Below are positions 1 through 64,000 of a stretch of 64,000 nt of DNA, one piece after another (position 1 is the stretch's first letter; the number at the start of each line of letters is the position of its first letter). The translations under genes were made by a program, and so were the position numbers. The stretch covers positions 25,766 to 89,765 of IMG/VR virus record IMGVR_UViG_3300023179_000058; one strand, written 5' to 3'. The notes under the pieces were generated by a model, which made no database searches, had not been told where the DNA came from, and saw only the letters and a program-made list of their open reading frames with translations. The DNA is from a virus.

Positions 1-133
1 TAAACCACATTAAAGCCATTTCATATGATTGGGTACCGCACATGGGTAGATTGAAGTAAAACAGATTAACAAACCCCAAAATCATAAACAATGGAGTTGG
101 AAAAAGAATGATAAATTTTTTTATATTAGACAT
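1..133 (-). CDS. Partial small membrane protein (runs off window start)
   Basis: Minus-strand ATG at 133 preceded by AGGA; reads MSNIKKFIILFPTPLFMILGFVNLFYF..., hydrophobic and open to the edge. Confidence 0.5.
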   Translation of the reverse strand, partial: MSNIKKFIILFPTPLFMILGFVNLFYFNLPMCGTQSYEMALMWF

Positions 134-189
134 TATTCGTATCCTCAGCGCACGGCTGGCGCGCTCATGCCATATTTATGCTACTTTAC

Positions 190-236
190 TCTTAAAAGGA
201 GAAGTTCTCTCAGTTCGAATCTGAGTGAGGGTACCA
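190..236 (+). pseudogene. 3' remnant of tRNA-Leu(TAA)
   Basis: CT-TAA-AA loop, perfect T arm CTCAG-TTCGAAT-CTGAG and TGAGGGT-A-CCA end; no recognisable D arm upstream. Confidence 0.55.
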
Positions 237-249
237 GAAATAAATAATT

Positions 250-326
250 GCCCAGGTGATGGAATTGGTATACATGTTAGTCTTAGAAACTAAATCTTGC
301 GGGTTCGAGTCCCGCCTTGGGCACCA
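250..326 (+). tRNA. tRNA-Leu(TAG), short variable loop
   Basis: Cloverleaf GCCCAGG/CTTGGGC; anticodon arm TTAGT-CTTAGAA-ACTAA; T loop TTCGAGT; encoded CCA. Confidence 0.93.
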
Positions 327-331
327 AATAA

Positions 332-422
332 GGAAGTGTGGCAGAGTCCGGTTTATTGCAACAGTCTTGAAAACTGTCGGCCTCACAAGGGTCCGTGAGT
401 TCAAATCTCACCGCTTCCGCCA
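332..422 (+). tRNA. tRNA-Ser(TGA)
   Basis: GGAAGTG/CGCTTCC acceptor; ACAGT-CTTGAAA-ACTGT anticodon arm; long variable arm; G73; CCA. Confidence 0.95.
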
Positions 423-442
423 ACATTTACCATGAAAGTGTC

Positions 443-471
443 TTGACATTTTCATAGATACCTGATACAAT
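443..471 (+). promoter_or_regulatory. sigma70-type promoter for the ncRNA array and DUF2828 gene
   Basis: TTGACA-N17-TACAAT. Confidence 0.8.
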
Positions 472-491
472 TGTGATATTGAGTTAGTAAA

Positions 492-712
492 GGGTTGGAT
501 TCAGCAATCTTTAACATAAAACGCTAAAGAACTGTCTTCTACAGGAGGACCACCGCAAGGTGTAATTACGGAGACTAGAGAGTAAACTCGAATTAAATCT
601 GACGCTGGAAAGACAGAAAAATGATGGTAGTCCATTTGATTACGGTGGGGTTTTTTCATCCGCAAGGAAGCACCGTGGTTTAAGAACCGATAATATCTTA
701 CCCGACCAACCC
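492..712 (+). ncRNA. Putative structured ncRNA unit 1 (TTCAGCAA type)
   Basis: Closing stem GGGTTGG/CCAACCC, TTCAGCAA right after the 5' strand, several internal hairpins including GCAA tetraloops; no long ORF. Confidence 0.6.
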
Positions 713-732
713 GATTTTATTATATTATTTAT

Positions 733-852
733 TAGGATAGGTTCAGCAACCCAAAAAAATAGGTTAACGCCTATTTAATACTGACGGCCGAGTTCGCTTG
801 GCGACATGAGTTTCGAGTTCTCATGTAAATCAAAAAGTAGAAAACTATCCTG
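733..852 (+). ncRNA. Putative structured ncRNA unit 2
   Basis: Closing stem AGGATAG/CTATCCT, TTCAGCAA, internal hairpins including GCCGAG-TTCG-CTTGGC. Confidence 0.6.
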
Positions 853-864
853 TTGTTTTAATTT

Positions 865-924
865 TAGGTTAATTCCCGCAATCAAAGCATACGACTTGTA
901 ACCGTAAAAAGCAAACTTAACCTG
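865..924 (+). ncRNA. Putative structured ncRNA unit 3
   Basis: Closing stem AGGTTAA/TTAACCT, TTCCCGCAA, inner hairpin with anticodon-like loop CTTGTAA. Confidence 0.55.
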
Positions 925-939
925 TTGAAAGGAAATATC

Positions 940-2361
940 ATGACTACTTTTGTAGATGCAGTTGTAAACCAAGAAGCCCGTACCGAGAATGGTATGAAGG
1001 CTCGCAAGTCTATCGCCAACGCGGTTGTAGATTTGTTCTATAACGCTGGCGCAAGCCGCGGTAAGAACATTGTGCCAGCATTCTCTGCCGCAATGGCTGA
1101 GAATCGTGACCTTGCATTGCGTGTTGCCGCATGGCTCCGTGATGCGCGAGGTGGTGCTGGTGAGCGTCAATTGTTCCGCGATATTCTAGTGTACCTAGAA
1201 AAGAACGATACTGAAGCCGCAAAGGCTTTACTACGCAAGGTCCCAGAATTGGGGCGTTGGGATGACCTGTTTGTCTTTAATTCTAAAGACATGAAGAATG
1301 AGGCATACACTTTGCTTGGCGATGCATTGCGTTCGCGTAATGGACTTGCCGCTAAGTGGACACCTCGTCAAGGTCCTATCGCAGTTGAAATCCGTAACTT
1401 CTTTGGCATGTCTCCAAAGTTCTATCGTAAGTCCCTAGTCGAATTGACTAAGGTTGTAGAATCTCAGATGTGTGCTAAAGATTGGGACAACATCAACTTT
1501 AGCCATGTGCCTTCTGTTGCATCGGCTCGTTATAAGAAAGCATTCAATCGCAATACTGAAAAGTATGCGGAGTATGTGCAGTCTCTTGTAAAGGGTGACA
1601 ATCCAGAAGTGAAGGTAAATGCATCCGTTGCATATCCATACGATGTGCTTAAAGGTCGCATCGGACACTATGGCGTTACTTTTGACAAGACCGAATTGGA
1701 CTTGATTCAAAAGCAATGGGAAGCATTGCCTAACTATGTTGGCGATGCAAACATCCTCCCACTGGTTGATGTATCTGGCTCTATGTCTTGTCCAGCAGGA
1801 AAGAACACAAAACTTTCTTGCCTTGAAGTAGCAGTCTCTCTGGGATTGTATCTTGCAGACAAGAACACCGGAAAGTTCAAGGACACCTTCTTGACTTTCT
1901 CTAACAAGCCAGAGTTGTTGAATCTGAAAGGTAACATCAACCAAAAGATTGATCAAATGATCAAATCTAAGTGGGAGATGAACACCAACCTACATGCCGC
2001 ATTCAAGAAAATTCTTGATGTTGCAGTAAAGGGTGGTGTGCCTCAAGAAGAAATGCCAGCAATGGTATTGATTTTGTCTGATATGCAGTTTGATCAATGC
2101 ATGACCCATGATGATTCTGCAATTCAGATGATTCAACGCAAGTACAAAGATGCAGGTTATGAAATGCCACAAGTGGTATTTTGGAACCTAAACGCATCGT
2201 ACGGCAACGCGCCAGTCAAATTTGACAAAGGCGGCACCGCTCTGGTGTCTGGCTTCTCGCCAGCGATTGTGAAGCCACTCTTGTCGGGAGACATTGATAA
2301 CTTCACACCAGTATCGATCATGCTGAAAACCATCATGGATGATCGCTACAAAGTTCTTTAA
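940..2361 (+). CDS. DUF2828-type TROVE/Ro60-like protein with C-terminal vWA domain
   Basis: Motifs RDARGGAGER, GRWDDL, AAKWTPR, YPYDV, MIDAS DVSGSM, ILSDMQFD, VFWNL, LVSGFSP; start moved to the ATG after SD AAAGGA. Confidence 0.85.
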   Translation: MTTFVDAVVNQEARTENGMKARKSIANAVVDLFYNAGASRGKNIVPAFSAAMAENRDLALRVAAWLRDARGGAGERQLFRDILVYLEKNDTEAAKALLRKVPELGRWDDLFVFNSKDMKNEAYTLLGDALRSRNGLAAKWTPRQGPIAVEIRNFFGMSPKFYRKSLVELTKVVESQMCAKDWDNINFSHVPSVASARYKKAFNRNTEKYAEYVQSLVKGDNPEVKVNASVAYPYDVLKGRIGHYGVTFDKTELDLIQKQWEALPNYVGDANILPLVDVSGSMSCPAGKNTKLSCLEVAVSLGLYLADKNTGKFKDTFLTFSNKPELLNLKGNINQKIDQMIKSKWEMNTNLHAAFKKILDVAVKGGVPQEEMPAMVLILSDMQFDQCMTHDDSAIQMIQRKYKDAGYEMPQVVFWNLNASYGNAPVKFDKGGTALVSGFSPAIVKPLLSGDIDNFTPVSIMLKTIMDDRYKVL

Positions 2362-2370
2362 GTAGAACGG

Positions 2371-2457
2371 TGAGGATTCGAAAGAGTCCTCATTTTCAAG
2401 CATACTGTGAGTCGGCTTGCTGATAAACTTTAAGTAGAGATGGTGTGCTTGAAAATG
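2371..2457 (+). other. Two RNA hairpins between the DUF2828 gene and tRNA-Gly (possible processing site)
   Basis: TGAGGATTC-GAAA-GAGTCCTCA, then a 16-bp stem 2391-2406/2442-2457 with two G-U pairs. Confidence 0.5.
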
Positions 2458-2461
2458 ATAT

Positions 2462-2535
2462 GCGGGTATGATGTAATGGTAACCTGAAACCTTGCCAAGG
2501 TTTATTCGCGAGTTCGATTCTCGCTACCCGCTCCA
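2462..2535 (+). tRNA. tRNA-Gly(GCC)
   Basis: GCGGGTA/TACCCGC acceptor, U73, AAACC-TTGCCAA-GGTTT, CCA. Confidence 0.95.
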
Positions 2536-2540
2536 ATCAC

Positions 2541-2629
2541 GGAGAGTTGGCAGAGTGGTAATGCACCGGATTGCTAATCCGCCGTTTACGAAAGTAGGCG
2601 CATAGGTTCGAATCCTATACTCTCCGCCA
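2541..2629 (+). tRNA. tRNA-Ser(GCT)
   Basis: GGAGAGT/ACTCTCC acceptor, TT-GCT-AA loop, long variable arm, CCA. Confidence 0.93.
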
Positions 2630-2769
2630 TAAGGATAATGATATGAAAAAAATAAAAGATTGGGCAATCATATTTGCCATGATGATTTTCACGGCATTGC
2701 TTATATACACAGGAGACTTTCTAGGTTGTTATCATATGATAACCTTGTCAACATCATGTGACTGGTTCA

Positions 2770-2798
2770 TTGACATTCAAAACAAATTTTAGTATAAT
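2770..2798 (+). promoter_or_regulatory. sigma70 consensus promoter
   Basis: TTGACA-N17-TATAAT immediately upstream of tRNA-Leu(TAA). Confidence 0.85.
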
Positions 2799-2806
2799 AG
2801 TATTTT

Positions 2807-2883
2807 GCGGATGTGATGGAATCGGTATACATATCAGACTTAAAATCTGAGTTTTGTGGGTTCGAGTCCCACCATCCGTACCA
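2807..2883 (+). tRNA. tRNA-Leu(TAA), short variable loop
   Basis: GCGGATG/CATCCGT acceptor, TCAGA-CTTAAAA-TCTGA, T arm, CCA. Confidence 0.93.
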
Positions 2884-2902
2884 TTTTTTTAAAGGATTAA
2901 AA

Positions 2903-3805
2903 ATGAGAATTGCAGTTTGTTCCGATATTCATCTTGAATTTGGTCCTATAGAATTAAAGAATACTGATAACGCTGATGTACTTGTACTATCTGGCGACAT
3001 TTGCGTTGCTAAAGATTTGATGGAACGCGATAGTTATAATATTCGTGGCGAAAATGATCGTTCAAACAAATACCATGCCTTCTTTGAAAATTGTGGTGCA
3101 GAGTTTTCTAATGTCATTTACATCATGGGTAATCATGAACACTACAATGGTGACTATGCCATTACGCATCGTGTTCTCAAAGAGCGTCTTGGTTACATCA
3201 AGAATCTTCACATTCTAGATAAAGAAACAGTTCGTATTGACGAAGTGACTTTCATTGGCGGCACTCTTTGGACTGATATGAACAAAGAAGACCCTATGAC
3301 TTTGCATGGCATTCGCAGAATGATGAATGACTTCCGTTGTGTAGACAATAGCAACAATATGGTTTCATACAAAGTGTATGATTATGCGAAACGCGAAGAT
3401 GGTACCGATGACTATTCGAAAACTACTGGTGTGACATTTAAAGAAAGACCTGCAATGTTCACGCCTGAAGATGCGGTTGTAGATCATAAGGCGATGGTTG
3501 AGTTCATTCGTCAAACAATCGCAGAGAATCCTACGCATAAGTATGTTGTGTGTGGGCATCATGCACCAAGTCGTTCGTCAACTCACCCTCGCTATAAGAA
3601 AGATGTTTTGATGAATGGTGGCTATAGTTCTAGTCTTGATGAGTTTATCATCGACAATCCACGAATCAAACTATGGACTCACGGTCATACTCATGAAGAC
3701 TTTGACTACATGATTGGTAGCACTCGTATTGTTTGCAACCCTCGTGGCTATATTAACTACGAAGGACGCGCAGATCATTTTGAATTAAAAACTTTTGAAA
3801 TTTAA
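2903..3805 (+). CDS. Calcineurin-like metallophosphoesterase
   Basis: SDIHLE, GDI, GNHEHY, HHAP and HGHTH motifs; start moved downstream of the tRNA. Confidence 0.9.
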   Translation: MRIAVCSDIHLEFGPIELKNTDNADVLVLSGDICVAKDLMERDSYNIRGENDRSNKYHAFFENCGAEFSNVIYIMGNHEHYNGDYAITHRVLKERLGYIKNLHILDKETVRIDEVTFIGGTLWTDMNKEDPMTLHGIRRMMNDFRCVDNSNNMVSYKVYDYAKREDGTDDYSKTTGVTFKERPAMFTPEDAVVDHKAMVEFIRQTIAENPTHKYVVCGHHAPSRSSTHPRYKKDVLMNGGYSSSLDEFIIDNPRIKLWTHGHTHEDFDYMIGSTRIVCNPRGYINYEGRADHFELKTFEI

Positions 3806-3832
3806 GAAGACTGTGTTTTGATGGAGTGATTT

Positions 3833-4243
3833 ATGGATTGCATGGTAATTGGAGATAGTATTGCAGTAGGCGTTGCAATGTATCGCCCGGAGTGTGTAAG
3901 TTATAGCAGAGGTGGTTGGAATTCTTGGCAATGGAATAAAGACTATCTTGCACATGCAACAACTAAACCTTACGAAACAATTATCATTAGTCTAGGCGCG
4001 AATGATCATGCCGGAGTGAAGACTGAAGCCGAATTGCGTAAAATGCGTTCGGCTATCAAAGGTAAGCGAGTATTTTGGATTGATCCAGGTCAAGATCGTA
4101 AGCCAGTTCCGCACGATGCAATTGTACGCATTGCCGCAGAGTATGGCGATACAATCTTGCCAAGACCTAAAGATCACATGAGTGCCGATAAGATTCATCC
4201 TACTGGCACAGGTTACAAAATTTTAGGTAATCAAACCAAATAA
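3833..4243 (+). CDS. SGNH/GDSL hydrolase family protein
   Basis: GDSIA, SLGAND and DKIHPT blocks. Confidence 0.85.
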   Translation: MDCMVIGDSIAVGVAMYRPECVSYSRGGWNSWQWNKDYLAHATTKPYETIIISLGANDHAGVKTEAELRKMRSAIKGKRVFWIDPGQDRKPVPHDAIVRIAAEYGDTILPRPKDHMSADKIHPTGTGYKILGNQTK

Positions 4244-4249
4244 TCTGGT

Positions 4250-4963
4250 TTAATTCCAGTATCTATTATGGTATAAACTTTCCCAATATTTTTTGTTATT
4301 GCGATTAACAAAATTTTTAACAAGATATTTGCCCATACCTAAGTAGCCCATCTTTTTAAATCTACGGCTATCTTGTCCAAAGTGGTGTCGAATAATCTTA
4401 AACTTTCTAGGATTATATTTTTTAGACAAAAAGTAGTCTTCAGATGTTAATAGATTTTCAGGAAACCCACCATACTCTTCAAACTTATCTTTGCGGGTCA
4501 GCATAAATGCACCTACAGCAAATGGGCTAAAGAATTTTAGTGTGTGATTGACTATATTAAATGCTGTAAATCCAATCTTGGCTCGTATATCTTTATCGTA
4601 ACATTTGATGTTTAGTCCAATAAGATGAAGGTTCTTTGATTCCATTTTGTTAACAGCATCTCTAATAACTGTATCTTTAAAGAATCGAACATCAGCATCA
4701 ATAAACAGAATATACGGAGTAGTGACTAGTCTTGCTCCGTTGTTCTTAGCAATAGACACCGGACCACCATCAATAATTTCAACATTCAGTCCAATACTGT
4801 TATCCTTAATAACTTGTCTAGTGGAATCGGTTGAACAATCAGCAATGATTACTCTAGTGTTGCCTATATTTTGTGAGCGTAGTGAATCTAGTAGATGATG
4901 AATATAATTTTCTTCATTCTTACAAGGCACAACAATAGTAATTTTATCACACAATTTTATCAT
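4250..4963 (-). CDS. Family 2 glycosyltransferase
   Basis: IVVPCKNEE, DCSTDST, FIDADV and SED motifs. Confidence 0.9.
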   Translation of the reverse strand: MIKLCDKITIVVPCKNEENYIHHLLDSLRSQNIGNTRVIIADCSTDSTRQVIKDNSIGLNVEIIDGGPVSIAKNNGARLVTTPYILFIDADVRFFKDTVIRDAVNKMESKNLHLIGLNIKCYDKDIRAKIGFTAFNIVNHTLKFFSPFAVGAFMLTRKDKFEEYGGFPENLLTSEDYFLSKKYNPRKFKIIRHHFGQDSRRFKKMGYLGMGKYLVKNFVNRNNKKYWESLYHNRYWN

Positions 4964-5711
4964 TGTCTTTTTCCTTGGTCCAAGTTATAATTTCCCATCG
5001 GCCGCTATGATGTTCTACAAGTGCTGTACAACTTTCAACCCAATCGCCATCATTCATATACATAACACCATTAATTTCTTTAATCTCTGCGTGGTGTATG
5101 TGTCCGCATATAACTCCATCAAAACCTCGCTTCTTACAGTAATTGGCTAAGTTTTCTTCAAACTTGAACATAAAGTCTACTGCCTTTTTAACTCTGTGCT
5201 TGAGATATTTACTGAGACTCCAATATCCAAACCCCATCTTGTGCCGCAGCCAGTTATACCTACTATTGGCAGAAAGAATAAAGTCATATGCTTTATCTCC
5301 TAAGAAGGCTAACCACGGGGCAAGTTTAGTAATGCCATCAAATAAGTCACCATGTGTAACTAGATAATGCTTACCATCTGCACCTATATGTTCTATTTGA
5401 TTGTGAATTTCAACAAGACCAAAACTAAAACCATATGGTATCATTGGTCTAAGAAACTCATCGTGATTACCGGCTATATAAACAACTCTAGTGCCATGTT
5501 TTGCGTGACCTAATATTCTACGCACTACCTTGGTATGACTTTGTTTCCATCGCCACTTGTTTTGTTGTATGCGCCATGCATCAATAATATCACCCACTAG
5601 ATATAGTGTGTCACAACTGTTATGCTTTAAAAAATTATTTAACTTATCCGCTTGACTATCTTTCGTGCCTAAATGCACATCACTCAAAAAAATAGAACGA
5701 TATTTTTTCAT
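4947..5711 (-). CDS. LpxH/PlcP-family metallophosphoesterase (PlcP-like phospholipase C)
   Basis: SDVHLG, LVGDIID, GNHDE, HGD, YWSLS, CGHIH and NDGDWVESCTAL motifs. Confidence 0.85.
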   Translation of the reverse strand: MKKYRSIFLSDVHLGTKDSQADKLNNFLKHNSCDTLYLVGDIIDAWRIQQNKWRWKQSHTKVVRRILGHAKHGTRVVYIAGNHDEFLRPMIPYGFSFGLVEIHNQIEHIGADGKHYLVTHGDLFDGITKLAPWLAFLGDKAYDFILSANSRYNWLRHKMGFGYWSLSKYLKHRVKKAVDFMFKFEENLANYCKKRGFDGVICGHIHHAEIKEINGVMYMNDGDWVESCTALVEHHSGRWEIITWTKEKDNDKIV

Positions 5712-5834
5712 ATAATCCCATTTGTGTTACTCCCCCTTTTGTTTTGAGGTTTTCCATACATGACAAAAAGGATCAATTTTATACTTATTTAGTCAATATA
5801 CCATTTCCGTGTTGTTGTTTTTTAGAGACAAAAC

Positions 5835-5893
5835 TGTTGTTTTTATGCAACACTAAAAAAAGTTCTTGACTTTTTCCATGAAAGGTGTAGAAT
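5835..5893 (+). promoter_or_regulatory. Early promoter cassette (TGTTG-N8-CAACA plus sigma70 promoter)
   Basis: Palindrome 5835-5852; TTGACT at 5866; TAGAAT. Confidence 0.75.
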
Positions 5894-5926
5894 AGGTACT
5901 GTAGTGAGAAAGAAAGAGAGAAAAAA

Positions 5927-6022
5927 ATGACTTTTCTGATGATTCTTCTGGTTCTGTTTACGGTGATGATACTGATTGGTTTTGTTGCCGCTTATAGTGG
6001 TTCTGTTAAAACTTTGGGATAA
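5927..6022 (+). CDS. 31-aa hydrophobic peptide
   Basis: MTFLMILLVLFTVMILIGFVAAYSGSVKTLG after a purine-rich leader; absent from the ORF track. Confidence 0.55.
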   Translation: MTFLMILLVLFTVMILIGFVAAYSGSVKTLG

Positions 6023-6027
6023 TTGAT

Positions 6028-6300
6028 ATGCGTACAAAGCAACTAATTTCTGGCTTGAATAACAACCAAAAAATCCGTGTGATTTGCGAAGGTGTGATGT
6101 TTAACACCACCGTCAAGGATGCCCTTGAAGGCATGGGAATCTATCACCAACGGGTCGCGGTGTTTTCGGCTCTGAATTCGCTAGGTTGTGACCAGCGCCT
6201 GCCTTTGGGTCAACGCCCGACTGGTTTCGGTAGCCGTATTCGGTCGTACAAGGCTGACGGAACTATTGCCGAGGTTGATGTTCAGGTTGACTTGTTGTAA
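6028..6300 (+). CDS. Hypothetical early protein
   Basis: ORF in the early cluster, ending inside the palindrome. Confidence 0.7.
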   Translation: MRTKQLISGLNNNQKIRVICEGVMFNTTVKDALEGMGIYHQRVAVFSALNSLGCDQRLPLGQRPTGFGSRIRSYKADGTIAEVDVQVDLL

Positions 6301-6341
6301 AAAAACAACACACTTGACACTTGCCAAGAATCGTGTATAAT
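6293..6341 (+). promoter_or_regulatory. Early promoter cassette
   Basis: Palindrome 6293-6310; TTGACA-N16-TATAAT. Confidence 0.8.
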
Positions 6342-6372
6342 TGATCCTGTAGTGATTGAAACGGAGAGAAAA

Positions 6373-6549
6373 ATGATCGTAGCAGTTACCAAATCCCAAC
6401 CCTTCGGCAATGAAGTCCTTGCAACCTTTACTTCCCTTGCCGCCGCTGAAGCGTTTGCCGAGACTATGCTCGGCGATCCTGGAATCAGCCTTGTCGAATG
6501 CAAGTTGGTTGTCGGTCCTTTTGGTATGAAAATGTTGCCTGTTGCGTAA
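6373..6549 (+). CDS. Hypothetical early protein
   Basis: SD GGAG; ends PVA-stop inside the palindrome. Confidence 0.7.
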   Translation: MIVAVTKSQPFGNEVLATFTSLAAAEAFAETMLGDPGISLVECKLVVGPFGMKMLPVA

Positions 6550-6588
6550 AAACAACAGGGTTGACAATTGCCAAGAGTCCTGTATAAT
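6540..6588 (+). promoter_or_regulatory. Early promoter cassette
   Basis: Palindrome 6540-6557; TTGACA-N16-TATAAT. Confidence 0.8.
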
Positions 6589-6618
6589 AGAATCTGTTGA
6601 GTGAGAAAGGAAAACGAA

Positions 6619-6855
6619 ATGGCTAAAGTTGATTATGTGAATGTTGAAGATGGTTGCATTGAATTCTACGCCGGACTTGGCAACCTTGTTGTGAAGTCCA
6701 ATGACCGGTTGGTCCTAGCCCAAGCGGTGATTGATGCTGGCGGATTTGCCGATGCGGTCTACGGCTCGTCCTCATGCGATTTTGCTACCGAGTACGGATT
6801 CCCTACTCAGTTTGCCTACGATAAACTTTTTAAAGATGTTTGTGAATTGGTGTAA
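6619..6855 (+). CDS. Hypothetical early protein
   Basis: SD AAGGA, directly after the promoter. Confidence 0.7.
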   Translation: MAKVDYVNVEDGCIEFYAGLGNLVVKSNDRLVLAQAVIDAGGFADAVYGSSSCDFATEYGFPTQFAYDKLFKDVCELV

Positions 6856-6857
6856 TT

Positions 6858-7040
6858 ATGATGAAAATTGAAACCGCTATCGGTATCCTCGAAAAAGAAC
6901 GACAATTCTTGGGCTTGGGCTTTTTGGAATTGTTGCAGGACATTCAAGCCAACGGCAAAATGATTTACTCGGAACGGGTTATGGAAGCCTTTGACCGGTT
7001 CATGATTGACGGTCGCCGGATGTTCGCACCTGTTGCGTAA
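6858..7040 (+). CDS. Hypothetical early protein
   Basis: Closely coupled ORF; ends PVA-stop inside the palindrome. Confidence 0.65.
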   Translation: MMKIETAIGILEKERQFLGLGFLELLQDIQANGKMIYSERVMEAFDRFMIDGRRMFAPVA

Positions 7041-7089
7041 AAACAACACTTTTGCTGGTGCTTGACAGGACGGCAAAATCCTGTATAAT
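7031..7089 (+). promoter_or_regulatory. Early promoter cassette
   Basis: Palindrome 7031-7048; TTGACA-N16-TATAAT. Confidence 0.8.
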
Positions 7090-7119
7090 AGGTACTGTAC
7101 TGATTGATGAGGACTTGAT

Positions 7120-7857
7120 ATGAAATTGCTTTCGACCGGAAACCCCAAAATTCTCAAGGGCATGGCTCAAGGTTACAATACCTACATTCTGCACCTTGCA
7201 CCGGCTGATGTAAGCGGTTACGAAACCTGTCCTAAGCGTACCGCCGGTTGTACTGCCGCTTGCCTGAATACGGCTGGTCGTGGTGGTATGTTCAAGCGTG
7301 GCGAAACCACTAATGTGATCCAAGAGGCACGGAAGCGTAAGACCCGTTTGTTTTTTGAGAACCGCGGCGCCTTTATGCTTCAACTTTACCTTGATATTAA
7401 AAAGGCAATCAAGCAATCCGAAAAACTTGGCTTGATTCCTGTGTTCCGTTTGAACGGCACTTCGGATATTGCATGGGAAAAGTATGAGGTTCAGGACGGC
7501 AAGAACATTTTTCAAATGTTTCCGAATGTGACTTTTTATGACTACACCAAAATGTTGAATCGTAAAGGTCGCGCCCTGCCGAATTATCACCTGACATTCT
7601 CTGCCGCGGACGGCAATGATGCCGATGTTGCAAAGGCTATTGAACAAGGGTATAATGTTGCTACGGTGTTCGGTATCAAGAAAACCCTGCCAATGCCTGA
7701 GACTTACATGGGCTTGCCTGTGTTCAATGGTGATGATTCCGACCTGCGTTTCCTTGATCCGAACGGTGTTGTGGTTGGCTTGTACGCAAAAGGCAAGGCT
7801 AAGAAGGACACCAGCGGTTTTGTGAAGTTTCCTACTATTATGATGAAAGCGGCTTAA
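7120..7857 (+). CDS. GP88-family phage protein (Cys motif, radical-SAM-like)
   Basis: CPKRTAGCTAACL, RLNGTSDI, FYDYTK, NYHLTFS, GDDSDLRFLD. Confidence 0.75.
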   Translation: MKLLSTGNPKILKGMAQGYNTYILHLAPADVSGYETCPKRTAGCTAACLNTAGRGGMFKRGETTNVIQEARKRKTRLFFENRGAFMLQLYLDIKKAIKQSEKLGLIPVFRLNGTSDIAWEKYEVQDGKNIFQMFPNVTFYDYTKMLNRKGRALPNYHLTFSAADGNDADVAKAIEQGYNVATVFGIKKTLPMPETYMGLPVFNGDDSDLRFLDPNGVVVGLYAKGKAKKDTSGFVKFPTIMMKAA

Positions 7858-7858
7858 T

Positions 7859-8365
7859 ATGACAACCAAAAATTTAAAATCTATTCCTGGATTCTCTGGT
7901 TATAGCGTAGATAAACTTGGAAACATTTATTCATCCAAGAGAAATAAACAAACAAAACTGAATCCTTATGTTACCATTAATGGGTACAATAAAGTATCAT
8001 TGGCAAGTGATGCTGGGATAATAAAACACTTTCAGTTGCACCGATTAATAGCACAATGTTTCATTGAAAATCCTAAAAATTTACCTATCGTTAATCATAA
8101 GAATGGTAAGAAAACGGATAACCGAGTTGTAAATTTAGAGTGGACCGATGCGAAAGGAAATGCAAGGCACTATCAAAAATATTTGAAGCCTAAGACTAAG
8201 AAAATTCAAAAAAATATAAAAAAAGAAAATGAAGATTATTTTAACAAGCATTATGAAAATATGGCTGATGTTATGGACAAATTAGTGCGTGTCTATGGCG
8301 AAGACAATCCACGATTAGTGTGTAAAATATACAAAGTCATGGCTGGAATAGATGGTAATGAATAG
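7859..8365 (+). CDS. NUMOD4/HNH endonuclease
   Basis: IPGFSGYSVDKLGNI and HRLIA...VNHKNGKKTDNRVVNLEW; more AT-rich than its neighbours. Confidence 0.88.
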   Translation: MTTKNLKSIPGFSGYSVDKLGNIYSSKRNKQTKLNPYVTINGYNKVSLASDAGIIKHFQLHRLIAQCFIENPKNLPIVNHKNGKKTDNRVVNLEWTDAKGNARHYQKYLKPKTKKIQKNIKKENEDYFNKHYENMADVMDKLVRVYGEDNPRLVCKIYKVMAGIDGNE

Positions 8366-8618
8366 TCAAGAAATTCAAACCGCAGTCTACGAGTGGGCAT
8401 GTGGTAAAAACTTTACCGCGCCCTACGGCGTTCTGACTGGTGAATACAAGAGCAAGAAAGGTGCCAAGTATCGTGCCGTGACTTTTGGTCGCGCAAGAAC
8501 TTTGGATGCTACTGTTGAGATTTACAATCGAAACTTTATAATTCTCAGAACCAGCCGCGATGGTTCCGAAGTGTTCAATGATTATGTTACTTTGATGGCT
8601 AGATTGGAGGCATTGTGA
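8358..8618 (+). CDS. Hypothetical protein
   Basis: Tightly packed ORF in operon. Confidence 0.65.
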   Translation: MNSQEIQTAVYEWACGKNFTAPYGVLTGEYKSKKGAKYRAVTFGRARTLDATVEIYNRNFIILRTSRDGSEVFNDYVTLMARLEAL

Positions 8619-8836
8619 TCCGCAGTAAACGGAAAAACGAAATGATTGTTATTGACCTGACTGGTCCGCAAGGCAATGCATTTTATTTGATGGGTGTGGT
8701 GCTGAAAACTTTTCGGCAATCTGGTGCGCCAGAACTAGGCGAAGCCATTGTTGCTGAAATGAAAAAAGGTGACTATGAACACCTAGTAAAAACTTTTGAT
8801 TTGTATCTTGGTGAACATTTTATTTTGGAGCGTTAA
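8615..8836 (+). CDS. Hypothetical phage protein
   Basis: LTGPQGNAF motif; overlaps the upstream stop. Confidence 0.7.
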   Translation: MIRSKRKNEMIVIDLTGPQGNAFYLMGVVLKTFRQSGAPELGEAIVAEMKKGDYEHLVKTFDLYLGEHFILER

Positions 8837-8838
8837 AA

Positions 8839-9210
8839 ATGGGAACACGGTCTTTGACTTTTGTGTATGATGGCAATCAACCTGTATTGAATTTGTATCG
8901 CCAATTCGATGGCTATCCGTCAGGACACGGAGCCGAACTTGCTGAATTTTTGAGTGGGTTCGAAGTAGTGAATGGTTATGGCGAAGTGAAGCCTAAACTT
9001 GCAAACGGCATGGGTTGCCTTGCCGCGCAGTTGGTTGCACACTTCAAACAATCTGTTGGTGGATTCTACATTTATCCTGTAACCTCGACCGATTGTTGGC
9101 AGGACTATGAGTACCATGTGTACGAAGATAAAGTGGTTGTGAAAAATCCGACCGAAGTTATCTTTAGCGGAACATGGGAAGACCTTGATGGGTTTTGCAA
9201 AGATGAGTAA
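8839..9210 (+). CDS. Hypothetical phage protein
   Basis: MGTRS...YRQFDGYPSGHG motif, SD GGAG. Confidence 0.75.
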   Translation: MGTRSLTFVYDGNQPVLNLYRQFDGYPSGHGAELAEFLSGFEVVNGYGEVKPKLANGMGCLAAQLVAHFKQSVGGFYIYPVTSTDCWQDYEYHVYEDKVVVKNPTEVIFSGTWEDLDGFCKDE

Positions 9211-9243
9211 AGAAAGAGTTTTTGTAGATATGGAGATTTAAAA

Positions 9244-9453
9244 GTGAATCAAAAAATTAAAGAACTATCCAAAGAGGCTTACGAAGCCGTGATTGAAAAT
9301 ACTCCGAGTATGCTAGTCACTAGAGAAATGTTTGAGCAAAAGTTTGCCGACTTAATTCTATCGGAAGTTTTAGCCATTTGCGAAGACTTTGGCGACCAAG
9401 GTAAAGACGGACATTATTGTGCTGACGAAATTGCCAGAACATTTTTGAGGTGA
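9244..9453 (+). CDS. Hypothetical protein
   Basis: SD GGAG, GTG start. Confidence 0.6.
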   Translation: MNQKIKELSKEAYEAVIENTPSMLVTREMFEQKFADLILSEVLAICEDFGDQGKDGHYCADEIARTFLR

Positions 9454-9456
9454 ACT

Positions 9457-9837
9457 GTGGGAACGAATTACTATGTCGCAAAAAATCTTTGCGAATGTTG
9501 CAATCGATATGATGAAGAGTACCACATTGGTAAATCGTCATATGGTTGGGCGTTTTCTTTTCAAGGCTATCGTATTGAGAGGCTAGTATCTTGGCGCGCA
9601 TGGAAAGAATTTCTCAAAGACAAAGTGATTATGGATGAGTATGGAGAACGAAAAGATTACGATTGGTTTGTCCATATGATTGAAACATACAAAGCGCCTG
9701 GTTATGTGCGAGAGGATGGTCATAAAAATCTCCAACATAATGAGCAGGGAAAAATTGATAAGCGCCCATGGTTCAATCCTGAATACGATTGGGATGACGA
9801 AGATGGTTATGCTTTTTGTTCTAGAGAATTTTCATAA
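9457..9837 (+). CDS. Hypothetical phage protein
   Basis: MGTNYY...HIGKSSYGWAFSF motif. Confidence 0.7.
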   Translation: MGTNYYVAKNLCECCNRYDEEYHIGKSSYGWAFSFQGYRIERLVSWRAWKEFLKDKVIMDEYGERKDYDWFVHMIETYKAPGYVREDGHKNLQHNEQGKIDKRPWFNPEYDWDDEDGYAFCSREFS

Positions 9838-9848
9838 AGGAGAAGTGT

Positions 9849-10067
9849 ATGTCTGGTTTTCAAAGTAAGCGAATGATGGCGGCAAGCCGCGAATCCGAAT
9901 TTTCGGAATTGCCGATTGAGGAATATGCGAGGGCATTGTTTGATGCAACCTTAGCCCTTGATGATAGCAATACCCTTACCCCTACGCCGCAACAAAATCT
10001 CATTTGGTTGCAAGCCTTGTCGGAAATGTGGGTGCGCCAGTCTAGGGAAGAAGTAAGTACTCGCTAA
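9849..10067 (+). CDS. Hypothetical protein
   Basis: SD AAGGAG. Confidence 0.65.
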   Translation: MSGFQSKRMMAASRESEFSELPIEEYARALFDATLALDDSNTLTPTPQQNLIWLQALSEMWVRQSREEVSTR

Positions 10068-10084
10068 CTTGTTGATTTTGCTAG

Positions 10085-10145
10085 TGTTGTTTTTATGCAA
10101 CAACCAAAAATAGTGCTTGACAAGTGGTTCGGACTTTGGTAAGAT
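10085..10145 (+). promoter_or_regulatory. Early promoter cassette
   Basis: Palindrome 10085-10102; TTGACA-N17-TAAGAT. Confidence 0.75.
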
Positions 10146-10173
10146 ATGCTTATGTTGATTGAGAGAGGTTCGA

Positions 10174-10407
10174 ATGTCTAGATTTTTGAGAGAAATGGAT
10201 GCCCGCCGTGCGCGGTCTACAATGATCCGCGAAGCCATGCGGGCGTATGAAGATTCCTGCCGCGCCGAGTATGGTTCGCCCTACGCCGCGATGGCTGGTG
10301 TGCTAGAGTCCTTACTGACTGGCCTTGCGGCTGACCGGTTAGATTCTACTGAAGATGTTGTCCGTACTTTGAAATCCTTGACCAAGACTAAACTGGAGAA
10401 TGCATAA
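10174..10407 (+). CDS. Hypothetical early protein
   Basis: SD GAGG. Confidence 0.65.
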   Translation: MSRFLREMDARRARSTMIREAMRAYEDSCRAEYGSPYAAMAGVLESLLTGLAADRLDSTEDVVRTLKSLTKTKLENA

Positions 10408-10823
10408 TGGCTTACATGTCCCAAGAAAAGAAAGCAAAAATTTCGGCTCTGTTAAAACCGATCCTTGCAAAATACAAAGTGAAGGGTTCGCTAAGTGTGC
10501 GTAACCATTCCTCGATTTGCTTAACCCTAAAGTCTGGTGAAATTGACTTTATCGGCAATAGCAATAAAGTTTGTGGTAGCAACTTCTATCAAGTCCAGCG
10601 TGGGTTCAAACCTAACACCAGCGGCTATGATCAAGTGAATCCGTATTGGTTTCAAGACCACTACGATGGCAAGGCTAAGGCATTTTTGACCGAAGCCTTT
10701 AAGGCTCTGAAAGGTGCGGGCTGGTATGATAATTCGGATGCAATGACCGATTATTTTGATACCGCGTACTATGTTGATGTGAGTATCGGAAAATGGAACA
10801 AACCCTACGAATTGACAAAATAA
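10407..10823 (+). CDS. Hypothetical phage protein
   Basis: MAYMSQEKK...SDAMTDYFDTAYY; SD GGAG. Confidence 0.8.
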   Translation: MAYMSQEKKAKISALLKPILAKYKVKGSLSVRNHSSICLTLKSGEIDFIGNSNKVCGSNFYQVQRGFKPNTSGYDQVNPYWFQDHYDGKAKAFLTEAFKALKGAGWYDNSDAMTDYFDTAYYVDVSIGKWNKPYELTK

Positions 10824-10936
10824 AGCGCCGCGATTTTGTAGCCAAGGACCTGCGTACACCGAAGTACCGTATGCGGGTAGTTGGCGACAAGCGTAAGCGT
10901 GATCCAAAACACAAATGGAAATTATATGAATCCTGA
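10793..10936 (+). CDS. 47-aa basic protein, weakly ArfA-like
   Basis: MEQTLRIDKIKRRDFVAKDLRTPKYRMRVVGDKRKRDPKHKWKLYES; fills the gap between genes; absent from the ORF track. Confidence 0.55.
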   Translation: MEQTLRIDKIKRRDFVAKDLRTPKYRMRVVGDKRKRDPKHKWKLYES

Positions 10937-11231
10937 ACCAATGAGCATCCGTAGATCGGTGGCTGAGGAAATTCTGGACACGATTTACTTTGGGAATCTC
11001 GATTCTATCAAAGGCGCCAAAGGGCGCAAGTTTAGCAAAGTGAACACCGGACAAAAGGACGCATATATGCTCCCGTTCGGTTTCTCGAAGGACTGCTATG
11101 GTGCGGTCCTTGTGCATACCCCTAACCGAATTGAGGTTGTGACAAGGATTCGAGGCACGGAACGGAAAAACAGTTTCCGATCCGCGTATGATACAAAGGT
11201 CTTTTTGTGCCGTTCTTTTGTCAATCGGTGA
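10926..11231 (+). CDS. Hypothetical protein
   Basis: Coupled ORF whose TGA begins the GC-rich repeat. Confidence 0.65.
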   Translation: MNPEPMSIRRSVAEEILDTIYFGNLDSIKGAKGRKFSKVNTGQKDAYMLPFGFSKDCYGAVLVHTPNRIEVVTRIRGTERKNSFRSAYDTKVFLCRSFVNR

Positions 11232-11397
11232 CCGGTTTTCCGGGCTTTTGGGCGGCTTTTGGGACTGGATGCTACTGAGACCCTACCCCCTAGCGGAAAA
11301 CCGCCCAAAACCGCCCTATAAGTTGTTGTTTTTACACAACATGTTGCAAAAATACAACAAAAAAGTACTTGACAAGGGTATCCGGCTTTGGTATACT
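11229..11397 (+). repeat. Long promoter/stem-loop cassette, copy 1
   Basis: 32 nt identical to 17353-17384; GGGCGG/CCGCCC inverted repeat; two palindromes; TTGACA-N17-TATACT. Confidence 0.85.
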
Positions 11398-11403
11398 GTA
11401 AGT

Positions 11404-11721
11404 ATGGTAATGAGAAAGAAACGGTCCGACAGAAACCATGTGCTTTACATGGTGACTTGCGAGGATACAGGCGACACCTATATCGGCTTGACGGTCGCGG
11501 TAGGTCAAGCGTACCTCAAGTCCGTCAAGGTTCGGTGGCAAAAACACCTGAGCCGCGCACGGTGCGAAAACAAGGACTGGAACTTTTGTAATGCTTTGCG
11601 AGTCCTTGATGATTGTACTTGGACCTACCAAGTGCTTGAAGTGGTCCGCGGTCGAAAGAATGCACACCAGCGTGAGCGTGAATTGATCCGCGATTATGAA
11701 CCTAGCCTCAATACATTTTGA
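11404..11721 (+). CDS. GIY-YIG-like nuclease (probably leaderless)
   Basis: VLY...TYIGLT...RWQKH...ERELI...LN pattern; ATG 6 nt after the -10 box. Confidence 0.7.
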   Translation: MVMRKKRSDRNHVLYMVTCEDTGDTYIGLTVAVGQAYLKSVKVRWQKHLSRARCENKDWNFCNALRVLDDCTWTYQVLEVVRGRKNAHQRERELIRDYEPSLNTF

Positions 11722-11723
11722 CT

Positions 11724-11909
11724 ATGGAAACTAAACTTTCGATTGAAGAAATTAATTTGCTTTTTCGTGAAATTGCTGATACAATTTCCGAAGAAAGAAT
11801 GAATGAGTATGCCGATGAACTTGATATGGAAATGCTACTTGCAAATCCGCGGTTCTACGGTCCTGATTGTGATGATTGTGATGGTCCTTGGTATTGGGAG
11901 GTAAAGTGA
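11724..11909 (+). CDS. Hypothetical acidic protein
   Basis: Coupled ORF. Confidence 0.6.
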   Translation: METKLSIEEINLLFREIADTISEERMNEYADELDMEMLLANPRFYGPDCDDCDGPWYWEVK

Positions 11910-12070
11910 TGAAAGGTTCAATTCGTTTTTTTCTTGGCTTGCTGATTGTGTTCGGTGCCGTTGGTACCCTTGAAGTGAATCCTGATGCAAGTTTAATCGC
12001 GCAGTTAATTCTGGCTGGCGCAGGTTTGATGTTGATGAAGTCCGGTTCGGACGCACTAGGAGGTGTATGA
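11909..12070 (+). CDS. Small two-helix membrane protein
   Basis: SD GGAGG; two hydrophobic segments. Confidence 0.65.
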   Translation: MKGSIRFFLGLLIVFGAVGTLEVNPDASLIAQLILAGAGLMLMKSGSDALGGV

Positions 12071-12312
12071 TGTTTATTGCAAAGCCAAATGATATGAATT
12101 TTTCAAATTCGCAAGAGTTTGCTGATATGTTTGCGGCGCAAGCGTATTTGGAAGAAACTACTGGAGTCAACATGCCGATGGACGAATGGATCATCCTCGG
12201 TAAGATTCTAGAAGTTGGTGTTGACGGTACTCCGGCAATGCCAGAGTTTTACCCGAAAATGCGTAAGGGTAATATTGTCATGGAAAGGGTTGACATTGAA
12301 TCCTTCCTGTGA
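12067..12312 (+). CDS. Hypothetical protein
   Basis: SD AGGAGG; ATGA overlap. Confidence 0.7.
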   Translation: MMFIAKPNDMNFSNSQEFADMFAAQAYLEETTGVNMPMDEWIILGKILEVGVDGTPAMPEFYPKMRKGNIVMERVDIESFL

Positions 12313-12318
12313 TAGAAT
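12290..12318 (+). promoter_or_regulatory. sigma70 promoter without the palindrome
   Basis: TTGACA-N17-TAGAAT. Confidence 0.7.
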
Positions 12319-12367
12319 GATAATGTTGGTTGGTAATTTGTTTTTTTCTTAATTTAGGAGATTGATT

Positions 12368-12853
12368 ATGTCGAAGAATCTGCAATATGTGAAGGTGTTT
12401 GAGTTACTTCAAAACGCCAAGGGTCCTGTCAAGGTTTCTGATGTAAAGGCTTTGGATGGCATTGTGCCGACACGCCTTTCCACTTACCTGTGGGAAATCA
12501 AGAAAAACACGGGCTTTGCTGTTAAGTCCAATCGTGACGGTCGCACCGTTGTGAGTTATGAACTTGTTGGTTCGGGAACTGCTCCCGCCCCAAAGGTAGT
12601 ACAGGTGACTAAGGTAGCCACCACCAAGACTACGACTAAGGCTACCACTAAGGCTACTGCAAAAGCCGCGCCTGCTAAAGTGACGAAGGTCGCTAAGGCA
12701 AAGGCTATCGCGAGTGAAATGGAAGACGATGTTCTTCCGACTGCTAAGATGGTCAAGAATGCCAATGTGTTTGACGCATTGGATGAGATTGATACCACGA
12801 CCGCTGACTTTGAGGATCGTGAGTATGCATCGCAGTATGTGAAGGGAATGTAA
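12368..12853 (+). CDS. Putative winged-HTH protein with Lys/Ala/Thr-rich linker and acidic tail
   Basis: RLSTYLWEIKKNTGFAVKS...VVSYEL, then TKATTKATAKAAPAK. Confidence 0.65.
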   Translation: MSKNLQYVKVFELLQNAKGPVKVSDVKALDGIVPTRLSTYLWEIKKNTGFAVKSNRDGRTVVSYELVGSGTAPAPKVVQVTKVATTKTTTKATTKATAKAAPAKVTKVAKAKAIASEMEDDVLPTAKMVKNANVFDALDEIDTTTADFEDREYASQYVKGM

Positions 12854-13035
12854 AATCATGAACCTGGGACAGGCGAACACCGGTTCGCCTGACCTAATCC
12901 CTCTAGTGCTTGAAGCATGGAATCAGGGTTACTCAGGCGAACAGGTTGTGCTATACATATGCCACAAGACTGGTTGCACTATTGGCGAAGCGAAGGACGC
13001 AATTGAGCAAGTTTATTTGACAATGAAGGATTAAA

Positions 13036-13524
13036 GTGATTAATAAAATCTACCTTGATATGGATGGCGTTCTATGCGACTTTGATAAGCGTTGGCTTAA
13101 ATTGTTTAATGAAACGCCTAGACAAACCCGCGAAAGAAAAGAATTTGTTCCTAACTGGGACACTTTCGTTTTGAATGAAAACTTTGTAACATTGGATGAT
13201 TTTCCTGGCTCAGACGATTTGCTAAAATTCGTTATATCAAAATCTGATACTGTTGATATTGAAATTCTGTCCTCAAGTGGCGGGCAGAAGTACCATAACG
13301 AAGTGAGGGATCAAAAGTTGCGATACCTCAAGGCGCGTGGTTTGCATTTTCCCACTAACATTGTTCCAGGTCGCAAGTTGAAACAAAACTATGCAACACC
13401 TGATTCTATTCTTATTGATGACACCGAAGATGTAATTGAAGCCTTTAATCGTGCAGGTGGCATCGGTATCTTGCATAAAGACGCGAGTGAAACTCTAACT
13501 GTTTTAAAGGAAATTTTTAAGTGA
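13036..13524 (+). CDS. HAD-family 5'(3')-deoxyribonucleotidase-like protein
   Basis: YLDMDGVLCDF and ILIDD motifs. Confidence 0.85.
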   Translation: MINKIYLDMDGVLCDFDKRWLKLFNETPRQTRERKEFVPNWDTFVLNENFVTLDDFPGSDDLLKFVISKSDTVDIEILSSSGGQKYHNEVRDQKLRYLKARGLHFPTNIVPGRKLKQNYATPDSILIDDTEDVIEAFNRAGGIGILHKDASETLTVLKEIFK

Positions 13525-13751
13525 AAACTTTCAGTACATTCGAATCGGTTGATGGTATGAATGGTTGCATGAAACGCCCTATTGTGGTTCATGCGAAACA
13601 GATTACCGAAGATTTTCGCGTTGATACACTCGAAGGTAATTACAAGCAAGGAAAAGCAGGTGATTACTTAATGCGCGGTATCGAAGGCGAACTTTATATT
13701 TGTGATAAAGCAATTTTTGAAAAAACTTATGATTGGGTGCCACATGAGTAA
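13521..13751 (+). CDS. Hypothetical phage protein (TLEG...GDY family)
   Basis: TLEG...AGDYLMRGIEGELYIC...FEKTY. Confidence 0.7.
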   Translation: MKTFSTFESVDGMNGCMKRPIVVHAKQITEDFRVDTLEGNYKQGKAGDYLMRGIEGELYICDKAIFEKTYDWVPHE

Positions 13752-13944
13752 TGGACTAATGATTGATTGGGATACGGCTGATCGTATCACCTTATTGACA
13801 CTCCAGAATTATCGTGATAACCTACAAGATCATTTGAACGGCGGCGCTGATGGAAGCCGATGGTTGCATCCAGATGATGAAACGCATAATCGTGCAATGA
13901 TCCAAGCAATCAATTTTGTAATCAAAGACTTTGGCGGAGCCTAG
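13744..13944 (+). CDS. Hypothetical protein
   Basis: Coupled ORF. Confidence 0.6.
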   Translation: MSNGLMIDWDTADRITLLTLQNYRDNLQDHLNGGADGSRWLHPDDETHNRAMIQAINFVIKDFGGA

Positions 13945-13945
13945 C

Positions 13946-14152
13946 ATGGCTGAGCCAATGACAGAGGAAGACCTAATCTATCGGGCATGGCGTGATAGTG
14001 AATCGTATCAAGTGCCAATGACAAGAGAAGGCGAAGAAAAAGCGCAGGCGCGATTCTATGCATTTCGCAAAGGATGGAACTATGCTAAGTTTCACACTAA
14101 GCATAATGATATTTACATGAAGGACTACTACGAACATGGACCAAGACTTTGA
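13946..14152 (+). CDS. Hypothetical protein
   Basis: SD GGAG. Confidence 0.6.
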   Translation: MAEPMTEEDLIYRAWRDSESYQVPMTREGEEKAQARFYAFRKGWNYAKFHTKHNDIYMKDYYEHGPRL

Positions 14153-14540
14153 ACGATTGAATGATATGCTCAAGGATCATTTCACTCATGTGGAACGAGC
14201 CTACTTGGGCACTGGTATTGGATGGTACAATCTCATCTATACTTTGACCAATTGCATTGATCGCCGGCTTGAACACCTAAACAAGGATGGTGGCAATCGT
14301 AAAGTAGTCATCGCACAAATCAAAGAAAAGTTTGGTGGTCTTCGGTATTATGCTGACGGTGATGTAGACGAACAAATGGATGGCATGATTGACTTTGCCG
14401 AGTCTTTGAGTTATACTATCTGTGAAGAGTGTGGTCAACCTGGCAAACTTAGAAGCGGCGGTTGGATTCGCACTCTCTGTGATGTGCATGAAGCCAAACG
14501 GCAAGAATATTATAAAGGTTTAAATGATGAACGACTTTGA
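14136..14540 (+). CDS. Hypothetical phage protein with Zn-ribbon-like C-terminus
   Basis: QIKEKFGGLRYY...CEECG...TLCDVH. Confidence 0.8.
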   Translation: MDQDFERLNDMLKDHFTHVERAYLGTGIGWYNLIYTLTNCIDRRLEHLNKDGGNRKVVIAQIKEKFGGLRYYADGDVDEQMDGMIDFAESLSYTICEECGQPGKLRSGGWIRTLCDVHEAKRQEYYKGLNDERL

Positions 14541-14712
14541 AGTACATGAGATTGGATCGTTTACAGAGATTAAATTGTCTCGCGCATTGGCTCGAACGAT
14601 TGAACAGAATCTTATTCAATTCGGTAATGTGATGCCGCAAGATGTAATCAATGCATATCACGAATTAAGAAAACATTATCAATGGCAAATTGAACAAGGA
14701 GCAATGTCATGA
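14524..14712 (+). CDS. Hypothetical protein
   Basis: Coupled ORF. Confidence 0.6.
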   Translation: MMNDFEVHEIGSFTEIKLSRALARTIEQNLIQFGNVMPQDVINAYHELRKHYQWQIEQGAMS

Positions 14713-14996
14713 GTGTAGCAGAATGGGAAACTAAAGATAAGAACAAACTCCGTAAGTGGCTTGGTGAACACCTAGCATACGGACCTGTAACTGTTGTCTT
14801 TGAAAAGAAAGATGGCACCTTGCGTGAAATGCGTTGCACATTGAAAGATGTGCCTGAGTACGAACGCAAAACTGAGAGCGAAACGCCTCGCAAGAAAAAT
14901 GATGAAGTAATGTCCGTGTTTGATATGGACAAAAGCGAATGGCGTTCTTTTCGTATTGATTCAATTAAAGAAATTAAATTTGATTTAACATCATGA
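14709..14996 (+). CDS. WYL_2/SH3-fold phage protein
   Basis: VVFEKKDGTLREMRCTL...FDMDKSEWRSFR. Confidence 0.8.
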   Translation: MSVAEWETKDKNKLRKWLGEHLAYGPVTVVFEKKDGTLREMRCTLKDVPEYERKTESETPRKKNDEVMSVFDMDKSEWRSFRIDSIKEIKFDLTS

Positions 14997-15709
14997 AAAA
15001 ACTATCTGCACTAGCACTCGCAATCGCATGTGGCGTAGCAAACGCAAACATTCGTGGCGAAGGAGAACACCGTTTTGGTCCTGAGACTGCCGAGAATGTT
15101 GCATGTGCTATTGCAGAAGAAAAAGCGAAAGAGAATGCAATTGCAAACTTTGTTGGTGAATTGATTGAGCATCAAACCAACGAAGTGTGCCGAGATACAC
15201 AATGCACCACACACCGCGCTTACTTTTCAGAAGTAAGTGGCGAGATTCGTAGAATCATTCGCAAACAGTCTTTTGTCGCACCAGACAACAAGGCATCTGT
15301 TTGCATTGTTGAAATTGATGCCGATGTGGTGAAGATTGAAAACTCTATTGATCTAAGAGTTAAAGGTAAGAATCAACTACTGAATGGCGAACGATTTGGT
15401 CTGCAAATGGTTTCTAATCGAACCGGCAACCTCGCTATATTTAATATGACTGACGATAAGTATAGATTGATCCATATGATTCGAATCGATAAGCCAAACT
15501 CGGAATTCACATTCCCAAATGGCGGCAAGTTTCAAGCAATTCTACCAAACGGCAAATACCAATCCAATGAATTGCTTGTCTTTTTATTTACTGAGAACGA
15601 TTTGACATTTGACGATGTTTACAGTAAAATGGAGTTTGAAAGGTTAGTGAAAGACTTGCCATTCAAAAATAGGAAGTTGATTAGTCATCAAATTAACATT
15701 ACGAGGTAA
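14993..15709 (+). CDS. Exported hypothetical protein
   Basis: N-terminal signal peptide MKKLSALALAIACGVANA. Confidence 0.7.
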   Translation: MKKLSALALAIACGVANANIRGEGEHRFGPETAENVACAIAEEKAKENAIANFVGELIEHQTNEVCRDTQCTTHRAYFSEVSGEIRRIIRKQSFVAPDNKASVCIVEIDADVVKIENSIDLRVKGKNQLLNGERFGLQMVSNRTGNLAIFNMTDDKYRLIHMIRIDKPNSEFTFPNGGKFQAILPNGKYQSNELLVFLFTENDLTFDDVYSKMEFERLVKDLPFKNRKLISHQINITR

Positions 15710-15711
15710 TT

Positions 15712-15852
15712 ATGAAGTATTTGTTTGTTATGATTTGTGCCGCCATGCTATCTGCATGTGGTACAATTGGTGGTGCAATGCAAGGCGCAGGACAGGATTT
15801 GAATGCCGCTGGCACCTATGTTAAAAATGTCGGAAGGAGTGAGAATCGATGA
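15712..15852 (+). CDS. Entericidin (EcnA/B)-like small lipoprotein
   Basis: Lipobox LSAC then GTIGGAMQGAGQDL; SD GAGG; absent from the ORF track. Confidence 0.7.
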   Translation: MKYLFVMICAAMLSACGTIGGAMQGAGQDLNAAGTYVKNVGRSENR

Positions 15853-16466
15853 ACCAGACGCTATGTTATGTTTTGCTTCCCATTGTAGTTTCGTTGGCGG
15901 CATGTAGTTCCGTACCAACAAGCAATGGCGTTACAGTAAAGAATGAACGGATGTTTACGAATGAAGTAAACTATCCTAGTTGGTATACCGAAGCACCAAA
16001 GAAAGACGATAAAGGAATCTATGCCGTTGGCTCTGAGTATTCGAAAGACTTTCAATTCTCAGTAGACAAGGCTATGCTTTCCGCAAAGCGTGAACTTGCG
16101 TCACAGTTTTCGTCATACACTAGTGCAATGATGAAAGACTTTGCATATGAGTCTGGCATGACTGGCTCTGATGTAGCAAGGGCTGATCTAGAGCGTACAA
16201 CTAAAATGGTTGTTGCGCGAGTGAACCTTGTTGGCGTACAGCGCGTAAACATGAAGACTGTGCATGAAGAAAATGGTTATCGTACATTCGTGCGACTGCT
16301 ATATAACGAAGATGCATCCAATCAAATTCTGCTGAGTGAGATTCGTAGAAACCAAGCATTGTATGCTAGATTCCGTGCGTCAAAGTCATTCCAAGAACTT
16401 GAACGCGAAACTGATAAAATCGATCAACAAAAAGTAGAAGAGATAAAGGCTCTTACTCAGCAATAA
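15849..16466 (+). CDS. LPP20-like lipoprotein
   Basis: Lipobox LAAC; PSWY...AVGSE...AKRELA. Confidence 0.7.
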   Translation: MNQTLCYVLLPIVVSLAACSSVPTSNGVTVKNERMFTNEVNYPSWYTEAPKKDDKGIYAVGSEYSKDFQFSVDKAMLSAKRELASQFSSYTSAMMKDFAYESGMTGSDVARADLERTTKMVVARVNLVGVQRVNMKTVHEENGYRTFVRLLYNEDASNQILLSEIRRNQALYARFRASKSFQELERETDKIDQQKVEEIKALTQQ

Positions 16467-16476
16467 GGAGACTGAC

Positions 16477-16956
16477 ATGCCTAACTGGTGTAATAATTCA
16501 TTTAATGTCGAAGGCGACAAAGAAGCCATTGATAAATTTGAAGCCTTTCTCGAAGGTAATAACGGCAAAGACTGGTTCGATTTTTTTGCGCCAACACCTG
16601 CTGAATTGAAAGATGAAGGTTGGTACAATTGGAATATATCCAATTGGGGTTGCAAATGGAATTGCGATGCCCAAGATTGGGTACGAGAAGGAAATAGAAT
16701 TTCCTTCTGGTTTGATTCTCCATGGGGTCCGCCTGTTGAACTGTACTACAAAATTGAACATGCTGGTCTGACTGTGCAAGCAGAATACATGGAAGAAGGT
16801 ATGCGATTTGTTGGTGAGTTTATTGATGGTAGCCATGAGACTTACGAATATCAAGATGTAGAAGACTTGGACGATATTCCAGAACATTTGGTCGAGAATT
16901 GGAACTTGTACGACCAATTTGAATCTTGGGAAGATGAAGACGAGGACGAAGAATGA
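16477..16956 (+). CDS. DUF1281/YubB-like ferredoxin-fold protein
   Basis: MPNWC; WYNWNISNWGCKW; FDSPWGPP. Confidence 0.75.
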   Translation: MPNWCNNSFNVEGDKEAIDKFEAFLEGNNGKDWFDFFAPTPAELKDEGWYNWNISNWGCKWNCDAQDWVREGNRISFWFDSPWGPPVELYYKIEHAGLTVQAEYMEEGMRFVGEFIDGSHETYEYQDVEDLDDIPEHLVENWNLYDQFESWEDEDEDEE

Positions 16957-17138
16957 GATTCCTTTCTGGCGTTATCATAGGCGTTTTTATTTGTACTGTT
17001 GGTTTTGTTGAGGTTGTGAATATTGTATCCAAAGGTATTCGCATCATTGAACATACTGTACAAGATCAATGGATGCAAGATCGTGGTCGGATTCGTCATC
17101 CGCAACCAGTTGAGGTAAACAATGACAAAACAATATGA
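16953..17138 (+). CDS. Small membrane protein
   Basis: Hydrophobic N-terminus; ATGA overlap. Confidence 0.6.
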   Translation: MRFLSGVIIGVFICTVGFVEVVNIVSKGIRIIEHTVQDQWMQDRGRIRHPQPVEVNNDKTI

Positions 17139-17355
17139 TGGATTGTCCGAACGCGATATTGAAAATTTGAATTTTCTTGCCAATGCATCCGATGAGGTAC
17201 TGCGCGATTGGATGTGCAATTTTGCCGACCAAGACGATTTGGAATATGCAGGTGAACTGCTGGAAATGCTAAGATACCGCCTCCTTGACTTTGCGGCAGA
17301 ACGATCCGACCTATCCGAAAGCCGTAAAATTCTCTCAAAATACGCCGCCGACTGA
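17122..17355 (+). CDS. Hypothetical protein
   Basis: SD GAGG; its TGA begins repeat copy 2. Confidence 0.65.
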   Translation: MTKQYDGLSERDIENLNFLANASDEVLRDWMCNFADQDDLEYAGELLEMLRYRLLDFAAERSDLSESRKILSKYAAD

Positions 17356-17533
17356 CCGGTTTTCCGGGCTTTTGGGCGGCTTTTTCGGCTTGCTGATAGT
17401 CTGACCCTCACCCCCTAGAAAAAACCGCCCTAAATCGTTGTTTTTTAGACAACATTTGTTGCTTTTTAGACAACAGTTGGGAAAAAACAACACTTTAAAT
17501 AGTGCTTGACATGGGTGCCCATTGTGCTATACT
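17353..17533 (+). repeat. Long promoter/stem-loop cassette, copy 2
   Basis: Matches the 11229 cassette; three GTTG-N8/9-CAAC palindromes; TTGACA-N16-TATACT. Confidence 0.85.
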
Positions 17534-17564
17534 AGAGTCTGAGATTGAGAAAACGGAGATAGAT

Positions 17565-17903
17565 ATGACGATGGAAACTGCTCTCGAAACCCTAAAGAAT
17601 GACATTGTGGCTGACTACGAAGGTTGGCAGACACTAAGCGGCAAACCCCGTACCGAAATCCAAGCCCGTATGCTTGACGAATTTATCAATGGCATCCGAA
17701 TTGACGAAGGTAGCAAGTACATCAAAGTGGTGACTGGCTCTTCCGTTTGGGGTTTCATTGTGAAGACTGATACCGATAAGAAATTTCGCAAAGGCGATAT
17801 TCTGAAAGCGGCTGGTTGGGCGGCTCCTGCGCGTAACGCGGCTCGCGGTAACATTCTTGACGGTGGCTATACGATTCGTTGGACTGGTCCTCTTTATCTC
17901 TAA
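17565..17903 (+). CDS. Hypothetical phage protein
   Basis: KYIKVV...SVWGFI...GDILKAAGWAAPARNAARGNI; SD GGAG. Confidence 0.8.
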   Translation: MTMETALETLKNDIVADYEGWQTLSGKPRTEIQARMLDEFINGIRIDEGSKYIKVVTGSSVWGFIVKTDTDKKFRKGDILKAAGWAAPARNAARGNILDGGYTIRWTGPLYL

Positions 17904-17915
17904 AGGAATTTTCTC

Positions 17916-18254
17916 ATGGTTATGCTTGTCATTCAAACCCAAGTTTATGAAAACTATGGCGCCCATGATTGGGATGGCACCGGTGTGTGTCCCGATTACT
18001 GGAAGGCTAAAGGCGGGCATGAGTACAAAATTAAAAATGTTCCTCTAAATACAGATTATGAGGAAATTGTATCCATTGCTGGCGTGGAAAAAAGCAATGA
18101 ATACATCCGTGAGCATATTCTAGGCTGGACCATTGAGAATGACGATTACCTATCGTGGTTTGAAAAGTCTCAGTTGGAGTATGATGGCAGTATTGTATAT
18201 CCAGAACCGTCCGTAGAGTATGCGGACCTTATTGAGGAAGGAACTGTAGCATGA
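17916..18254 (+). CDS. Hypothetical phage protein
   Basis: TQVYENYGAHDWDG...YWKAKGG. Confidence 0.75.
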   Translation: MVMLVIQTQVYENYGAHDWDGTGVCPDYWKAKGGHEYKIKNVPLNTDYEEIVSIAGVEKSNEYIREHILGWTIENDDYLSWFEKSQLEYDGSIVYPEPSVEYADLIEEGTVA

Positions 18255-18500
18255 TTATAGGCGAATTTATTTCAATTTATCCGTTGATGAATCAAATCAA
18301 TTTATATCTTGAAATCCTTAAAGAACATTTCGTAGGTGCAAAATGAGTAAGATGGGTGACCTACTAATTGAGATTGAAGAGTTACATGCCATGGGGTTTA
18401 ATCCAGATGAAATATCTAAAACAACCGGCATGTCGTTGCGTTTTATTCTTGAGGTACTTGAAAATTTAGAACCTGATTTTTTAAACGAAGAACCATATTA

Positions 18501-18986
18501 ATGTACGAATTTATTTTCAATGACAGATATGATAAATCTCTTATACGAATCCTAGACATTATCTGGAAAGACTTGGATGAAGAGGCGGCACAAATGCCGA
18601 GCAGAACCAAGCAAGAGATTTTCAACAAAATTTGCTCCGACTTGAAAGCAAAGACAACCTTTGCTATTCACAAGTCGGATGTTGTTTTTTATGTAGAGCC
18701 TGACAGTCCTTGGGTTGCAAGGATTCATATTTTTACAGTAGACGAAGGCGTGTTTGGTCGTGAAAGATTGAAAGCCGCGGCTGAATTAACTTCATTTATT
18801 TTCCGTAATACTAAATTTGAAAAACTTTATGGGGTAACTGCCAATAAAAAATTTATTCTTATGGCAAAGTATTCCAAATGGAAGCCAGGACAAGAAGGTA
18901 TTCTTACAAAGTCTTATAAAACAAAAGATGGACAATTGATTGATCAATATTTAATAAGCGTAAATAAATCGGAATTCATGAAATGA
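18501..18986 (+). CDS. GNAT-fold (DUF2824-like) protein
   Basis: C-terminal EGILTKSY...DGQLIDQYL typical of RimL-like GNATs. Confidence 0.55.
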   Translation: MYEFIFNDRYDKSLIRILDIIWKDLDEEAAQMPSRTKQEIFNKICSDLKAKTTFAIHKSDVVFYVEPDSPWVARIHIFTVDEGVFGRERLKAAAELTSFIFRNTKFEKLYGVTANKKFILMAKYSKWKPGQEGILTKSYKTKDGQLIDQYLISVNKSEFMK

Positions 18987-19163
18987 AACTATCACTACAT
19001 GACCGCATGACAAGATACAATTGGTACCACAAAGCAATCACTCAATTTACCTTGATGGAGTGGTTTGTTTTATTTTCTCTTTTTGGTTATTTAATTTATG
19101 TAACATATGAAATCCTATCGGCAATATTATTTTGAACATGCAATGAAACAAATTCGCGTTGCA

Positions 19164-19192
19164 TTGACAATGCTTTGGCATGGTGTTATAAT
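19164..19192 (+). promoter_or_regulatory. sigma70 consensus promoter
   Basis: TTGACA-N17-TATAAT. Confidence 0.8.
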
Positions 19193-19377
19193 GAATAAAG
19201 GTCATCATAGCACATGGAGGAAAAAATAATGTGGACTGTACTCAATTTAGTTTTCTCATGGTGGGCATGGCAGTCTGCATCCAGCGCGTTTGAAAACAAA
19301 CATGATGGGCTAGGTTGGACAATGATATTTGTAAGTGCAATAAATTTTGCATCCGCATTGGTAAGCATAGGTCTATA

Positions 19378-19617
19378 ATGGAAGACATTGTTTACCGACT
19401 ACGCAAAAGAGCAGAAATTCGTAGGCAGATTCCTACTCGCAAAAGTGTGCAAGAAGGCGCACCTGATCGTATTGCAGATTTGCTAGAAGAAGCCGCAAGT
19501 GAAATTGAACGGCTTCGTTTGCTTTATGCCGCAGATATGATGAGCGATAAAAATTATAAAGAAGGTACTTTCGAAGAGCAAGAAAAGTTTAACCGTGAAA
19601 GAAACTATCCATTATGA
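19378..19617 (+). CDS. Hypothetical phage protein
   Basis: DIVYRLRKRAEIRRQI...LLEEAASEIERLR. Confidence 0.7.
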   Translation: MEDIVYRLRKRAEIRRQIPTRKSVQEGAPDRIADLLEEAASEIERLRLLYAADMMSDKNYKEGTFEEQEKFNRERNYPL

Positions 19618-20207
19618 ATATCTTTTATCTAGACCGTGATCCAAAAACTTGTGCAGAAATGCATTGCGATAAACATGTTGTCAAGATGATTATCGAATAT
19701 GCACAACTATTGTCAACCGCACACCGTATACTAGACGGATATCAAATTATCGAAAAAAGATATGTTGCAGGCTCTTTACCTGCGCGTTGGCGCAATGTAA
19801 AAGTTTGGCAACACCCAAATGTATACATGCACAAAGGCTTAATGAAGGCATCACATATTAATCACCCATCAAACATATGGGTTCGCGAAAGCAAAGAGAA
19901 TTACATGTGGCTATGTCAGATGTGGCTATGGCTCATGAAAGAATATACACATCGTTATGGCAAACATCATGCGTGTGAGAATCGCGTAGAGTATCTAATG
20001 GATGCACCTAAAAACATTCCATCAAAAGCATTTACTGATCCAACTCCTGCCATGCCTGAGTACTGTAAAGTGCCTATGAATTCGCTTTCCTCATATCACA
20101 ATTACTATATACAAGAGAAGGTTCGCTTTGCTAAGTGGACAGCGCGAGAGATGCCTACTTGGTATAAGCAAGGAGTTACAGATGCCAACATACAACTTCC
20201 AGCATAA
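19614..20207 (+). CDS. denV: Pyrimidine-dimer DNA glycosylase/endonuclease V-like protein
   Basis: MNIFYLD...HCDKHVVKMIIEYAQLLSTAH...HINHPS..W. Confidence 0.75.
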   Translation: MNIFYLDRDPKTCAEMHCDKHVVKMIIEYAQLLSTAHRILDGYQIIEKRYVAGSLPARWRNVKVWQHPNVYMHKGLMKASHINHPSNIWVRESKENYMWLCQMWLWLMKEYTHRYGKHHACENRVEYLMDAPKNIPSKAFTDPTPAMPEYCKVPMNSLSSYHNYYIQEKVRFAKWTAREMPTWYKQGVTDANIQLPA

Positions 20208-20418
20208 AGAGACTGGTGAGATTATAGAAAAGATGATGAAAATTAGTGAGAGGGAAGAGTTCTTAAAAGAACATCCTGAATATGAGAGCGTGATTTTAGC
20301 CGCACCAAGTTTAGGTGATCCAGTTCGTTTAGGGGTCCGTAAACCTGATGCAGGATTTAGAGAGGTTCTGCAAAAGGCAAAAGCGGCTCACCCTAGAGGT
20401 AACATCAATACATTTTGA
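20182..20418 (+). CDS. FmdB-like small phage protein
   Basis: MPTYNF start after SD AAGGAG; directly upstream of phoH. Confidence 0.7.
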   Translation: MPTYNFQHKETGEIIEKMMKISEREEFLKEHPEYESVILAAPSLGDPVRLGVRKPDAGFREVLQKAKAAHPRGNINTF

Positions 20419-20453
20419 GAAGGTGCGCCGATTAACTACTATAAAGGTAACAC

Positions 20454-21209
20454 ATGGCGCGAAAACCTGTTGCAAACACAGAACCAGAAATTAACTCAAG
20501 GCAACTTAAAACTATTAACAACTCACTCAAAGTAAGATTAGATGATCTAAAAACCTTTCAGCCATTAACAGACAACCAAAAAGCATTTTTCAATGCGTAT
20601 AAGCGAGGAGACTACTTTATAGCATTACATGGTGTCGCAGGTACCGGTAAAACTTTCTGCGCTTTGTATAAAGCATTAGAAGAGGTACTTGATAAATCAA
20701 ACCCATTCAAAAAAATTATTATCGTTCGTTCGGCAGTACCTTCAAGAGAAATAGGACACTTGCCAGGCGACTTAGATGAGAAGACAGAAATTTATCGTCA
20801 GCCATATCGACAAATTTGCGAAACTCTTTTCGCAAGAAAAGATGCATACGATAGATTAGAAGAGCAAGGCTTTGTGGAATTTATTTCCACATCGTTCATT
20901 CGCGGTATGAGTTTTGATGATGCAATTATCTTAGTTGATGAAATGCAAAATTTAACATATGAGGAAATAGATACAGTTATGACGCGAGTTGGTTATCGTT
21001 CCAAAATTATTTGGTGTGGTGATTATCGCCAAACAGACTTGAATAAGAAGCGTAATGATATGAGCGGTATTCTGAAATTCTTTGACATTGCACATCACAT
21101 GGCATCATTCACAAGAATTGAATTTACGGTTAATGATATTGTTCGTTCCTCACTAGTAAAAGACTACATATTAGCAAAGATTAAATATGAAGACAATATC
21201 GAAAAGTGA
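20454..21209 (+). CDS. phoH: PhoH-family ATPase
   Basis: GVAGTGKT, GHLPG, RGMSF, DEMQN, GDYRQTD. Confidence 0.93.
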   Translation: MARKPVANTEPEINSRQLKTINNSLKVRLDDLKTFQPLTDNQKAFFNAYKRGDYFIALHGVAGTGKTFCALYKALEEVLDKSNPFKKIIIVRSAVPSREIGHLPGDLDEKTEIYRQPYRQICETLFARKDAYDRLEEQGFVEFISTSFIRGMSFDDAIILVDEMQNLTYEEIDTVMTRVGYRSKIIWCGDYRQTDLNKKRNDMSGILKFFDIAHHMASFTRIEFTVNDIVRSSLVKDYILAKIKYEDNIEK

Positions 21210-21214
21210 AATAA

Positions 21215-21877
21215 ATGTTTACCCACAAATTTGTTGAGTTAGCGCCACTACAGACTACAACTATAGACGGCAAACGACATTATCAAACACCTGATGGATT
21301 GGTCTATCCATCAGTTACCACAATCACATCCCTACACGGCAAGGAAGGAATCCTTGAGTGGCGCAAGCGTGTAGGCGAAGAAGAAGCAAATAAAATATCC
21401 ACTAGAGCCGCATCACGCGGCACTAGGGTACACAAACTTTGCGAAGATTATCTTAACAACGAACTATCTTTTACCGGTGCGATGCCTAACAGTATTGCAT
21501 TGTTCAAACAAATACAACCATTCATTGACAATTATGTTGGTGAAGTGTATGGCATTGAATGTCCTCTGTATTCTCATCACCTGCGCGTAGCAGGCAAGAG
21601 TGATTGTATTGCACAATTTGATGGTAAAAACGCAGTTATAGATTTTAAGACAGCAAACAAACCAAAACAAGAACATTGGATTCAAAACTACTTTATGCAA
21701 TGTGCGGCATACGCCGTAGCGTTTGAAGAGCGAACCGGTATATCAATTCCTCGCATTGCGATTGTAGTTGCAGTTGAAGGTGACAGTCCGCAACTTTTTG
21801 TAAAGAAGCGTGACGATTATATTGATATGTTTATTTCTTATAGGAAGCAATACGATGAACAATTACTACTTGGATGA
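21215..21877 (+). CDS. PD-(D/E)XK (Cas4-like) exonuclease
   Basis: YPSVTTI, RGTRVH, AGKSDC, IDFKT, YFMQCAAY. Confidence 0.88.
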   Translation: MFTHKFVELAPLQTTTIDGKRHYQTPDGLVYPSVTTITSLHGKEGILEWRKRVGEEEANKISTRAASRGTRVHKLCEDYLNNELSFTGAMPNSIALFKQIQPFIDNYVGEVYGIECPLYSHHLRVAGKSDCIAQFDGKNAVIDFKTANKPKQEHWIQNYFMQCAAYAVAFEERTGISIPRIAIVVAVEGDSPQLFVKKRDDYIDMFISYRKQYDEQLLLG

Positions 21878-22145
21878 AAAACAAAAAGAGATTATGAGCA
21901 TTGCACAGGAAGAATGTGCAGAAGTTGTTCAAGCAATTAGTAAAATTTTTAGATTCGGATTAGATGAATCATTCGAAGGTAAGACTAATCGCGAAAGATT
22001 GACAAGTGAACTAGGTGATCTTCAATGCATGATTACACTACTTAAACAGTATGAAGTAGTTGATGATTTTAAAGTACATCAAGCCGAACTTGCAAAAAGA
22101 ACTCGCCTTAGCAAATGGTCTAACATCTTTACTGAGGTACAGTAA
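21855..22145 (+). CDS. MazG-like NTP pyrophosphohydrolase
   Basis: QEECAEVVQAISK...ELGDL. Confidence 0.75.
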   Translation: MNNYYLDEKQKEIMSIAQEECAEVVQAISKIFRFGLDESFEGKTNRERLTSELGDLQCMITLLKQYEVVDDFKVHQAELAKRTRLSKWSNIFTEVQ

Positions 22146-22951
22146 TGATCGTTCTCTACGGGCATGGCTATGTTGCAGATTACATAGCCAAAGAAATGCA
22201 TAAGCAATCATTTAAGTTTGTTCGCTTAACGCATCATGCATTAGTACCTAAAGATGCAAAGTTTATTGTCAATGCCGCAGGCTTTACGGGCAACCCTAAT
22301 GTAGATGCTTGTGAGGTTTTGCGTGATGAGTGCGTAGACGGAAACATTCGATGGCCACTTAAACTTGAAAGAATCGCAAGCCAAATTTCTGATATTCCAA
22401 TTCTACACATTACTAGTGGTTGTGTGTATACTGGCTATGATAAAGAATGGACAGAAAATGATCCGCCAAACTTTACATTCAACAATGCTTCTTTCTATAG
22501 CGCATGTAAAGCATTGGCACAAGAACTACTATCGCCATATATGAACAAGTCATATTTGTTCCGAATTCGTATGCCATTTGGTCCGCACATTCACCACAAG
22601 AATCTATTGACAAAATATGAAAGATATGCTAAACTTGTAGACTATGAGAACAGCGTAACACAGGTTGAAGATTTAGCAAAATGTGTTTGTCATTTCATCA
22701 TGATAAAACCAACATATGGAATTTATAATGTTTGTAATCCTGGCAGTACTAGCACGAAAGAAATTGTTGCAGAAATGGGGCTCCATAAAGAATGGATGAC
22801 TCATGATGATTTTGCTAAGGCAGTAGTTGCGCCGAGAAGTAATTGTGTGCTAAATACTAAGAAGTTGGAAAGTGTGTATGCTATGCGGTATGCTGACCAA
22901 GCGGTAAGCGAAACAGTACGCACATACTTATCACACAATCTTTACTTATGA
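22145..22951 (+). CDS. RmlD-like NDP-4-keto-6-deoxyglucose 3,5-epimerase/4-reductase
   Basis: NAAGFTGNPNVDACE, SGCVY, FYSACK, RIRMP. Confidence 0.8.
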   Translation: MIVLYGHGYVADYIAKEMHKQSFKFVRLTHHALVPKDAKFIVNAAGFTGNPNVDACEVLRDECVDGNIRWPLKLERIASQISDIPILHITSGCVYTGYDKEWTENDPPNFTFNNASFYSACKALAQELLSPYMNKSYLFRIRMPFGPHIHHKNLLTKYERYAKLVDYENSVTQVEDLAKCVCHFIMIKPTYGIYNVCNPGSTSTKEIVAEMGLHKEWMTHDDFAKAVVAPRSNCVLNTKKLESVYAMRYADQAVSETVRTYLSHNLYL

Positions 22952-23011
22952 CTGTATGAAGCAAAGAGAAAAGTGTTCTGGACGCGGGTTCGACTCCCGC
23001 CTGGTCCACCA
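22950..23011 (+). ncRNA. ssrA: Permuted tmRNA, acceptor piece
   Basis: GGAC-GCGGG-TTCGACT-CCCGC-CTGGTCC-A-CCA; GACTGT and TGTTCTG pair with the downstream piece. Confidence 0.9.
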
Positions 23012-23028
23012 TAAGGAGATTTGTAAAC

Positions 23029-23415
23029 ATGGCATATTCCGATAAAGTAGTTGACCACTATGAAAACCCAAGAAATGTTGGATCGTTTGACAAGAACGAT
23101 ACTGATGTTGGTACTGGCATGGTTGGTGCTCCTGCTTGCGGAGATGTTATGAAACTACAGATAAAGGTTAATCATAAGACAGGTATTATTGAGGACGCCC
23201 GTTTTAAGACATACGGATGCGGGTCGGCAATCGCATCAAGTTCTCTTGTCACAGAATGGGTCAAGGGCAAGACTCTTGACGAGGCGGCAGGTATTAAAAA
23301 TTCTGAGATTGCAGAAGAACTCGCCCTCCCTCCAGTCAAAATACACTGTTCAATACTTGCTGAAGATGCGATTAAGTCAGCAGTAGAAGATTACCGAAAG
23401 AAAATCTCTTTATGA
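23029..23415 (+). CDS. iscU: Fe-S cluster scaffold IscU, inside the tmRNA intervening segment
   Basis: MAYSDKVVDHYENPRNVG, GAPACGDVM, FKTYGCGSAIAS, LPPVKIHCS. Confidence 0.97.
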   Translation: MAYSDKVVDHYENPRNVGSFDKNDTDVGTGMVGAPACGDVMKLQIKVNHKTGIIEDARFKTYGCGSAIASSSLVTEWVKGKTLDEAAGIKNSEIAEELALPPVKIHCSILAEDAIKSAVEDYRKKISL

Positions 23416-23416
23416 T

Positions 23417-23584
23417 GGGCCAGTCATGGTTTCGACAGGGCAAAGAGTAACAGAGTAGACAGTCCGGTAGATGACGACCGTAAATCGCATAAATAAAGTA
23501 AACGCAAACGATGAAAAGTTCGCATTGGCAGCCTAAACGCTGACTAGGGTTTCGGTGAGTTTCCTCGTAACAGAATAACTCACC
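23417..23584 (+). ncRNA. ssrA: Permuted tmRNA, coding piece (tag ANDEKFALAA)
   Basis: 5' GGGCCAG, GGTTTCGAC D-loop analogue, tag ORF 23504-23536, terminal hairpin GGTGAGTT/AACTCACC. Confidence 0.92.
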
Positions 23585-23701
23585 ACTAATTTTGGATAGT
23601 TGTAGTCGGCGGCAAAACCCGTTAGGCAGACCTAACTTTGGATTGCTTTATGATAACGAACCGAAATGATTTTTAATTTTTTAACCTCTAAGGGGAATTT
23701 T

Positions 23702-23899
23702 ATGAAATATGTTATTGCAACTATCGTATCACTTTTCGCAACTATTGCTATGGCACAGCCAGCAAAGCAACCTGAACCAACTCCTCCTGCTAAAGTAGCA
23801 GAAGCGAAGAAGGAAGCACCTAAGGCAGAGGCTCCAAAGGCTGAAGCAAAGAAGGCTGATGCTAAGAAAGACGAAAAGAAAGAAACACCTAAGAAGTAA
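23702..23899 (+). CDS. Exported Lys/Ala/Pro/Glu-rich low-complexity protein
   Basis: Signal peptide followed by EAPKA repeats. Confidence 0.7.
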   Translation: MKYVIATIVSLFATIAMAQPAKQPEPTPPAKVAEAKKEAPKAEAPKAEAKKADAKKDEKKETPKK

Positions 23900-23935
23900 T
23901 TAAATAAGGGTCTTCCCAATTCCCCCCAAGAATTG

Positions 23936-23975
23936 GAATCCAATTTTATCACGCAGTAAGATTGGATTTTTTTTT
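23936..23975 (+). terminator. Probable intrinsic terminator
   Basis: AATCCAATTTTA/TAAGATTGGATT stem followed by a long T tract. Confidence 0.55.
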
Positions 23976-23998
23976 TGCGTAATCTAAAGGAGACTAGT

Positions 23999-25039
23999 AT
24001 GGAGTTCTTAACTCTTGCCTTGTTCAAAGGCATTTCATACCTCTGGATGTTATTCTTCATTATGATAATTGCGGGACTAGCGAAACAATATGAATTGTTC
24101 GCCCCTGCCTATTCCTATGTTAAGAATACATTCAGGTCCAATAGATTTGTAGTTGCCCTACTGAGTGCAATCGGTGGCGTTCTTCCTATCGAAGGTCGCG
24201 TTACTGTGAGCGCAGGTCTTCTTGATACTGTGGCTCCAAAAGAGTCAGAGAGTAGAAAGAAGTTGGGCATCGTGGACTATCTAGCGACACACCACTATTA
24301 CATGTGGTCGCCGTTAGAGAAAACCGTGATACTTCCTATCGCCGCATTTGGCTTAGCCTATAGTGCGTTTATAGGGATGATTGCACCTCTATTGGTGGTG
24401 AGTTTGGCGTTCATTACTTTCTATATCTGGACACAGATTAGGGAAGAAGAAATTCCAATCACACCTGGTCGATTTAAACTGAGTTCGGTCATAAGAAATG
24501 TAATGCCAATGGTAGTAGCAATTACTGCTTACGCTACAGGTGTCGCTGATCACACTTGGTGTTTTGGCTTACTTGCTTTATATTATGTGTTTATCACACA
24601 ACAATGGGATCCAAAGAAACTACTTGGTTATATCAAGTGGGATGTGATTGCAATTGTTGGCTTTGTGATTGTGCTAGGTAACTTCCTCAAATCATACGAT
24701 AGTGCATTTGTAGCATTCATCAAAGGTAGTATGCTTGACCCTACTACATTTGTTGGTATGTTGATTATTTCTGTCGTTGGTTTTGTTGCAAGTTTTCTGA
24801 TGGGTAGTTCTGGTAAGTTTATTGCTCTTGCTGTCGTTATGGCGCAAGTGTTTGGACCTCAATATTTCTTGTGGTTCTTTGCAATTGACTACGCAGGCTA
24901 TTTACTCAGCCCAACACACAAATGCGTGATGGTAGGAAACACCTATTTCGGAACGCCACTCAGCGTGTATTATAAAGCACTTGGTACTTGGGCGCTATTG
25001 CTCATTGCTACCGCGGGGCTATTTACATTCATCATCTAA
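23999..25039 (+). CDS. Polytopic inner-membrane protein, probable ion-transporter (IT) superfamily
   Basis: About 10 hydrophobic segments; GGVLPIEG and GYLLSPTHKC motifs. Confidence 0.65.
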   Translation: MEFLTLALFKGISYLWMLFFIMIIAGLAKQYELFAPAYSYVKNTFRSNRFVVALLSAIGGVLPIEGRVTVSAGLLDTVAPKESESRKKLGIVDYLATHHYYMWSPLEKTVILPIAAFGLAYSAFIGMIAPLLVVSLAFITFYIWTQIREEEIPITPGRFKLSSVIRNVMPMVVAITAYATGVADHTWCFGLLALYYVFITQQWDPKKLLGYIKWDVIAIVGFVIVLGNFLKSYDSAFVAFIKGSMLDPTTFVGMLIISVVGFVASFLMGSSGKFIALAVVMAQVFGPQYFLWFFAIDYAGYLLSPTHKCVMVGNTYFGTPLSVYYKALGTWALLLIATAGLFTFII

Positions 25040-25081
25040 CATAACCTAGGGGCAGAGACCCCTAGATTGGGAGGAAAACTT

Positions 25082-25951
25082 ATGATAAAACAAATGCTAT
25101 CATTAGCAGTTGCTTTTGCATTTTTTTCTGGCAATGCAATCGCACAAAATAAATTAAGTACGCCGGAATCTGAAGTAAGAAAAGAGGAAGAAGCAAAAAC
25201 ATTACCCGCGGTAATTGTAAGTGCTAAAATTCCAAATCAGTTTGATACTGTCGGTGAGTATAATCAGCCAGTCTGGACTACTACTCGAATGTTTCCCACT
25301 ACAAGAGCATATGTGATGACACCGCCAGGTGCCGTTAAATATGAAAAGTGGTTTGACTTTAGAGATAGAAAAAATGGTCCAACTCAAATTCGTATGCGTG
25401 ATGAGTTGGCATTCGGTTTGGGAAACAGATTGGAATTAGATTTGTATAACCATACCGTGTATGATGGTCCATCTGAAGACAAGACATTTGCTTGGAGAGG
25501 ATTCAGTTGGGAGATTCGATATGCGTTAGCAGATTGGGGAAAGATTCCTGGAAACCCTACATTATATTTTGAACATAAATTGATTAATGGGGTTCAAGGT
25601 ATCGAGCCAAAACTTTTGTTATCTGACAGAATTGGAAACACCGACTGGATTTGGGCAACTAATTTCATCTATGAAGCAAACTTAGCGAAAACTAAAGCCG
25701 CACAAGAACGCGAATATGCAGTTACCGCAAGTCTAGGTAAAATTATAAGCAACAATTTGACGGTGGGTGCATCTGCACATTACAGATACCATAACTATGA
25801 AGACAATATTAAAGAACTTTATATTGGTCCGAATATCAATTATCGTGTCGGTAAGAATGCAAGATTCAGTCTAGAATATATGCCTCTAGTTTCAAAAGAA
25901 GGCAAATATGATAGTAGAAGTTTCTTTATCTTTGCATGGGACCTTCAGTAG
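25082..25951 (+). CDS. Exported protein, probable outer-membrane beta-barrel
   Basis: Signal peptide, alternating aromatic strands, C-terminal FFIFAWDLQ. Confidence 0.6.
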   Translation: MIKQMLSLAVAFAFFSGNAIAQNKLSTPESEVRKEEEAKTLPAVIVSAKIPNQFDTVGEYNQPVWTTTRMFPTTRAYVMTPPGAVKYEKWFDFRDRKNGPTQIRMRDELAFGLGNRLELDLYNHTVYDGPSEDKTFAWRGFSWEIRYALADWGKIPGNPTLYFEHKLINGVQGIEPKLLLSDRIGNTDWIWATNFIYEANLAKTKAAQEREYAVTASLGKIISNNLTVGASAHYRYHNYEDNIKELYIGPNINYRVGKNARFSLEYMPLVSKEGKYDSRSFFIFAWDLQ

Positions 25952-26022
25952 ATATATAATAGAGAGTTTCCGGAACTCTTCAAAACCGGATTTTATTAAC
26001 ACACACAAAAAGGAGACACACT

Positions 26023-26235
26023 ATGTCTAAAACACCTTATGAAATTCGTCTTGAACTTTTGAAAATGGCGCAGGATCAATTGAACCAACGCTACTATCAG
26101 AAAGCGGACCATGTTCGACACAACTCATCCATTAAAAATGAGCAGGTACCTCTAGCAGAGATTCCTGAATTTCCAACGACAAAAGAAATTTTGCTCGAAG
26201 CGGATGTGCTAAAGACCTTTATTGATAAGCAGTAA
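26023..26235 (+). CDS. Small T4-like phage protein
   Basis: KTPYEIRLELLKMA...PT..EI...A..LK.FI; SD AAGGAG. Confidence 0.75.
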   Translation: MSKTPYEIRLELLKMAQDQLNQRYYQKADHVRHNSSIKNEQVPLAEIPEFPTTKEILLEADVLKTFIDKQ

Positions 26236-26293
26236 AGATTAGAGTTTTGCCAGTTGGACTCTAATCAACTGGCACTTAATTAAAGGATACATC

Positions 26294-26878
26294 ATGAGTA
26301 AAGAAACAGGAAAATCAACCTTACGAAGATTCCACGACATTCGTTTTTCTACACGCTACTTTGTTGGTGATGGCATTGACATTGGTGCAGGTGACGATCC
26401 CCTATCAGACTATTCTGAATTCTTTCCATCAATTAAATCATTGCGTCCTTGGGACATGCCAGATGGTGATGCACAATATATGCATGGCGTAAAAGATGAC
26501 ACCTATGACTTTGTTCATTCGAGTCATTGCTTAGAACATGTGCGCGATCCACAAGTCACGCTTGGTAATTGGATTCGCATTTGCAAACCAGGTGGCTATC
26601 TTGTTATTGTTGTACCCGATGAAGACTTGTATGAACAAGGAGTTTTTCCATCAACATTTAATGGCGCACACTTGTGGACATATACCATTAAAAAGAATGC
26701 ATCATGGTGTGACAGATCGGTAAATGTGTTCGACTTATTATCTAATTTTGTTGACAAAGTGCATGTACATAAAGTAGAATTACTAGATGCTACATTTCGC
26801 TACAACAAACCTAGATTTGATCAGACAGATAAATCTTTTGGCGATTGTGCTATAGAAATTATTCTGAAAAAGGTGTAA
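26294..26878 (+). CDS. Class I SAM-dependent methyltransferase
   Basis: GIDIGAG, YDFVHSSHCLEH, KPGG. Confidence 0.88.
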   Translation: MSKETGKSTLRRFHDIRFSTRYFVGDGIDIGAGDDPLSDYSEFFPSIKSLRPWDMPDGDAQYMHGVKDDTYDFVHSSHCLEHVRDPQVTLGNWIRICKPGGYLVIVVPDEDLYEQGVFPSTFNGAHLWTYTIKKNASWCDRSVNVFDLLSNFVDKVHVHKVELLDATFRYNKPRFDQTDKSFGDCAIEIILKKV

Positions 26879-26879
26879 T

Positions 26880-27530
26880 ATGAAATTTGCTCTTCAATGT
26901 TCATATGATGCAGGCTATGCAGTTCTTGGCGATTTGACATGGTATAAAAATAAAGTCAAGTATTGTGAGAAACATGGATACACGCCTGCACTACACATTT
27001 ATACTAAACCTTTGCTTCCTCATAGTTACATGAAGATGTTTCATGTGAGAGAACTTTTCAAAGAAAATAAACACGATTGGATATGGGTTACTGGTTGTGA
27101 TTCTATGATCACAAACATGACTGTAAAATTAGAAGATATTGCCGATGAAAACTATCATCTAATTATTGCTACAGATGTTAATGGGCTGAACGCTGATAGT
27201 TTTTTGATTCGCAATTCTGAAGAAGGTAGATACTACATTGATTATATTATTAGTGGAGTTGATACTTACAGAAACCATCATTGGGCTGAACAGCAAGCCA
27301 TGATGGACTGCCAAGATAAATTTAAAGACATTACTAAATTTGTTCCTCAGAGAACATTTAACTCTTATAACTATGATTTTTATCCTCATTGTGCCAAGCC
27401 AAATTTAGATAAGTTAGGAACAGATGGTAATTGGCAACATGGAGATTTTCTAATTCACTGGCCTGGACAAACTTTGGAGCGAAGACTCCAGCATTTTGAA
27501 CGATATTCACAAAGCGTAATTTATGATTGA
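26880..27530 (+). CDS. GT34-like (GT-A) glycosyltransferase
   Basis: KYCEKHGY, WIWVTGCDS, GLNADSFLIRNS, AEQQAM, GDFLIHWPG. Confidence 0.75.
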   Translation: MKFALQCSYDAGYAVLGDLTWYKNKVKYCEKHGYTPALHIYTKPLLPHSYMKMFHVRELFKENKHDWIWVTGCDSMITNMTVKLEDIADENYHLIIATDVNGLNADSFLIRNSEEGRYYIDYIISGVDTYRNHHWAEQQAMMDCQDKFKDITKFVPQRTFNSYNYDFYPHCAKPNLDKLGTDGNWQHGDFLIHWPGQTLERRLQHFERYSQSVIYD

Positions 27531-28851
27531 TAAAGAAAAAATTCTGACAGATATTGCACACTATATCTGGCAACAGAAAGAACAGAAGACTTGGACTCCA
27601 GGAAAAGACTTTGTAAACTATGCAGGTCCATTCTTTGATGAGCATGAAATTATCGTAGCAGTTCGCACACTACTAGATGGTTGGCTTGTTATGGGTGATG
27701 ATTGTGCAAGATTCGAAAGAAAGTTTCCGCGCGAGTTTGGTAAAGAGTGCGGCATTCTAACAAACTCTGGTTCTAGTTCTAATCTTTTAATGATGGCTTC
27801 GCTTACATCAAAGCGCGGACACAATCTACCTAAAGGCACAAAGGTACTAGTTCCTATCGCAGGATTTCCTACGACACTCAATCCAACACTACAAGTAGGG
27901 TTCGAACCAGTCTTTGTTGACATTGAAATTGATACATTGAATCTAGACTTAGATCAGGTTGTTGATATTCTAGATTCTGATCCAGACATTCGCGTAATTA
28001 CATTCGCGCATGTACTAGGCAATCCTCCAAACATGGATTGTCTCATGGACATTGTGAAGCACTACAATCTTATTCTATTAGAAGATTGCTGTGACGCACT
28101 CGGATCAACATACGATGGTAAGCCTCTTGGTTCATTTGGTGAAATGGCATCATGTTCATTCTATCCCGCACATCACATGACAATGGGTGAGGGTGGCTTT
28201 GTCGCATGTAACACTAACGAACAAGAAGTTATTCTCCGTTCATTCAGAGAATGGGGACGCGGTTGCTATTGCGTAGGACCGAAAGCAAACAAACTCAAGT
28301 GCGGTACTTGTAAAGAACGATTCAAAGAATGGATACCTGAACTACCAGGAGAAATTTTTGATCACAAGTATGTCTATGATGAAATTGGATACAATCTAAA
28401 GCCTATTGAACTGCAAGGTTCAATAGGAATGATTCAATTAGATAAACTAGAACAGATTCATGAATTGCGTAGACGCAACTATAAAATGCTTTTTGACATT
28501 TACGCCAAGTACGAAGAATTTTTTAGTCTACCAAGAGCAACACATAAGTCAGACCCATCATGGTTTGCTTTTCCTCTAACGATTCGTAAAAATGCGCCAT
28601 TTACGCGAAGTGAAATTGTTGACTATCTTGAAGACAATTTGATTCAAACACGCCCATACTTCGCTGGCAACATCATGCTTCAGCCTGCGTATAGTCATCT
28701 TATGAATCCCGCAGACGCTAGAGATTATTTCCCGGTCGCAACATATGCAATGACGCATACATACTTTCACGGAACTAGTCCAGTGATTACGCCACAGCAG
28801 ATTCAATATATCGGTGATGTGGTAGATAACTTTATAAAAAGCAAGGTATGA
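27523..28851 (+). CDS. rfbH: RfbH/DdhC-like NDP-4-keto-6-deoxyglucose 3-dehydrase
   Basis: NSGSSSNL, EDCCDALG, SFYPAHHMTMGEGG (His replacing Lys), WGRGCYC, DHKY, GYNLK. Confidence 0.88.
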   Translation: MIDKEKILTDIAHYIWQQKEQKTWTPGKDFVNYAGPFFDEHEIIVAVRTLLDGWLVMGDDCARFERKFPREFGKECGILTNSGSSSNLLMMASLTSKRGHNLPKGTKVLVPIAGFPTTLNPTLQVGFEPVFVDIEIDTLNLDLDQVVDILDSDPDIRVITFAHVLGNPPNMDCLMDIVKHYNLILLEDCCDALGSTYDGKPLGSFGEMASCSFYPAHHMTMGEGGFVACNTNEQEVILRSFREWGRGCYCVGPKANKLKCGTCKERFKEWIPELPGEIFDHKYVYDEIGYNLKPIELQGSIGMIQLDKLEQIHELRRRNYKMLFDIYAKYEEFFSLPRATHKSDPSWFAFPLTIRKNAPFTRSEIVDYLEDNLIQTRPYFAGNIMLQPAYSHLMNPADARDYFPVATYAMTHTYFHGTSPVITPQQIQYIGDVVDNFIKSKV

Positions 28852-29435
28852 AAAAAGTTGTTCTATTCGGTGCAAGTGGAGATATAGGCAAAGAAATTCA
28901 AAAGGCATTCGAAGGTAATGTTGTTATAACACCATCGCGCAAAGAAGTTGACTTTTTGGATAAAGATTGCTATAATAAAGTATCGAATCTTTTAACGAAA
29001 GAACAACCAGATATAGTGATTAATTCTGTAGGCTGGTTTGGTGACAACTACGATACCCATTACAATATAATGGATGTAAATTTTGGAAGTAATTGGGCAA
29101 TCGTAAGACACTATATGTTGAACCCGTCAGAGAAACCTGTAAAGATTTGTATGATAGGTTCAATATGCTATAGCGAAGGTAAAGATAAGTACATTGTCTA
29201 TGCCGCAAGCAAAATGGCAATGTATAGTCTTTGGCAGGGTGCATCAAAGTATTTTAAAGATACGAATGTGAACATTGATTTAATCAATCCTCAGAGAACG
29301 AAAACAAGAATGACGATGAAGAGAATTGATGAGAATCTACAATATCACGAAACCGAAGAAGTAGCAGAAGTAGTTTATGATTTTGTCATGAACAAAAAAG
29401 GAAATAATTCAATAGATACAGAGTTTAAAATATGA
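28848..29435 (+). CDS. SDR-family oxidoreductase
   Basis: GASGDIG and YAASK. Confidence 0.8.
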   Translation: MKKVVLFGASGDIGKEIQKAFEGNVVITPSRKEVDFLDKDCYNKVSNLLTKEQPDIVINSVGWFGDNYDTHYNIMDVNFGSNWAIVRHYMLNPSEKPVKICMIGSICYSEGKDKYIVYAASKMAMYSLWQGASKYFKDTNVNIDLINPQRTKTRMTMKRIDENLQYHETEEVAEVVYDFVMNKKGNNSIDTEFKI

Positions 29436-30385
29436 AAACAACAAAAGTCGTGTATGTAACAGGTTGCTTAGGATTCATTGGATACTATGTCGCAAAGCGT
29501 TGCCTTCAAGAAGGTTACTATGTCATTGGTGTTGATAAGATTACCTATGCGGCAAATGAAAAATTGGTAGATGAACTTTTCAAAATCGTACCAAACAAAT
29601 TTAGATTTGTTCATTCAGACATTAACGATTTGGAAAGACTAACGGACTGTGACTATGTAATCAACTGCGCCGCAGAATCTCATGTTGATAATAGCATCAT
29701 GTCATCGGAAGTTTTCTTGCGTTCTAATATCAATGGCGTTCACAAACTGTTACAACTGATTCAACAAAAGAGTTTGTATAACATGCCAACGCTATTGCAC
29801 TTCAGTACCGATGAAGTATATGGTGACATTGAAGAAGGCGCACACATTGAGACCGATTTACTTAAACCTAGCAATCCATATTCTGCATCTAAGGCTGCCG
29901 CAGATATGTTGATCCTCGCGTGGGCGCGAACATTCAAAGTACCTTATGTCATTGTGCGCCCAACAAACAACTATGGCATTGGTCAATACGCAGAAAAACT
30001 CATACCGAAGAGTTGCAAGCATTTGATGCTAGGTAAAAAAATCGATGTGCATGATCGTGGTATGCCATATCGAACATGGCTACATGCATCAGACACAGCC
30101 GAAGCAGTTTTGACAATCATTAGGGCTGGAGTTAAAGACGAAATTTATAATATCAACGGAAATTATGAGTGTCAGAACATTGATGTGATTAAAAAAATTA
30201 TTCGTTGGATGAATTCAGACTTTGATTATGAAAAGTATCTCACATACTTTATGCGACCTGGACATGATGTGCGTTATGCACTGGACGATACGAAACTCAA
30301 AGCACTTGGTTGGCAACCAAAAGCAGTCTTTGATGATGAATTGAAAAAAATTATTGAACATTCGAAAAAACATTTCATATGGTAA
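29432..30385 (+). CDS. rfbB: dTDP-glucose 4,6-dehydratase
   Basis: TGCLGFIG, DKITYAA, AAESHVDNS, STDEVYG, PYSASKA, RPGHDVRY. Confidence 0.9.
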   Translation: MKTTKVVYVTGCLGFIGYYVAKRCLQEGYYVIGVDKITYAANEKLVDELFKIVPNKFRFVHSDINDLERLTDCDYVINCAAESHVDNSIMSSEVFLRSNINGVHKLLQLIQQKSLYNMPTLLHFSTDEVYGDIEEGAHIETDLLKPSNPYSASKAAADMLILAWARTFKVPYVIVRPTNNYGIGQYAEKLIPKSCKHLMLGKKIDVHDRGMPYRTWLHASDTAEAVLTIIRAGVKDEIYNINGNYECQNIDVIKKIIRWMNSDFDYEKYLTYFMRPGHDVRYALDDTKLKALGWQPKAVFDDELKKIIEHSKKHFIW

Positions 30386-31107
30386 ACACCTTTCTTCATT
30401 CTGGTAAGTTAGGCGACATTATTTGGTCATTACCTGCCGTCAAACATCTAGGTGGCGGCATTCTATATCTTAGAACTGATCAAATTGATCCTGGTCCTAA
30501 TGAAGTACTCTTGACAAAAGAAGGCGCAGAGAGTATAATAACATTATTGAAGACTCAGGAGTACATTCATGATGTAAAAATCTACAATGGAGAAGAAATT
30601 ACGCACAATTTAGACTTGTTTCGCAGATATATTTTTGCCGTACCTGAGATTACCATCGCAGAAAGCGTATTTTTAGCGTTAGGTATTAGGGGTAATCATG
30701 AGGAAGAACTAGATCAAACTTGGATTACGGTAGAAAAAGATGCGCGAGTGCTAAATAAAATAGTTATCTCACGGACCGAAAGGTACCAAGCAGGTAATAA
30801 TCAGGTAAATCCTTTTTATCTGAAACTAAAAGAACGCAATATTTCGAAGCACGGAATATTCGTAGGTTCTTTAAACGAGTATGAGAAATTTGAAGAAGTA
30901 TATCGTACTGGGATAGAATATTATCCCACACCTACGATTCTTGATTTGGCTAAAGTCATATCAGCATCAAAATTTTATGTTGGAAATGAAAACTTAGCCA
31001 ATGCTTTAAATGAGAGCATGAAGAAAACTTCATTTCTAGAAAGTAATAAAAATCCTATAGGGCAATTCTTTTGCTATTTTAAACGACCGGATTTGTTTCT
31101 CATATAG
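30379..31107 (+). CDS. GT9-like (heptosyltransferase-like) glycosyltransferase
   Basis: HSGKLGDII.SLP and DLAKVISASKFYVGNE. Confidence 0.65.
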   Translation: MVNTFLHSGKLGDIIWSLPAVKHLGGGILYLRTDQIDPGPNEVLLTKEGAESIITLLKTQEYIHDVKIYNGEEITHNLDLFRRYIFAVPEITIAESVFLALGIRGNHEEELDQTWITVEKDARVLNKIVISRTERYQAGNNQVNPFYLKLKERNISKHGIFVGSLNEYEKFEEVYRTGIEYYPTPTILDLAKVISASKFYVGNENLANALNESMKKTSFLESNKNPIGQFFCYFKRPDLFLI

Positions 31108-31137
31108 TTGTGTTAAATTAAAACAGAAGGAGGAGAT

Positions 31138-31704
31138 ATGAAAGCCTTAGCCTATAAGGTCCAAGTATTGTTTCTCATATGTTTGACAATAATGACAACT
31201 CATCATTACTATAAAATAAGTCAAACAACAACGCCTAGTTTGGACCTGAAAATTTCTCAGTTCACCAAAGAGGCGAAAAGAGAGATTTATTGTCTAGCGG
31301 AAAATATCTATTTTGAAGCAGGGCATGAACCAACAGAGGGCAAATATGCGGTTGCGTTTGTTACTCAAAACAGAGTTGAGAAAGGTTTTGCCGATACCAT
31401 TTGCGGTGTGGTGAAACAAAAGATCAACGGGGTATGCCAATTTTCATGGTGGTGTGAAGATAAGCCTCATTTCATTTCAACCAATAATCTATTGACAAAA
31501 GACTATAATCCAGTGTATAATGAAGCATTAAGATTAGCAATTGATTTTTATACCAACCATGACATTCTAAAGGACCCGACAAACGGTGCGTTATTCTATC
31601 ATGCAGACTATGTTAACCCGAATTGGACTTTTGCTAAAAAAGAAGTTACCATCGGTAGACACATCTTCTACAACTACAAAAGGAAGCCGAATGAAAGAAT
31701 CTAA
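31138..31704 (+). CDS. SleB-like cell-wall hydrolase (Hydrolase_2)
   Basis: CLAENIYFEA, CQFSW, GALFYHADYV, IGRHIFY. Confidence 0.9.
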   Translation: MKALAYKVQVLFLICLTIMTTHHYYKISQTTTPSLDLKISQFTKEAKREIYCLAENIYFEAGHEPTEGKYAVAFVTQNRVEKGFADTICGVVKQKINGVCQFSWWCEDKPHFISTNNLLTKDYNPVYNEALRLAIDFYTNHDILKDPTNGALFYHADYVNPNWTFAKKEVTIGRHIFYNYKRKPNERI

Positions 31705-31963
31705 TACTTCAAACAATGGGCTATACATTGCGCTATGCGTTATGGTAGCCACAGCATGTGCGACATTATTCTTTATGTTTTTCGCAGAGAAAGAATTTAT
31801 GTCAAAAAACATTGAACGCGCAATTGAAAAAGGAATTGATCCTATTGCTGTACGCTGTTCATATGCCGATGCAAGTGACAGAGTTTGTCTTGCGTATTCA
31901 ATTACGCACGGAACAGTTGACGCACCTGGTGCCCCTAAAATTCCTGTCCAAATTAAAAAATGA
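31691..31963 (+). CDS. Hypothetical membrane-anchored protein
   Basis: One hydrophobic segment; KGIDPIAVRC. Confidence 0.6.
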   Translation: MKESNTSNNGLYIALCVMVATACATLFFMFFAEKEFMSKNIERAIEKGIDPIAVRCSYADASDRVCLAYSITHGTVDAPGAPKIPVQIKK

Positions 31964-32196
31964 ATGGTAAATTAAACATCTTGACTCCAAAAGAATTTGA
32001 GAATAAAATCAAAGAACTTATGAAGTCCAAATCGCCTATCACTATGATTGATGCTGTTCTATTATATTGTGAACAGAACAATTTGGAAGTAGAAACCGCG
32101 GCTTCACTCATCTCAAGTAAGATGAAGAATGTGATGGAGAGTGAAGCCATCAAAGGTAAAATGATTACACCCAAAACTGCAAAACTACCGATATGA
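31960..32196 (+). CDS. gp33: Late transcription co-activator gp33
   Basis: IDAVLLYCEQNNLEVE..A.LIS...K...EA; synteny 33-59-32. Confidence 0.85.
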   Translation: MNGKLNILTPKEFENKIKELMKSKSPITMIDAVLLYCEQNNLEVETAASLISSKMKNVMESEAIKGKMITPKTAKLPI

Positions 32197-32792
32197 GAAT
32201 GGAAGCATTTGACGCATACAAGATTTATACCGCGTTGAAGAATCATTTCGTGCTTGACAATTACGATTATTTCAAGTACAATAAGAAGATCAAGGTAAGC
32301 CATGACGCTTTCCTTAATAGGCGTGACAAAATATTTTTTGCAAAACTAGGTAATCGAAAGGATGCATACCTAGAAGACTTTTTGGTATCTAACTTTTTGT
32401 TTGACACAAAGACATGGGTAGGTGAACTACTCTCAGATCAAGCAGAAGAGCGATACAAAGATTGGAAGAGAAAACAAGAATCGTTATCTTATAGTTTTAA
32501 AAATGAGATTGCTTTTCTTGAAGACCTTACACCCGATGAATTTAATCAGTTATTTGAAAGCATAGACGGAGACCATCCAAAAATTATTCGTATGTATCTA
32601 AGAAAAGAAATTAGTATTGAAACACTTTCTATTCTTGATTCTATATTGAAGTTTATGCACAAGACTGATCAAAGAATTGATGACCCAATCTACAAAGAGG
32701 TAAGTAAATTATGCAAAAAGTACCAGCCCTTCTTAAAGTACGACCTTTCGAACATGAAAAGGATATTAAAGCAGGCGGTAACGCAGGGGTAA
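32193..32792 (+). CDS. gp59: Helicase loader gp59
   Basis: YKIYTALKNHF...YDYFKY...RRDKIFF. Confidence 0.9.
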   Translation: MRMEAFDAYKIYTALKNHFVLDNYDYFKYNKKIKVSHDAFLNRRDKIFFAKLGNRKDAYLEDFLVSNFLFDTKTWVGELLSDQAEERYKDWKRKQESLSYSFKNEIAFLEDLTPDEFNQLFESIDGDHPKIIRMYLRKEISIETLSILDSILKFMHKTDQRIDDPIYKEVSKLCKKYQPFLKYDLSNMKRILKQAVTQG

Positions 32793-32932
32793 AGGTGAGG
32801 CAGAAGTCCCAAATTTGTGTTCTTCTCCAGCCAAAAAAGAATCTTGAACAACTATATACTACTGTAGTTGAGCATGATATAAGTGGACAAGCAAATAATA
32901 CAATCAATACATTTTAATACAAAGGAAATACG

Positions 32933-33838
32933 ATGGCAAATACATTCGCAGAACTCCGTAAATCTCGCGCAAAAGATTTGGAGAAGTTGACAGAGCAAGT
33001 CAGCAAACTAAACGACAAGTCCGGTGAAAAGAAGTCCTACGAGGACACCCGTTTCTGGAAACCAGTTGTCGATAAAGCAGGTAATGGAATGGCAATCATT
33101 CGCTTTCTACCTGCGGCCGAAGGTGAAGACATGCCTTGGGTTCAATTGTTCTCCCACTCATTTCAAGGACCTACTGGTCAATGGTACATTGAGAACTCCC
33201 TAACTACCCTTAACAAGAAAGACCCTGTGTCTGAATACAATACCATGTTGTGGAACTCTGGTATTGAAGCAGACAAAGAAACTGCGCGTAAGCAAAAGCG
33301 CAAACTTCAATACATTGCTAATGTGTATGTTGTCAAGGACCCATCTAATTCTGACAATGAAGGTAAGGTTTTCTTGTTCAAGTTCGGCAAGAAGATTTTC
33401 GATAAGTTGAACGATTTGATGAATCCTGAATTTGAAGATGAAACACCTGTGAATCCATTTGATCTATGGGAAGGTGCTAACTTCAAGTTGAAGATTCGCA
33501 AAGTAGAAGGCTATCAAAATTATGATAAGTCTGAGTTTGAATCACCTGCGGCTCTCTCTGAAGATGATGAAGAACTTGAAAGAATTTGGAAAGCACAACA
33601 CAAACTTTCTGAATTCATTACTGAGGGCAACTTCAAATCTTATGACGAATTGAAGACAAAACTTAACAAAGTTTTGAATCTAGAAGATGATGTAGTTACT
33701 GAAAAACCTTCTGCGCCTGTAACCAAGAAGGCTGAGAAGCCTGCTGAAGTTAAGAAGGCAAAAACTGTAGAAGATAGCCCACCTTGGGATGACGAAGATG
33801 GTGATCTGAGTTATTTCGAAAAGTTGGCTGAAGACTGA
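32933..33838 (+). CDS. gp32: Single-stranded DNA-binding protein gp32
   Basis: RFWKP..DKAGNG.AIIRFLP, WYIENSLTT, acidic tail YFEKLAED. Confidence 0.96.
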   Translation: MANTFAELRKSRAKDLEKLTEQVSKLNDKSGEKKSYEDTRFWKPVVDKAGNGMAIIRFLPAAEGEDMPWVQLFSHSFQGPTGQWYIENSLTTLNKKDPVSEYNTMLWNSGIEADKETARKQKRKLQYIANVYVVKDPSNSDNEGKVFLFKFGKKIFDKLNDLMNPEFEDETPVNPFDLWEGANFKLKIRKVEGYQNYDKSEFESPAALSEDDEELERIWKAQHKLSEFITEGNFKSYDELKTKLNKVLNLEDDVVTEKPSAPVTKKAEKPAEVKKAKTVEDSPPWDDEDGDLSYFEKLAED

Positions 33839-33867
33839 TTCATTATTTTTCTCCACGGTGCAGTTTT

Positions 33868-33893
33868 AGCCCCTCGAAAGAGGGGCTTTTTTT
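33868..33893 (+). terminator. Intrinsic terminator between convergent genes
   Basis: AGCCCCTC-GAAA-GAGGGGCT followed by a T tract. Confidence 0.9.
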
Positions 33894-36800
33894 ATCTCAT
33901 TGCAAGTGTGTATGCTCTTAATGAAGTGCGTTCAGTATTGCGTAGAATTGGATGGAAGTCTCTTACTTTATCATCTTGCATGACGAATGTTGTAATTGGT
34001 GATGAAACTTGTCGTACTGAATTATCTACAACGGTGTTTACATTTGTTCCTGCACCAGTTCCCATTGAACCATTAATTAGTTGACCTTGTTCATTCAAGA
34101 ATTGTTGAGAGCCAGCACCTAATGTGGCTGTAGGAATTACACCTCCAACAGGTACGGAAGAAAGTGTACCGGAGATGTACTCAAGACTTCCTGCGGCTGT
34201 GTTTAGTGTATTACTAAAATCACCAGCAAATGCACCAGCACCAATAGATCCGGCCGCGGCCGCCAACGAACCTGTGAGTGCGGCGCCTTCTGCCATCAAC
34301 TCTTCTCTAGTTTTCTTTTTATTCTGAACCTTACTTAATTCAACGAATTGTTGTGCGCCCTCATAGAACATTGGACCCGCTTGAATCAATTTGGCATAAA
34401 TTGCTCTTGATTCGTCTGTTGCCAATCCAGTAGACTTAACAAAGTTATCCACAAAGTCGCGATATGCAATTCTACTTTCTTCAACAGTACCTTTGAATTC
34501 TGGAATGTCAAAGTTTTCAAGACCAGGAATATTAAGTTTAGTCTTAATTTCGGTTTCAATGGCCTCAAATTGTTTTTTCTTTTGATTCAAACTGTATGTC
34601 AGTTGTTCTTGTTGCGTATAGAAGAGTTTGTAATAATCGCCAACAAACTTATTGAAATTGTCTTGCTGTTCTTGAAGGTCTTTACCTCCGAATATTGTCA
34701 TAATGTCATATTTCAAGTCGGCAAGTGCAAGACCAGTTTTACCTTCAACTGTTTTAGCAAGATCGTCTGCGGTGTATTTCAACATCTCAAACGCATTATT
34801 CATGAAGACTGTAGATTCTACAAGTCTACTGAAAGTGGTAGTTATACTTTCTAACGCATCGCCAACTTTGATTTGATAATTTACAATGTCTGCATATGCA
34901 GTTTTAATCATCTCATCGCTGAAGCCAAGAATGCTTTCTTGCAGTCTCTTTGCTTGATCTGCTTGTGAAAGCCCCATCAAGTTTATTTCAATTGCTTTTG
35001 TAAAACCAGTAATCGCTTCAGGATCAATACCTAGAATGTTTGCGCCTTCACGAACACCAGTAAATACTTGATTGACAGCACCTTGCATGTACTTAACAAG
35101 TTCTGGATCGGCTGCCTTTTCATTTCGACCGCTACGATCACCTCTAAACTTACCGCCTTCTTGTCTCCAGTTTTCGTATTCACGAATGTCTGTTCCGCTA
35201 CCTTCAGCAAGTGTTCCTGTGATACCAGCAGACTGAGTTTTCTTAGGACCCATACCAAAAAGTGAGTCAACAACACCACCAAGTATACCACCAACAAAAC
35301 CGCCGATACCAGGAAGAATAAAGTTACCTATCATTGCGCCAATAGTTGAAGAACCTACGCCTTGAATAAGTTGTTTGTCTCCAGCAATTGCACTACCAAT
35401 AAATGAACCAGCCATACCTCCTGCAAGGCCTTCTAGTGCAGTTCCGGCTATTGCACCAGAACTCATTCCGGTAGGAACAGCCATACCAGCCTCACCATAT
35501 GCGGCGGCTAATTGTGCGGAGGTCATGCCTGAAGACATTCCTGAACCAAAGTTTGCAATAGTTTGTGATCCGAGTGTGCTACCCAAACTCTGAATCATTC
35601 CACCTGCACTTGCAAGCAAACTTCCTGTTGCGAGTGCATTATAGATTTGATATCCAGCAAGTAAGGTGTTTAGCAAACCGCCAGGTGTTCTGATATTTGC
35701 ATTTTTCAATGCATATAGGTTGAATAAAGTTCCCCCAAAGCCAATGCCTCCAGAACCACCTTTAAGGATGTCCATGCCACCTTCGAGGCCTTTGCCTGCT
35801 ATAATGTTTTTACCAAACGCATTTAAAGCGACTGTTGCTGGTCCAAAGCCTAGTCCAAGTTTTTGTGCGGCATACATTGTACCAAAATCAACAAGAGCAT
35901 TGCCCATTGAAAATCCGCCGCCCGCAGGTGTGCCTTGACCAGTTACACCTGGTATAGTTCCTCCTGCACCAACAGCACTAGGCGCAGAAGGCTTAAAGAT
36001 TCCTGAGATTGCATCACCAATTGATTTAGTGCCTGAGAATACATCCATAACTGCGGAACCAACGCTCTTCACGCCTTCCCAAATACTTCCTAGAGTTCCA
36101 AGGAAGCCTCCGCCACCTCCGCCTGCCATACTGCCCATCATATTCATCTGTGCAGAACGAGCCTGCATCTGTGCGATTTGTGCTTGAGATTGTACTGAGT
36201 ATTGAGTAATGTTAGCCATGCCTTGTAGATGATTGCCTAAGACTTGACTCATGCCTTGATTGTGATAATCGCCAGCCATTACCATACCATCGCGTATCTG
36301 TAATGCGCCTTGTTCCATGTAGCGGCCTTGAGCATCTACACCTAGTTTCATCTGGCGTTCTACATTACGCTGATATTCTTCGTAACCACCAGCGCCACCG
36401 AATAGTGGGCTGAATGGCTGACCAATCATGAGAGCCATTTGCTGACTGAAGTTTTGAATGCCTTGTTCATATCCAAAGAGGCTTCGCATACCTGTTGGAA
36501 TGCCTGTCATAGCATAGATTAAGTCTTCAGTCACCATTTTCTTATTCTGGCTAACTGCGGCTTTTGCTTGCGCTACTTGTGCGCCTTTCTGACCAAGAAG
36601 TTGTTCTAACTGATCAACTTGTTTAATTAGATTGATCTTATCTTGAGTTGGTCTTCCTGTAATAGGATTCATCGCATTCAAGCGATCCACAAGAGTTACT
36701 TGTGAAGACAGTTTATCAAACTCTACTTTTGTCTTATCGTAATCCGCTTTGAGTACATCGTACTGTTTTCTAACTGATGCACCTTGTGCGTAGTTATTAA

Positions 36801-39800
36801 TAGCACGATTGAAACCTTGTGCGGCATTTGGACCAAACATAGGTCCAAGAACTTGATTGACAAACTGATCGGTGTAACTTGCGGCTAACTTCGAGAAGAT
36901 ATTGCCGTAAACAGGACCCATGTCTTTGCCAAGAATCTTTGTGGCAAAGTTTTGGAATGAGTTTTGATACAATTGATCGATTGCACCAAACGCACTATTT
37001 TGTTGTCCCATGACACCAAAACCTTGCGGTCCACCCATTGCTTTATAAAGGCTACGACTAACATCACTTTGAATTTGCCCCAAGAATTGCATCTCAAGGC
37101 TCTTACGCTGTTGATCATATTGATTGTTTAATTTTTGAATACCTGTTGCAATCTGTTGTTGATAAACAAGATTCTGAGACTCCATCTCATTTGATGCGGC
37201 ATTCAGATTAATTAATCTACTATCGGCATCTTGTCCAGTATACGCGGTTGTTGTTGCTCTTCTAGATTCAATGCCGTCAATTACACCTTGTTCGAGCAAT
37301 GTGCGATTGCGAATATAAGTTTGTTCTGGTCCACTAATTGTTCCGTTAAATCCGCCACCAAAATTACCTTGACCGAATGTGCCGCCAGCGGCTTGCATGA
37401 TAGGACCAGTATCATAGAAACCACCGCGTGTGCCACCGCCATACTGACCTGGCATACCTACAGTCATTAATGAAGGTGGTCCAAATCCGAATGATGATCC
37501 ACCGGCTCCAGGTTGTACTCCAGAGTAATAATTAGATGCGGCTGGTCCGCCCTCTTGGCGAATCATCGCCGCTTGCAATTGAGGAATTAAATGTGGCGGG
37601 ATTCTGTCATTAGGTCCAATACCCAATGAACGAGACATGTTTGCAACATACGCGCCAGTATCGTTATTATCACCAGGCGGCGCATATTTACTAATGAATT
37701 GATCAAGCGTCATTCCTCTGGATTGTGTATCCAGTTGAAGTTGCTTTTGCATCGCCAACATGCCCATCTCTGGTGTTGGGAATTGTGCGAACGATCCTTC
37801 CGGACCAGGAATTGCACCCTCTAATACGCCGCCAGGACCTGCGTAGCGTGAATAGTATCTTAGGTTACCTGGATTGTTATTGCGTACAGATATAGGCTCA
37901 TTATTTGAAACATTATTTGGTGTGTAAGTAGGAGACTGGCTAGGCAATGTTGCTGGTGCCGCTGGCGCAGGCGCTACAGGCGCAGGTGCGGGACTAGTTA
38001 ATCCTCTAGTCTCTCTTTTTCTTTCAGCCGCACTATCTCTATCTCTTCTTTGTTTATCTGAAACAATTGCATCGCGGTCTCTTACATAATTTTCATCTGT
38101 TGGAGTGAAAATTGATTTTGTAAAACCTTCTTTAGCCATTCTAGCGGCTTCTTTTGTCATTCCGCTTTGATATGGTTCATACTTTGTTTCTTGAATCTGA
38201 ATGCTCTTACCAAACTCTGCTACTTTCTTTGCTACATCTCCTAGACCAGGAATGACATTAATAAAACTTGAAATTTTATCAATAACCCAAGAAGTGACTG
38301 CGTTGACGCCTCTTGAGATTGCATTGAACATACTTGTAATAGCAGGACCAATAAAGTTTACACTTGCGTCAACCGCGTTACCTACCACACCGAATATGTA
38401 CTTCTTAGCGTTGAACCAGCCTTCACCAATTGAGTTTGATAGATCATTCCACCATGACCCAATCACATTACCCATGCGAATGAATAGTTTACGAAGCCCA
38501 ATGCGATCAAGTATCTCCATACCAAAGTTGGCAATGTTGACAACAAAATCGTCAAAGATTAGCCAAAGTTCATTAAACGCATTCTTAATACCTTCACCAT
38601 CAAAGGTGAACAAAGCACCAATTAATCTAAATGTTTCTTTTACAAAATCAAATATGTTAGTAACTAGACGAGTTAGATAAACTGTGCCTACTTCTTGCAG
38701 ACCAGTGTTATAACTTTCTGCCCATGTTGCACCGCTACCAAAAATGTTACTAATTGCATAGTTGAGTACTTGAGATGCAATGTCAACAAAGCCTAGGAAG
38801 AATGAAGAAAGCCCGCCGCCTAAGAAACCAGCAACACGATCCATAAAGGTAACTTCAATTGCATTCTTATCAATAATTGAGGCAATCTTTTCTTCATCAA
38901 ATGCAACAAGTAAACCATCAAATACAGATAGAATAATATCAAGCGGAATTAAAAACTTCAATAATTTTTTACCAATGTCACCAAGAACTTTGACTATTTC
39001 AGAATTCTTGATTGCATCAATGGCACTATCCATTGCCTTCAGTCCTTTTTGGACTGTCTCTACAACATATGTCTGATAGAAGTATCCTAGTTTTGCTGAT
39101 ATAGATTCAAGAAAGCCACCGGTGCCGCCAAGAATCTCAGGCATGATTTTGCCTAAGTCATCTAGACTTAATGCTAAACGCCCATCAGAAAACGCCTTAG
39201 TAACTCGGTTGAATGATTCGAGTGCATTAGTTCTAAGACTATCAAATTTGATAGCCAAGTCATCAAAGTAACTTCCTACTTTACCAAACGCATCGGTAAA
39301 TGTTGTTTTGAATGTGTCAAATTTTGCGCCAAGGTTTGCTTTTACTTCATCAAGCAAGTCTGCAAGAATTGCTACATTAATTAATGTGGTATTTCTTAAA
39401 CGACCAAAACTTGCAGGTAGCGCATCAAATGTTTTTTCAATTGCGCGAATTACATCTTCAAAGTTTGGTAGTCTGATTCTGACTTTAAAGTCATCAAACG
39501 CTTTAATAATGTCATCAAAACTAGGAATTTTAAATTTTGTTTTAAAGTCATCAAACGCATTCTTGAATGTATCAAGAACACCATTAAATACATTTCTGAT
39601 TCGACTTGACAAGTCCGAAAGAAACTTTATTATGTCATCAACAAAAGGAAGTTTTTTAAATCTTTCAAAAAGGTTTCTGAAAAAATCACCAAAGCGTCTT
39701 GGCAAGTCCGAAAGAAACTTTATTATGTCATCAACAAAAGGAAGTTTTTTAAATCTTTCAAAAAGGTTTCTGAAAAAATCACCAAAGCGTCTTGGCAAGT

Positions 39801-40428
39801 CTTCAAAGAACTTGAATAGATTATCTAACGAAGGAAACTTTACTCTGAGATTCTTTAAAAAGTCTAAAAATCGTAGAAGCCCATTACCTAGACCACGAAG
39901 CACATCTGTAATAAAGTTTACTATTTTTCCTAAACGAGCAAGCCCGTCTTCAAGGAATCTTAATATACCTCTAAACCTTGCGAGAATGTCATCTAACTTT
40001 GTATTCAGAGCATCAAGAAAACCTCTGAATAATTTTAATAATTTTTCAAAGCCTTTTGCAAACGCGCCAGCGATGGCGAGTGCAAGATTCTTTAAGAAAT
40101 TAAGAAAACTGTTTTGTTCATCTTTACCTTGTCCTAAAATAGCCTTTAGAATGTCGGATAAAATTGAATTAGTTTTCTTTTGTTCACCAAGAATATCGGT
40201 GAACAGTTTTTTCTGCTCTAAAGATTTTTCTTCATCGAATGCCCTGTCACGCTGGCGCTGAGTTTGATCAGCCTTCATCATTTTAGCAAGACTTGCGAAT
40301 ACAGGCGCAAATGCCGCGGGGTTGCCCGCAATGGCAGCCCCTTTCAAGCCTGCTCCGAAGCCTGAAAGGGATTGACTGATTGAACCTGCAATCGTTTTAC
40401 CTAGGTCGCCTACTAAATTTGCTGCCAT
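33892..40428 (-). CDS. Tape-measure/baseplate-hub-like protein (gp29 position) with internal lysozyme-like domain
   Basis: 2178 aa, helical and Gly/Ala-rich; RNNNPGNLR...KYAPP..N.T..Y domain; follows gp51/gp26. Confidence 0.75.
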   Translation of the reverse strand: MAANLVGDLGKTIAGSISQSLSGFGAGLKGAAIAGNPAAFAPVFASLAKMMKADQTQRQRDRAFDEEKSLEQKKLFTDILGEQKKTNSILSDILKAILGQGKDEQNSFLNFLKNLALAIAGAFAKGFEKLLKLFRGFLDALNTKLDDILARFRGILRFLEDGLARLGKIVNFITDVLRGLGNGLLRFLDFLKNLRVKFPSLDNLFKFFEDLPRRFGDFFRNLFERFKKLPFVDDIIKFLSDLPRRFGDFFRNLFERFKKLPFVDDIIKFLSDLSSRIRNVFNGVLDTFKNAFDDFKTKFKIPSFDDIIKAFDDFKVRIRLPNFEDVIRAIEKTFDALPASFGRLRNTTLINVAILADLLDEVKANLGAKFDTFKTTFTDAFGKVGSYFDDLAIKFDSLRTNALESFNRVTKAFSDGRLALSLDDLGKIMPEILGGTGGFLESISAKLGYFYQTYVVETVQKGLKAMDSAIDAIKNSEIVKVLGDIGKKLLKFLIPLDIILSVFDGLLVAFDEEKIASIIDKNAIEVTFMDRVAGFLGGGLSSFFLGFVDIASQVLNYAISNIFGSGATWAESYNTGLQEVGTVYLTRLVTNIFDFVKETFRLIGALFTFDGEGIKNAFNELWLIFDDFVVNIANFGMEILDRIGLRKLFIRMGNVIGSWWNDLSNSIGEGWFNAKKYIFGVVGNAVDASVNFIGPAITSMFNAISRGVNAVTSWVIDKISSFINVIPGLGDVAKKVAEFGKSIQIQETKYEPYQSGMTKEAARMAKEGFTKSIFTPTDENYVRDRDAIVSDKQRRDRDSAAERKRETRGLTSPAPAPVAPAPAAPATLPSQSPTYTPNNVSNNEPISVRNNNPGNLRYYSRYAGPGGVLEGAIPGPEGSFAQFPTPEMGMLAMQKQLQLDTQSRGMTLDQFISKYAPPGDNNDTGAYVANMSRSLGIGPNDRIPPHLIPQLQAAMIRQEGGPAASNYYSGVQPGAGGSSFGFGPPSLMTVGMPGQYGGGTRGGFYDTGPIMQAAGGTFGQGNFGGGFNGTISGPEQTYIRNRTLLEQGVIDGIESRRATTTAYTGQDADSRLINLNAASNEMESQNLVYQQQIATGIQKLNNQYDQQRKSLEMQFLGQIQSDVSRSLYKAMGGPQGFGVMGQQNSAFGAIDQLYQNSFQNFATKILGKDMGPVYGNIFSKLAASYTDQFVNQVLGPMFGPNAAQGFNRAINNYAQGASVRKQYDVLKADYDKTKVEFDKLSSQVTLVDRLNAMNPITGRPTQDKINLIKQVDQLEQLLGQKGAQVAQAKAAVSQNKKMVTEDLIYAMTGIPTGMRSLFGYEQGIQNFSQQMALMIGQPFSPLFGGAGGYEEYQRNVERQMKLGVDAQGRYMEQGALQIRDGMVMAGDYHNQGMSQVLGNHLQGMANITQYSVQSQAQIAQMQARSAQMNMMGSMAGGGGGGFLGTLGSIWEGVKSVGSAVMDVFSGTKSIGDAISGIFKPSAPSAVGAGGTIPGVTGQGTPAGGGFSMGNALVDFGTMYAAQKLGLGFGPATVALNAFGKNIIAGKGLEGGMDILKGGSGGIGFGGTLFNLYALKNANIRTPGGLLNTLLAGYQIYNALATGSLLASAGGMIQSLGSTLGSQTIANFGSGMSSGMTSAQLAAAYGEAGMAVPTGMSSGAIAGTALEGLAGGMAGSFIGSAIAGDKQLIQGVGSSTIGAMIGNFILPGIGGFVGGILGGVVDSLFGMGPKKTQSAGITGTLAEGSGTDIREYENWRQEGGKFRGDRSGRNEKAADPELVKYMQGAVNQVFTGVREGANILGIDPEAITGFTKAIEINLMGLSQADQAKRLQESILGFSDEMIKTAYADIVNYQIKVGDALESITTTFSRLVESTVFMNNAFEMLKYTADDLAKTVEGKTGLALADLKYDIMTIFGGKDLQEQQDNFNKFVGDYYKLFYTQQEQLTYSLNQKKKQFEAIETEIKTKLNIPGLENFDIPEFKGTVEESRIAYRDFVDNFVKSTGLATDESRAIYAKLIQAGPMFYEGAQQFVELSKVQNKKKTREELMAEGAALTGSLAAAAGSIGAGAFAGDFSNTLNTAAGSLEYISGTLSSVPVGGVIPTATLGAGSQQFLNEQGQLINGSMGTGAGTNVNTVVDNSVRQVSSPITTFVMQDDKVRDFHPILRNTERTSLRAYTLAMR
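39610..39801. repeat. Exact 93-bp tandem duplication
   Basis: CAAGTC recurs at 39610, 39703 and 39796 with identical sequence between. Confidence 0.9.
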
Positions 40429-40626
40429 TTATTTTCTTCTTGACTTTATTTGCGCTTGTTGTTCTCTTTGTCTTTGATTTTCTTCTTTTATAAATTCAGC
40501 CAACAGGGTTATATAAATGTCACGCTCAAAAGGCATCATCTCCTCAAGTTCAGTTAAACTATATTTATGGTGTTGTACCATAGCAAAGTTTGTCTTGTAA
40601 TAATTCAGAAGATTTTCATTGGACAT
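40429..40626 (-). CDS. gp51: Baseplate hub assembly protein, gp51-like
   Basis: NFAMVQHHKYSLTELEEMMPFERDIY. Confidence 0.8.
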   Translation of the reverse strand: MSNENLLNYYKTNFAMVQHHKYSLTELEEMMPFERDIYITLLAEFIKEENQRQREQQAQIKSRRK

Positions 40627-40628
40627 TG

Positions 40629-41369
40629 TTATCCGAAAAAACTTGTCATACCCTCTAATTCTACTTTATCTTCACATCCGCATGTAGCGCATGTCCAAGT
40701 AATTACCTTCTTCAACTTAGGCATTGTGTTAAAGAATTCAGTTATTTTTGCAAACTGTTCTTGTGAAAGCCCGTTGATAAATTCTATCAATTCGCTCTTT
40801 GTAGATTCGCTAGCCGGGTAAGTGTTCTCATTATCAAAAATGTAATCGATACTCTCAACCACAACACCTTGAATTACATCAAATTGATTTTGTTTGTCAT
40901 TGGCTTGCAATTTATCTGCCATAGACATGGTTGGATATTTGAGTACAACACCAACGCCAGACTCTTCATCTAACAAAATCTTGCTAGTGTGATTCTCATT
41001 TACTTCTACTTCAACATCCATAATGTTTAACTTGTATGGAGTATTGTACTCACACATTTCGCCCTTAGAGTTTAAACCTGTTGGGTGAGTGAGTTTAAGT
41101 TCAATCTCTTCACCAATTGATTTGCCACGAAGACGCAAGAAGAAATATTCCAAATCAAACATTGGAAGTTTATCTACATCAATTTCGTCTACAGAGCAAT
41201 TGGTAATGATCTGTTTAATTGCACGAAGCATCTCTTTAGGGTCTTGGGATTCAAGAGCCATTAAAAGAATCTTCTGTTCTTTAACTAAGAACGGTCTATA
41301 TTTGTAACTTTTTTTAGTTGAATGTAATGTCAACTCATAAATCGGTGATTTGATTTTTGGTAAAGCCAT
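40629..41369 (-). CDS. gp26: Baseplate hub subunit gp26
   Basis: MALPKI..P.YEL, YRPFLVKEQKILL, RGKSIGE. Confidence 0.88.
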   Translation of the reverse strand: MALPKIKSPIYELTLHSTKKSYKYRPFLVKEQKILLMALESQDPKEMLRAIKQIITNCSVDEIDVDKLPMFDLEYFFLRLRGKSIGEEIELKLTHPTGLNSKGEMCEYNTPYKLNIMDVEVEVNENHTSKILLDEESGVGVVLKYPTMSMADKLQANDKQNQFDVIQGVVVESIDYIFDNENTYPASESTKSELIEFINGLSQEQFAKITEFFNTMPKLKKVITWTCATCGCEDKVELEGMTSFFG

Positions 41370-41398
41370 GATGTTTCTCCTTTAGTATAAAAAAATAA

Positions 41399-42133
41399 TT
41401 ACGCAGTTAGAGTGCCAGCAGTTTGTTGTGTGTTAAAAACTGGCGTATCTCCAGGTAATTGAATATACCCTTGCGTAAAGTCCACAGTATGAAAACGATA
41501 AGTCATTGTTACTGAAAATCGTTGATATGTGTTCTGCTCTTCCCAAGTTAAGTTCATTGGACTTAACTGGATTGGATATGCGTTGAACAAAGTATATCTA
41601 GCAAGTTGTTTTCTGTCTCCACTTACTTGATGTATACGCACTTGTCCAGATGCATATTGATTATAGTATTTTGAAAGACCAGCACGGCTTGCATTTCCGT
41701 TTTGAAGGTCTGTCTGATTAATAATGTTTTCGACCCAAACTTCAAACATTGCTCTTTCTCTAAAATCCTCAGAGCAAATAATCTGCATGTTTACATCTTG
41801 GTACGAAGTTTCATATGCATATTTTGTCGTTGGTCCGTATGCTTGATCATCTGCGGTAGATACAGTTCTTCCTGGCAATTCTGTCGCTTCACAGCGAAAA
41901 CGAAAAGTACTATTAATGTCTTTACCATCAAACGAATTCCACCAGTTTGGTCCTGAAATATTTACGCTACCTGCAACATTGAAAGTTTGTCCAGGACGAT
42001 TTGCATTAGTGAGTCCTGTTCTTGTTTTAGTCAAGAATGCACTTCTTAACTCTGGAGGCAAATCAACCTCCGCGTAAAACATATTAGGTCTTACGGGTTT
42101 GAAGTTTGCTCTAAATTGACTGATACTAAACAT
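41399..42133 (-). CDS. gp54: Tail tube initiator, gp54-like (gp19 fold)
   Basis: RPNMF, CEATELPGR, LFNAYP; synteny. Confidence 0.7.
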   Translation of the reverse strand: MFSISQFRANFKPVRPNMFYAEVDLPPELRSAFLTKTRTGLTNANRPGQTFNVAGSVNISGPNWWNSFDGKDINSTFRFRCEATELPGRTVSTADDQAYGPTTKYAYETSYQDVNMQIICSEDFRERAMFEVWVENIINQTDLQNGNASRAGLSKYYNQYASGQVRIHQVSGDRKQLARYTLFNAYPIQLSPMNLTWEEQNTYQRFSVTMTYRFHTVDFTQGYIQLPGDTPVFNTQQTAGTLTA

Positions 42134-42145
42134 ATTTGTTTGTCC

Positions 42146-42742
42146 TTAAATCATTGCTCTACTGTCTGCCCAAATGCTTGCTTTATCTGATTTTTTAAAT
42201 CTTTCAAGTGGTAGAAATAGCGCAATGTCCCATTCCGGCGCTTTAATTTCCAAGAATTGCGAACGAACATGATTGTACAAGTATCGTTTTACAGTTGGTT
42301 TGAATGCACTATATTTAGATGCACTTTGCAGAATACGATAGGTTGCTAGAATCTTTGTTTTATCATTGTACTTCTTATCAGTTGTAATAGTGTACAATGC
42401 GTCCATTAACTTTGCGCGAAGCATGTATGGTAGATAATGGAAGTTGATTCCCAAAAAGCCATCGTTATAAGTCTCAATAGGAAAAATTAATGGAAATGTA
42501 TCATAATATGGTAGGTCAAGTTTGCCCTTTGGGTCATACTTAAACAAGTACATATATCCAGGCTTCATGTCTACGACTTTGCGTTTTGGCTCAAACGAAC
42601 GAATAACTTTGGATGGCGTAAGCGAGGCAATGCCTTCCGCTTGTTGCGCGGCATCTCTGTACCATTCTCTTGCGACTTTGGTTCTTGCAGGTGTCATACC
42701 TGCTGAAACGCCGCGATAGATGAGTTCTTTAAATAGAAGCAT
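42146..42742 (-). CDS. gp2: DNA end protector gp2
   Basis: YDPK.K..LPYYD.FPLIF, GINFHYLP. Confidence 0.9.
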   Translation of the reverse strand: MLLFKELIYRGVSAGMTPARTKVAREWYRDAAQQAEGIASLTPSKVIRSFEPKRKVVDMKPGYMYLFKYDPKGKLDLPYYDTFPLIFPIETYNDGFLGINFHYLPYMLRAKLMDALYTITTDKKYNDKTKILATYRILQSASKYSAFKPTVKRYLYNHVRSQFLEIKAPEWDIALFLPLERFKKSDKASIWADSRAMI

Positions 42743-42771
42743 AAAATCCTACTGATTTGCGATACATATAT

Positions 42772-43206
42772 TTATGTCAATTGCTTCTCAGTAAGTAACT
42801 TAAAATCCCAATTTCTGTCTAAACAATACTCAGTTGCCGCTTTCCATTTGGCTTGATTGACGCCCCATGTCATCACTTCATTCAGATACCTGCGCGTAGG
42901 TTTACCGACAAGTTTTGCCGGTTCTAGTGTTTGTTTGTGTGGTTTTACCTCAATCAATGATGCACGAATAGTGCCGTTTTTATCTTTATAGCGTATCCAG
43001 AAATCGACAAAGTAACGATGCCAACGATTATCGATTGGAGACTTGTAAGGTACAACTATCTCTTCCGAATTCCACTCCAGAATTGACGAATTTGTATCAC
43101 AATAGACCATGAATCTGCGTTCGAGTAGACTCCGATAAATGATATTTGTTGGATCACCCTTGTATTTTTGTGGGTTTTTCGGTTTGAATCTACCTTTGTA
43201 TGCCAT
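42772..43206 (-). CDS. gp4: Head completion nuclease gp4
   Basis: YKGRFKPKNPQKYKGDP..IIYRS, HRYFVDF, EVKP. Confidence 0.93.
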   Translation of the reverse strand: MAYKGRFKPKNPQKYKGDPTNIIYRSLLERRFMVYCDTNSSILEWNSEEIVVPYKSPIDNRWHRYFVDFWIRYKDKNGTIRASLIEVKPHKQTLEPAKLVGKPTRRYLNEVMTWGVNQAKWKAATEYCLDRNWDFKLLTEKQLT

Positions 43207-43214
43207 TTTCAGAT

Positions 43215-43222
43215 TATAAATA
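43215..43222 (+). promoter_or_regulatory. T4-type late promoter
   Basis: TATAAATA upstream of gp48. Confidence 0.8.
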
Positions 43223-43247
43223 AGAGAGTTAACCTATAGGGATTTAT

Positions 43248-44270
43248 ATGGCAAGAACATCTTTCACACCAACCGCAGATAATCAGACGGCTCTGTATCC
43301 TGAGGCTGGTTCTGGAATACAGGAAGCGTCTTCTGCGGTAAGCGGACATGACCGCTATACTGCGGCTAATCTAGTTCAAGGAACTGGAGTGTGGCAATAT
43401 CCTATTCAGAATGATGATTTTAATGTGCCATTTTTACAATTTAAATTTCTTGATGCCTTTGGAAATATTTTCAATCAACAAAGGGCACCTACTATCTATC
43501 TGCGAATGCCAAATCAATTTAACATTTCTGCATTCTCAGAGTACGCAAGAACAGATAATGTCTTTGGTGCTGGCAATCAATTGCTTAAAAACGAAAACGA
43601 TCTAGCACTTGGTCGTGCAAAACAAGAAGAGTCATTTGATAGCAGTCTAATTGCAAAGTATGGATTGAGTGCGGCTGAAGCGTTTCAAACCGGTATTGCA
43701 AGAGCGTTGAGAAATGTTGAAGGCTTTCTTGCATCTGGTGGTATGAACAACATTGCACAATTTGAATTTACTCAAAGACAAGCAGTTAATCCGTTCTCTC
43801 AGTTATTGTACAAAGGTCCTCAGCACAGAAAGTATCAAATTCCTGTAATGATGCGTCCACGATCAAAGCAAGAAGCAGAACATATCAAAAAAATTATTCA
43901 TACTTTTAGAGTTGCATCATCACCATCAGTTCCCGATGTAAGTGGTAATTTTACATACACTGGATTAAGTGGAACAAGACCACCTATTGAAACTGGTATT
44001 GGCGAAGGCAGTACATTCACATATGGCTATCCGCACCTAACTCAGTTTGATGTGGTTTTCAAAACTGTAGAGCAAGATATTAAAATTTTTAGAAGTAAGG
44101 CTTGCGTGATCGATTCTGTTGCAGTTGACTATGGTGGTCAAAAACTTACATTCTTTGAAGATGGTAATGTAACAGAGGCGCAGTTGACAATTCAGTTGAC
44201 AGAAATTATTCCAAGAACACTTGGCGATGGTCTGTCCGAAGCAAAGAACAACAATTTCTCAATGGTATAA
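43248..44270 (+). CDS. gp48: Baseplate tail tube cap gp48
   Basis: NPFSQLLYKGP..R, PRSKQEA, YP..F, F..G......L...EI; synteny. Confidence 0.75.
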   Translation: MARTSFTPTADNQTALYPEAGSGIQEASSAVSGHDRYTAANLVQGTGVWQYPIQNDDFNVPFLQFKFLDAFGNIFNQQRAPTIYLRMPNQFNISAFSEYARTDNVFGAGNQLLKNENDLALGRAKQEESFDSSLIAKYGLSAAEAFQTGIARALRNVEGFLASGGMNNIAQFEFTQRQAVNPFSQLLYKGPQHRKYQIPVMMRPRSKQEAEHIKKIIHTFRVASSPSVPDVSGNFTYTGLSGTRPPIETGIGEGSTFTYGYPHLTQFDVVFKTVEQDIKIFRSKACVIDSVAVDYGGQKLTFFEDGNVTEAQLTIQLTEIIPRTLGDGLSEAKNNNFSMV

Positions 44271-44271
44271 A

Positions 44272-44793
44272 ATGTTTCAATTTTTTCCTAAAACACTTTA
44301 TCTTATTAACGACTTTGATTATCAAAAAGTTGTTGATCTAAATGTGTCTGCACAAATTACAGACTATGTTAAGAAATTCAAAACTTCTCCCTCGATTCGC
44401 CAATTCATTATTCGAGACGGCGAAAGACCAGAAGCACTTTCACAACGCCTATATGGTACACCAAAATACGATTATCTGATTATGTTATTGAATGACATTG
44501 AAAGCATCTACGATGACTGGCCTCAAAATTCTGTAGCACTCAATAACTATATTGAAAAGAAATATGGAAGCATTTCCGCATCGAATGTAACAGGTTATTG
44601 GTACACTGGTGACGGTGATCAAGTGGCGGAAGCATATTGGAATACGCTAACAAATGATCCAAAAAAATATTCCAAGTCATTCCTTGAATACGAAGTAGAC
44701 TTGAATGATGAGAAAGCAAAAATCGATATATTTGATATTCAAATTGCACTAAAATTTGAAACTGGTTTACAAGAATTATTTGACAATCTATAA
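44272..44793 (+). CDS. gp53: Baseplate wedge subunit gp53
   Basis: FQFFP, IRDGERPEALS..LYG, DWP. Confidence 0.85.
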   Translation: MFQFFPKTLYLINDFDYQKVVDLNVSAQITDYVKKFKTSPSIRQFIIRDGERPEALSQRLYGTPKYDYLIMLLNDIESIYDDWPQNSVALNNYIEKKYGSISASNVTGYWYTGDGDQVAEAYWNTLTNDPKKYSKSFLEYEVDLNDEKAKIDIFDIQIALKFETGLQELFDNL

Positions 44794-46178
44794 TGGCATA
44801 CACATTTCCTAAACTTAATGTACCTCGCGATCAATTTGGCTTTCAGATAGAGTCAGAATTAACTACGCCCGATCACATTAAAGATACATATAAGTTAGCC
44901 ATATTTTTTATTAAAATTAAAAACGGCAGAACTATTTCTTTAGGTAACTCTTTCAGTAAACTTGAGATATATGAAGACATTTTTAGTCCGTCAATTACTG
45001 GCAAAGTATCTATTTACGATTATGTTGGTGGTATTGAAAAGTTTCTTTTTACTGGCGGCGAAACAATTACATTGCAAGTACTTAAACCAGGCGGTTCAAA
45101 TGAAATTTTAATTTCGCGTGATGATTTGATTGTTTATGAAGTAGGTAAGATTCGTTACGATAATGAAAATGCTATGACATATGATTTGCATTTTACATCA
45201 AAGGCTTCAATTGCATCACAGAAAAAAAGACTGTATAAAAGTTTTGGTGCTGATAGAGGATTAAAAAGCGTATTTTCTAAAATTTATTCTGATGTGAACG
45301 CAGTTTCAAATCTGAATATTAATACAATTGATCCTGATATTAAACTTCAGAATCCGTTTGTTTCTCCTGGATACACTCCACTTGAAGCACTATCGCAACT
45401 TGCAAGAAGATCATGTGCATTAGGCGACTATTTTGTATTCTATGAAAAACTTCATGGAAGAAATGCCGCAGATTTTAAACATGTATTCATTTCACTAGGC
45501 TCACTTAAAGAGTTTTGGAACAATACAGAAAAATTGCAAAAACTTGTTTACCAACCAACTCAAGATTACATAAACCGAGAAACAAGCACATTTATTCAAT
45601 TGAAAAGTTTTTTAATTGAAAACAATTTCCAACATTTGGAAAGAATGCAGACTGGTTTCTACAATTCAAACATTCGTCAAATTGATCCATACAGTCGCAA
45701 TTATACCGATTCAAAAATCAGTTACAAAGACATGGCACTTGACACGGATTTTTATGCAAATCGTATCTTGGAGAACAATAACGAATTTTTAAAATACGAT
45801 GATAGTTACCCAGAATATCCTGGCGAAAGATTGATTATTAAACCGAAAAATGATATAGTATTAGATAAGGCGAATTGGATCAAATATGACACTTATGGCG
45901 GTCTTCTAAATAGTGGGTTAAGAGTGCTTGCAGATATACCAGGCGCAGATAATCGCATTAGCGTAGGCTATGCCGTAGAATTGGCACTACCAAGTAAGGT
46001 AGCAAAGGCACAAAACTTAGAACAAAGTTATGTTGCTGAAGACGAATTTTATTCAGGCAAATATCTAGTAACGGCGGTGCGTCATATGTTCACTAAAGAC
46101 ACTTACATCAAGAAAATAGAACTAAGCCGCGGCTCACTCAAGATTAATCTTGACAGACGCATCGAACAAACGAGTTAA
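44793..46178 (+). CDS. Baseplate hub protein (gp27-like fold)
   Basis: IYEDIFSPSITG, SGKYLVTAVRH; lies between gp53 and gp5. Confidence 0.7.
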   Translation: MAYTFPKLNVPRDQFGFQIESELTTPDHIKDTYKLAIFFIKIKNGRTISLGNSFSKLEIYEDIFSPSITGKVSIYDYVGGIEKFLFTGGETITLQVLKPGGSNEILISRDDLIVYEVGKIRYDNENAMTYDLHFTSKASIASQKKRLYKSFGADRGLKSVFSKIYSDVNAVSNLNINTIDPDIKLQNPFVSPGYTPLEALSQLARRSCALGDYFVFYEKLHGRNAADFKHVFISLGSLKEFWNNTEKLQKLVYQPTQDYINRETSTFIQLKSFLIENNFQHLERMQTGFYNSNIRQIDPYSRNYTDSKISYKDMALDTDFYANRILENNNEFLKYDDSYPEYPGERLIIKPKNDIVLDKANWIKYDTYGGLLNSGLRVLADIPGADNRISVGYAVELALPSKVAKAQNLEQSYVAEDEFYSGKYLVTAVRHMFTKDTYIKKIELSRGSLKINLDRRIEQTS

Positions 46179-46181
46179 AAA

Positions 46182-47135
46182 ATGAAACTAACATTTTCAG
46201 AATATCTTAATAAAAGAGAATACGAAGCGCAAGTATCGCTTGAAGAAAAACTTATTCTCTATAATAATGGCGCAAAGTACGGACAAATAGTATTCTTAGC
46301 CGGTGGTGCTGGCTCGGGTAAAGGCTTTGCGATTAGTAATTTTATGCAAGGCGAAGATTTTAAGATTCGTGATGTAGATGCATTAAAAGTTGCATTTCAA
46401 AAACTAGATGATCTAGGCAAATTTACTATGGATGAGTTGCTGAAGAAGTACGGCGATAATATTAATAAAAAAGACATGGAATTTATTCAAAAGAATGTAA
46501 TTGATAAAGGCTATTCTCTTAAAGATTTAAATCTTAAAACGCCAGAGCATGTTTATTCGTTGCATGTTTTGATTCGCGCAACAGGTGCAAAAAATAAAAC
46601 ACTTGATCTATTGCTTGACGGTGCGGCACAGAATACCCTGCCAAATATTCTAATTGATTCTACATTTGCAGACATGGATGACATTAACACTTACATTCCG
46701 ATGTTGATAAAAGCAGGATATAAAACTACAAACATTCATGTGACTTGGGTACTAACTAATTATGAGATTGCAATTGAAAACAATGCAAAGCGTTCTAGAG
46801 TTGTACCACAAGACATTTTGTTAAAAACACATAGAGGCGCGGCACAAACAGTATTTAAACTGGTGAAGACAGGATTTCCAAAAGAAGTAGATGGTGGCGT
46901 TTATGTTGTATTGAACAACCCACAGAATACAATGTTTATCGTTGATCCGAAAACAGGTAAGCACTATAAAGATATTAAAGGCAACAAAGTTGTAGGCAAC
47001 TTCATGTATTTGACAATGAAGAAGCCAGGTAAAGCAATGACAACTGATGCAGATGTACGCAAGCAATTGTACACTTGGATTAAAGACAATGTACCACCAG
47101 ACGCATTAGATACGAAAGATTTAGATAGTCTATGA
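46182..47135 (+). CDS. P-loop kinase (zeta-toxin/AAA_33-like)
   Basis: FLAGGAGSGKG Walker A, ILIDST, NAKRSRVVP. Confidence 0.75.
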   Translation: MKLTFSEYLNKREYEAQVSLEEKLILYNNGAKYGQIVFLAGGAGSGKGFAISNFMQGEDFKIRDVDALKVAFQKLDDLGKFTMDELLKKYGDNINKKDMEFIQKNVIDKGYSLKDLNLKTPEHVYSLHVLIRATGAKNKTLDLLLDGAAQNTLPNILIDSTFADMDDINTYIPMLIKAGYKTTNIHVTWVLTNYEIAIENNAKRSRVVPQDILLKTHRGAAQTVFKLVKTGFPKEVDGGVYVVLNNPQNTMFIVDPKTGKHYKDIKGNKVVGNFMYLTMKKPGKAMTTDADVRKQLYTWIKDNVPPDALDTKDLDSL

Positions 47136-47362
47136 AAACATTCAAACAATATTTAAGCACTCCTGCTACGCAAGAAGAGTGGGAAGAAGATGTATATGGA
47201 CCAGAACTTGTTGAAGTACTCAAGCAAGTAGATGGTAAGTGGGCGTTAGTTTCAAAGAAGACAGGCAAACCTCTTGCATACTATAAAGGTGAAGGCAAAC
47301 CTTCAGACGATTGGGTAGCGAAACAAGAAAGACGCATCCAATATTTTAAACACATGGGGTAA
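47132..47362 (+). CDS. Small protein with internal-protein-like N-terminus
   Basis: MKTFKQYL...; C-terminus ERRIQYFKH. Confidence 0.7.
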   Translation: MKTFKQYLSTPATQEEWEEDVYGPELVEVLKQVDGKWALVSKKTGKPLAYYKGEGKPSDDWVAKQERRIQYFKHMG

Positions 47363-47364
47363 GT

Positions 47365-48516
47365 ATGTTTATAGGTCGCGAAGGTTTTTATTGGTGGATT
47401 GGTGTTGTTGAAGATAATGTAGACCCATTGTTATTAGGTCGCGTTAAAGTACGCATCTTTGGTTATCATTCTTCTTATGCAGAAAGAGCAAAAGGAATTC
47501 CTACTGAAGACTTGCCTTGGGCGACAATTGTTGTTCCGCCTAATGGACAAAACACTTACTCTAGAATTGGTCTAGGCGAATGGGTCATAGGTTTCTTTAT
47601 GGATGGCGCAGACGCACAAGAGCCAATTGTGTTAGGTATTATACCTACACCTCTTTCTGAAGGTGCAGTAACAACCGGCTTCGGTCGATACGGTTCATCG
47701 AACAGATCATTTTCTCAGATCACTACATCAAAAGATAACTATCCGCCAAACGGAAGTGCAGATAAAAGTTATTCTAGACTAGCGCAAAGAATGTCTCTAA
47801 TGTCTGAAGGTGGCCACCAGATCAATCTTATAGATCATAGTGACACAGATAATCCCTCTATCTTAGAAATAAGACATAAAAACGGAAGTTCCGTTGTAGA
47901 ACTTAGAAGTAACGGATTGACGATTAGCAATCAAGGTAAGACTAAAATCACATTTGACGATGAGCGTATATTTGCTGTAGGTCCACATGGCACAAACGAA
48001 TTATCCGTACCACCCCCTCCACCAAGTCGTGGCGGTGGTAAAATTATTTGCACAAAACTTTATGAGTTAGGATACTTGTCGCATGAGATTTATGAACTTG
48101 ATCAGCAGTTCGGTCAACTTCTAGTCGAGAAAAGTCCTGACACTTACTACGGATATATCGCATGGGCGCAAACTGTAGTAGATTGGATGGAAGGTAACGG
48201 ACCTCAATGCATGTTTTGGATTCGTGATCCAGAGAAAAGAAAGCAAGCCCAAGTTTATCTAAGTACTAAGTGGGCTAAAGAGATTGCTACACCATGGGCA
48301 AGTCACATGGCGTATCTAATGGGGTCTGAAAAAGACAAGAATGTCGCCGGCAGAGTTTTAATGAATGTTGGCAAACCAATCTGTAAAGTGATTGGTATGT
48401 GGCAAAGATGGTTTGGCAAATCTGATCAGCCGACCGGGTTATTCAAGGGTTTCCTATTGTGGGGAATCTTTGCAATTTTACGATTTATTGTATGGTTTTA
48501 TAGGAATGTAAAATGA
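47365..48516 (+). CDS. gp5: Baseplate central spike gp5 (OB-fold, no lysozyme) with C-terminal KIICT domain
   Basis: WWIGVVED..DP..LGRVKVRI.GYH, LPWA, GEWVIGFFMDG. Confidence 0.85.
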   Translation: MFIGREGFYWWIGVVEDNVDPLLLGRVKVRIFGYHSSYAERAKGIPTEDLPWATIVVPPNGQNTYSRIGLGEWVIGFFMDGADAQEPIVLGIIPTPLSEGAVTTGFGRYGSSNRSFSQITTSKDNYPPNGSADKSYSRLAQRMSLMSEGGHQINLIDHSDTDNPSILEIRHKNGSSVVELRSNGLTISNQGKTKITFDDERIFAVGPHGTNELSVPPPPPSRGGGKIICTKLYELGYLSHEIYELDQQFGQLLVEKSPDTYYGYIAWAQTVVDWMEGNGPQCMFWIRDPEKRKQAQVYLSTKWAKEIATPWASHMAYLMGSEKDKNVAGRVLMNVGKPICKVIGMWQRWFGKSDQPTGLFKGFLLWGIFAILRFIVWFYRNVK

Positions 48517-48674
48517 AAACAGAAGAACTTCAAAACGCACTCAACAAACTTACTGAGATTGAGAGACAAATTTTAGAGGATAATATCAACTATCACACAG
48601 CGTTGATTTTATTGAAATTGTTTCCTGACAACGAAGTGATTAAAGAATTAGTCAATAGGAGAAAGAAGTCCTAA
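48513..48674 (+). CDS. 53-aa hypothetical protein
   Basis: ATGA overlap with the gp5 stop; absent from the ORF track. Confidence 0.55.
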   Translation: MKTEELQNALNKLTEIERQILEDNINYHTALILLKLFPDNEVIKELVNRRKKS

Positions 48675-48680
48675 AACCTT

Positions 48681-48688
48681 TATAAATA
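48681..48688 (+). promoter_or_regulatory. T4-type late promoter
   Basis: TATAAATA. Confidence 0.8.
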
Positions 48689-48712
48689 CTCTTAAATCAT
48701 AGGGGACACCCT

Positions 48713-48741
48713 ATTTTAGTTGCTTGTCAAGTGTTTGTCAA
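48713..48741 (-). promoter_or_regulatory. Antisense sigma70-type promoter
   Basis: Minus strand TTGACA-N17-TAAAAT, facing the late promoter. Confidence 0.6.
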
Positions 48742-48776
48742 GTAATTTTGAAACATTAACCATTGAGGAACAAATC

Positions 48777-48953
48777 ATGTCCAATCACGAAACACTTGTC
48801 AATTTATTTGAGACTTACCTAAAAGAGAACGAAAAGTTCGCAGAAAAGGGCGTTAAGGCTGCCGGAACGAGAGCAAGAAAAGCATTAGCAGAGTTTACCA
48901 AAGCGGCAAAAGAACGCAGAAAAGAAATTCAGGATCAAAAGACAGCAGAATAA
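48777..48953 (+). CDS. Hc1 (histone H1-like) family small protein
   Basis: EKGVKAAGTRARKAL..K..KE.RK; SD GAGGA. Confidence 0.75.
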   Translation: MSNHETLVNLFETYLKENEKFAEKGVKAAGTRARKALAEFTKAAKERRKEIQDQKTAE

Positions 48954-48956
48954 TAT

Positions 48957-49334
48957 ATGGCATCCGCATTTTCCGACTTATCTTTAAGTTTTAAGATTAA
49001 TCCTATTACTGGAGATATACCACCTGCGCGTAATGAAAGTGCAGTAAAAAAGTCTCTGATTAATCTAATCAAAACTCCTGTCGGAACGCGCCCATTTGCG
49101 CCTGAATACGGATCAAGAGTTTACGACTACTTGTTTGAACCAGCAGATACACAAACAGAGTTGCGTTTAAATGATGATCTTGCACAATGTATCGAAAGGT
49201 TTGAACCTAGAGCAAAAATAGTTGCAATCGAAACCAGTATGAAAGACAATGGTATTGAAATAAAAGTTGAATATTATGTCGTGAATGTACCTGCCCTACA
49301 ACAACTAGAAACAGTAATTACAAGAACGGCATAA
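48957..49334 (+). CDS. gp25: Baseplate wedge subunit gp25
   Basis: SDLSLSF..NP.TGD, G.RPF.PEYGS, ERFEPR. Confidence 0.92.
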   Translation: MASAFSDLSLSFKINPITGDIPPARNESAVKKSLINLIKTPVGTRPFAPEYGSRVYDYLFEPADTQTELRLNDDLAQCIERFEPRAKIVAIETSMKDNGIEIKVEYYVVNVPALQQLETVITRTA

Positions 49335-49338
49335 ACAA

Positions 49339-51156
49339 ATGGCTACACCTACAAATTTAAAAATTGATGGCGTAAATTTCCAACAGATTCGCGAAAACTT
49401 CAAGAACTACTTGAAGAATCAGGACCAGTTTAAAGATTATAACTTTGACGCTTCTGGTATTTCAACGCTACTTGATATTCTAACTTTTAACACATACTAC
49501 AATTCGTTTTATGTGAATATGGTTTCTACTGAAGCAAACTTGAATACCGCACAGCGCAGAAATTCAATTGTCAATCTTGCTGGAAGTTTGAACTATGTTC
49601 CAAGATCAACAACTGCCGCAAGAATTAAAGGTAGACTTAAACTTACACCAACGGGTTCACCCTCATCACTTACACTACCTCAGTATACTCGCTTTGATGC
49701 AGTTTACGAGGGTGTGACTTATTCTTTCTTAACTCAAGAACCTTTGACATTTACATCTGGCACTAGTTACACTTTAAACAATGTTGAATTGATTCAAGGT
49801 CGTTATGCACAAGAAAGATATACGGTCAATCTTGATGATGCTACTCAGAGATTTTTAATCAATAATGCACAAGTTGACACCGCAACTTTATTGGTTCGTG
49901 TTCAAACTTCTTCAACAATCGGTACACTCAGAGTGTTTGAAAATCCAACTAATTTTGTAGAGATTAGTGGTACAACTCGCGCATACTTTATTAAAGAAGT
50001 TGAAGATGGTAAGTATGAAGTATATTTTGGTGACGATGTTCTTGGCGAAGGCCTTGATAACGATAACATCGTAATTTTAGATTACATCATTACAGAAGGT
50101 GCCGCCGGAAATCAAATTCGTGAAATAACTCTTGCGTCTACTGTATCTGGTATTCAAGATGCATTGTTTACTGCCAGTGATGTTTCAATGGGCGGTGAAG
50201 ACAGAGAAAGCGCAGAAAGAATTAAATTTGCCGCACCTAAATTCTACACAGCACAAAATCGTGCGGTTACAGTAGAAGACTATCGTGCTATTCTTTTGAA
50301 TGCTCCGAATGTCGGATCAGTAGCAGTATGGGGCGGTGAAGACAACGATCCACCATTCTATGGTAAAGTTTTTATTGCAGTAAAACCTACAGTAGGTGAG
50401 CAATTAACAACAACCGAAAAAGACAGTATTATTCGAACCATTCTTAAAAGTAAAAAAATTCTAACAGTTCAAAATGAAATAGTTGATCCGGAGTTTATTT
50501 TTATTACTATTGTTGCCGATATAAAATATGATCCAGAACAGACTGTTGCAACTCAAGATAGCGTAAAGTCAAAAATACTTGACACGATTAAAAACTACAA
50601 CGATACAGACATTAATCAATTCTCAAAGTATCTACGCTATTCAAAACTATCGCGTTTGATTGATACTTGTGAGCGTTCAATTCTAAGTTCCGAATTGACA
50701 TTATCAATGTATAAAGAAATTGATTTGCAATTGGGTCAAGCATCACGTTATGTAATTAACTTCTCAAACGCAATTGCAAAGACAACTGTAGGTCGTTTGT
50801 CAAGTTTCGGTTATGGCCTTGGCGGCGCAATTAGTTCAGCCGCATTTACATATCAAGGATTCCCTAACTGTCAGTTAGAAGATAACAACGGCATCATTCG
50901 TATTTTCCGTAGAGTTGAACAGAATATTTTTGGTGTTTCTCAGAATGTGGGAACCGTAGACTATGATACTGGACAAATTATTCTAAGCGACTTTAATCCA
51001 ACTGCGCTTGCCGCAGGTGGCGTTACTCTCAAAATTTTTACTACACCTTCTGGCAATGACATTTTGCCATTACGAGGACAAATCGTTAGCATTCGTGACG
51101 ATGACATTACGGTCAATCTAACAAACGACAAATCAATTAGCCTTGTAAGAAGATAA
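49339..51156 (+). CDS. gp6: Baseplate wedge subunit gp6
   Basis: FKDYNF..SG...LLD.L..NT, QNRAVT.EDY, WGGEDNDPP.YGKV. Confidence 0.93.
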   Translation: MATPTNLKIDGVNFQQIRENFKNYLKNQDQFKDYNFDASGISTLLDILTFNTYYNSFYVNMVSTEANLNTAQRRNSIVNLAGSLNYVPRSTTAARIKGRLKLTPTGSPSSLTLPQYTRFDAVYEGVTYSFLTQEPLTFTSGTSYTLNNVELIQGRYAQERYTVNLDDATQRFLINNAQVDTATLLVRVQTSSTIGTLRVFENPTNFVEISGTTRAYFIKEVEDGKYEVYFGDDVLGEGLDNDNIVILDYIITEGAAGNQIREITLASTVSGIQDALFTASDVSMGGEDRESAERIKFAAPKFYTAQNRAVTVEDYRAILLNAPNVGSVAVWGGEDNDPPFYGKVFIAVKPTVGEQLTTTEKDSIIRTILKSKKILTVQNEIVDPEFIFITIVADIKYDPEQTVATQDSVKSKILDTIKNYNDTDINQFSKYLRYSKLSRLIDTCERSILSSELTLSMYKEIDLQLGQASRYVINFSNAIAKTTVGRLSSFGYGLGGAISSAAFTYQGFPNCQLEDNNGIIRIFRRVEQNIFGVSQNVGTVDYDTGQIILSDFNPTALAAGGVTLKIFTTPSGNDILPLRGQIVSIRDDDITVNLTNDKSISLVRR

Positions 51157-51157
51157 A

Positions 51158-54100
51158 ATGACTGATAAAGTCTATTATAATCCAACTCTTGGACTTCAAA
51201 ACATCACGCCTGCGCTTGATGATAAGACATTTTTGTTTTTCCTTGGAGTGTATTATGATTGGATGCAAACAACTGATATTACCTTCAATGGTGCTTCAGG
51301 CGCATTCGCAAACGGTGAGGTAATTACAGGGCAAGATTCAAAAGCAACAGCAACAATTCGCTATGTAGGATCAAACACAATTACTGTCTCAATGAAGACA
51401 GATACTCCTTTTGATCTTAACGAAGAAATAGTTGGTGGCACAAGTGCAAACTCAGCATTTGTTTTAGAATTATCAGACAATGTATTGCGTAAAGCATCTC
51501 GCATTCGTGAGAATAAAAACAACGAAAAGGCGCAAGGTCAGTTTCTAGAATATCTTAAAGGCGAACTGAACAAAGGCATACCAGTTAAAACTTCTGCCGA
51601 TAGAAGAAGACTGATTGCACAATTAAAAGATTTTTTTAAATCAAAGTCTACTGAAGAAGCATACACATTCTTATTCAGAGCATTGTTTAACGAAACGATT
51701 GAACTTCGTTATCCAGGCGATGATCTATTGCGTGTTTCAGATGGTAACTTTTTAAAACAAAGTACTATTCGTATTAATGAACGCTCAGTCGTTCAAGTCA
51801 TGGGTAACGCAAATGTTATTGCGGGAAATAATCTTGTTGTTGGTACAAATACAGACTTTTTAGCATTTTCAACAGACAGTCATTTTAAAATTGGTACACA
51901 GCAAGCAGTTGTATCAAGCGTTATCAACGCTACACACATGTTTGCGAAAACAAACTTTACAACAACTGCAAACAATGAGTTTGTTTATAAGTTAGTACCA
52001 ACCGATATTTTTGCTCTTAAAAACAAAACCATTCGCGGTAAAACATCTGGTGCAATTGGTGTTGTTGCTGATGTTCGTGCATCTACGCTAGGTGGTAAAC
52101 CATTTGCTGATGTTATTCTTCGATTAATTTCTGGTGGATTTACAGAAAACGAAATTATTGAAGACATTGAAAATCCTTCATCAAATGTGGTTGTGTATGG
52201 TGTTGTAAGTAGTATTAATATTAATGATGGCGGTACAGGCTACGCAGTTGATGATGAAGTGCTTATCTATGGTGATGGTGCAGAAGCAACTGCAAAAGTT
52301 ACTTCTGTTTCCGATGCACCAATTTCAAAAATTATTCTTGCAAATACAGGTATTGGTTATCAGAACAACCTGAATGCCATAGTTAATAACTCTGGAACTG
52401 GTGGCACAGGATTTGCAGTTAAAATTTCTGAAATTGCAAACACATACACCGTTGGTGCAAACAATCAATATACCGTTGGTGACACAGTATCCGTAAGAAT
52501 TGTAAATCGTGGATCTGGTTATGTTGCGTTACCTACAATTACACTACAAGACACTTCGGTTGCATCACTTGGTCTTCTACACGATAAACTCATTCGCATT
52601 AATGATCATGGTACTTTGTATGAAGTGGGCGATGCGCTTGTCTTTACCAATCCAGTAGGATTTACTGGAAACACCGCAGTAGGTAGAGTTGCTGCCGTTA
52701 CTGAACGATGGGCAGAGACTCCCGCAATTTTAGTTGCGACAGAAATTGTTGAGCCATATAAAGATGAAAGTTTGTTAGATGACTTTGGTTCAAACACAGT
52801 TAGTGTTGAAGGTGAAGGCGATGAAGAAGTTGGTATTCTAATAGAAGGTAGTTACTACGACAGAATCAAAACTGAAGATTGGCGTGGTATTGGTCCAATC
52901 GAACGCCTAGAACTTACATATTCAGCAAACGGAAATTACGCATTCGGTGATGGTTATTCTACAACCAGTCTACCAACAATTGCAGTTTCATCTGCAAATG
53001 GTATTGGTGCAAATCTTGAAGCATTTAACATTCAAGGTAAGAGTGCAGTCATTCAAATTGACGCAGGTAATAACATTGCAGGTATTGGATCAATTCGCGA
53101 AGTTACTATTCTCAATCAAGGTATTAACTATACTAATGCGACAGTTGATGCAACAGGTTCTGGTGATGGTAATGCAAATCTGACAGCAGACATTACAGGT
53201 TTGTTCGTTGATGCAGGTCGTTTCACAAACGATGATGGTAAAGTCAACTACAAAATTCTTCAAGACTCTTTATTCTATCAAGACTTTTCTTATGTTATTC
53301 GAAGCGGTTTGTCATTTGACAGATATAAAGATATTGTTAAAGAAGTTATTCACCCTGCTGGTCTAGAATTCTTTGGCGAGATTGTTATTACCAATACAAT
53401 TTCTGCCGTTGCACAATTTACTTCAGAAGTTATTGCGGATCGCGCACCAAGATTTGTTTCTCTGTTCTCATTCTTGTCATTGTGGCAAGGCTATGGATTA
53501 CCTCCACCAGTGCAGTCTTCAATTATTGTCAAGATTAAGCCAGTTGTTGCTTACATAGATCAAGCAAAACTTGACTTGCCTGAACAGAATGGTGGAACAA
53601 TTCAAGTTGAAATTAATCCAACAATTAATGTTGCGGCAATTACTCACACAGAATATCGCCCAATTATTGCACCAGTTATTGATGTTGGTATTTTTGGTGC
53701 CGCAAATGTTACAGTCATTCCTGTATCTCCAGGCGCAAGCGAATACGAGGTTGTTCTTGCGGGTGCATCTGTACCTGCTACATTTGATCCATCAGGTGCA
53801 GTCAGAGAGATTAACATTGAACCGATTGTTATCAATCAAGGCGCAACTGTTATTGAATCTACTGATTCAGGACTCAAAGGACCGCGACAATTTTTTCTTG
53901 GACCAATCGATGTTTCCGCAGAATTTATTCTGTCAAAAGTTGCACCAAAAACAGAAGTTTCTGGCGGCGTAGGTATAATTGTATCAACGGCTACATTTAC
54001 CGATTCGGAATACAATGTAGAGATTCCTATCTTTGTTGGCGTTGCGCCGACAATTATTCCGTCAGATGAAATTGCTATGCCTAAGTTTTATAAAACAGAA

Positions 54101-55807
54101 CTCAATACTTCATCTCAACTTAATAGTTTATACAAAGTTGAGATCAATTCTGTTTACACAAGACTACCGCCACTCACATATGGCGATTTAATTATTGGTA
54201 ATTTTGCTCAAGATTTAATTCTTTATGAAGCAGACACCAAGTTTAATACTACATTGTACAATGTTGGTGCCGCTAGAAATGAATACAACATTGAGATTCC
54301 ATCGTATGTTGATGTTACAATGGGATTCTATAGTGCTATCACTACAATGCAAACTGATATTAAGTCAGTTGAAATTGATATTGAATTGCTACAGAGTGTC
54401 ACAGTTACACCAAGCACTCGCTACAAGATAGACATTGTTTCTGGAGAAAGTATTACAAAAGGACAATTCCTTTTCAAGAATCTTCCTTTAGATGCATATG
54501 CAACAGAGCAAATTCAAGAGGTTGCAACTTTAACATTTAACTCTGTATCTCCAATAACTTATCCGAATGTAAGGGCGAAGACAGATACAATCATTGAGAT
54601 TGACTTACCACCGGCAGTTATCGTTCAACCTTTGAATGTTGTTCCTAGCGATTACTTCCCTGATATAAAATACATTCAGCCACAATTAAACATTGCCTCT
54701 TTAGATTATAGCGAAATTGAAGTTAATGTTGAAACATTTGCGGATGCTACAATGGCATTCTATAGCAATATCATTACAATTGAAACTGACATTAAATCGG
54801 TTGAAATTGATATTGAATTGTTTAAGTCTGTGGCTTCGTCAGCAAGAACAAAGTATACGATAGAACCATCTGCAACTAATTTGGTTATCGAAAGCACTCC
54901 GTTGCCTTCTATTGAGATTGAGATTCTATCTCCTATGGATAGATATAAAGACAAACCAATTTTAGCATACTCGCGTGAAGCAATTGCCTTGTATGAGAAT
55001 GAACCTCTACAAGATAGAATTTCTCTTGCTGGCGCAGGTTTTGTAAATGGTAAACATGATTATTACTATCAGCAAGCCCGTCTAAGACAGTTTAGAGATA
55101 CTGAAACTTCTGAGTTAGAGAATCTTTCATTCTTGGATGTATTTGGTGACGATACAGTACGCAAAAATATACCAATTACCGGTGTGATAAACACACCAAT
55201 TGTTGTATACGATGATTTGCCTATTCAGAACATTAACGGACAACAAATAAATACTGTCGCAAATGCACTATTCTCAGATAGTAGCGGATTGCGTCCTGTG
55301 GTATTTGGTTCAAGTAATAACGGCACTACTAACGGCATTATTACTTTCACAGTTCCGGCGAATGCTCCTAGTACATTATATTACATCTGTCAATTCCATG
55401 GAACAATGCAGGGAGTGCTTTCAATTACAAGTTCAGCAGGCTCAGGTGCCAATAATTATACTACATTCAATGTGACAAATTCTGGTGCTTCTGCTTATGC
55501 AATTGATGGTAACAATAACCCAACACTAACATTAGTGCGAGGAAATACATACTACTTTGCAGTTTCAGCGCCAGGACATCCTTTCTGGATTAAAACAAAT
55601 CCAAATACCGGCACAAGTAATGCGTATAGTAATGGACTAGTAACTGGTACCAACTTTACCGAAGACTTTAAAGTCCGAGATTACATCATTATTGGAAACG
55701 AAAAATTCATTATTACAGATATTGCAAACTCGGATTACATGGAGATTAATGTCTCCGCATCACAAAATTACACCAATGTTCCCGCTTATAGAGAAGTTTT
55801 TGTATAA
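51158..55807 (+). CDS. gp7: Baseplate wedge initiator gp7 with long C-terminal extension
   Basis: FFKSKSTEEAY.FLFRALF, LQDSLFYQDFSYV, HPAG; lies between gp6 and gp8. Confidence 0.8.
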   Translation: MTDKVYYNPTLGLQNITPALDDKTFLFFLGVYYDWMQTTDITFNGASGAFANGEVITGQDSKATATIRYVGSNTITVSMKTDTPFDLNEEIVGGTSANSAFVLELSDNVLRKASRIRENKNNEKAQGQFLEYLKGELNKGIPVKTSADRRRLIAQLKDFFKSKSTEEAYTFLFRALFNETIELRYPGDDLLRVSDGNFLKQSTIRINERSVVQVMGNANVIAGNNLVVGTNTDFLAFSTDSHFKIGTQQAVVSSVINATHMFAKTNFTTTANNEFVYKLVPTDIFALKNKTIRGKTSGAIGVVADVRASTLGGKPFADVILRLISGGFTENEIIEDIENPSSNVVVYGVVSSININDGGTGYAVDDEVLIYGDGAEATAKVTSVSDAPISKIILANTGIGYQNNLNAIVNNSGTGGTGFAVKISEIANTYTVGANNQYTVGDTVSVRIVNRGSGYVALPTITLQDTSVASLGLLHDKLIRINDHGTLYEVGDALVFTNPVGFTGNTAVGRVAAVTERWAETPAILVATEIVEPYKDESLLDDFGSNTVSVEGEGDEEVGILIEGSYYDRIKTEDWRGIGPIERLELTYSANGNYAFGDGYSTTSLPTIAVSSANGIGANLEAFNIQGKSAVIQIDAGNNIAGIGSIREVTILNQGINYTNATVDATGSGDGNANLTADITGLFVDAGRFTNDDGKVNYKILQDSLFYQDFSYVIRSGLSFDRYKDIVKEVIHPAGLEFFGEIVITNTISAVAQFTSEVIADRAPRFVSLFSFLSLWQGYGLPPPVQSSIIVKIKPVVAYIDQAKLDLPEQNGGTIQVEINPTINVAAITHTEYRPIIAPVIDVGIFGAANVTVIPVSPGASEYEVVLAGASVPATFDPSGAVREINIEPIVINQGATVIESTDSGLKGPRQFFLGPIDVSAEFILSKVAPKTEVSGGVGIIVSTATFTDSEYNVEIPIFVGVAPTIIPSDEIAMPKFYKTELNTSSQLNSLYKVEINSVYTRLPPLTYGDLIIGNFAQDLILYEADTKFNTTLYNVGAARNEYNIEIPSYVDVTMGFYSAITTMQTDIKSVEIDIELLQSVTVTPSTRYKIDIVSGESITKGQFLFKNLPLDAYATEQIQEVATLTFNSVSPITYPNVRAKTDTIIEIDLPPAVIVQPLNVVPSDYFPDIKYIQPQLNIASLDYSEIEVNVETFADATMAFYSNIITIETDIKSVEIDIELFKSVASSARTKYTIEPSATNLVIESTPLPSIEIEILSPMDRYKDKPILAYSREAIALYENEPLQDRISLAGAGFVNGKHDYYYQQARLRQFRDTETSELENLSFLDVFGDDTVRKNIPITGVINTPIVVYDDLPIQNINGQQINTVANALFSDSSGLRPVVFGSSNNGTTNGIITFTVPANAPSTLYYICQFHGTMQGVLSITSSAGSGANNYTTFNVTNSGASAYAIDGNNNPTLTLVRGNTYYFAVSAPGHPFWIKTNPNTGTSNAYSNGLVTGTNFTEDFKVRDYIIIGNEKFIITDIANSDYMEINVSASQNYTNVPAYREVFV

Positions 55808-55810
55808 ATA
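55803..55810 (+). promoter_or_regulatory. T4-type late promoter
   Basis: TATAAATA upstream of gp8. Confidence 0.8.
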
Positions 55811-55885
55811 AGAGAGACTTTTATGAGTGGACTTTTTACCATAAACGATAAAATAGCCAGAATTGGCTCAACAAGGAGATAAAAC

Positions 55886-57151
55886 ATGCCAGCAATTGCA
55901 ACCAGCAAATTTAGAGTGCATAATGCAGAGCAGTTTCTAGAAGCATTCTCAGAAACCTCTAATACCATTATGTACCTCTTTGTGGGTGGACCAAGCGCAT
56001 TTACCGATGACACTAACCCACCAACACCAACCAACTCAACCGCAAACATCGAATTCCAACCATGGCGCGATGCATTCGGCGCAAAGCGTATTCAGACAAC
56101 TGATGTTGTTCACGTTATTGATCGTTATGACTGGACTTCAGGTACAGTTTATGATCAATACGATGATCAAGACACAAACATTCTAGACGATGATTTTTAT
56201 GTTCTTACAGACGATTATAATGTTTACAAGTGCTTGTGGAACAACGGCGGTGGCGCATCAACAACAAAACCAACCGGTACATCTACAACACCATTTAATA
56301 CCGCTGACGGTTACAAGTGGAAGTACATGTACACTATCACTACATCTGATGCTTTGAAATTCTTGACAAACGACTACATGCCAGTTCGTACTGACTCTAC
56401 TGTAGCCTCGGCCGCAAACAATGGCGCAATCCATGTTATTCAAGTTACCGCAGGTGGTTCAACTTATGCTTCAGCACCATCTGTAACCATTACTGGTGAC
56501 GGTTCTGGTGCAACTGCAACCGCTACAGTAGCCGCCGGCGCAGTCACCGCGATCACTCTAAGCACAGTTGGTAGCGGATATTCAAACGCAACAGTATCAT
56601 TCTCAGGCGGTGGTGGTTCAGGTGCGGCCGCAAGAGCAATCATTTCACCTAAGTATGGTCACGGTAACAACGCTATCGAAGAACTTGGTGGTAAGTTTGT
56701 TATGATTAATGTCCGTCTTGACGGCTCAGAAGCAAACACTATTTCTACCGCTAACGACTTCCGTAAAATTGCTTTGGTTCGCGATCCATTCGAATTTGGT
56801 ACTGCAACTCGCGCTACATCTACGAACTATCGTCAGACATATCGCTTCACAATTCCATCACCAAACGCAAACTACATTGTTGACGAAGTAGTAACTTCTG
56901 GTTCTAACACCGCGGTTGTTGTTGAATGGGATAGCACTAACAAGTACTTGTACACAACCAAGCCAATGCCACAGACATTTGCAAATACTGCATCTGTTGT
57001 TGGTGCAACTGGTACAACAGGTACAATTTCTGGAATTGCTAACTCACAGTTAGAACCATATTCTGGTGATGTTCTTTACATCGAAAATCGTAGCCCAATT
57101 TCCCGTGCTGCCGATCAGATCGAGGACGTTAAACTAGTCATTGAATTCTAA
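55886..57151 (+). CDS. gp8: Baseplate wedge subunit gp8
   Basis: FRVHNA, VYKCL.N, DGYKWKYMY, ENRSPISR..DQIEDVKLVIEF. Confidence 0.92.
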   Translation: MPAIATSKFRVHNAEQFLEAFSETSNTIMYLFVGGPSAFTDDTNPPTPTNSTANIEFQPWRDAFGAKRIQTTDVVHVIDRYDWTSGTVYDQYDDQDTNILDDDFYVLTDDYNVYKCLWNNGGGASTTKPTGTSTTPFNTADGYKWKYMYTITTSDALKFLTNDYMPVRTDSTVASAANNGAIHVIQVTAGGSTYASAPSVTITGDGSGATATATVAAGAVTAITLSTVGSGYSNATVSFSGGGGSGAAARAIISPKYGHGNNAIEELGGKFVMINVRLDGSEANTISTANDFRKIALVRDPFEFGTATRATSTNYRQTYRFTIPSPNANYIVDEVVTSGSNTAVVVEWDSTNKYLYTTKPMPQTFANTASVVGATGTTGTISGIANSQLEPYSGDVLYIENRSPISRAADQIEDVKLVIEF

Positions 57152-57187
57152 TCGTTATTATTACTAAACTTACTGTAGAAAAAAAAT

Positions 57188-60100
57188 ATGGCGTCTAATA
57201 ATCCAGGTGGTGTAAATTTAAACATCAGCCCGTATTATGATGATTATAATGAAGATAAGAAGTTTGTAAGAGTTCTCTATCGTCCTGGACGCGCAGTTCA
57301 GGCTAGAGAACTTACTCAAGCGCAAACTCTTCAGCAAAAGCAAATTCAACGCTTTGCTGATTATTTCTTCAAACAAGGATCAATTGTAAACGGATGCGAA
57401 CAAAATCTAGACTTGCGTATGGAGTATGTAAAACTTCAGACCAATTTTGGTGTTGGCGCAAACGCGGCCGCAGTTAATGTAGCATCTTTCTTAAATGAAA
57501 CTATTGTTGGTGCTAACACTGGCGTTAAAGCGTATGTTGGTCTTGTTTCAGATATTGAAGGTGATGATCCGAAGACACTCTTTATTAACTATACATCATC
57601 TGGATCAATTTTTGTTTACAGTAACAATTTGCCATCGCTATTGACGGTTGGAAATACAATCTATTTCCAACCTGTTAATGCTTCCGATGCCGCAAACAAT
57701 TCCAATACCGGTGGTCTTGCATCTGCAATCATCAACGGTTTTTATGAAGACCCTATTACTGGTCAACTCGCCGTTCTTTGTAACGGTCTTGTAGGTACGC
57801 CAAATACTTCAACATCAATTATTGCAAACACTATCACATCTGATGGCGGTAACAATATCATGCTTGTTAGTGGTTTCCTTGATAAGAGAACCTCAAACAA
57901 GTTTGAAAATAAAGAAAAAATTTACACATACAAACAATATGTTTCTGACTTTAATGATGCAGTATATGCAAATACTGCAACTACTGATGCAGTTCAATTT
58001 GTTGAAAATCGAGGCGCGGCAAATGAAGTAATCTATAAGTATGGTTCTAAATTTACCTTAGGTGATGGTATCATCTATCTTGCAGATCACTTTGTAAGAA
58101 ACGACTCACAAACTATTATTCTAGACAAATATAAGAACACCCCATCATATAAGATTGGTGTAGTTCCGTCAAAAACATTTATTGATACTGTTGCAGATCA
58201 ATCATTACTTGATAACGCTCAAGGCACTCCAAACTTCCAAGCACTTGGTGCTGATCGTTTTAAAATCGATACAGTTCTTACCAAACTTGTACTCTCAGCA
58301 AATACTGATGAAACAGAATTTGTTGGCATTACCGAAGTTGAAAATGGATTGCTAAAGAGAAAGTTTATTCCTGATGTAGAAAGTAAACTAGAAGAAGCAA
58401 TTGCAAAACGCACATTTGAAGAATCAGGAAACTATACACTTTCTGACCCAAGAATTTTTGTGCGTGAACATTTAAAACAATCAGATAATAATGGTAAGTA
58501 CACCGTTGCAGAAGGCGGCAACAATGAACTACTCATCATTGAAACTGATCCATTTACATCGTATGTAAAAGGATTCAGAAATGAATTGCTTGTAAAAGCA
58601 TTCACACCTTTACGCAAAGGTACTGACGAACAATTTGTTGAACAAACAAAAACAACTCTTGTATCAGGTTCTTACATTCCAGTCAAAGAATTGGTTGGTG
58701 CGTTGGACATTATGGAGAATACAACAGTTGATCTATACGACACAATACAGCAAGCGGTTTCAAATACAAGTTTTAGTTCCACAACTGTAAAAGGAACTAA
58801 AATTGGTGAAGCACGAATTCGTGCTATTGAATACGCATCGGGTGTTGCTGGTCGAGCAGACACAGTATATAACTTATATCTCTATGACATTTCAATGAAT
58901 CCTGGTAAGAAGTTTCAGGATGTTCGTTCCGTCTATGATGATGTAAGCGGATTGCCTGATCGCTATGCAGATATTGTAGTTGATGCATTTGGTAACGCAA
59001 CATTGCGTGATGCCGCATTTGAACCTGCAATTTTTAGATTGCCATACACTGGTACTAAAACAATTCGTGACCTTGGTAATAATGTAGAAGCAGGCTTTAA
59101 ATTCAAAAAAGAATTCTCAGTATTCTTTAACGCCGCTGGTGTTATTACCCTTATTACAACAGACTTGAATGAAACATTTGCGTCTGGTGCATCTGATGCA
59201 CTTAAAAATCAAAATTATCTCGCAGTTCCCACAATCACAGCAAACACTGGTGCTTATACTGGAACCGTAACTACAACATCCGGCAATGCTTTAGTTATTG
59301 GTACCGGCACAGCATTTACCACACAATGGGAAGTTGGTGATGTAATTAGAGTTGGCTCACAAGATCGAATCATATCAAGCGTTGTCAACGCGACATACTT
59401 GTTAGTATCGTCAAACTTTACTACATCATATTCTGCGAATACTTACTCAAAATCATTCCCCGCTGGTTTGCCTGTTCGTCTATATGGACAAGGCGCAAAC
59501 GGCACAAGAAGCGTAACACTAGGTTCCGCTGGCGCACAAACAGTTGAAGTAGACTTGAAAGAAAGCAATATTGTTTCTTCGTCTGGTTCTGGTTTTACTG
59601 CGCGAGTAATTGCAACGATGGACCGCGCAAATGCGCGTGAGACAAGAAAAGTTCTTGCAAATAACGAAGCCGTTATCATCAATGCAAACACACATCCAAA
59701 TGGATTCCAAGGTCCTTATTCATTAGGATATGGTGATGTATATCAGATTCGTGCAATCTATCAATCTACTAATTTTAGCACAACACCTACCACAGCAAAT
59801 ACTGTTGTAACAGATAACTATACTCTTGATAATGGTCAAAGAGATACATCATATGAACATGGAAGCATTACTCCTAAGATTGGTGTTGTTCCAACAGGTC
59901 AATTGTTAGTATTGTTTGATCACTTTAATCACGATACTTCTCAAGGTCTTGGTTATCTATCGGTTGATTCTTATCCAATCAATGACGCGGCTACATCAAA
60001 TACGACAATTAGAACAGATCAAATTCCAGTATATACTTCAAGAACTGGAACAAACTTTGACTTGCGTGATTGCTTGGACTTCCGCCCAATTAAAGCGGCT

Positions 60101-63100
60101 AACACCACATCAACAAACCCGCTACCATCAATTGCTACTGTGCTTACCGGCACAGCAAATGTAACTTTTGGTAATGCAAATGTGATTGGCACATCAACTA
60201 CATTTACTAGTACTTTAGTTGCGGGTGATGTAATCCGTATTGCAAACCAAGAAAGAATTGTTTCTTCAGTTTCAAACAATACATTCTTAACATGTACCAC
60301 TCAGTTTTCTAAGACTGCAACAGCGCAAACAATCTACAACATAAGTCCAAATGAATATGTAATTCCTGGTGGTGGATTGCACTTCCCAGTACCTTCGTCT
60401 GACTACACCGCAGACTTGATTATCTACAAAGGTAGAAAAGCAAAACTATATGTTGATGAAAACGGTGAACTTGGTATCAATGATGGTTCACCAGGTTACC
60501 CATATTCATCACCGCCTCCAACAATTCCTGATACACTTGAAATTGCAGAATTGACTATTCCTGTGTATCCTTCGCTTGCAAAAGATATTCAGATTGAATC
60601 TTATAACAACCGCCGATTCACCATGCGTGACATTGGTAAGTTGAAAACTCGCGTTGAACAATTAGAGTACTATGCTACACTCAACGAAACTGAGCGTAAA
60701 GCAAGCGAGAAGGTTATTCTTGACGATGCTGGCTTAGACAAATACAAGAACGGTGTTCTTGTTGATACATTTGATGGTCACAACATCGGTGATGTAAACT
60801 CAGCAGACTACAAGTGTTCTATTGACAGAACATATCGCTATGCGACTGCTTATGCAAACAACCAAATTCAGATTGCTCTAAAATACAATACCAGTGGCTC
60901 TTCTGGCGTATATCGTACACCAGGAAACAAACTAATGTTGTCTTATACTGAAGAAACATTTATTGATCAGCCATATGCATCTCAGACAATTAATTTGGCA
61001 CAAGAATTAACATTCACTTGGAATGGCGACTTAGAAATAGTTCCTGCAACAGACAACTGGATGGATACAAATTATCCACCTGATGCTAATACTACAGTTG
61101 ACTTGACTGGTTTCGTAGATAACTTTAGAACAATCGTTGACGCATGGAACACAGAAGTGGCGCCAATGACGCGATTCTGGACTGGAGAGGCTCCAGTAAC
61201 AACGACAACAAATGTGGGTAGTGCATTCCGTAGTACGCAACGCGCAACTACATGGGGTCTTGCTATTCTGCAAGCGCAGAGAACAATTACTACACAAAAT
61301 CAAACTCAGTTTGAATCTCGCGGTTCAATTGACATTACCGCACCAGACGAGAACAAAGTTACTCAGCGTGTGTCAGATGTTTCTATTAAACAATGGATGC
61401 GTCCACGCGACTTTATTTTCCAAGCACAGTCTATGAAAGACGGTTCTGGATTATATGCATTCTTTGATGACATTGAAGTAACTGCAAATTGCACACAAAT
61501 TCGTTTAGTTGGTAGTACAACAGTAGACAATTTGCTTGATCTATTTGACACAAATGGTATTCTTAAAACAGACAATACAAAGTATGTGCGTTTGCCAGCA
61601 GGCACATTGCGTACAGAAAAGAATAGAATTGTAGGTATCTTTAGAGTTCCAGAAAATCGTTTCTATACAGGTCAGCGTTCATTCCGTTTGACTGACGATC
61701 CGATCAATCGTGTTTCAACTGCCACAACAATTGCAACTACATCTATTTTCTCACAAGGTCTTGCAATTTCAAAAGGCTTTGATGTTGTTAATACTCGACC
61801 ATTTAACTTCAGAGGCTTTGCTGATCAGCGTGTTGCTGGTCCAGCAGGCACTCGCCAAGTTGTTCTATCAGACACTACATCGAATGTTCAAGTTGGTCAA
61901 TGGGACCCATTGTCTCAATCATTCTATGTTGATGAGAATGTGTACCGTCAAGGTCTCTATGTTACATCTCTAGATTTGTTCTTTAAAAATAAACCTAGCG
62001 ATCCAAACCTTGGGGTGACAGTAGAAATTCGAGAAATGCAAAATGGTTTTCCAACTCGAAGAGCAGTTGGTGAAGTAGCGAGAAAAGGAAACTCTCAGAT
62101 TAGCGTAAGCACAAATGGAACAGTAGCAACTACATTTGAATTTAAGAGTCCAATCTATTTGGCTCCTGGTGTAGAGTATTGCTTTGTTGCAAAACCTGAT
62201 GGTAACTCTACTGGCTTTGATGTGTTCGTTGCAGAACTTGGACAGTTTGACATTACCAATCCAGAAATTAACTTGCGTATTGATAAACAAGCCGCAGCCG
62301 GTATTCTATTTACCTCTGCTAATGATTTTACTTGGTCTGCTAGACAGAATCAAGATGTTAAGTTTAAGTTAAAGATCGCTAAGTTTCGAACAACTACTTC
62401 AGGTGTTGCATTATTGCAAAACATGGAGTATACATCGAACACAAACTTCGATTATAATGCATACATTCTCAATGTTGAGAATCTTACAATTCCAAAAACT
62501 GATGTTAAATTTGAAGCAAGAGTTTCTAGTGCGGCTTATGCAGTTTCAGACTTTAAACCAATTCGTAACTTAGAACGTGTTCAAGAAACTGCTGTTCGTA
62601 CAATTGCTAATACTGTGAATGAGGGTGCAGAACTTTCTACAACTAAATCAATGACAGTTCGTGCAACATTGACTACAGAAAATGAGTACATCACCCCATA
62701 CATTGATTTACAGCGTATGAATGCGGCACTCGAACAAACTCTAATCAATAACAAAACATATAATGAACTAGAGGGTGGAGTTACATGGTCAGCAAACAGC
62801 ACCATCGTAACTGGCGCAGGCACATCTTTTGATTCTGATTTGAGTGCTGGTGAATTTGTTCTCTTCGGTGAAGAATACCGTCAGATTGCTTCCATTACAA
62901 ATTCAACATATATGGAAGTTAAGAATGCGTTCACCACTTCAGGTGCCGGCGCAACAGTATTCCAAGAGAATGAAGAAAATCCAACAGGTCCATATGCTTC
63001 AGAGTCGCGCTATATTACTCGCGTTGTTAAATTGAATGACGGTTTTGAATCTTCAGACCTTGCAGTTTATCTATCAGTTAACAAACAACAGTCTACCGGA

Positions 63101-63622
63101 ATCAAAGTTTATTACAAGGTACTCAGCCCCGAAGACACCGATCCATTTGAATCTAAATTTTGGAACGAAATGGTAATTGAGGGTGGTTCAACAACCAACC
63201 AAAACTCAATTACCTATAACGAAGAGAAGTATGTTGTTCCTACTGCAAAGAAAACTGGCGGCTCTCAGTTGTTGAGAGGCACAGTTTCTACCACAAATGG
63301 TGATAATGTCGTTCAAGGTTCAAACACAGTATTCTTGGAAGAGTTGACTGTCGGTTCGACCATTGCCATCGGCACATCAAGATTGCAAAGAACAATTACC
63401 GCCATTTCAAATAACACTTTCCTTGCAGTTGATAGTGCATTCACCGCTACCACTACAGCGCAAGAGGCTTACAAGGTTCTAAATAACTCTATTGGATATA
63501 CCACACCTGAAGGTAAGTCATATTCTGGATTTAAATTCTTTGCAATTAAGGTTGTTTTCTTGTCTACCAACCGCGCATATGCACCGAAAATTAAAGAATT
63601 AAGGGCAGTTGCCTTGGCGTAA
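57188..63622 (+). CDS. Large virion structural protein, VrlC/DUF4815-like
   Basis: PYYDDY....FV.VLYRPG.AVQARELTQ, RTFEESGNY, RRFTMRDIG, DPLSQSF. Confidence 0.88.
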   Translation: MASNNPGGVNLNISPYYDDYNEDKKFVRVLYRPGRAVQARELTQAQTLQQKQIQRFADYFFKQGSIVNGCEQNLDLRMEYVKLQTNFGVGANAAAVNVASFLNETIVGANTGVKAYVGLVSDIEGDDPKTLFINYTSSGSIFVYSNNLPSLLTVGNTIYFQPVNASDAANNSNTGGLASAIINGFYEDPITGQLAVLCNGLVGTPNTSTSIIANTITSDGGNNIMLVSGFLDKRTSNKFENKEKIYTYKQYVSDFNDAVYANTATTDAVQFVENRGAANEVIYKYGSKFTLGDGIIYLADHFVRNDSQTIILDKYKNTPSYKIGVVPSKTFIDTVADQSLLDNAQGTPNFQALGADRFKIDTVLTKLVLSANTDETEFVGITEVENGLLKRKFIPDVESKLEEAIAKRTFEESGNYTLSDPRIFVREHLKQSDNNGKYTVAEGGNNELLIIETDPFTSYVKGFRNELLVKAFTPLRKGTDEQFVEQTKTTLVSGSYIPVKELVGALDIMENTTVDLYDTIQQAVSNTSFSSTTVKGTKIGEARIRAIEYASGVAGRADTVYNLYLYDISMNPGKKFQDVRSVYDDVSGLPDRYADIVVDAFGNATLRDAAFEPAIFRLPYTGTKTIRDLGNNVEAGFKFKKEFSVFFNAAGVITLITTDLNETFASGASDALKNQNYLAVPTITANTGAYTGTVTTTSGNALVIGTGTAFTTQWEVGDVIRVGSQDRIISSVVNATYLLVSSNFTTSYSANTYSKSFPAGLPVRLYGQGANGTRSVTLGSAGAQTVEVDLKESNIVSSSGSGFTARVIATMDRANARETRKVLANNEAVIINANTHPNGFQGPYSLGYGDVYQIRAIYQSTNFSTTPTTANTVVTDNYTLDNGQRDTSYEHGSITPKIGVVPTGQLLVLFDHFNHDTSQGLGYLSVDSYPINDAATSNTTIRTDQIPVYTSRTGTNFDLRDCLDFRPIKAANTTSTNPLPSIATVLTGTANVTFGNANVIGTSTTFTSTLVAGDVIRIANQERIVSSVSNNTFLTCTTQFSKTATAQTIYNISPNEYVIPGGGLHFPVPSSDYTADLIIYKGRKAKLYVDENGELGINDGSPGYPYSSPPPTIPDTLEIAELTIPVYPSLAKDIQIESYNNRRFTMRDIGKLKTRVEQLEYYATLNETERKASEKVILDDAGLDKYKNGVLVDTFDGHNIGDVNSADYKCSIDRTYRYATAYANNQIQIALKYNTSGSSGVYRTPGNKLMLSYTEETFIDQPYASQTINLAQELTFTWNGDLEIVPATDNWMDTNYPPDANTTVDLTGFVDNFRTIVDAWNTEVAPMTRFWTGEAPVTTTTNVGSAFRSTQRATTWGLAILQAQRTITTQNQTQFESRGSIDITAPDENKVTQRVSDVSIKQWMRPRDFIFQAQSMKDGSGLYAFFDDIEVTANCTQIRLVGSTTVDNLLDLFDTNGILKTDNTKYVRLPAGTLRTEKNRIVGIFRVPENRFYTGQRSFRLTDDPINRVSTATTIATTSIFSQGLAISKGFDVVNTRPFNFRGFADQRVAGPAGTRQVVLSDTTSNVQVGQWDPLSQSFYVDENVYRQGLYVTSLDLFFKNKPSDPNLGVTVEIREMQNGFPTRRAVGEVARKGNSQISVSTNGTVATTFEFKSPIYLAPGVEYCFVAKPDGNSTGFDVFVAELGQFDITNPEINLRIDKQAAAGILFTSANDFTWSARQNQDVKFKLKIAKFRTTTSGVALLQNMEYTSNTNFDYNAYILNVENLTIPKTDVKFEARVSSAAYAVSDFKPIRNLERVQETAVRTIANTVNEGAELSTTKSMTVRATLTTENEYITPYIDLQRMNAALEQTLINNKTYNELEGGVTWSANSTIVTGAGTSFDSDLSAGEFVLFGEEYRQIASITNSTYMEVKNAFTTSGAGATVFQENEENPTGPYASESRYITRVVKLNDGFESSDLAVYLSVNKQQSTGIKVYYKVLSPEDTDPFESKFWNEMVIEGGSTTNQNSITYNEEKYVVPTAKKTGGSQLLRGTVSTTNGDNVVQGSNTVFLEELTVGSTIAIGTSRLQRTITAISNNTFLAVDSAFTATTTAQEAYKVLNNSIGYTTPEGKSYSGFKFFAIKVVFLSTNRAYAPKIKELRAVALA

Positions 63623-63634
63623 ACATGAAAGGCG

Positions 63635-63642
63635 TATAAATA
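63635..63642 (+). promoter_or_regulatory. T4-type late promoter
   Basis: TATAAATA. Confidence 0.6.
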
Positions 63643-63643
63643 A

Positions 63644-63877
63644 ATGGAACGAAAAATAGAACTTTCCGATCCTATTCACGGATTTACTGAGAGGGATGCA
63701 CATTCTAAAGCCCTATTAAACACAGATTTGAACGGGCTAAAGAAATATAAGTTGCAGAGAGAAAGACACTTTCAGAATATCCAAGAAATGAGTAGAGTAA
63801 AATCGGACATTTCGTCTTTGAGAGATGAAATGAAGGAGATTAAGCAGTTGCTTATATCCTTATCGCAGAATAAATAA
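63644..63877 (+). CDS. Small coiled-coil protein following the VrlC-like gene
   Basis: RD..SKALLNTD...EM.EIK.LL. Confidence 0.75.
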   Translation: MERKIELSDPIHGFTERDAHSKALLNTDLNGLKKYKLQRERHFQNIQEMSRVKSDISSLRDEMKEIKQLLISLSQNK

Positions 63878-63908
63878 CCCCACAATTAACAGATGAGAGA
63901 GAGAAAAG

Positions 63909-64000
63909 ATGGCACAAACTCAAATTCAGTTAGCAAATACATTCAATGAGTTTCGCTCTGCGTATAATAACGCGGCGAACACCATTGATTCGCTAGAAAC
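63909..64000 (+). CDS. Partial structural/fibre protein (runs off window end)
   Basis: MAQTQIQLANTFNEFR start, open to the edge. Confidence 0.55.
   Translation, partial: MAQTQIQLANTFNEFRSAYNNAANTIDSLE

What the first reader, a model, noticed from the sequence alone, without database searches (positions are those of the whole stretch)
22950..23584. Permuted two-piece tmRNA whose intervening segment is a complete iscU gene
Seen: the tmRNA 3' domain (T arm, CTGGTCC-A-CCA, ending 23011) lies upstream of the 5' domain (GGGCCAG at 23417, tag ANDEKFALAA at 23504-23536). The halves pair into a 7-bp acceptor stem with the G3-U70 alanine determinant. Helix 2 also forms across the gap (CAGGGCA/TGTTCTG and ACAGTC/GACTGT). 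The 405 nt between them are almost purely an iscU cistron: the SD (TAAGGAG) begins on the base after CCA, and the TGA stop is 1 nt before the tmRNA 5' G. Established: permuted ssrA genes are matured by RNase P plus 3' trimming, and their intervening segment is usually short and non-coding. Inference: maturation would excise an intact iscU mRNA. Ribosomes initiating or terminating on iscU would cover both acceptor strands, potentially coupling tmRNA production to translation of an Fe-S scaffold. I know of no described case, but cannot search the literature here.
Basis: partly seen in the sequence, partly recalled or inferred. Interest (0 to 1): 0.92.

Follow-up and report, generated by a model that had tools for sequence, protein, structure and literature searches.

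The report
iscU gene inside phage tmRNA spacer
A lake phage carries its ribosome-rescue RNA (tmRNA) as a two-piece gene, and the spacer normally discarded during maturation holds a complete, selected gene for the iron-sulfur scaffold protein IscU, so one transcript probably serves as both messenger and stable-RNA precursor.

Summary
ARAGORN and Rfam (RF04321, 127.5 bits) call a permuted tmRNA at 22950-23627. Its 405-nt intervening segment (23012-23416) is filled by an intact 128-codon iscU gene.

Independent lake DNA contigs span both junctions, so it is not a mis-join. A second, diverged copy of the arrangement (L231) gives dN/dS 0.044 for iscU.

The ribosome-binding site (TAAGGAGATT) pairs with the gene's last codons (AATCTCTTTA, then TGA). 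This forms the spacer's closing stem, which extends the acceptor helix. That stem covaries across 107 spacers.

The case is not unique. 35 of 107 related spacers hold a filling ORF, in 23 unrelated families, with the same built-in start and stop. Acceptor pieces identical to the window's flank empty or different spacers. A syntenic relative (L197) keeps a decayed acceptor piece in front of a free-standing iscU.

This scan had already met the class on other DNA; iscU is a new and the largest cargo I saw. My paper searches found no description. Processing, translation and any coupling between them remain untested.

The parts
22145..22951 (+). Upstream 268-codon ORF. Its TGA stop (22949-22951) overlaps the first bases of the tmRNA gene, which leaves no room for a promoter in between.
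   Evidence: No Pfam or PHROG family matched. Sigma-70-like sites inside it (22607-22635, 22700-22729) are not above chance.
22950..23011 (+). tmRNA acceptor piece. It holds helix-2 strands GACTGT 22950-22955 and TGTTCTG 22974-22980, the T arm 22984-23000, acceptor 3' strand CTGGTCC 23001-23007, discriminator A 23008 and encoded CCA 23009-23011.
   Evidence: ARAGORN, the Rfam RF04321 alignment, and folds. 60 of 60 aligned bases are identical to the acceptor pieces of L188, L197, L138 and others.
23012..23416 (+). Intervening segment (spacer), 405 nt. It consists of a 17-nt leader, the iscU ORF with its stop, and 1 nt.
   Evidence: The ORF covers 96% of the spacer. None of 200 shuffles reached that ORF length, and the longest antisense ORF is 20 codons.
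23012..23022 (+). 5' strand of the spacer's closing stem (TAAGGAGATTT). It contains the Shine-Dalgarno sequence of iscU.
   Evidence: Pairs with 23402-23412 in the MFE fold of the whole precursor. Stem energy is -10.7 kcal/mol. Covariation across 107 spacers.
23029..23415 (+). iscU: 128 codons plus TGA. It has Cys37, Asp39, Cys63, the LPPVK motif, His and Cys at IHCS. The last three residues (ISL) are encoded by the closing-stem strand.
   Evidence: Pfam NifU_N 186 bits, phrog_8429 139 bits, PDB 2l4x 228.6 bits with ligands aligned. dN/dS is 0.044 against L231. Native C-termini of relatives.
23402..23412 (+). 3' strand of the closing stem (AAATCTCTTTA). It encodes the last codons of iscU and is followed by TGA 23413-23415 and U(-1) 23416, which lie opposite ACCA.
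23417..23627 (+). tmRNA coding piece. It holds acceptor 5' strand GGGCCAG 23417-23423, helix-2 strands CAGGGCA 23436-23442 and ACAGTC 23459-23464, the tag ANDEKFALAA 23504-23533 with TAA 23534-23536, and a 3' hairpin 23558-23586 followed by a T run.
   Evidence: ARAGORN. Rfam RF04321. RF01850 beta_tmRNA scores 67.1 bits here, below its cut-off of 84. Cofold. The coding piece is 87.6% identical to L188.

Best explanation
This is a working, betaproteobacterial-type two-piece tmRNA gene of an uncultured freshwater T4-like phage. Its spacer has captured the phage auxiliary gene iscU.

Shown:
- Both tmRNA halves are intact.
- iscU is intact and under strong purifying selection while sitting in the spacer.
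- The spacer keeps the family's closing stem. The stem's 5' strand serves as the ribosome-binding site. Its 3' strand supplies the last three codons, with the stop codon lying opposite the CCA tail.
- The same tmRNA backbone occurs with empty or different spacers, so the spacer behaves as an exchangeable gene slot.

Inferred:
- The locus is transcribed as one precursor, probably read through from the upstream gene.
- While the RNA is nascent the SD is free, and ribosomes translate iscU.
- Once the far strand is made and the last ribosome has left, the 11-bp closing stem and the 7-bp acceptor stem zip up (-30 kcal/mol together). This hides the SD and presents the substrate to RNase P, which cuts between 23416 and 23417, and to the 3' trimming enzymes that expose CCA at 23011.
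- On any one molecule, translation and maturation therefore exclude each other. Each precursor yields a limited burst of IscU and then one tmRNA.
- IscU would boost host Fe-S cluster assembly for phage or host Fe-S enzymes. The host supplies IscS and SmpB.
For: tmRNA integrity:
- ARAGORN permuted call with tag ANDEKFALAA. RF04321 scores 127.5 bits against a cut-off of 47.
- The MFE fold of the 691-nt precursor recovers the T arm, acceptor stem, closing stem and both helix-2 segments without constraints. The cofold of the two pieces does the same.
- Acceptor position 6 covaries across relatives: GGGCCTG/CAGGTCC 69, GGGCCAG/CTGGTCC 29, GGGCCCG/CGGGTCC 7, with 1 mismatched of 110.

iscU:
- NifU_N 186 bits. 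2l4x 228.6 bits with cluster ligands aligned.
- Window against L231: 127 codons, 91.3% aa and 80.6% nt identity, differences 13/5/56 by codon position, dN/dS 0.044.

Not an artefact:
- In run X5 a 449-nt contig with 0 differences spans 22988-23436. In run X6 a contig spans 23190-23455. DNA runs of at least 3 studies hold most of the stretch.

Closing stem:
- 90.4% of cells are paired over 12 positions in 107 unique spacers. Slid registers give 40-57%. Partner shuffles give a mean of 57.8% and a maximum of 62.5% of 1000.
- The stem alone is -10.7 kcal/mol, against -9.0 for SD with anti-SD. The extended helix is -30.1.

Slot behaviour:
- 18 of 20 spacers of 120 nt or more hold a sense ORF covering at least 70%, against 1 of 20 antisense. 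For 80-119 nt the count is 17 of 44, and for under 80 nt it is 0 of 43.
- The stop is exactly 1 nt before the 5' G in 29 of 35.
- The 35 ORFs fall into 23 clusters. An SD core lies in the first 10 nt in 24 of 35 ORF-bearing spacers against 9 of 72 others.
- One cargo is a thioredoxin, at 75 bits.
- The window's acceptor piece is 60/60 identical to L188 (68-nt non-coding spacer) and L197 (55-codon ORF).

Origin:
- 79 of the 80 nearest phage iscU loci show no iscS, hscB or hscA by tblastn in the DNA held, which reaches at most 3 kb each side, and 65 have iscA.
- Their C-termini read ..EDYRKKH.., whereas the window and L231 read ..EDYRKK-ISL*.
- L197, which is syntenic with the window, has a decayed acceptor piece directly before iscU (alignment A1).
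Against: - No RNA evidence exists for the precursor, the processed ends or translation. The RNA-library contigs laid cover only parts and cannot show ends.
- No convincing promoter was found: 7 sites against 7.9 expected by chance.
- The clade-specific model RF01850 scores only 67.1 bits, below its cut-off of 84, because of the long insert.
- The only other iscU-bearing spacer (L231) has an unusual T loop (TGCGAAT) and is missed by ARAGORN. The tmRNA of that lineage might therefore be decaying.
- A sequestered SD could equally mean that iscU is poorly translated here.
- The IscU tree does not resolve window plus L231 as a supported clade.
- The record is about 55% complete and shows no SmpB, IscA or radical-SAM genes. 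The client of the extra IscU is therefore unknown.
Confidence: 0.6

Rival explanations
1. Passive passenger. The spacer is simply a permissive place, because it is removed anyway. The closing stem exists only to bring the tmRNA halves together. iscU is expressed like any operon gene, with no meaningful coupling or gating between translation and tmRNA maturation.
For: - The closing stem is equally present in non-coding spacers, including 28-38-nt spacers of Acidobacteriaceae MAG tmRNAs.
- The cargo is highly varied, at 23 clusters, which argues against a cargo-specific function.
- Phage genomes pack genes tightly everywhere.
Against: - The SD core is enriched in the stem's 5' strand only when an ORF is present: 24 of 35 against 9 of 72.
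- The stop sits exactly 1 nt before the RNase P site in 29 of 35.
- So the stem has been co-opted as start and stop signal. Physically, the SD cannot be both paired (-10.7 kcal/mol) and ribosome-bound.
Confidence: 0.27
2. Dead tmRNA. Insertion of iscU disabled the tmRNA gene. Only iscU is functional, and the halves are decaying remnants that happen to still score.
For: - L231's T loop departs from the consensus and ARAGORN does not call it.
- L197 shows that acceptor pieces in front of iscU can decay.
- RF01850 is below its cut-off in the window.
Against: - The window's acceptor piece is 60/60 identical to those of short-spacer relatives.
- The tag frame, G3-U70, T arm, CCA and helix 2 are all intact.
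- RF04321 still scores 120.9 bits in L231.
- The closing stem is kept despite coding constraints.
Confidence: 0.07
3. Two transcription units. The acceptor piece ends one transcript, and iscU plus the coding piece are made from their own promoter. The halves then meet in trans and no spacer excision links them.
For: No promoter was located upstream, so the transcription pattern is open.
Against: - Only 17 nt separate CCA from the ATG, and they are occupied by the SD and stem strand. No promoter-like site was found there.
- The covarying closing stem makes sense only if both strands are on one RNA.
Confidence: 0.04
4. Assembly chimera. The iscU segment was mis-joined between two tmRNA halves.
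For: Related tmRNA genes with other spacers coexist in the same lakes. They produce 'joints' that skip 384-428 nt in run X5.
Against: - A 449-nt contig with 0 differences in X5 covers both junctions. X6 covers the 3' junction.
- L231, from another metagenome, has the same junctions at 80.6% nt identity.
Confidence: 0.01

Closest known systems
Circularly permuted (two-piece) tmRNA genes, betaproteobacterial type (Rfam RF01850; general model RF04321). Phage examples include OM43 phage Melnitz and the pelagimyophages.
   Same: - The gene order is the same: acceptor piece, intervening sequence, coding piece.
- It also has an encoded CCA, a G3-U70 acceptor stem formed in trans, and an ALAA-ending tag.
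- PMC11915505 (passages read) describes cleavage of the precursor by tRNA-processing enzymes.
- PMC9004378 (section 8 read) counts 53 two-piece forms among 133 unique phage tmRNAs, mostly aquatic.
   Different: - Here the intervening sequence is a full protein gene, with its SD and stop built into the closing stem.
- In the passages I read, PMC11915505 mentions only a tRNA-Ala gene (called unique) and a repetitive element in intervening sequences.
- PMC9004378 mentions a glutamine riboswitch, and no ORF.
Phage NifU-like/IscU auxiliary gene (phrog_8429), usually found as an iscU-iscA pair
   Same: - It is the same protein family, 85-93% identical to IscU of other phage contigs.
- It lacks iscS and hscBA, like 79 of the 80 relatives.
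   Different: - It is not free-standing. It is nested in a stable-RNA gene.
- iscA is missing from the window.
- The native C-terminal ..KKH.. is replaced by stem-encoded ISL.
tRNA punctuation of mitochondrial transcripts, and mixed tRNA-mRNA operons such as E. coli thrU-tyrU-glyT-thrT-tufB (recalled, not read here)
   Same: An mRNA is bounded by tRNA-like structures and would be released by RNase P at its 3' side and by 3'-end tRNA processing at its 5' side.
   Different: - Both punctuation marks are halves of one tRNA-like domain that must pair with each other across the mRNA.
- The stop codon lies 1 nt from the cleavage site.
Earlier notes of this scan on other genomes (for example e1-5741835, e1-6108175, e1-5766292)
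   Same: The same class is described: a stem-closed spacer of phage permuted tmRNA used as a slot for small genes. I reached this independently, before the look-up.
   Different: - The cargo here is a well-understood metabolic protein, and the largest ORF I saw in the slot.
- There is a second diverged copy for a selection test.
- A relative carries a relic acceptor piece that documents turnover.

Membership tests
Permuted two-piece tmRNA (RF04321) | Covariance-model score at or above the curated cut-off | tested here: met
   127.5 bits against 47, E 1.4e-24. ARAGORN makes a permuted call.
Permuted two-piece tmRNA (RF04321) | Acceptor stem formed between the 3' end of the acceptor piece and the 5' end of the coding piece, with G3-U70, discriminator A and CCA | tested here: met
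   GGGCCAG 23417-23423 pairs with CTGGTCC 23001-23007, followed by A and CCA. Position 6 covaries in relatives.
Permuted two-piece tmRNA (RF04321) | T arm with a tRNA-like T loop | tested here: met
   GCGGG-TTCGACT-CCCGC 22984-23000.
Permuted two-piece tmRNA (RF04321) | Tag reading frame that starts at an Ala resume codon and ends in ..ALAA plus stop | tested here: met
   ANDEKFALAA* at 23504-23536.
Permuted two-piece tmRNA (RF04321) | Precursor cut into two pieces; alanylation; SmpB binding; trans-translation | not testable with these tools
   RNA-library contigs show no ends. No SmpB was found in the 89.8-kb record, so the host's copy would be needed.
Betaproteobacterial tmRNA subtype (RF01850) | Score at or above 84 bits, including the clade-specific helices | tested here: inconclusive
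   The window scores 67.1 bits over the coding piece only. The relative L024, with a 108-nt spacer, scores 120.2 bits.
IscU / NifU_N Fe-S scaffold (PF01592) | Family profile match over the full length | tested here: met
   186.1 bits against a cut-off of 22, residues 2-126. Solved IscU 2l4x scores 228.6 bits.
IscU / NifU_N Fe-S scaffold (PF01592) | Three cluster-ligand cysteines, Asp39, His105 and the LPPVK chaperone motif (residue roles recalled) | tested here: met
   APACGD, YGCGSA and LPPVKIHCS are aligned identically to 2l4x and 3lvl.
IscU / NifU_N Fe-S scaffold (PF01592) | Purifying selection in this genomic context | tested here: met
   dN/dS is 0.044 against L231, which has the same nested arrangement.
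Stem-closed ORF slot in phage tmRNA spacers (a class seen in this scan, found in none of the papers I searched) | Closing stem whose 5' strand is the SD and whose 3' strand is the last codons, with the stop 1 nt before the tmRNA 5' G | tested here: met
   23012-23022 pairs with 23402-23412, TGA at 23413-23415.
Stem-closed ORF slot in phage tmRNA spacers (a class seen in this scan, found in none of the papers I searched) | The same tmRNA backbone with other or no cargo | tested here: met
   The acceptor piece is 60/60 identical in L188 (non-coding spacer), L197 (55-codon ORF), L138 and others.

The most novel reading that the evidence does not exclude
The slot may be a built-in pulse generator and self-limiter.

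- The SD is free only on the nascent precursor.
- Folding of the closing and acceptor helices shuts translation off and triggers maturation.
- RNase P then leaves the released iscU mRNA with its stop codon only 1 nt from the 3' end.
- Ribosomes terminating on processed RNA would therefore be near-non-stop complexes, which the phage's own tmRNA could tag with ANDEKFALAA for degradation.
- Cargo dosage would thus be set by, and inversely tied to, tmRNA maturation.
- Conserved tmRNA halves would serve as recombination handles that let phages swap cargo genes such as iscU, thioredoxin and membrane peptides, much like integron cassettes.
Probability: 0.12. Interest if true: 0.92.

Novelty: new variant of a known kind. 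Interest (0 to 1): 0.8.

Why it matters
- The intervening sequence of permuted tmRNA genes is treated as disposable. Here it is a conserved, selected messenger for a metabolic protein, wired into the helix that RNase P must recognise.
- That makes one RNA both mRNA and stable-RNA precursor. The physical conflict between ribosome binding and folding can be tested directly with stem mutants.
- It also points to a previously unappreciated exchange site for phage auxiliary genes.
- Annotation pipelines will either miss the tmRNA, as ARAGORN does in L231, or miss the nested gene.
- For Fe-S biology, it adds a phage route for supplying IscU whose dosage may be tied to ribosome-rescue capacity.

Tried and rejected
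Leads that went nowhere:
- Cultured relatives. blastn of the locus, and of a short-spacer relative's tmRNA, against 50,697 phage records gave only T-arm hits (20% cover or less) and iscU hits. H1 is a bacterial isc operon filed as phage. H3, a Kyanoviridae phage, has a free-standing iscU and no tmRNA beside it.
- More iscU-in-spacer loci. The acceptor-plus-iscU-start pattern found 0 in viral contigs and 0 in metagenome contigs. The iscU-start-to-junction pattern found 1, which is L231. The window's own record and near-copies may be left out of these scans.
- Bacterial control. The 32-nt acceptor pattern hit only 26 contigs in the species-representative genomes. Most are one-piece tmRNAs. 8 are Acidobacteriaceae MAGs, where my script found permuted-type spacers of 28-38 nt without ORFs; ARAGORN called 6 of them permuted. 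So I have no betaproteobacterial host set for comparison.
- Expression. RNA-library contigs (X15, X17) cover only parts of the stretch, partly from relatives and bacterial iscU, and may be DNA carry-over. They say nothing on ends or transcription.
- Promoters. Nothing was found above chance.
- IscU tree. It is too short to resolve a single capture. Window and L231 are nearest by path (0.26) inside an 8-row group with 97/76 support, which is not starred.
- Fe-S partners or clients in the record. No IscA, radical SAM or SmpB was found, but the record is about 55% complete.
- Pfam on ten slot ORFs. Only thioredoxin (L161) is clear.

Literature:
- Five searches found no paper that describes a protein gene in a tmRNA intervening sequence.
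- I read passages of PMC11915505, passages and section 8 of PMC9004378, and passages of PMC10117765 (not relevant).
- PMC516066 (Sharkady and Williams 2004) is not held. Keiler et al. 2000 was not read.
- Supplements are closed. Table S1 of PMC9004378 and the supplementary tables of PMC11915505 could bear on whether long, coding spacers were noticed.

Limits:
- Of 147 pattern matches, 117 had a recognisable downstream 5' piece within 2.5 kb. The other 30 are contig ends or one-piece tmRNAs and were dropped from the spacer counts.
- Identical spacers were collapsed, and L158 (4 nt, below my 28-nt floor) was dropped. That leaves 106 spacers, or 107 with L231.
Natural relatives with identical acceptor pieces and short spacers (L188, L197) serve that purpose.
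Full report
What is there.

The window is part of an 89.8-kb virus record, estimated at about 55% complete. It has T4-like baseplate genes, PhoH, a MazG-like gene, an exonuclease and tRNA genes.

At the finding's coordinates the sequence reads as follows:
- Acceptor piece 22950-23011, comprising the T arm 22984-23000, CTGGTCC 23001-23007, A 23008 and CCA 23009-23011.
- A 405-nt spacer, 23012-23416.
- A coding piece from 23417, with GGGCCAG at its 5' end and the tag ANDEKFALAA at 23504-23536.

ARAGORN calls a permuted tmRNA at 22917-23627. Rfam's tmRNA_permuted model scores 127.5 bits against a cut-off of 47 and treats the 405 nt as an insertion. The clade model beta_tmRNA reaches 67.1 bits on the coding piece alone, below its cut-off of 84. 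It scores 120.2 bits on a short-spacer relative.

A two-molecule fold of the mature pieces does the same.

The cargo.

The spacer consists of a 17-nt leader, a 128-codon ORF with TGA at 23413-23415, and one further base. The ORF is IscU on three lines of evidence:
- Pfam NifU_N scores 186 bits.
- The phage family phrog_8429 scores 139 bits.
- Solved IscU 2l4x scores 228.6 bits, with the APACGD, YGCGSA and LPPVKIHCS motifs aligned identically. The roles of these residues are recalled, not tested.

Not an artefact, and selected.
- DNA runs from at least three studies hold most of the stretch.
- In run X5 a 449-nt contig with no differences spans 22988-23436, which covers both junctions. In run X6 a contig spans 23190-23455.
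- A pattern scan of metagenome contigs found one further locus, L231. It has the same junctions (TAAAGAGATTTGTAAAAATG at the start...AAAATCTCTTTATGAT before GGGCC) and scores 120.9 bits with RF04321.
- The two IscU genes are 91.3% identical in protein and 80.6% in DNA. Differences fall 13/5/56 by codon position, and dN/dS is 0.044.
- L231's flanks are not syntenic with the window.
- L231's T loop is unusual, and ARAGORN misses the gene.

The closing stem.

I compared spacers behind the same 32-nt acceptor pattern. A downstream 5' piece was found for 117 of 147 matches.

Every spacer begins and ends with complementary strands. The stem starts on the base after CCA and ends 4 nt (mostly TGAT or TAAT) before the 5' G.
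- Over 12 positions in 107 unique spacers, 90.4% of cells pair. Slid registers give 40-57%. Partner shuffles give a mean of 57.8%, and none of 1000 exceeds 62.5%. Several pair types occur at most positions.
- In the window the strands are TAAGGAGATTT (23012-23022) and AAATCTCTTTA (23402-23412). So the SD is one strand and the last codons (ISL) are the other. The stop lies opposite the CCA tail.
- The stem alone is -10.7 kcal/mol, against -9.0 for SD with anti-SD. The continuous helix including the acceptor stem is -30.1.

A class, not a singleton.
- Of 20 unique spacers of 120 nt or more, 18 carry a sense ORF covering at least 70%, against 1 of 20 on the antisense strand.
- Of 44 spacers of 80-119 nt, 17 carry such an ORF (at least 60% cover). 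Of 43 shorter ones, none do.
- In 29 of 35 ORF-bearing spacers the stop is exactly 1 nt before the 5' G.
- The 35 ORFs fall into 23 clusters. They include a thioredoxin (75 bits), a 122-codon protein without a family match, and a recurrent 24-residue hydrophobic peptide.
- An SD core lies in the first 10 nt in 24 of 35 ORF-bearing spacers against 9 of 72 others.
- The window's acceptor piece is 60/60 identical to those of L188 (68-nt non-coding spacer), L197 (55-codon ORF), L138 and others. Its coding piece is 87.6% identical to L188's and 85.9% to L197's.
Conversely, the iscU cargo occurs in two rather different backbones (window and L231).

Where iscU came from.
- The nearest IscU genes in viral contigs are phage-type. 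79 of 80 show no iscS, hscB or hscA by tblastn in the DNA held, which reaches at most 3 kb each side, and 65 have iscA next door.
- Their C-termini read ..EDYRKKH.., while the window and L231 read ..EDYRKK-ISL*. The gene was therefore fused to the stem strand.
- L024 has iscU-iscA directly upstream of a tmRNA with a 108-nt non-coding spacer.
- L197 is syntenic with the window, with PhoH about 84% identical and the exonuclease shared. Its order is: exonuclease, a decayed acceptor piece (5' part nearly identical, T arm destroyed..GTTCCATCATAA..), iscU, iscA, a 400-codon dehydrogenase-like ORF, an intact acceptor piece, a 55-codon spacer ORF, and the coding piece (alignment A1).
- I infer that the acceptor-iscU junction predates the split of these phages. 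Recombination within iscU between a window-type and an L024-type genome would produce L197 and leave the first acceptor piece to decay. This is inference only. The IscU tree is too short to test it.

How it most likely works.

The anatomy, the selection on iscU, the stem covariation and the exchangeability are shown. The rest is inferred:
- There is one precursor, probably read through from the upstream ORF, whose stop overlaps the tmRNA start. No promoter was found above chance.
- The SD is accessible only before the far strand is transcribed, or while ribosomes keep the stem open.
- After the last ribosome leaves, the helix forms and hides the SD. RNase P then cuts between 23416 and 23417, and 3' trimming exposes CCA.
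- By established footprint sizes, a ribosome terminating at 23413-23415 would cover the 5' acceptor strand. Translation and maturation therefore exclude each other on one molecule.

No RNA data test any of this. The RNA-library contigs I laid cover only parts of the stretch and show no ends.

Known or new.
- Two-piece tmRNAs in aquatic phages are described (PMC9004378, section 8 read). The tmRNA database paper notes a tRNA-Ala gene and a repetitive element in intervening sequences (PMC11915505, passages read).
- Five full-text searches found no report of a protein gene there. Supplements and two key older papers could not be read.
- This scan itself has noted the class on other genomes, and the stem on this stretch. 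I reached both readings from my own calls (19, 25) before looking.
- I therefore rate it a new variant of a known kind, with high interest. The physical arrangement is solid. The mechanism is open, and it can be tested directly.

Noticed in passing
L197, minus strand, about 2850-2775 (just upstream of iscU at 2765-2379): A decayed copy of the tmRNA acceptor piece sits directly before a free-standing iscU-iscA pair. Its 5' 40 nt are nearly identical to the intact copy, its T arm is destroyed, and the end reads ..GTTCCATCATAA... It lies 2 kb upstream of the intact tmRNA, in a contig syntenic with the window.
   Followed up: partly
L231 6975-6995: The second iscU-bearing tmRNA has T stem GGGGG/CCCCC and T loop TGCGAAT, with G where tRNAs have the conserved U. 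ARAGORN misses it, yet RF04321 gives 120.9 bits.
   Followed up: partly
L206, L210, L212, L214, L216, L219, L222, L230 (genome contigs): Acidobacteriaceae MAGs carry permuted tmRNA genes with 28-38-nt stem-closed spacers ending TGGT, and with long tags (ANKGVFA...ALALAA). The papers I read name only alpha, beta and cyanobacterial clades as the main permuted lineages.
   Followed up: no
L087, L102, L108, L112, L198 (101-nt spacers); L089: Conserved 31-residue Cys-rich ORFs (MKYTALCPSCF...) start in the spacer and read on into the mature tmRNA 5' end, instead of stopping at the TGA.
   Followed up: no
L161 (268-nt spacer): The spacer cargo is an 84-residue thioredoxin (Pfam 75 bits). Like IscU, it is a redox helper protein.
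   Followed up: partly
window 925-2361: A 478-residue ORF matches phrog_850 'RNA-binding protein' at 473 bits, between two tRNA clusters. An earlier first-reader note calls it Ro60/TROVE-like, with neighbouring stem-closed small RNAs.
   Followed up: no
window 22145-22951: A 268-residue ORF has no Pfam or PHROG match but shows a YSACK motif, which recalls short-chain dehydrogenase or sugar-epimerase enzymes (recalled). It ends ..NLYL with TTATGA, overlapping the tmRNA start.
   Followed up: no
window 23666-25951: Downstream of the tmRNA lie a 77-residue Lys/Ala-rich secreted-looking protein, a DUF401 membrane protein (phrog_14035, 291 bits) and a 294-residue outer-membrane-like protein. Relatives L024 and L163 carry a porin-like gene at the same place.
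   Followed up: no
window 23001-23430, run X5 (table 5): Five contig 'joints' skip 384-428 nt between the two tmRNA halves. Loose ends match the spacers of other loci (for example L109, L147). This indicates that several tmRNA variants with different spacers coexist in one lake.
   Followed up: partly
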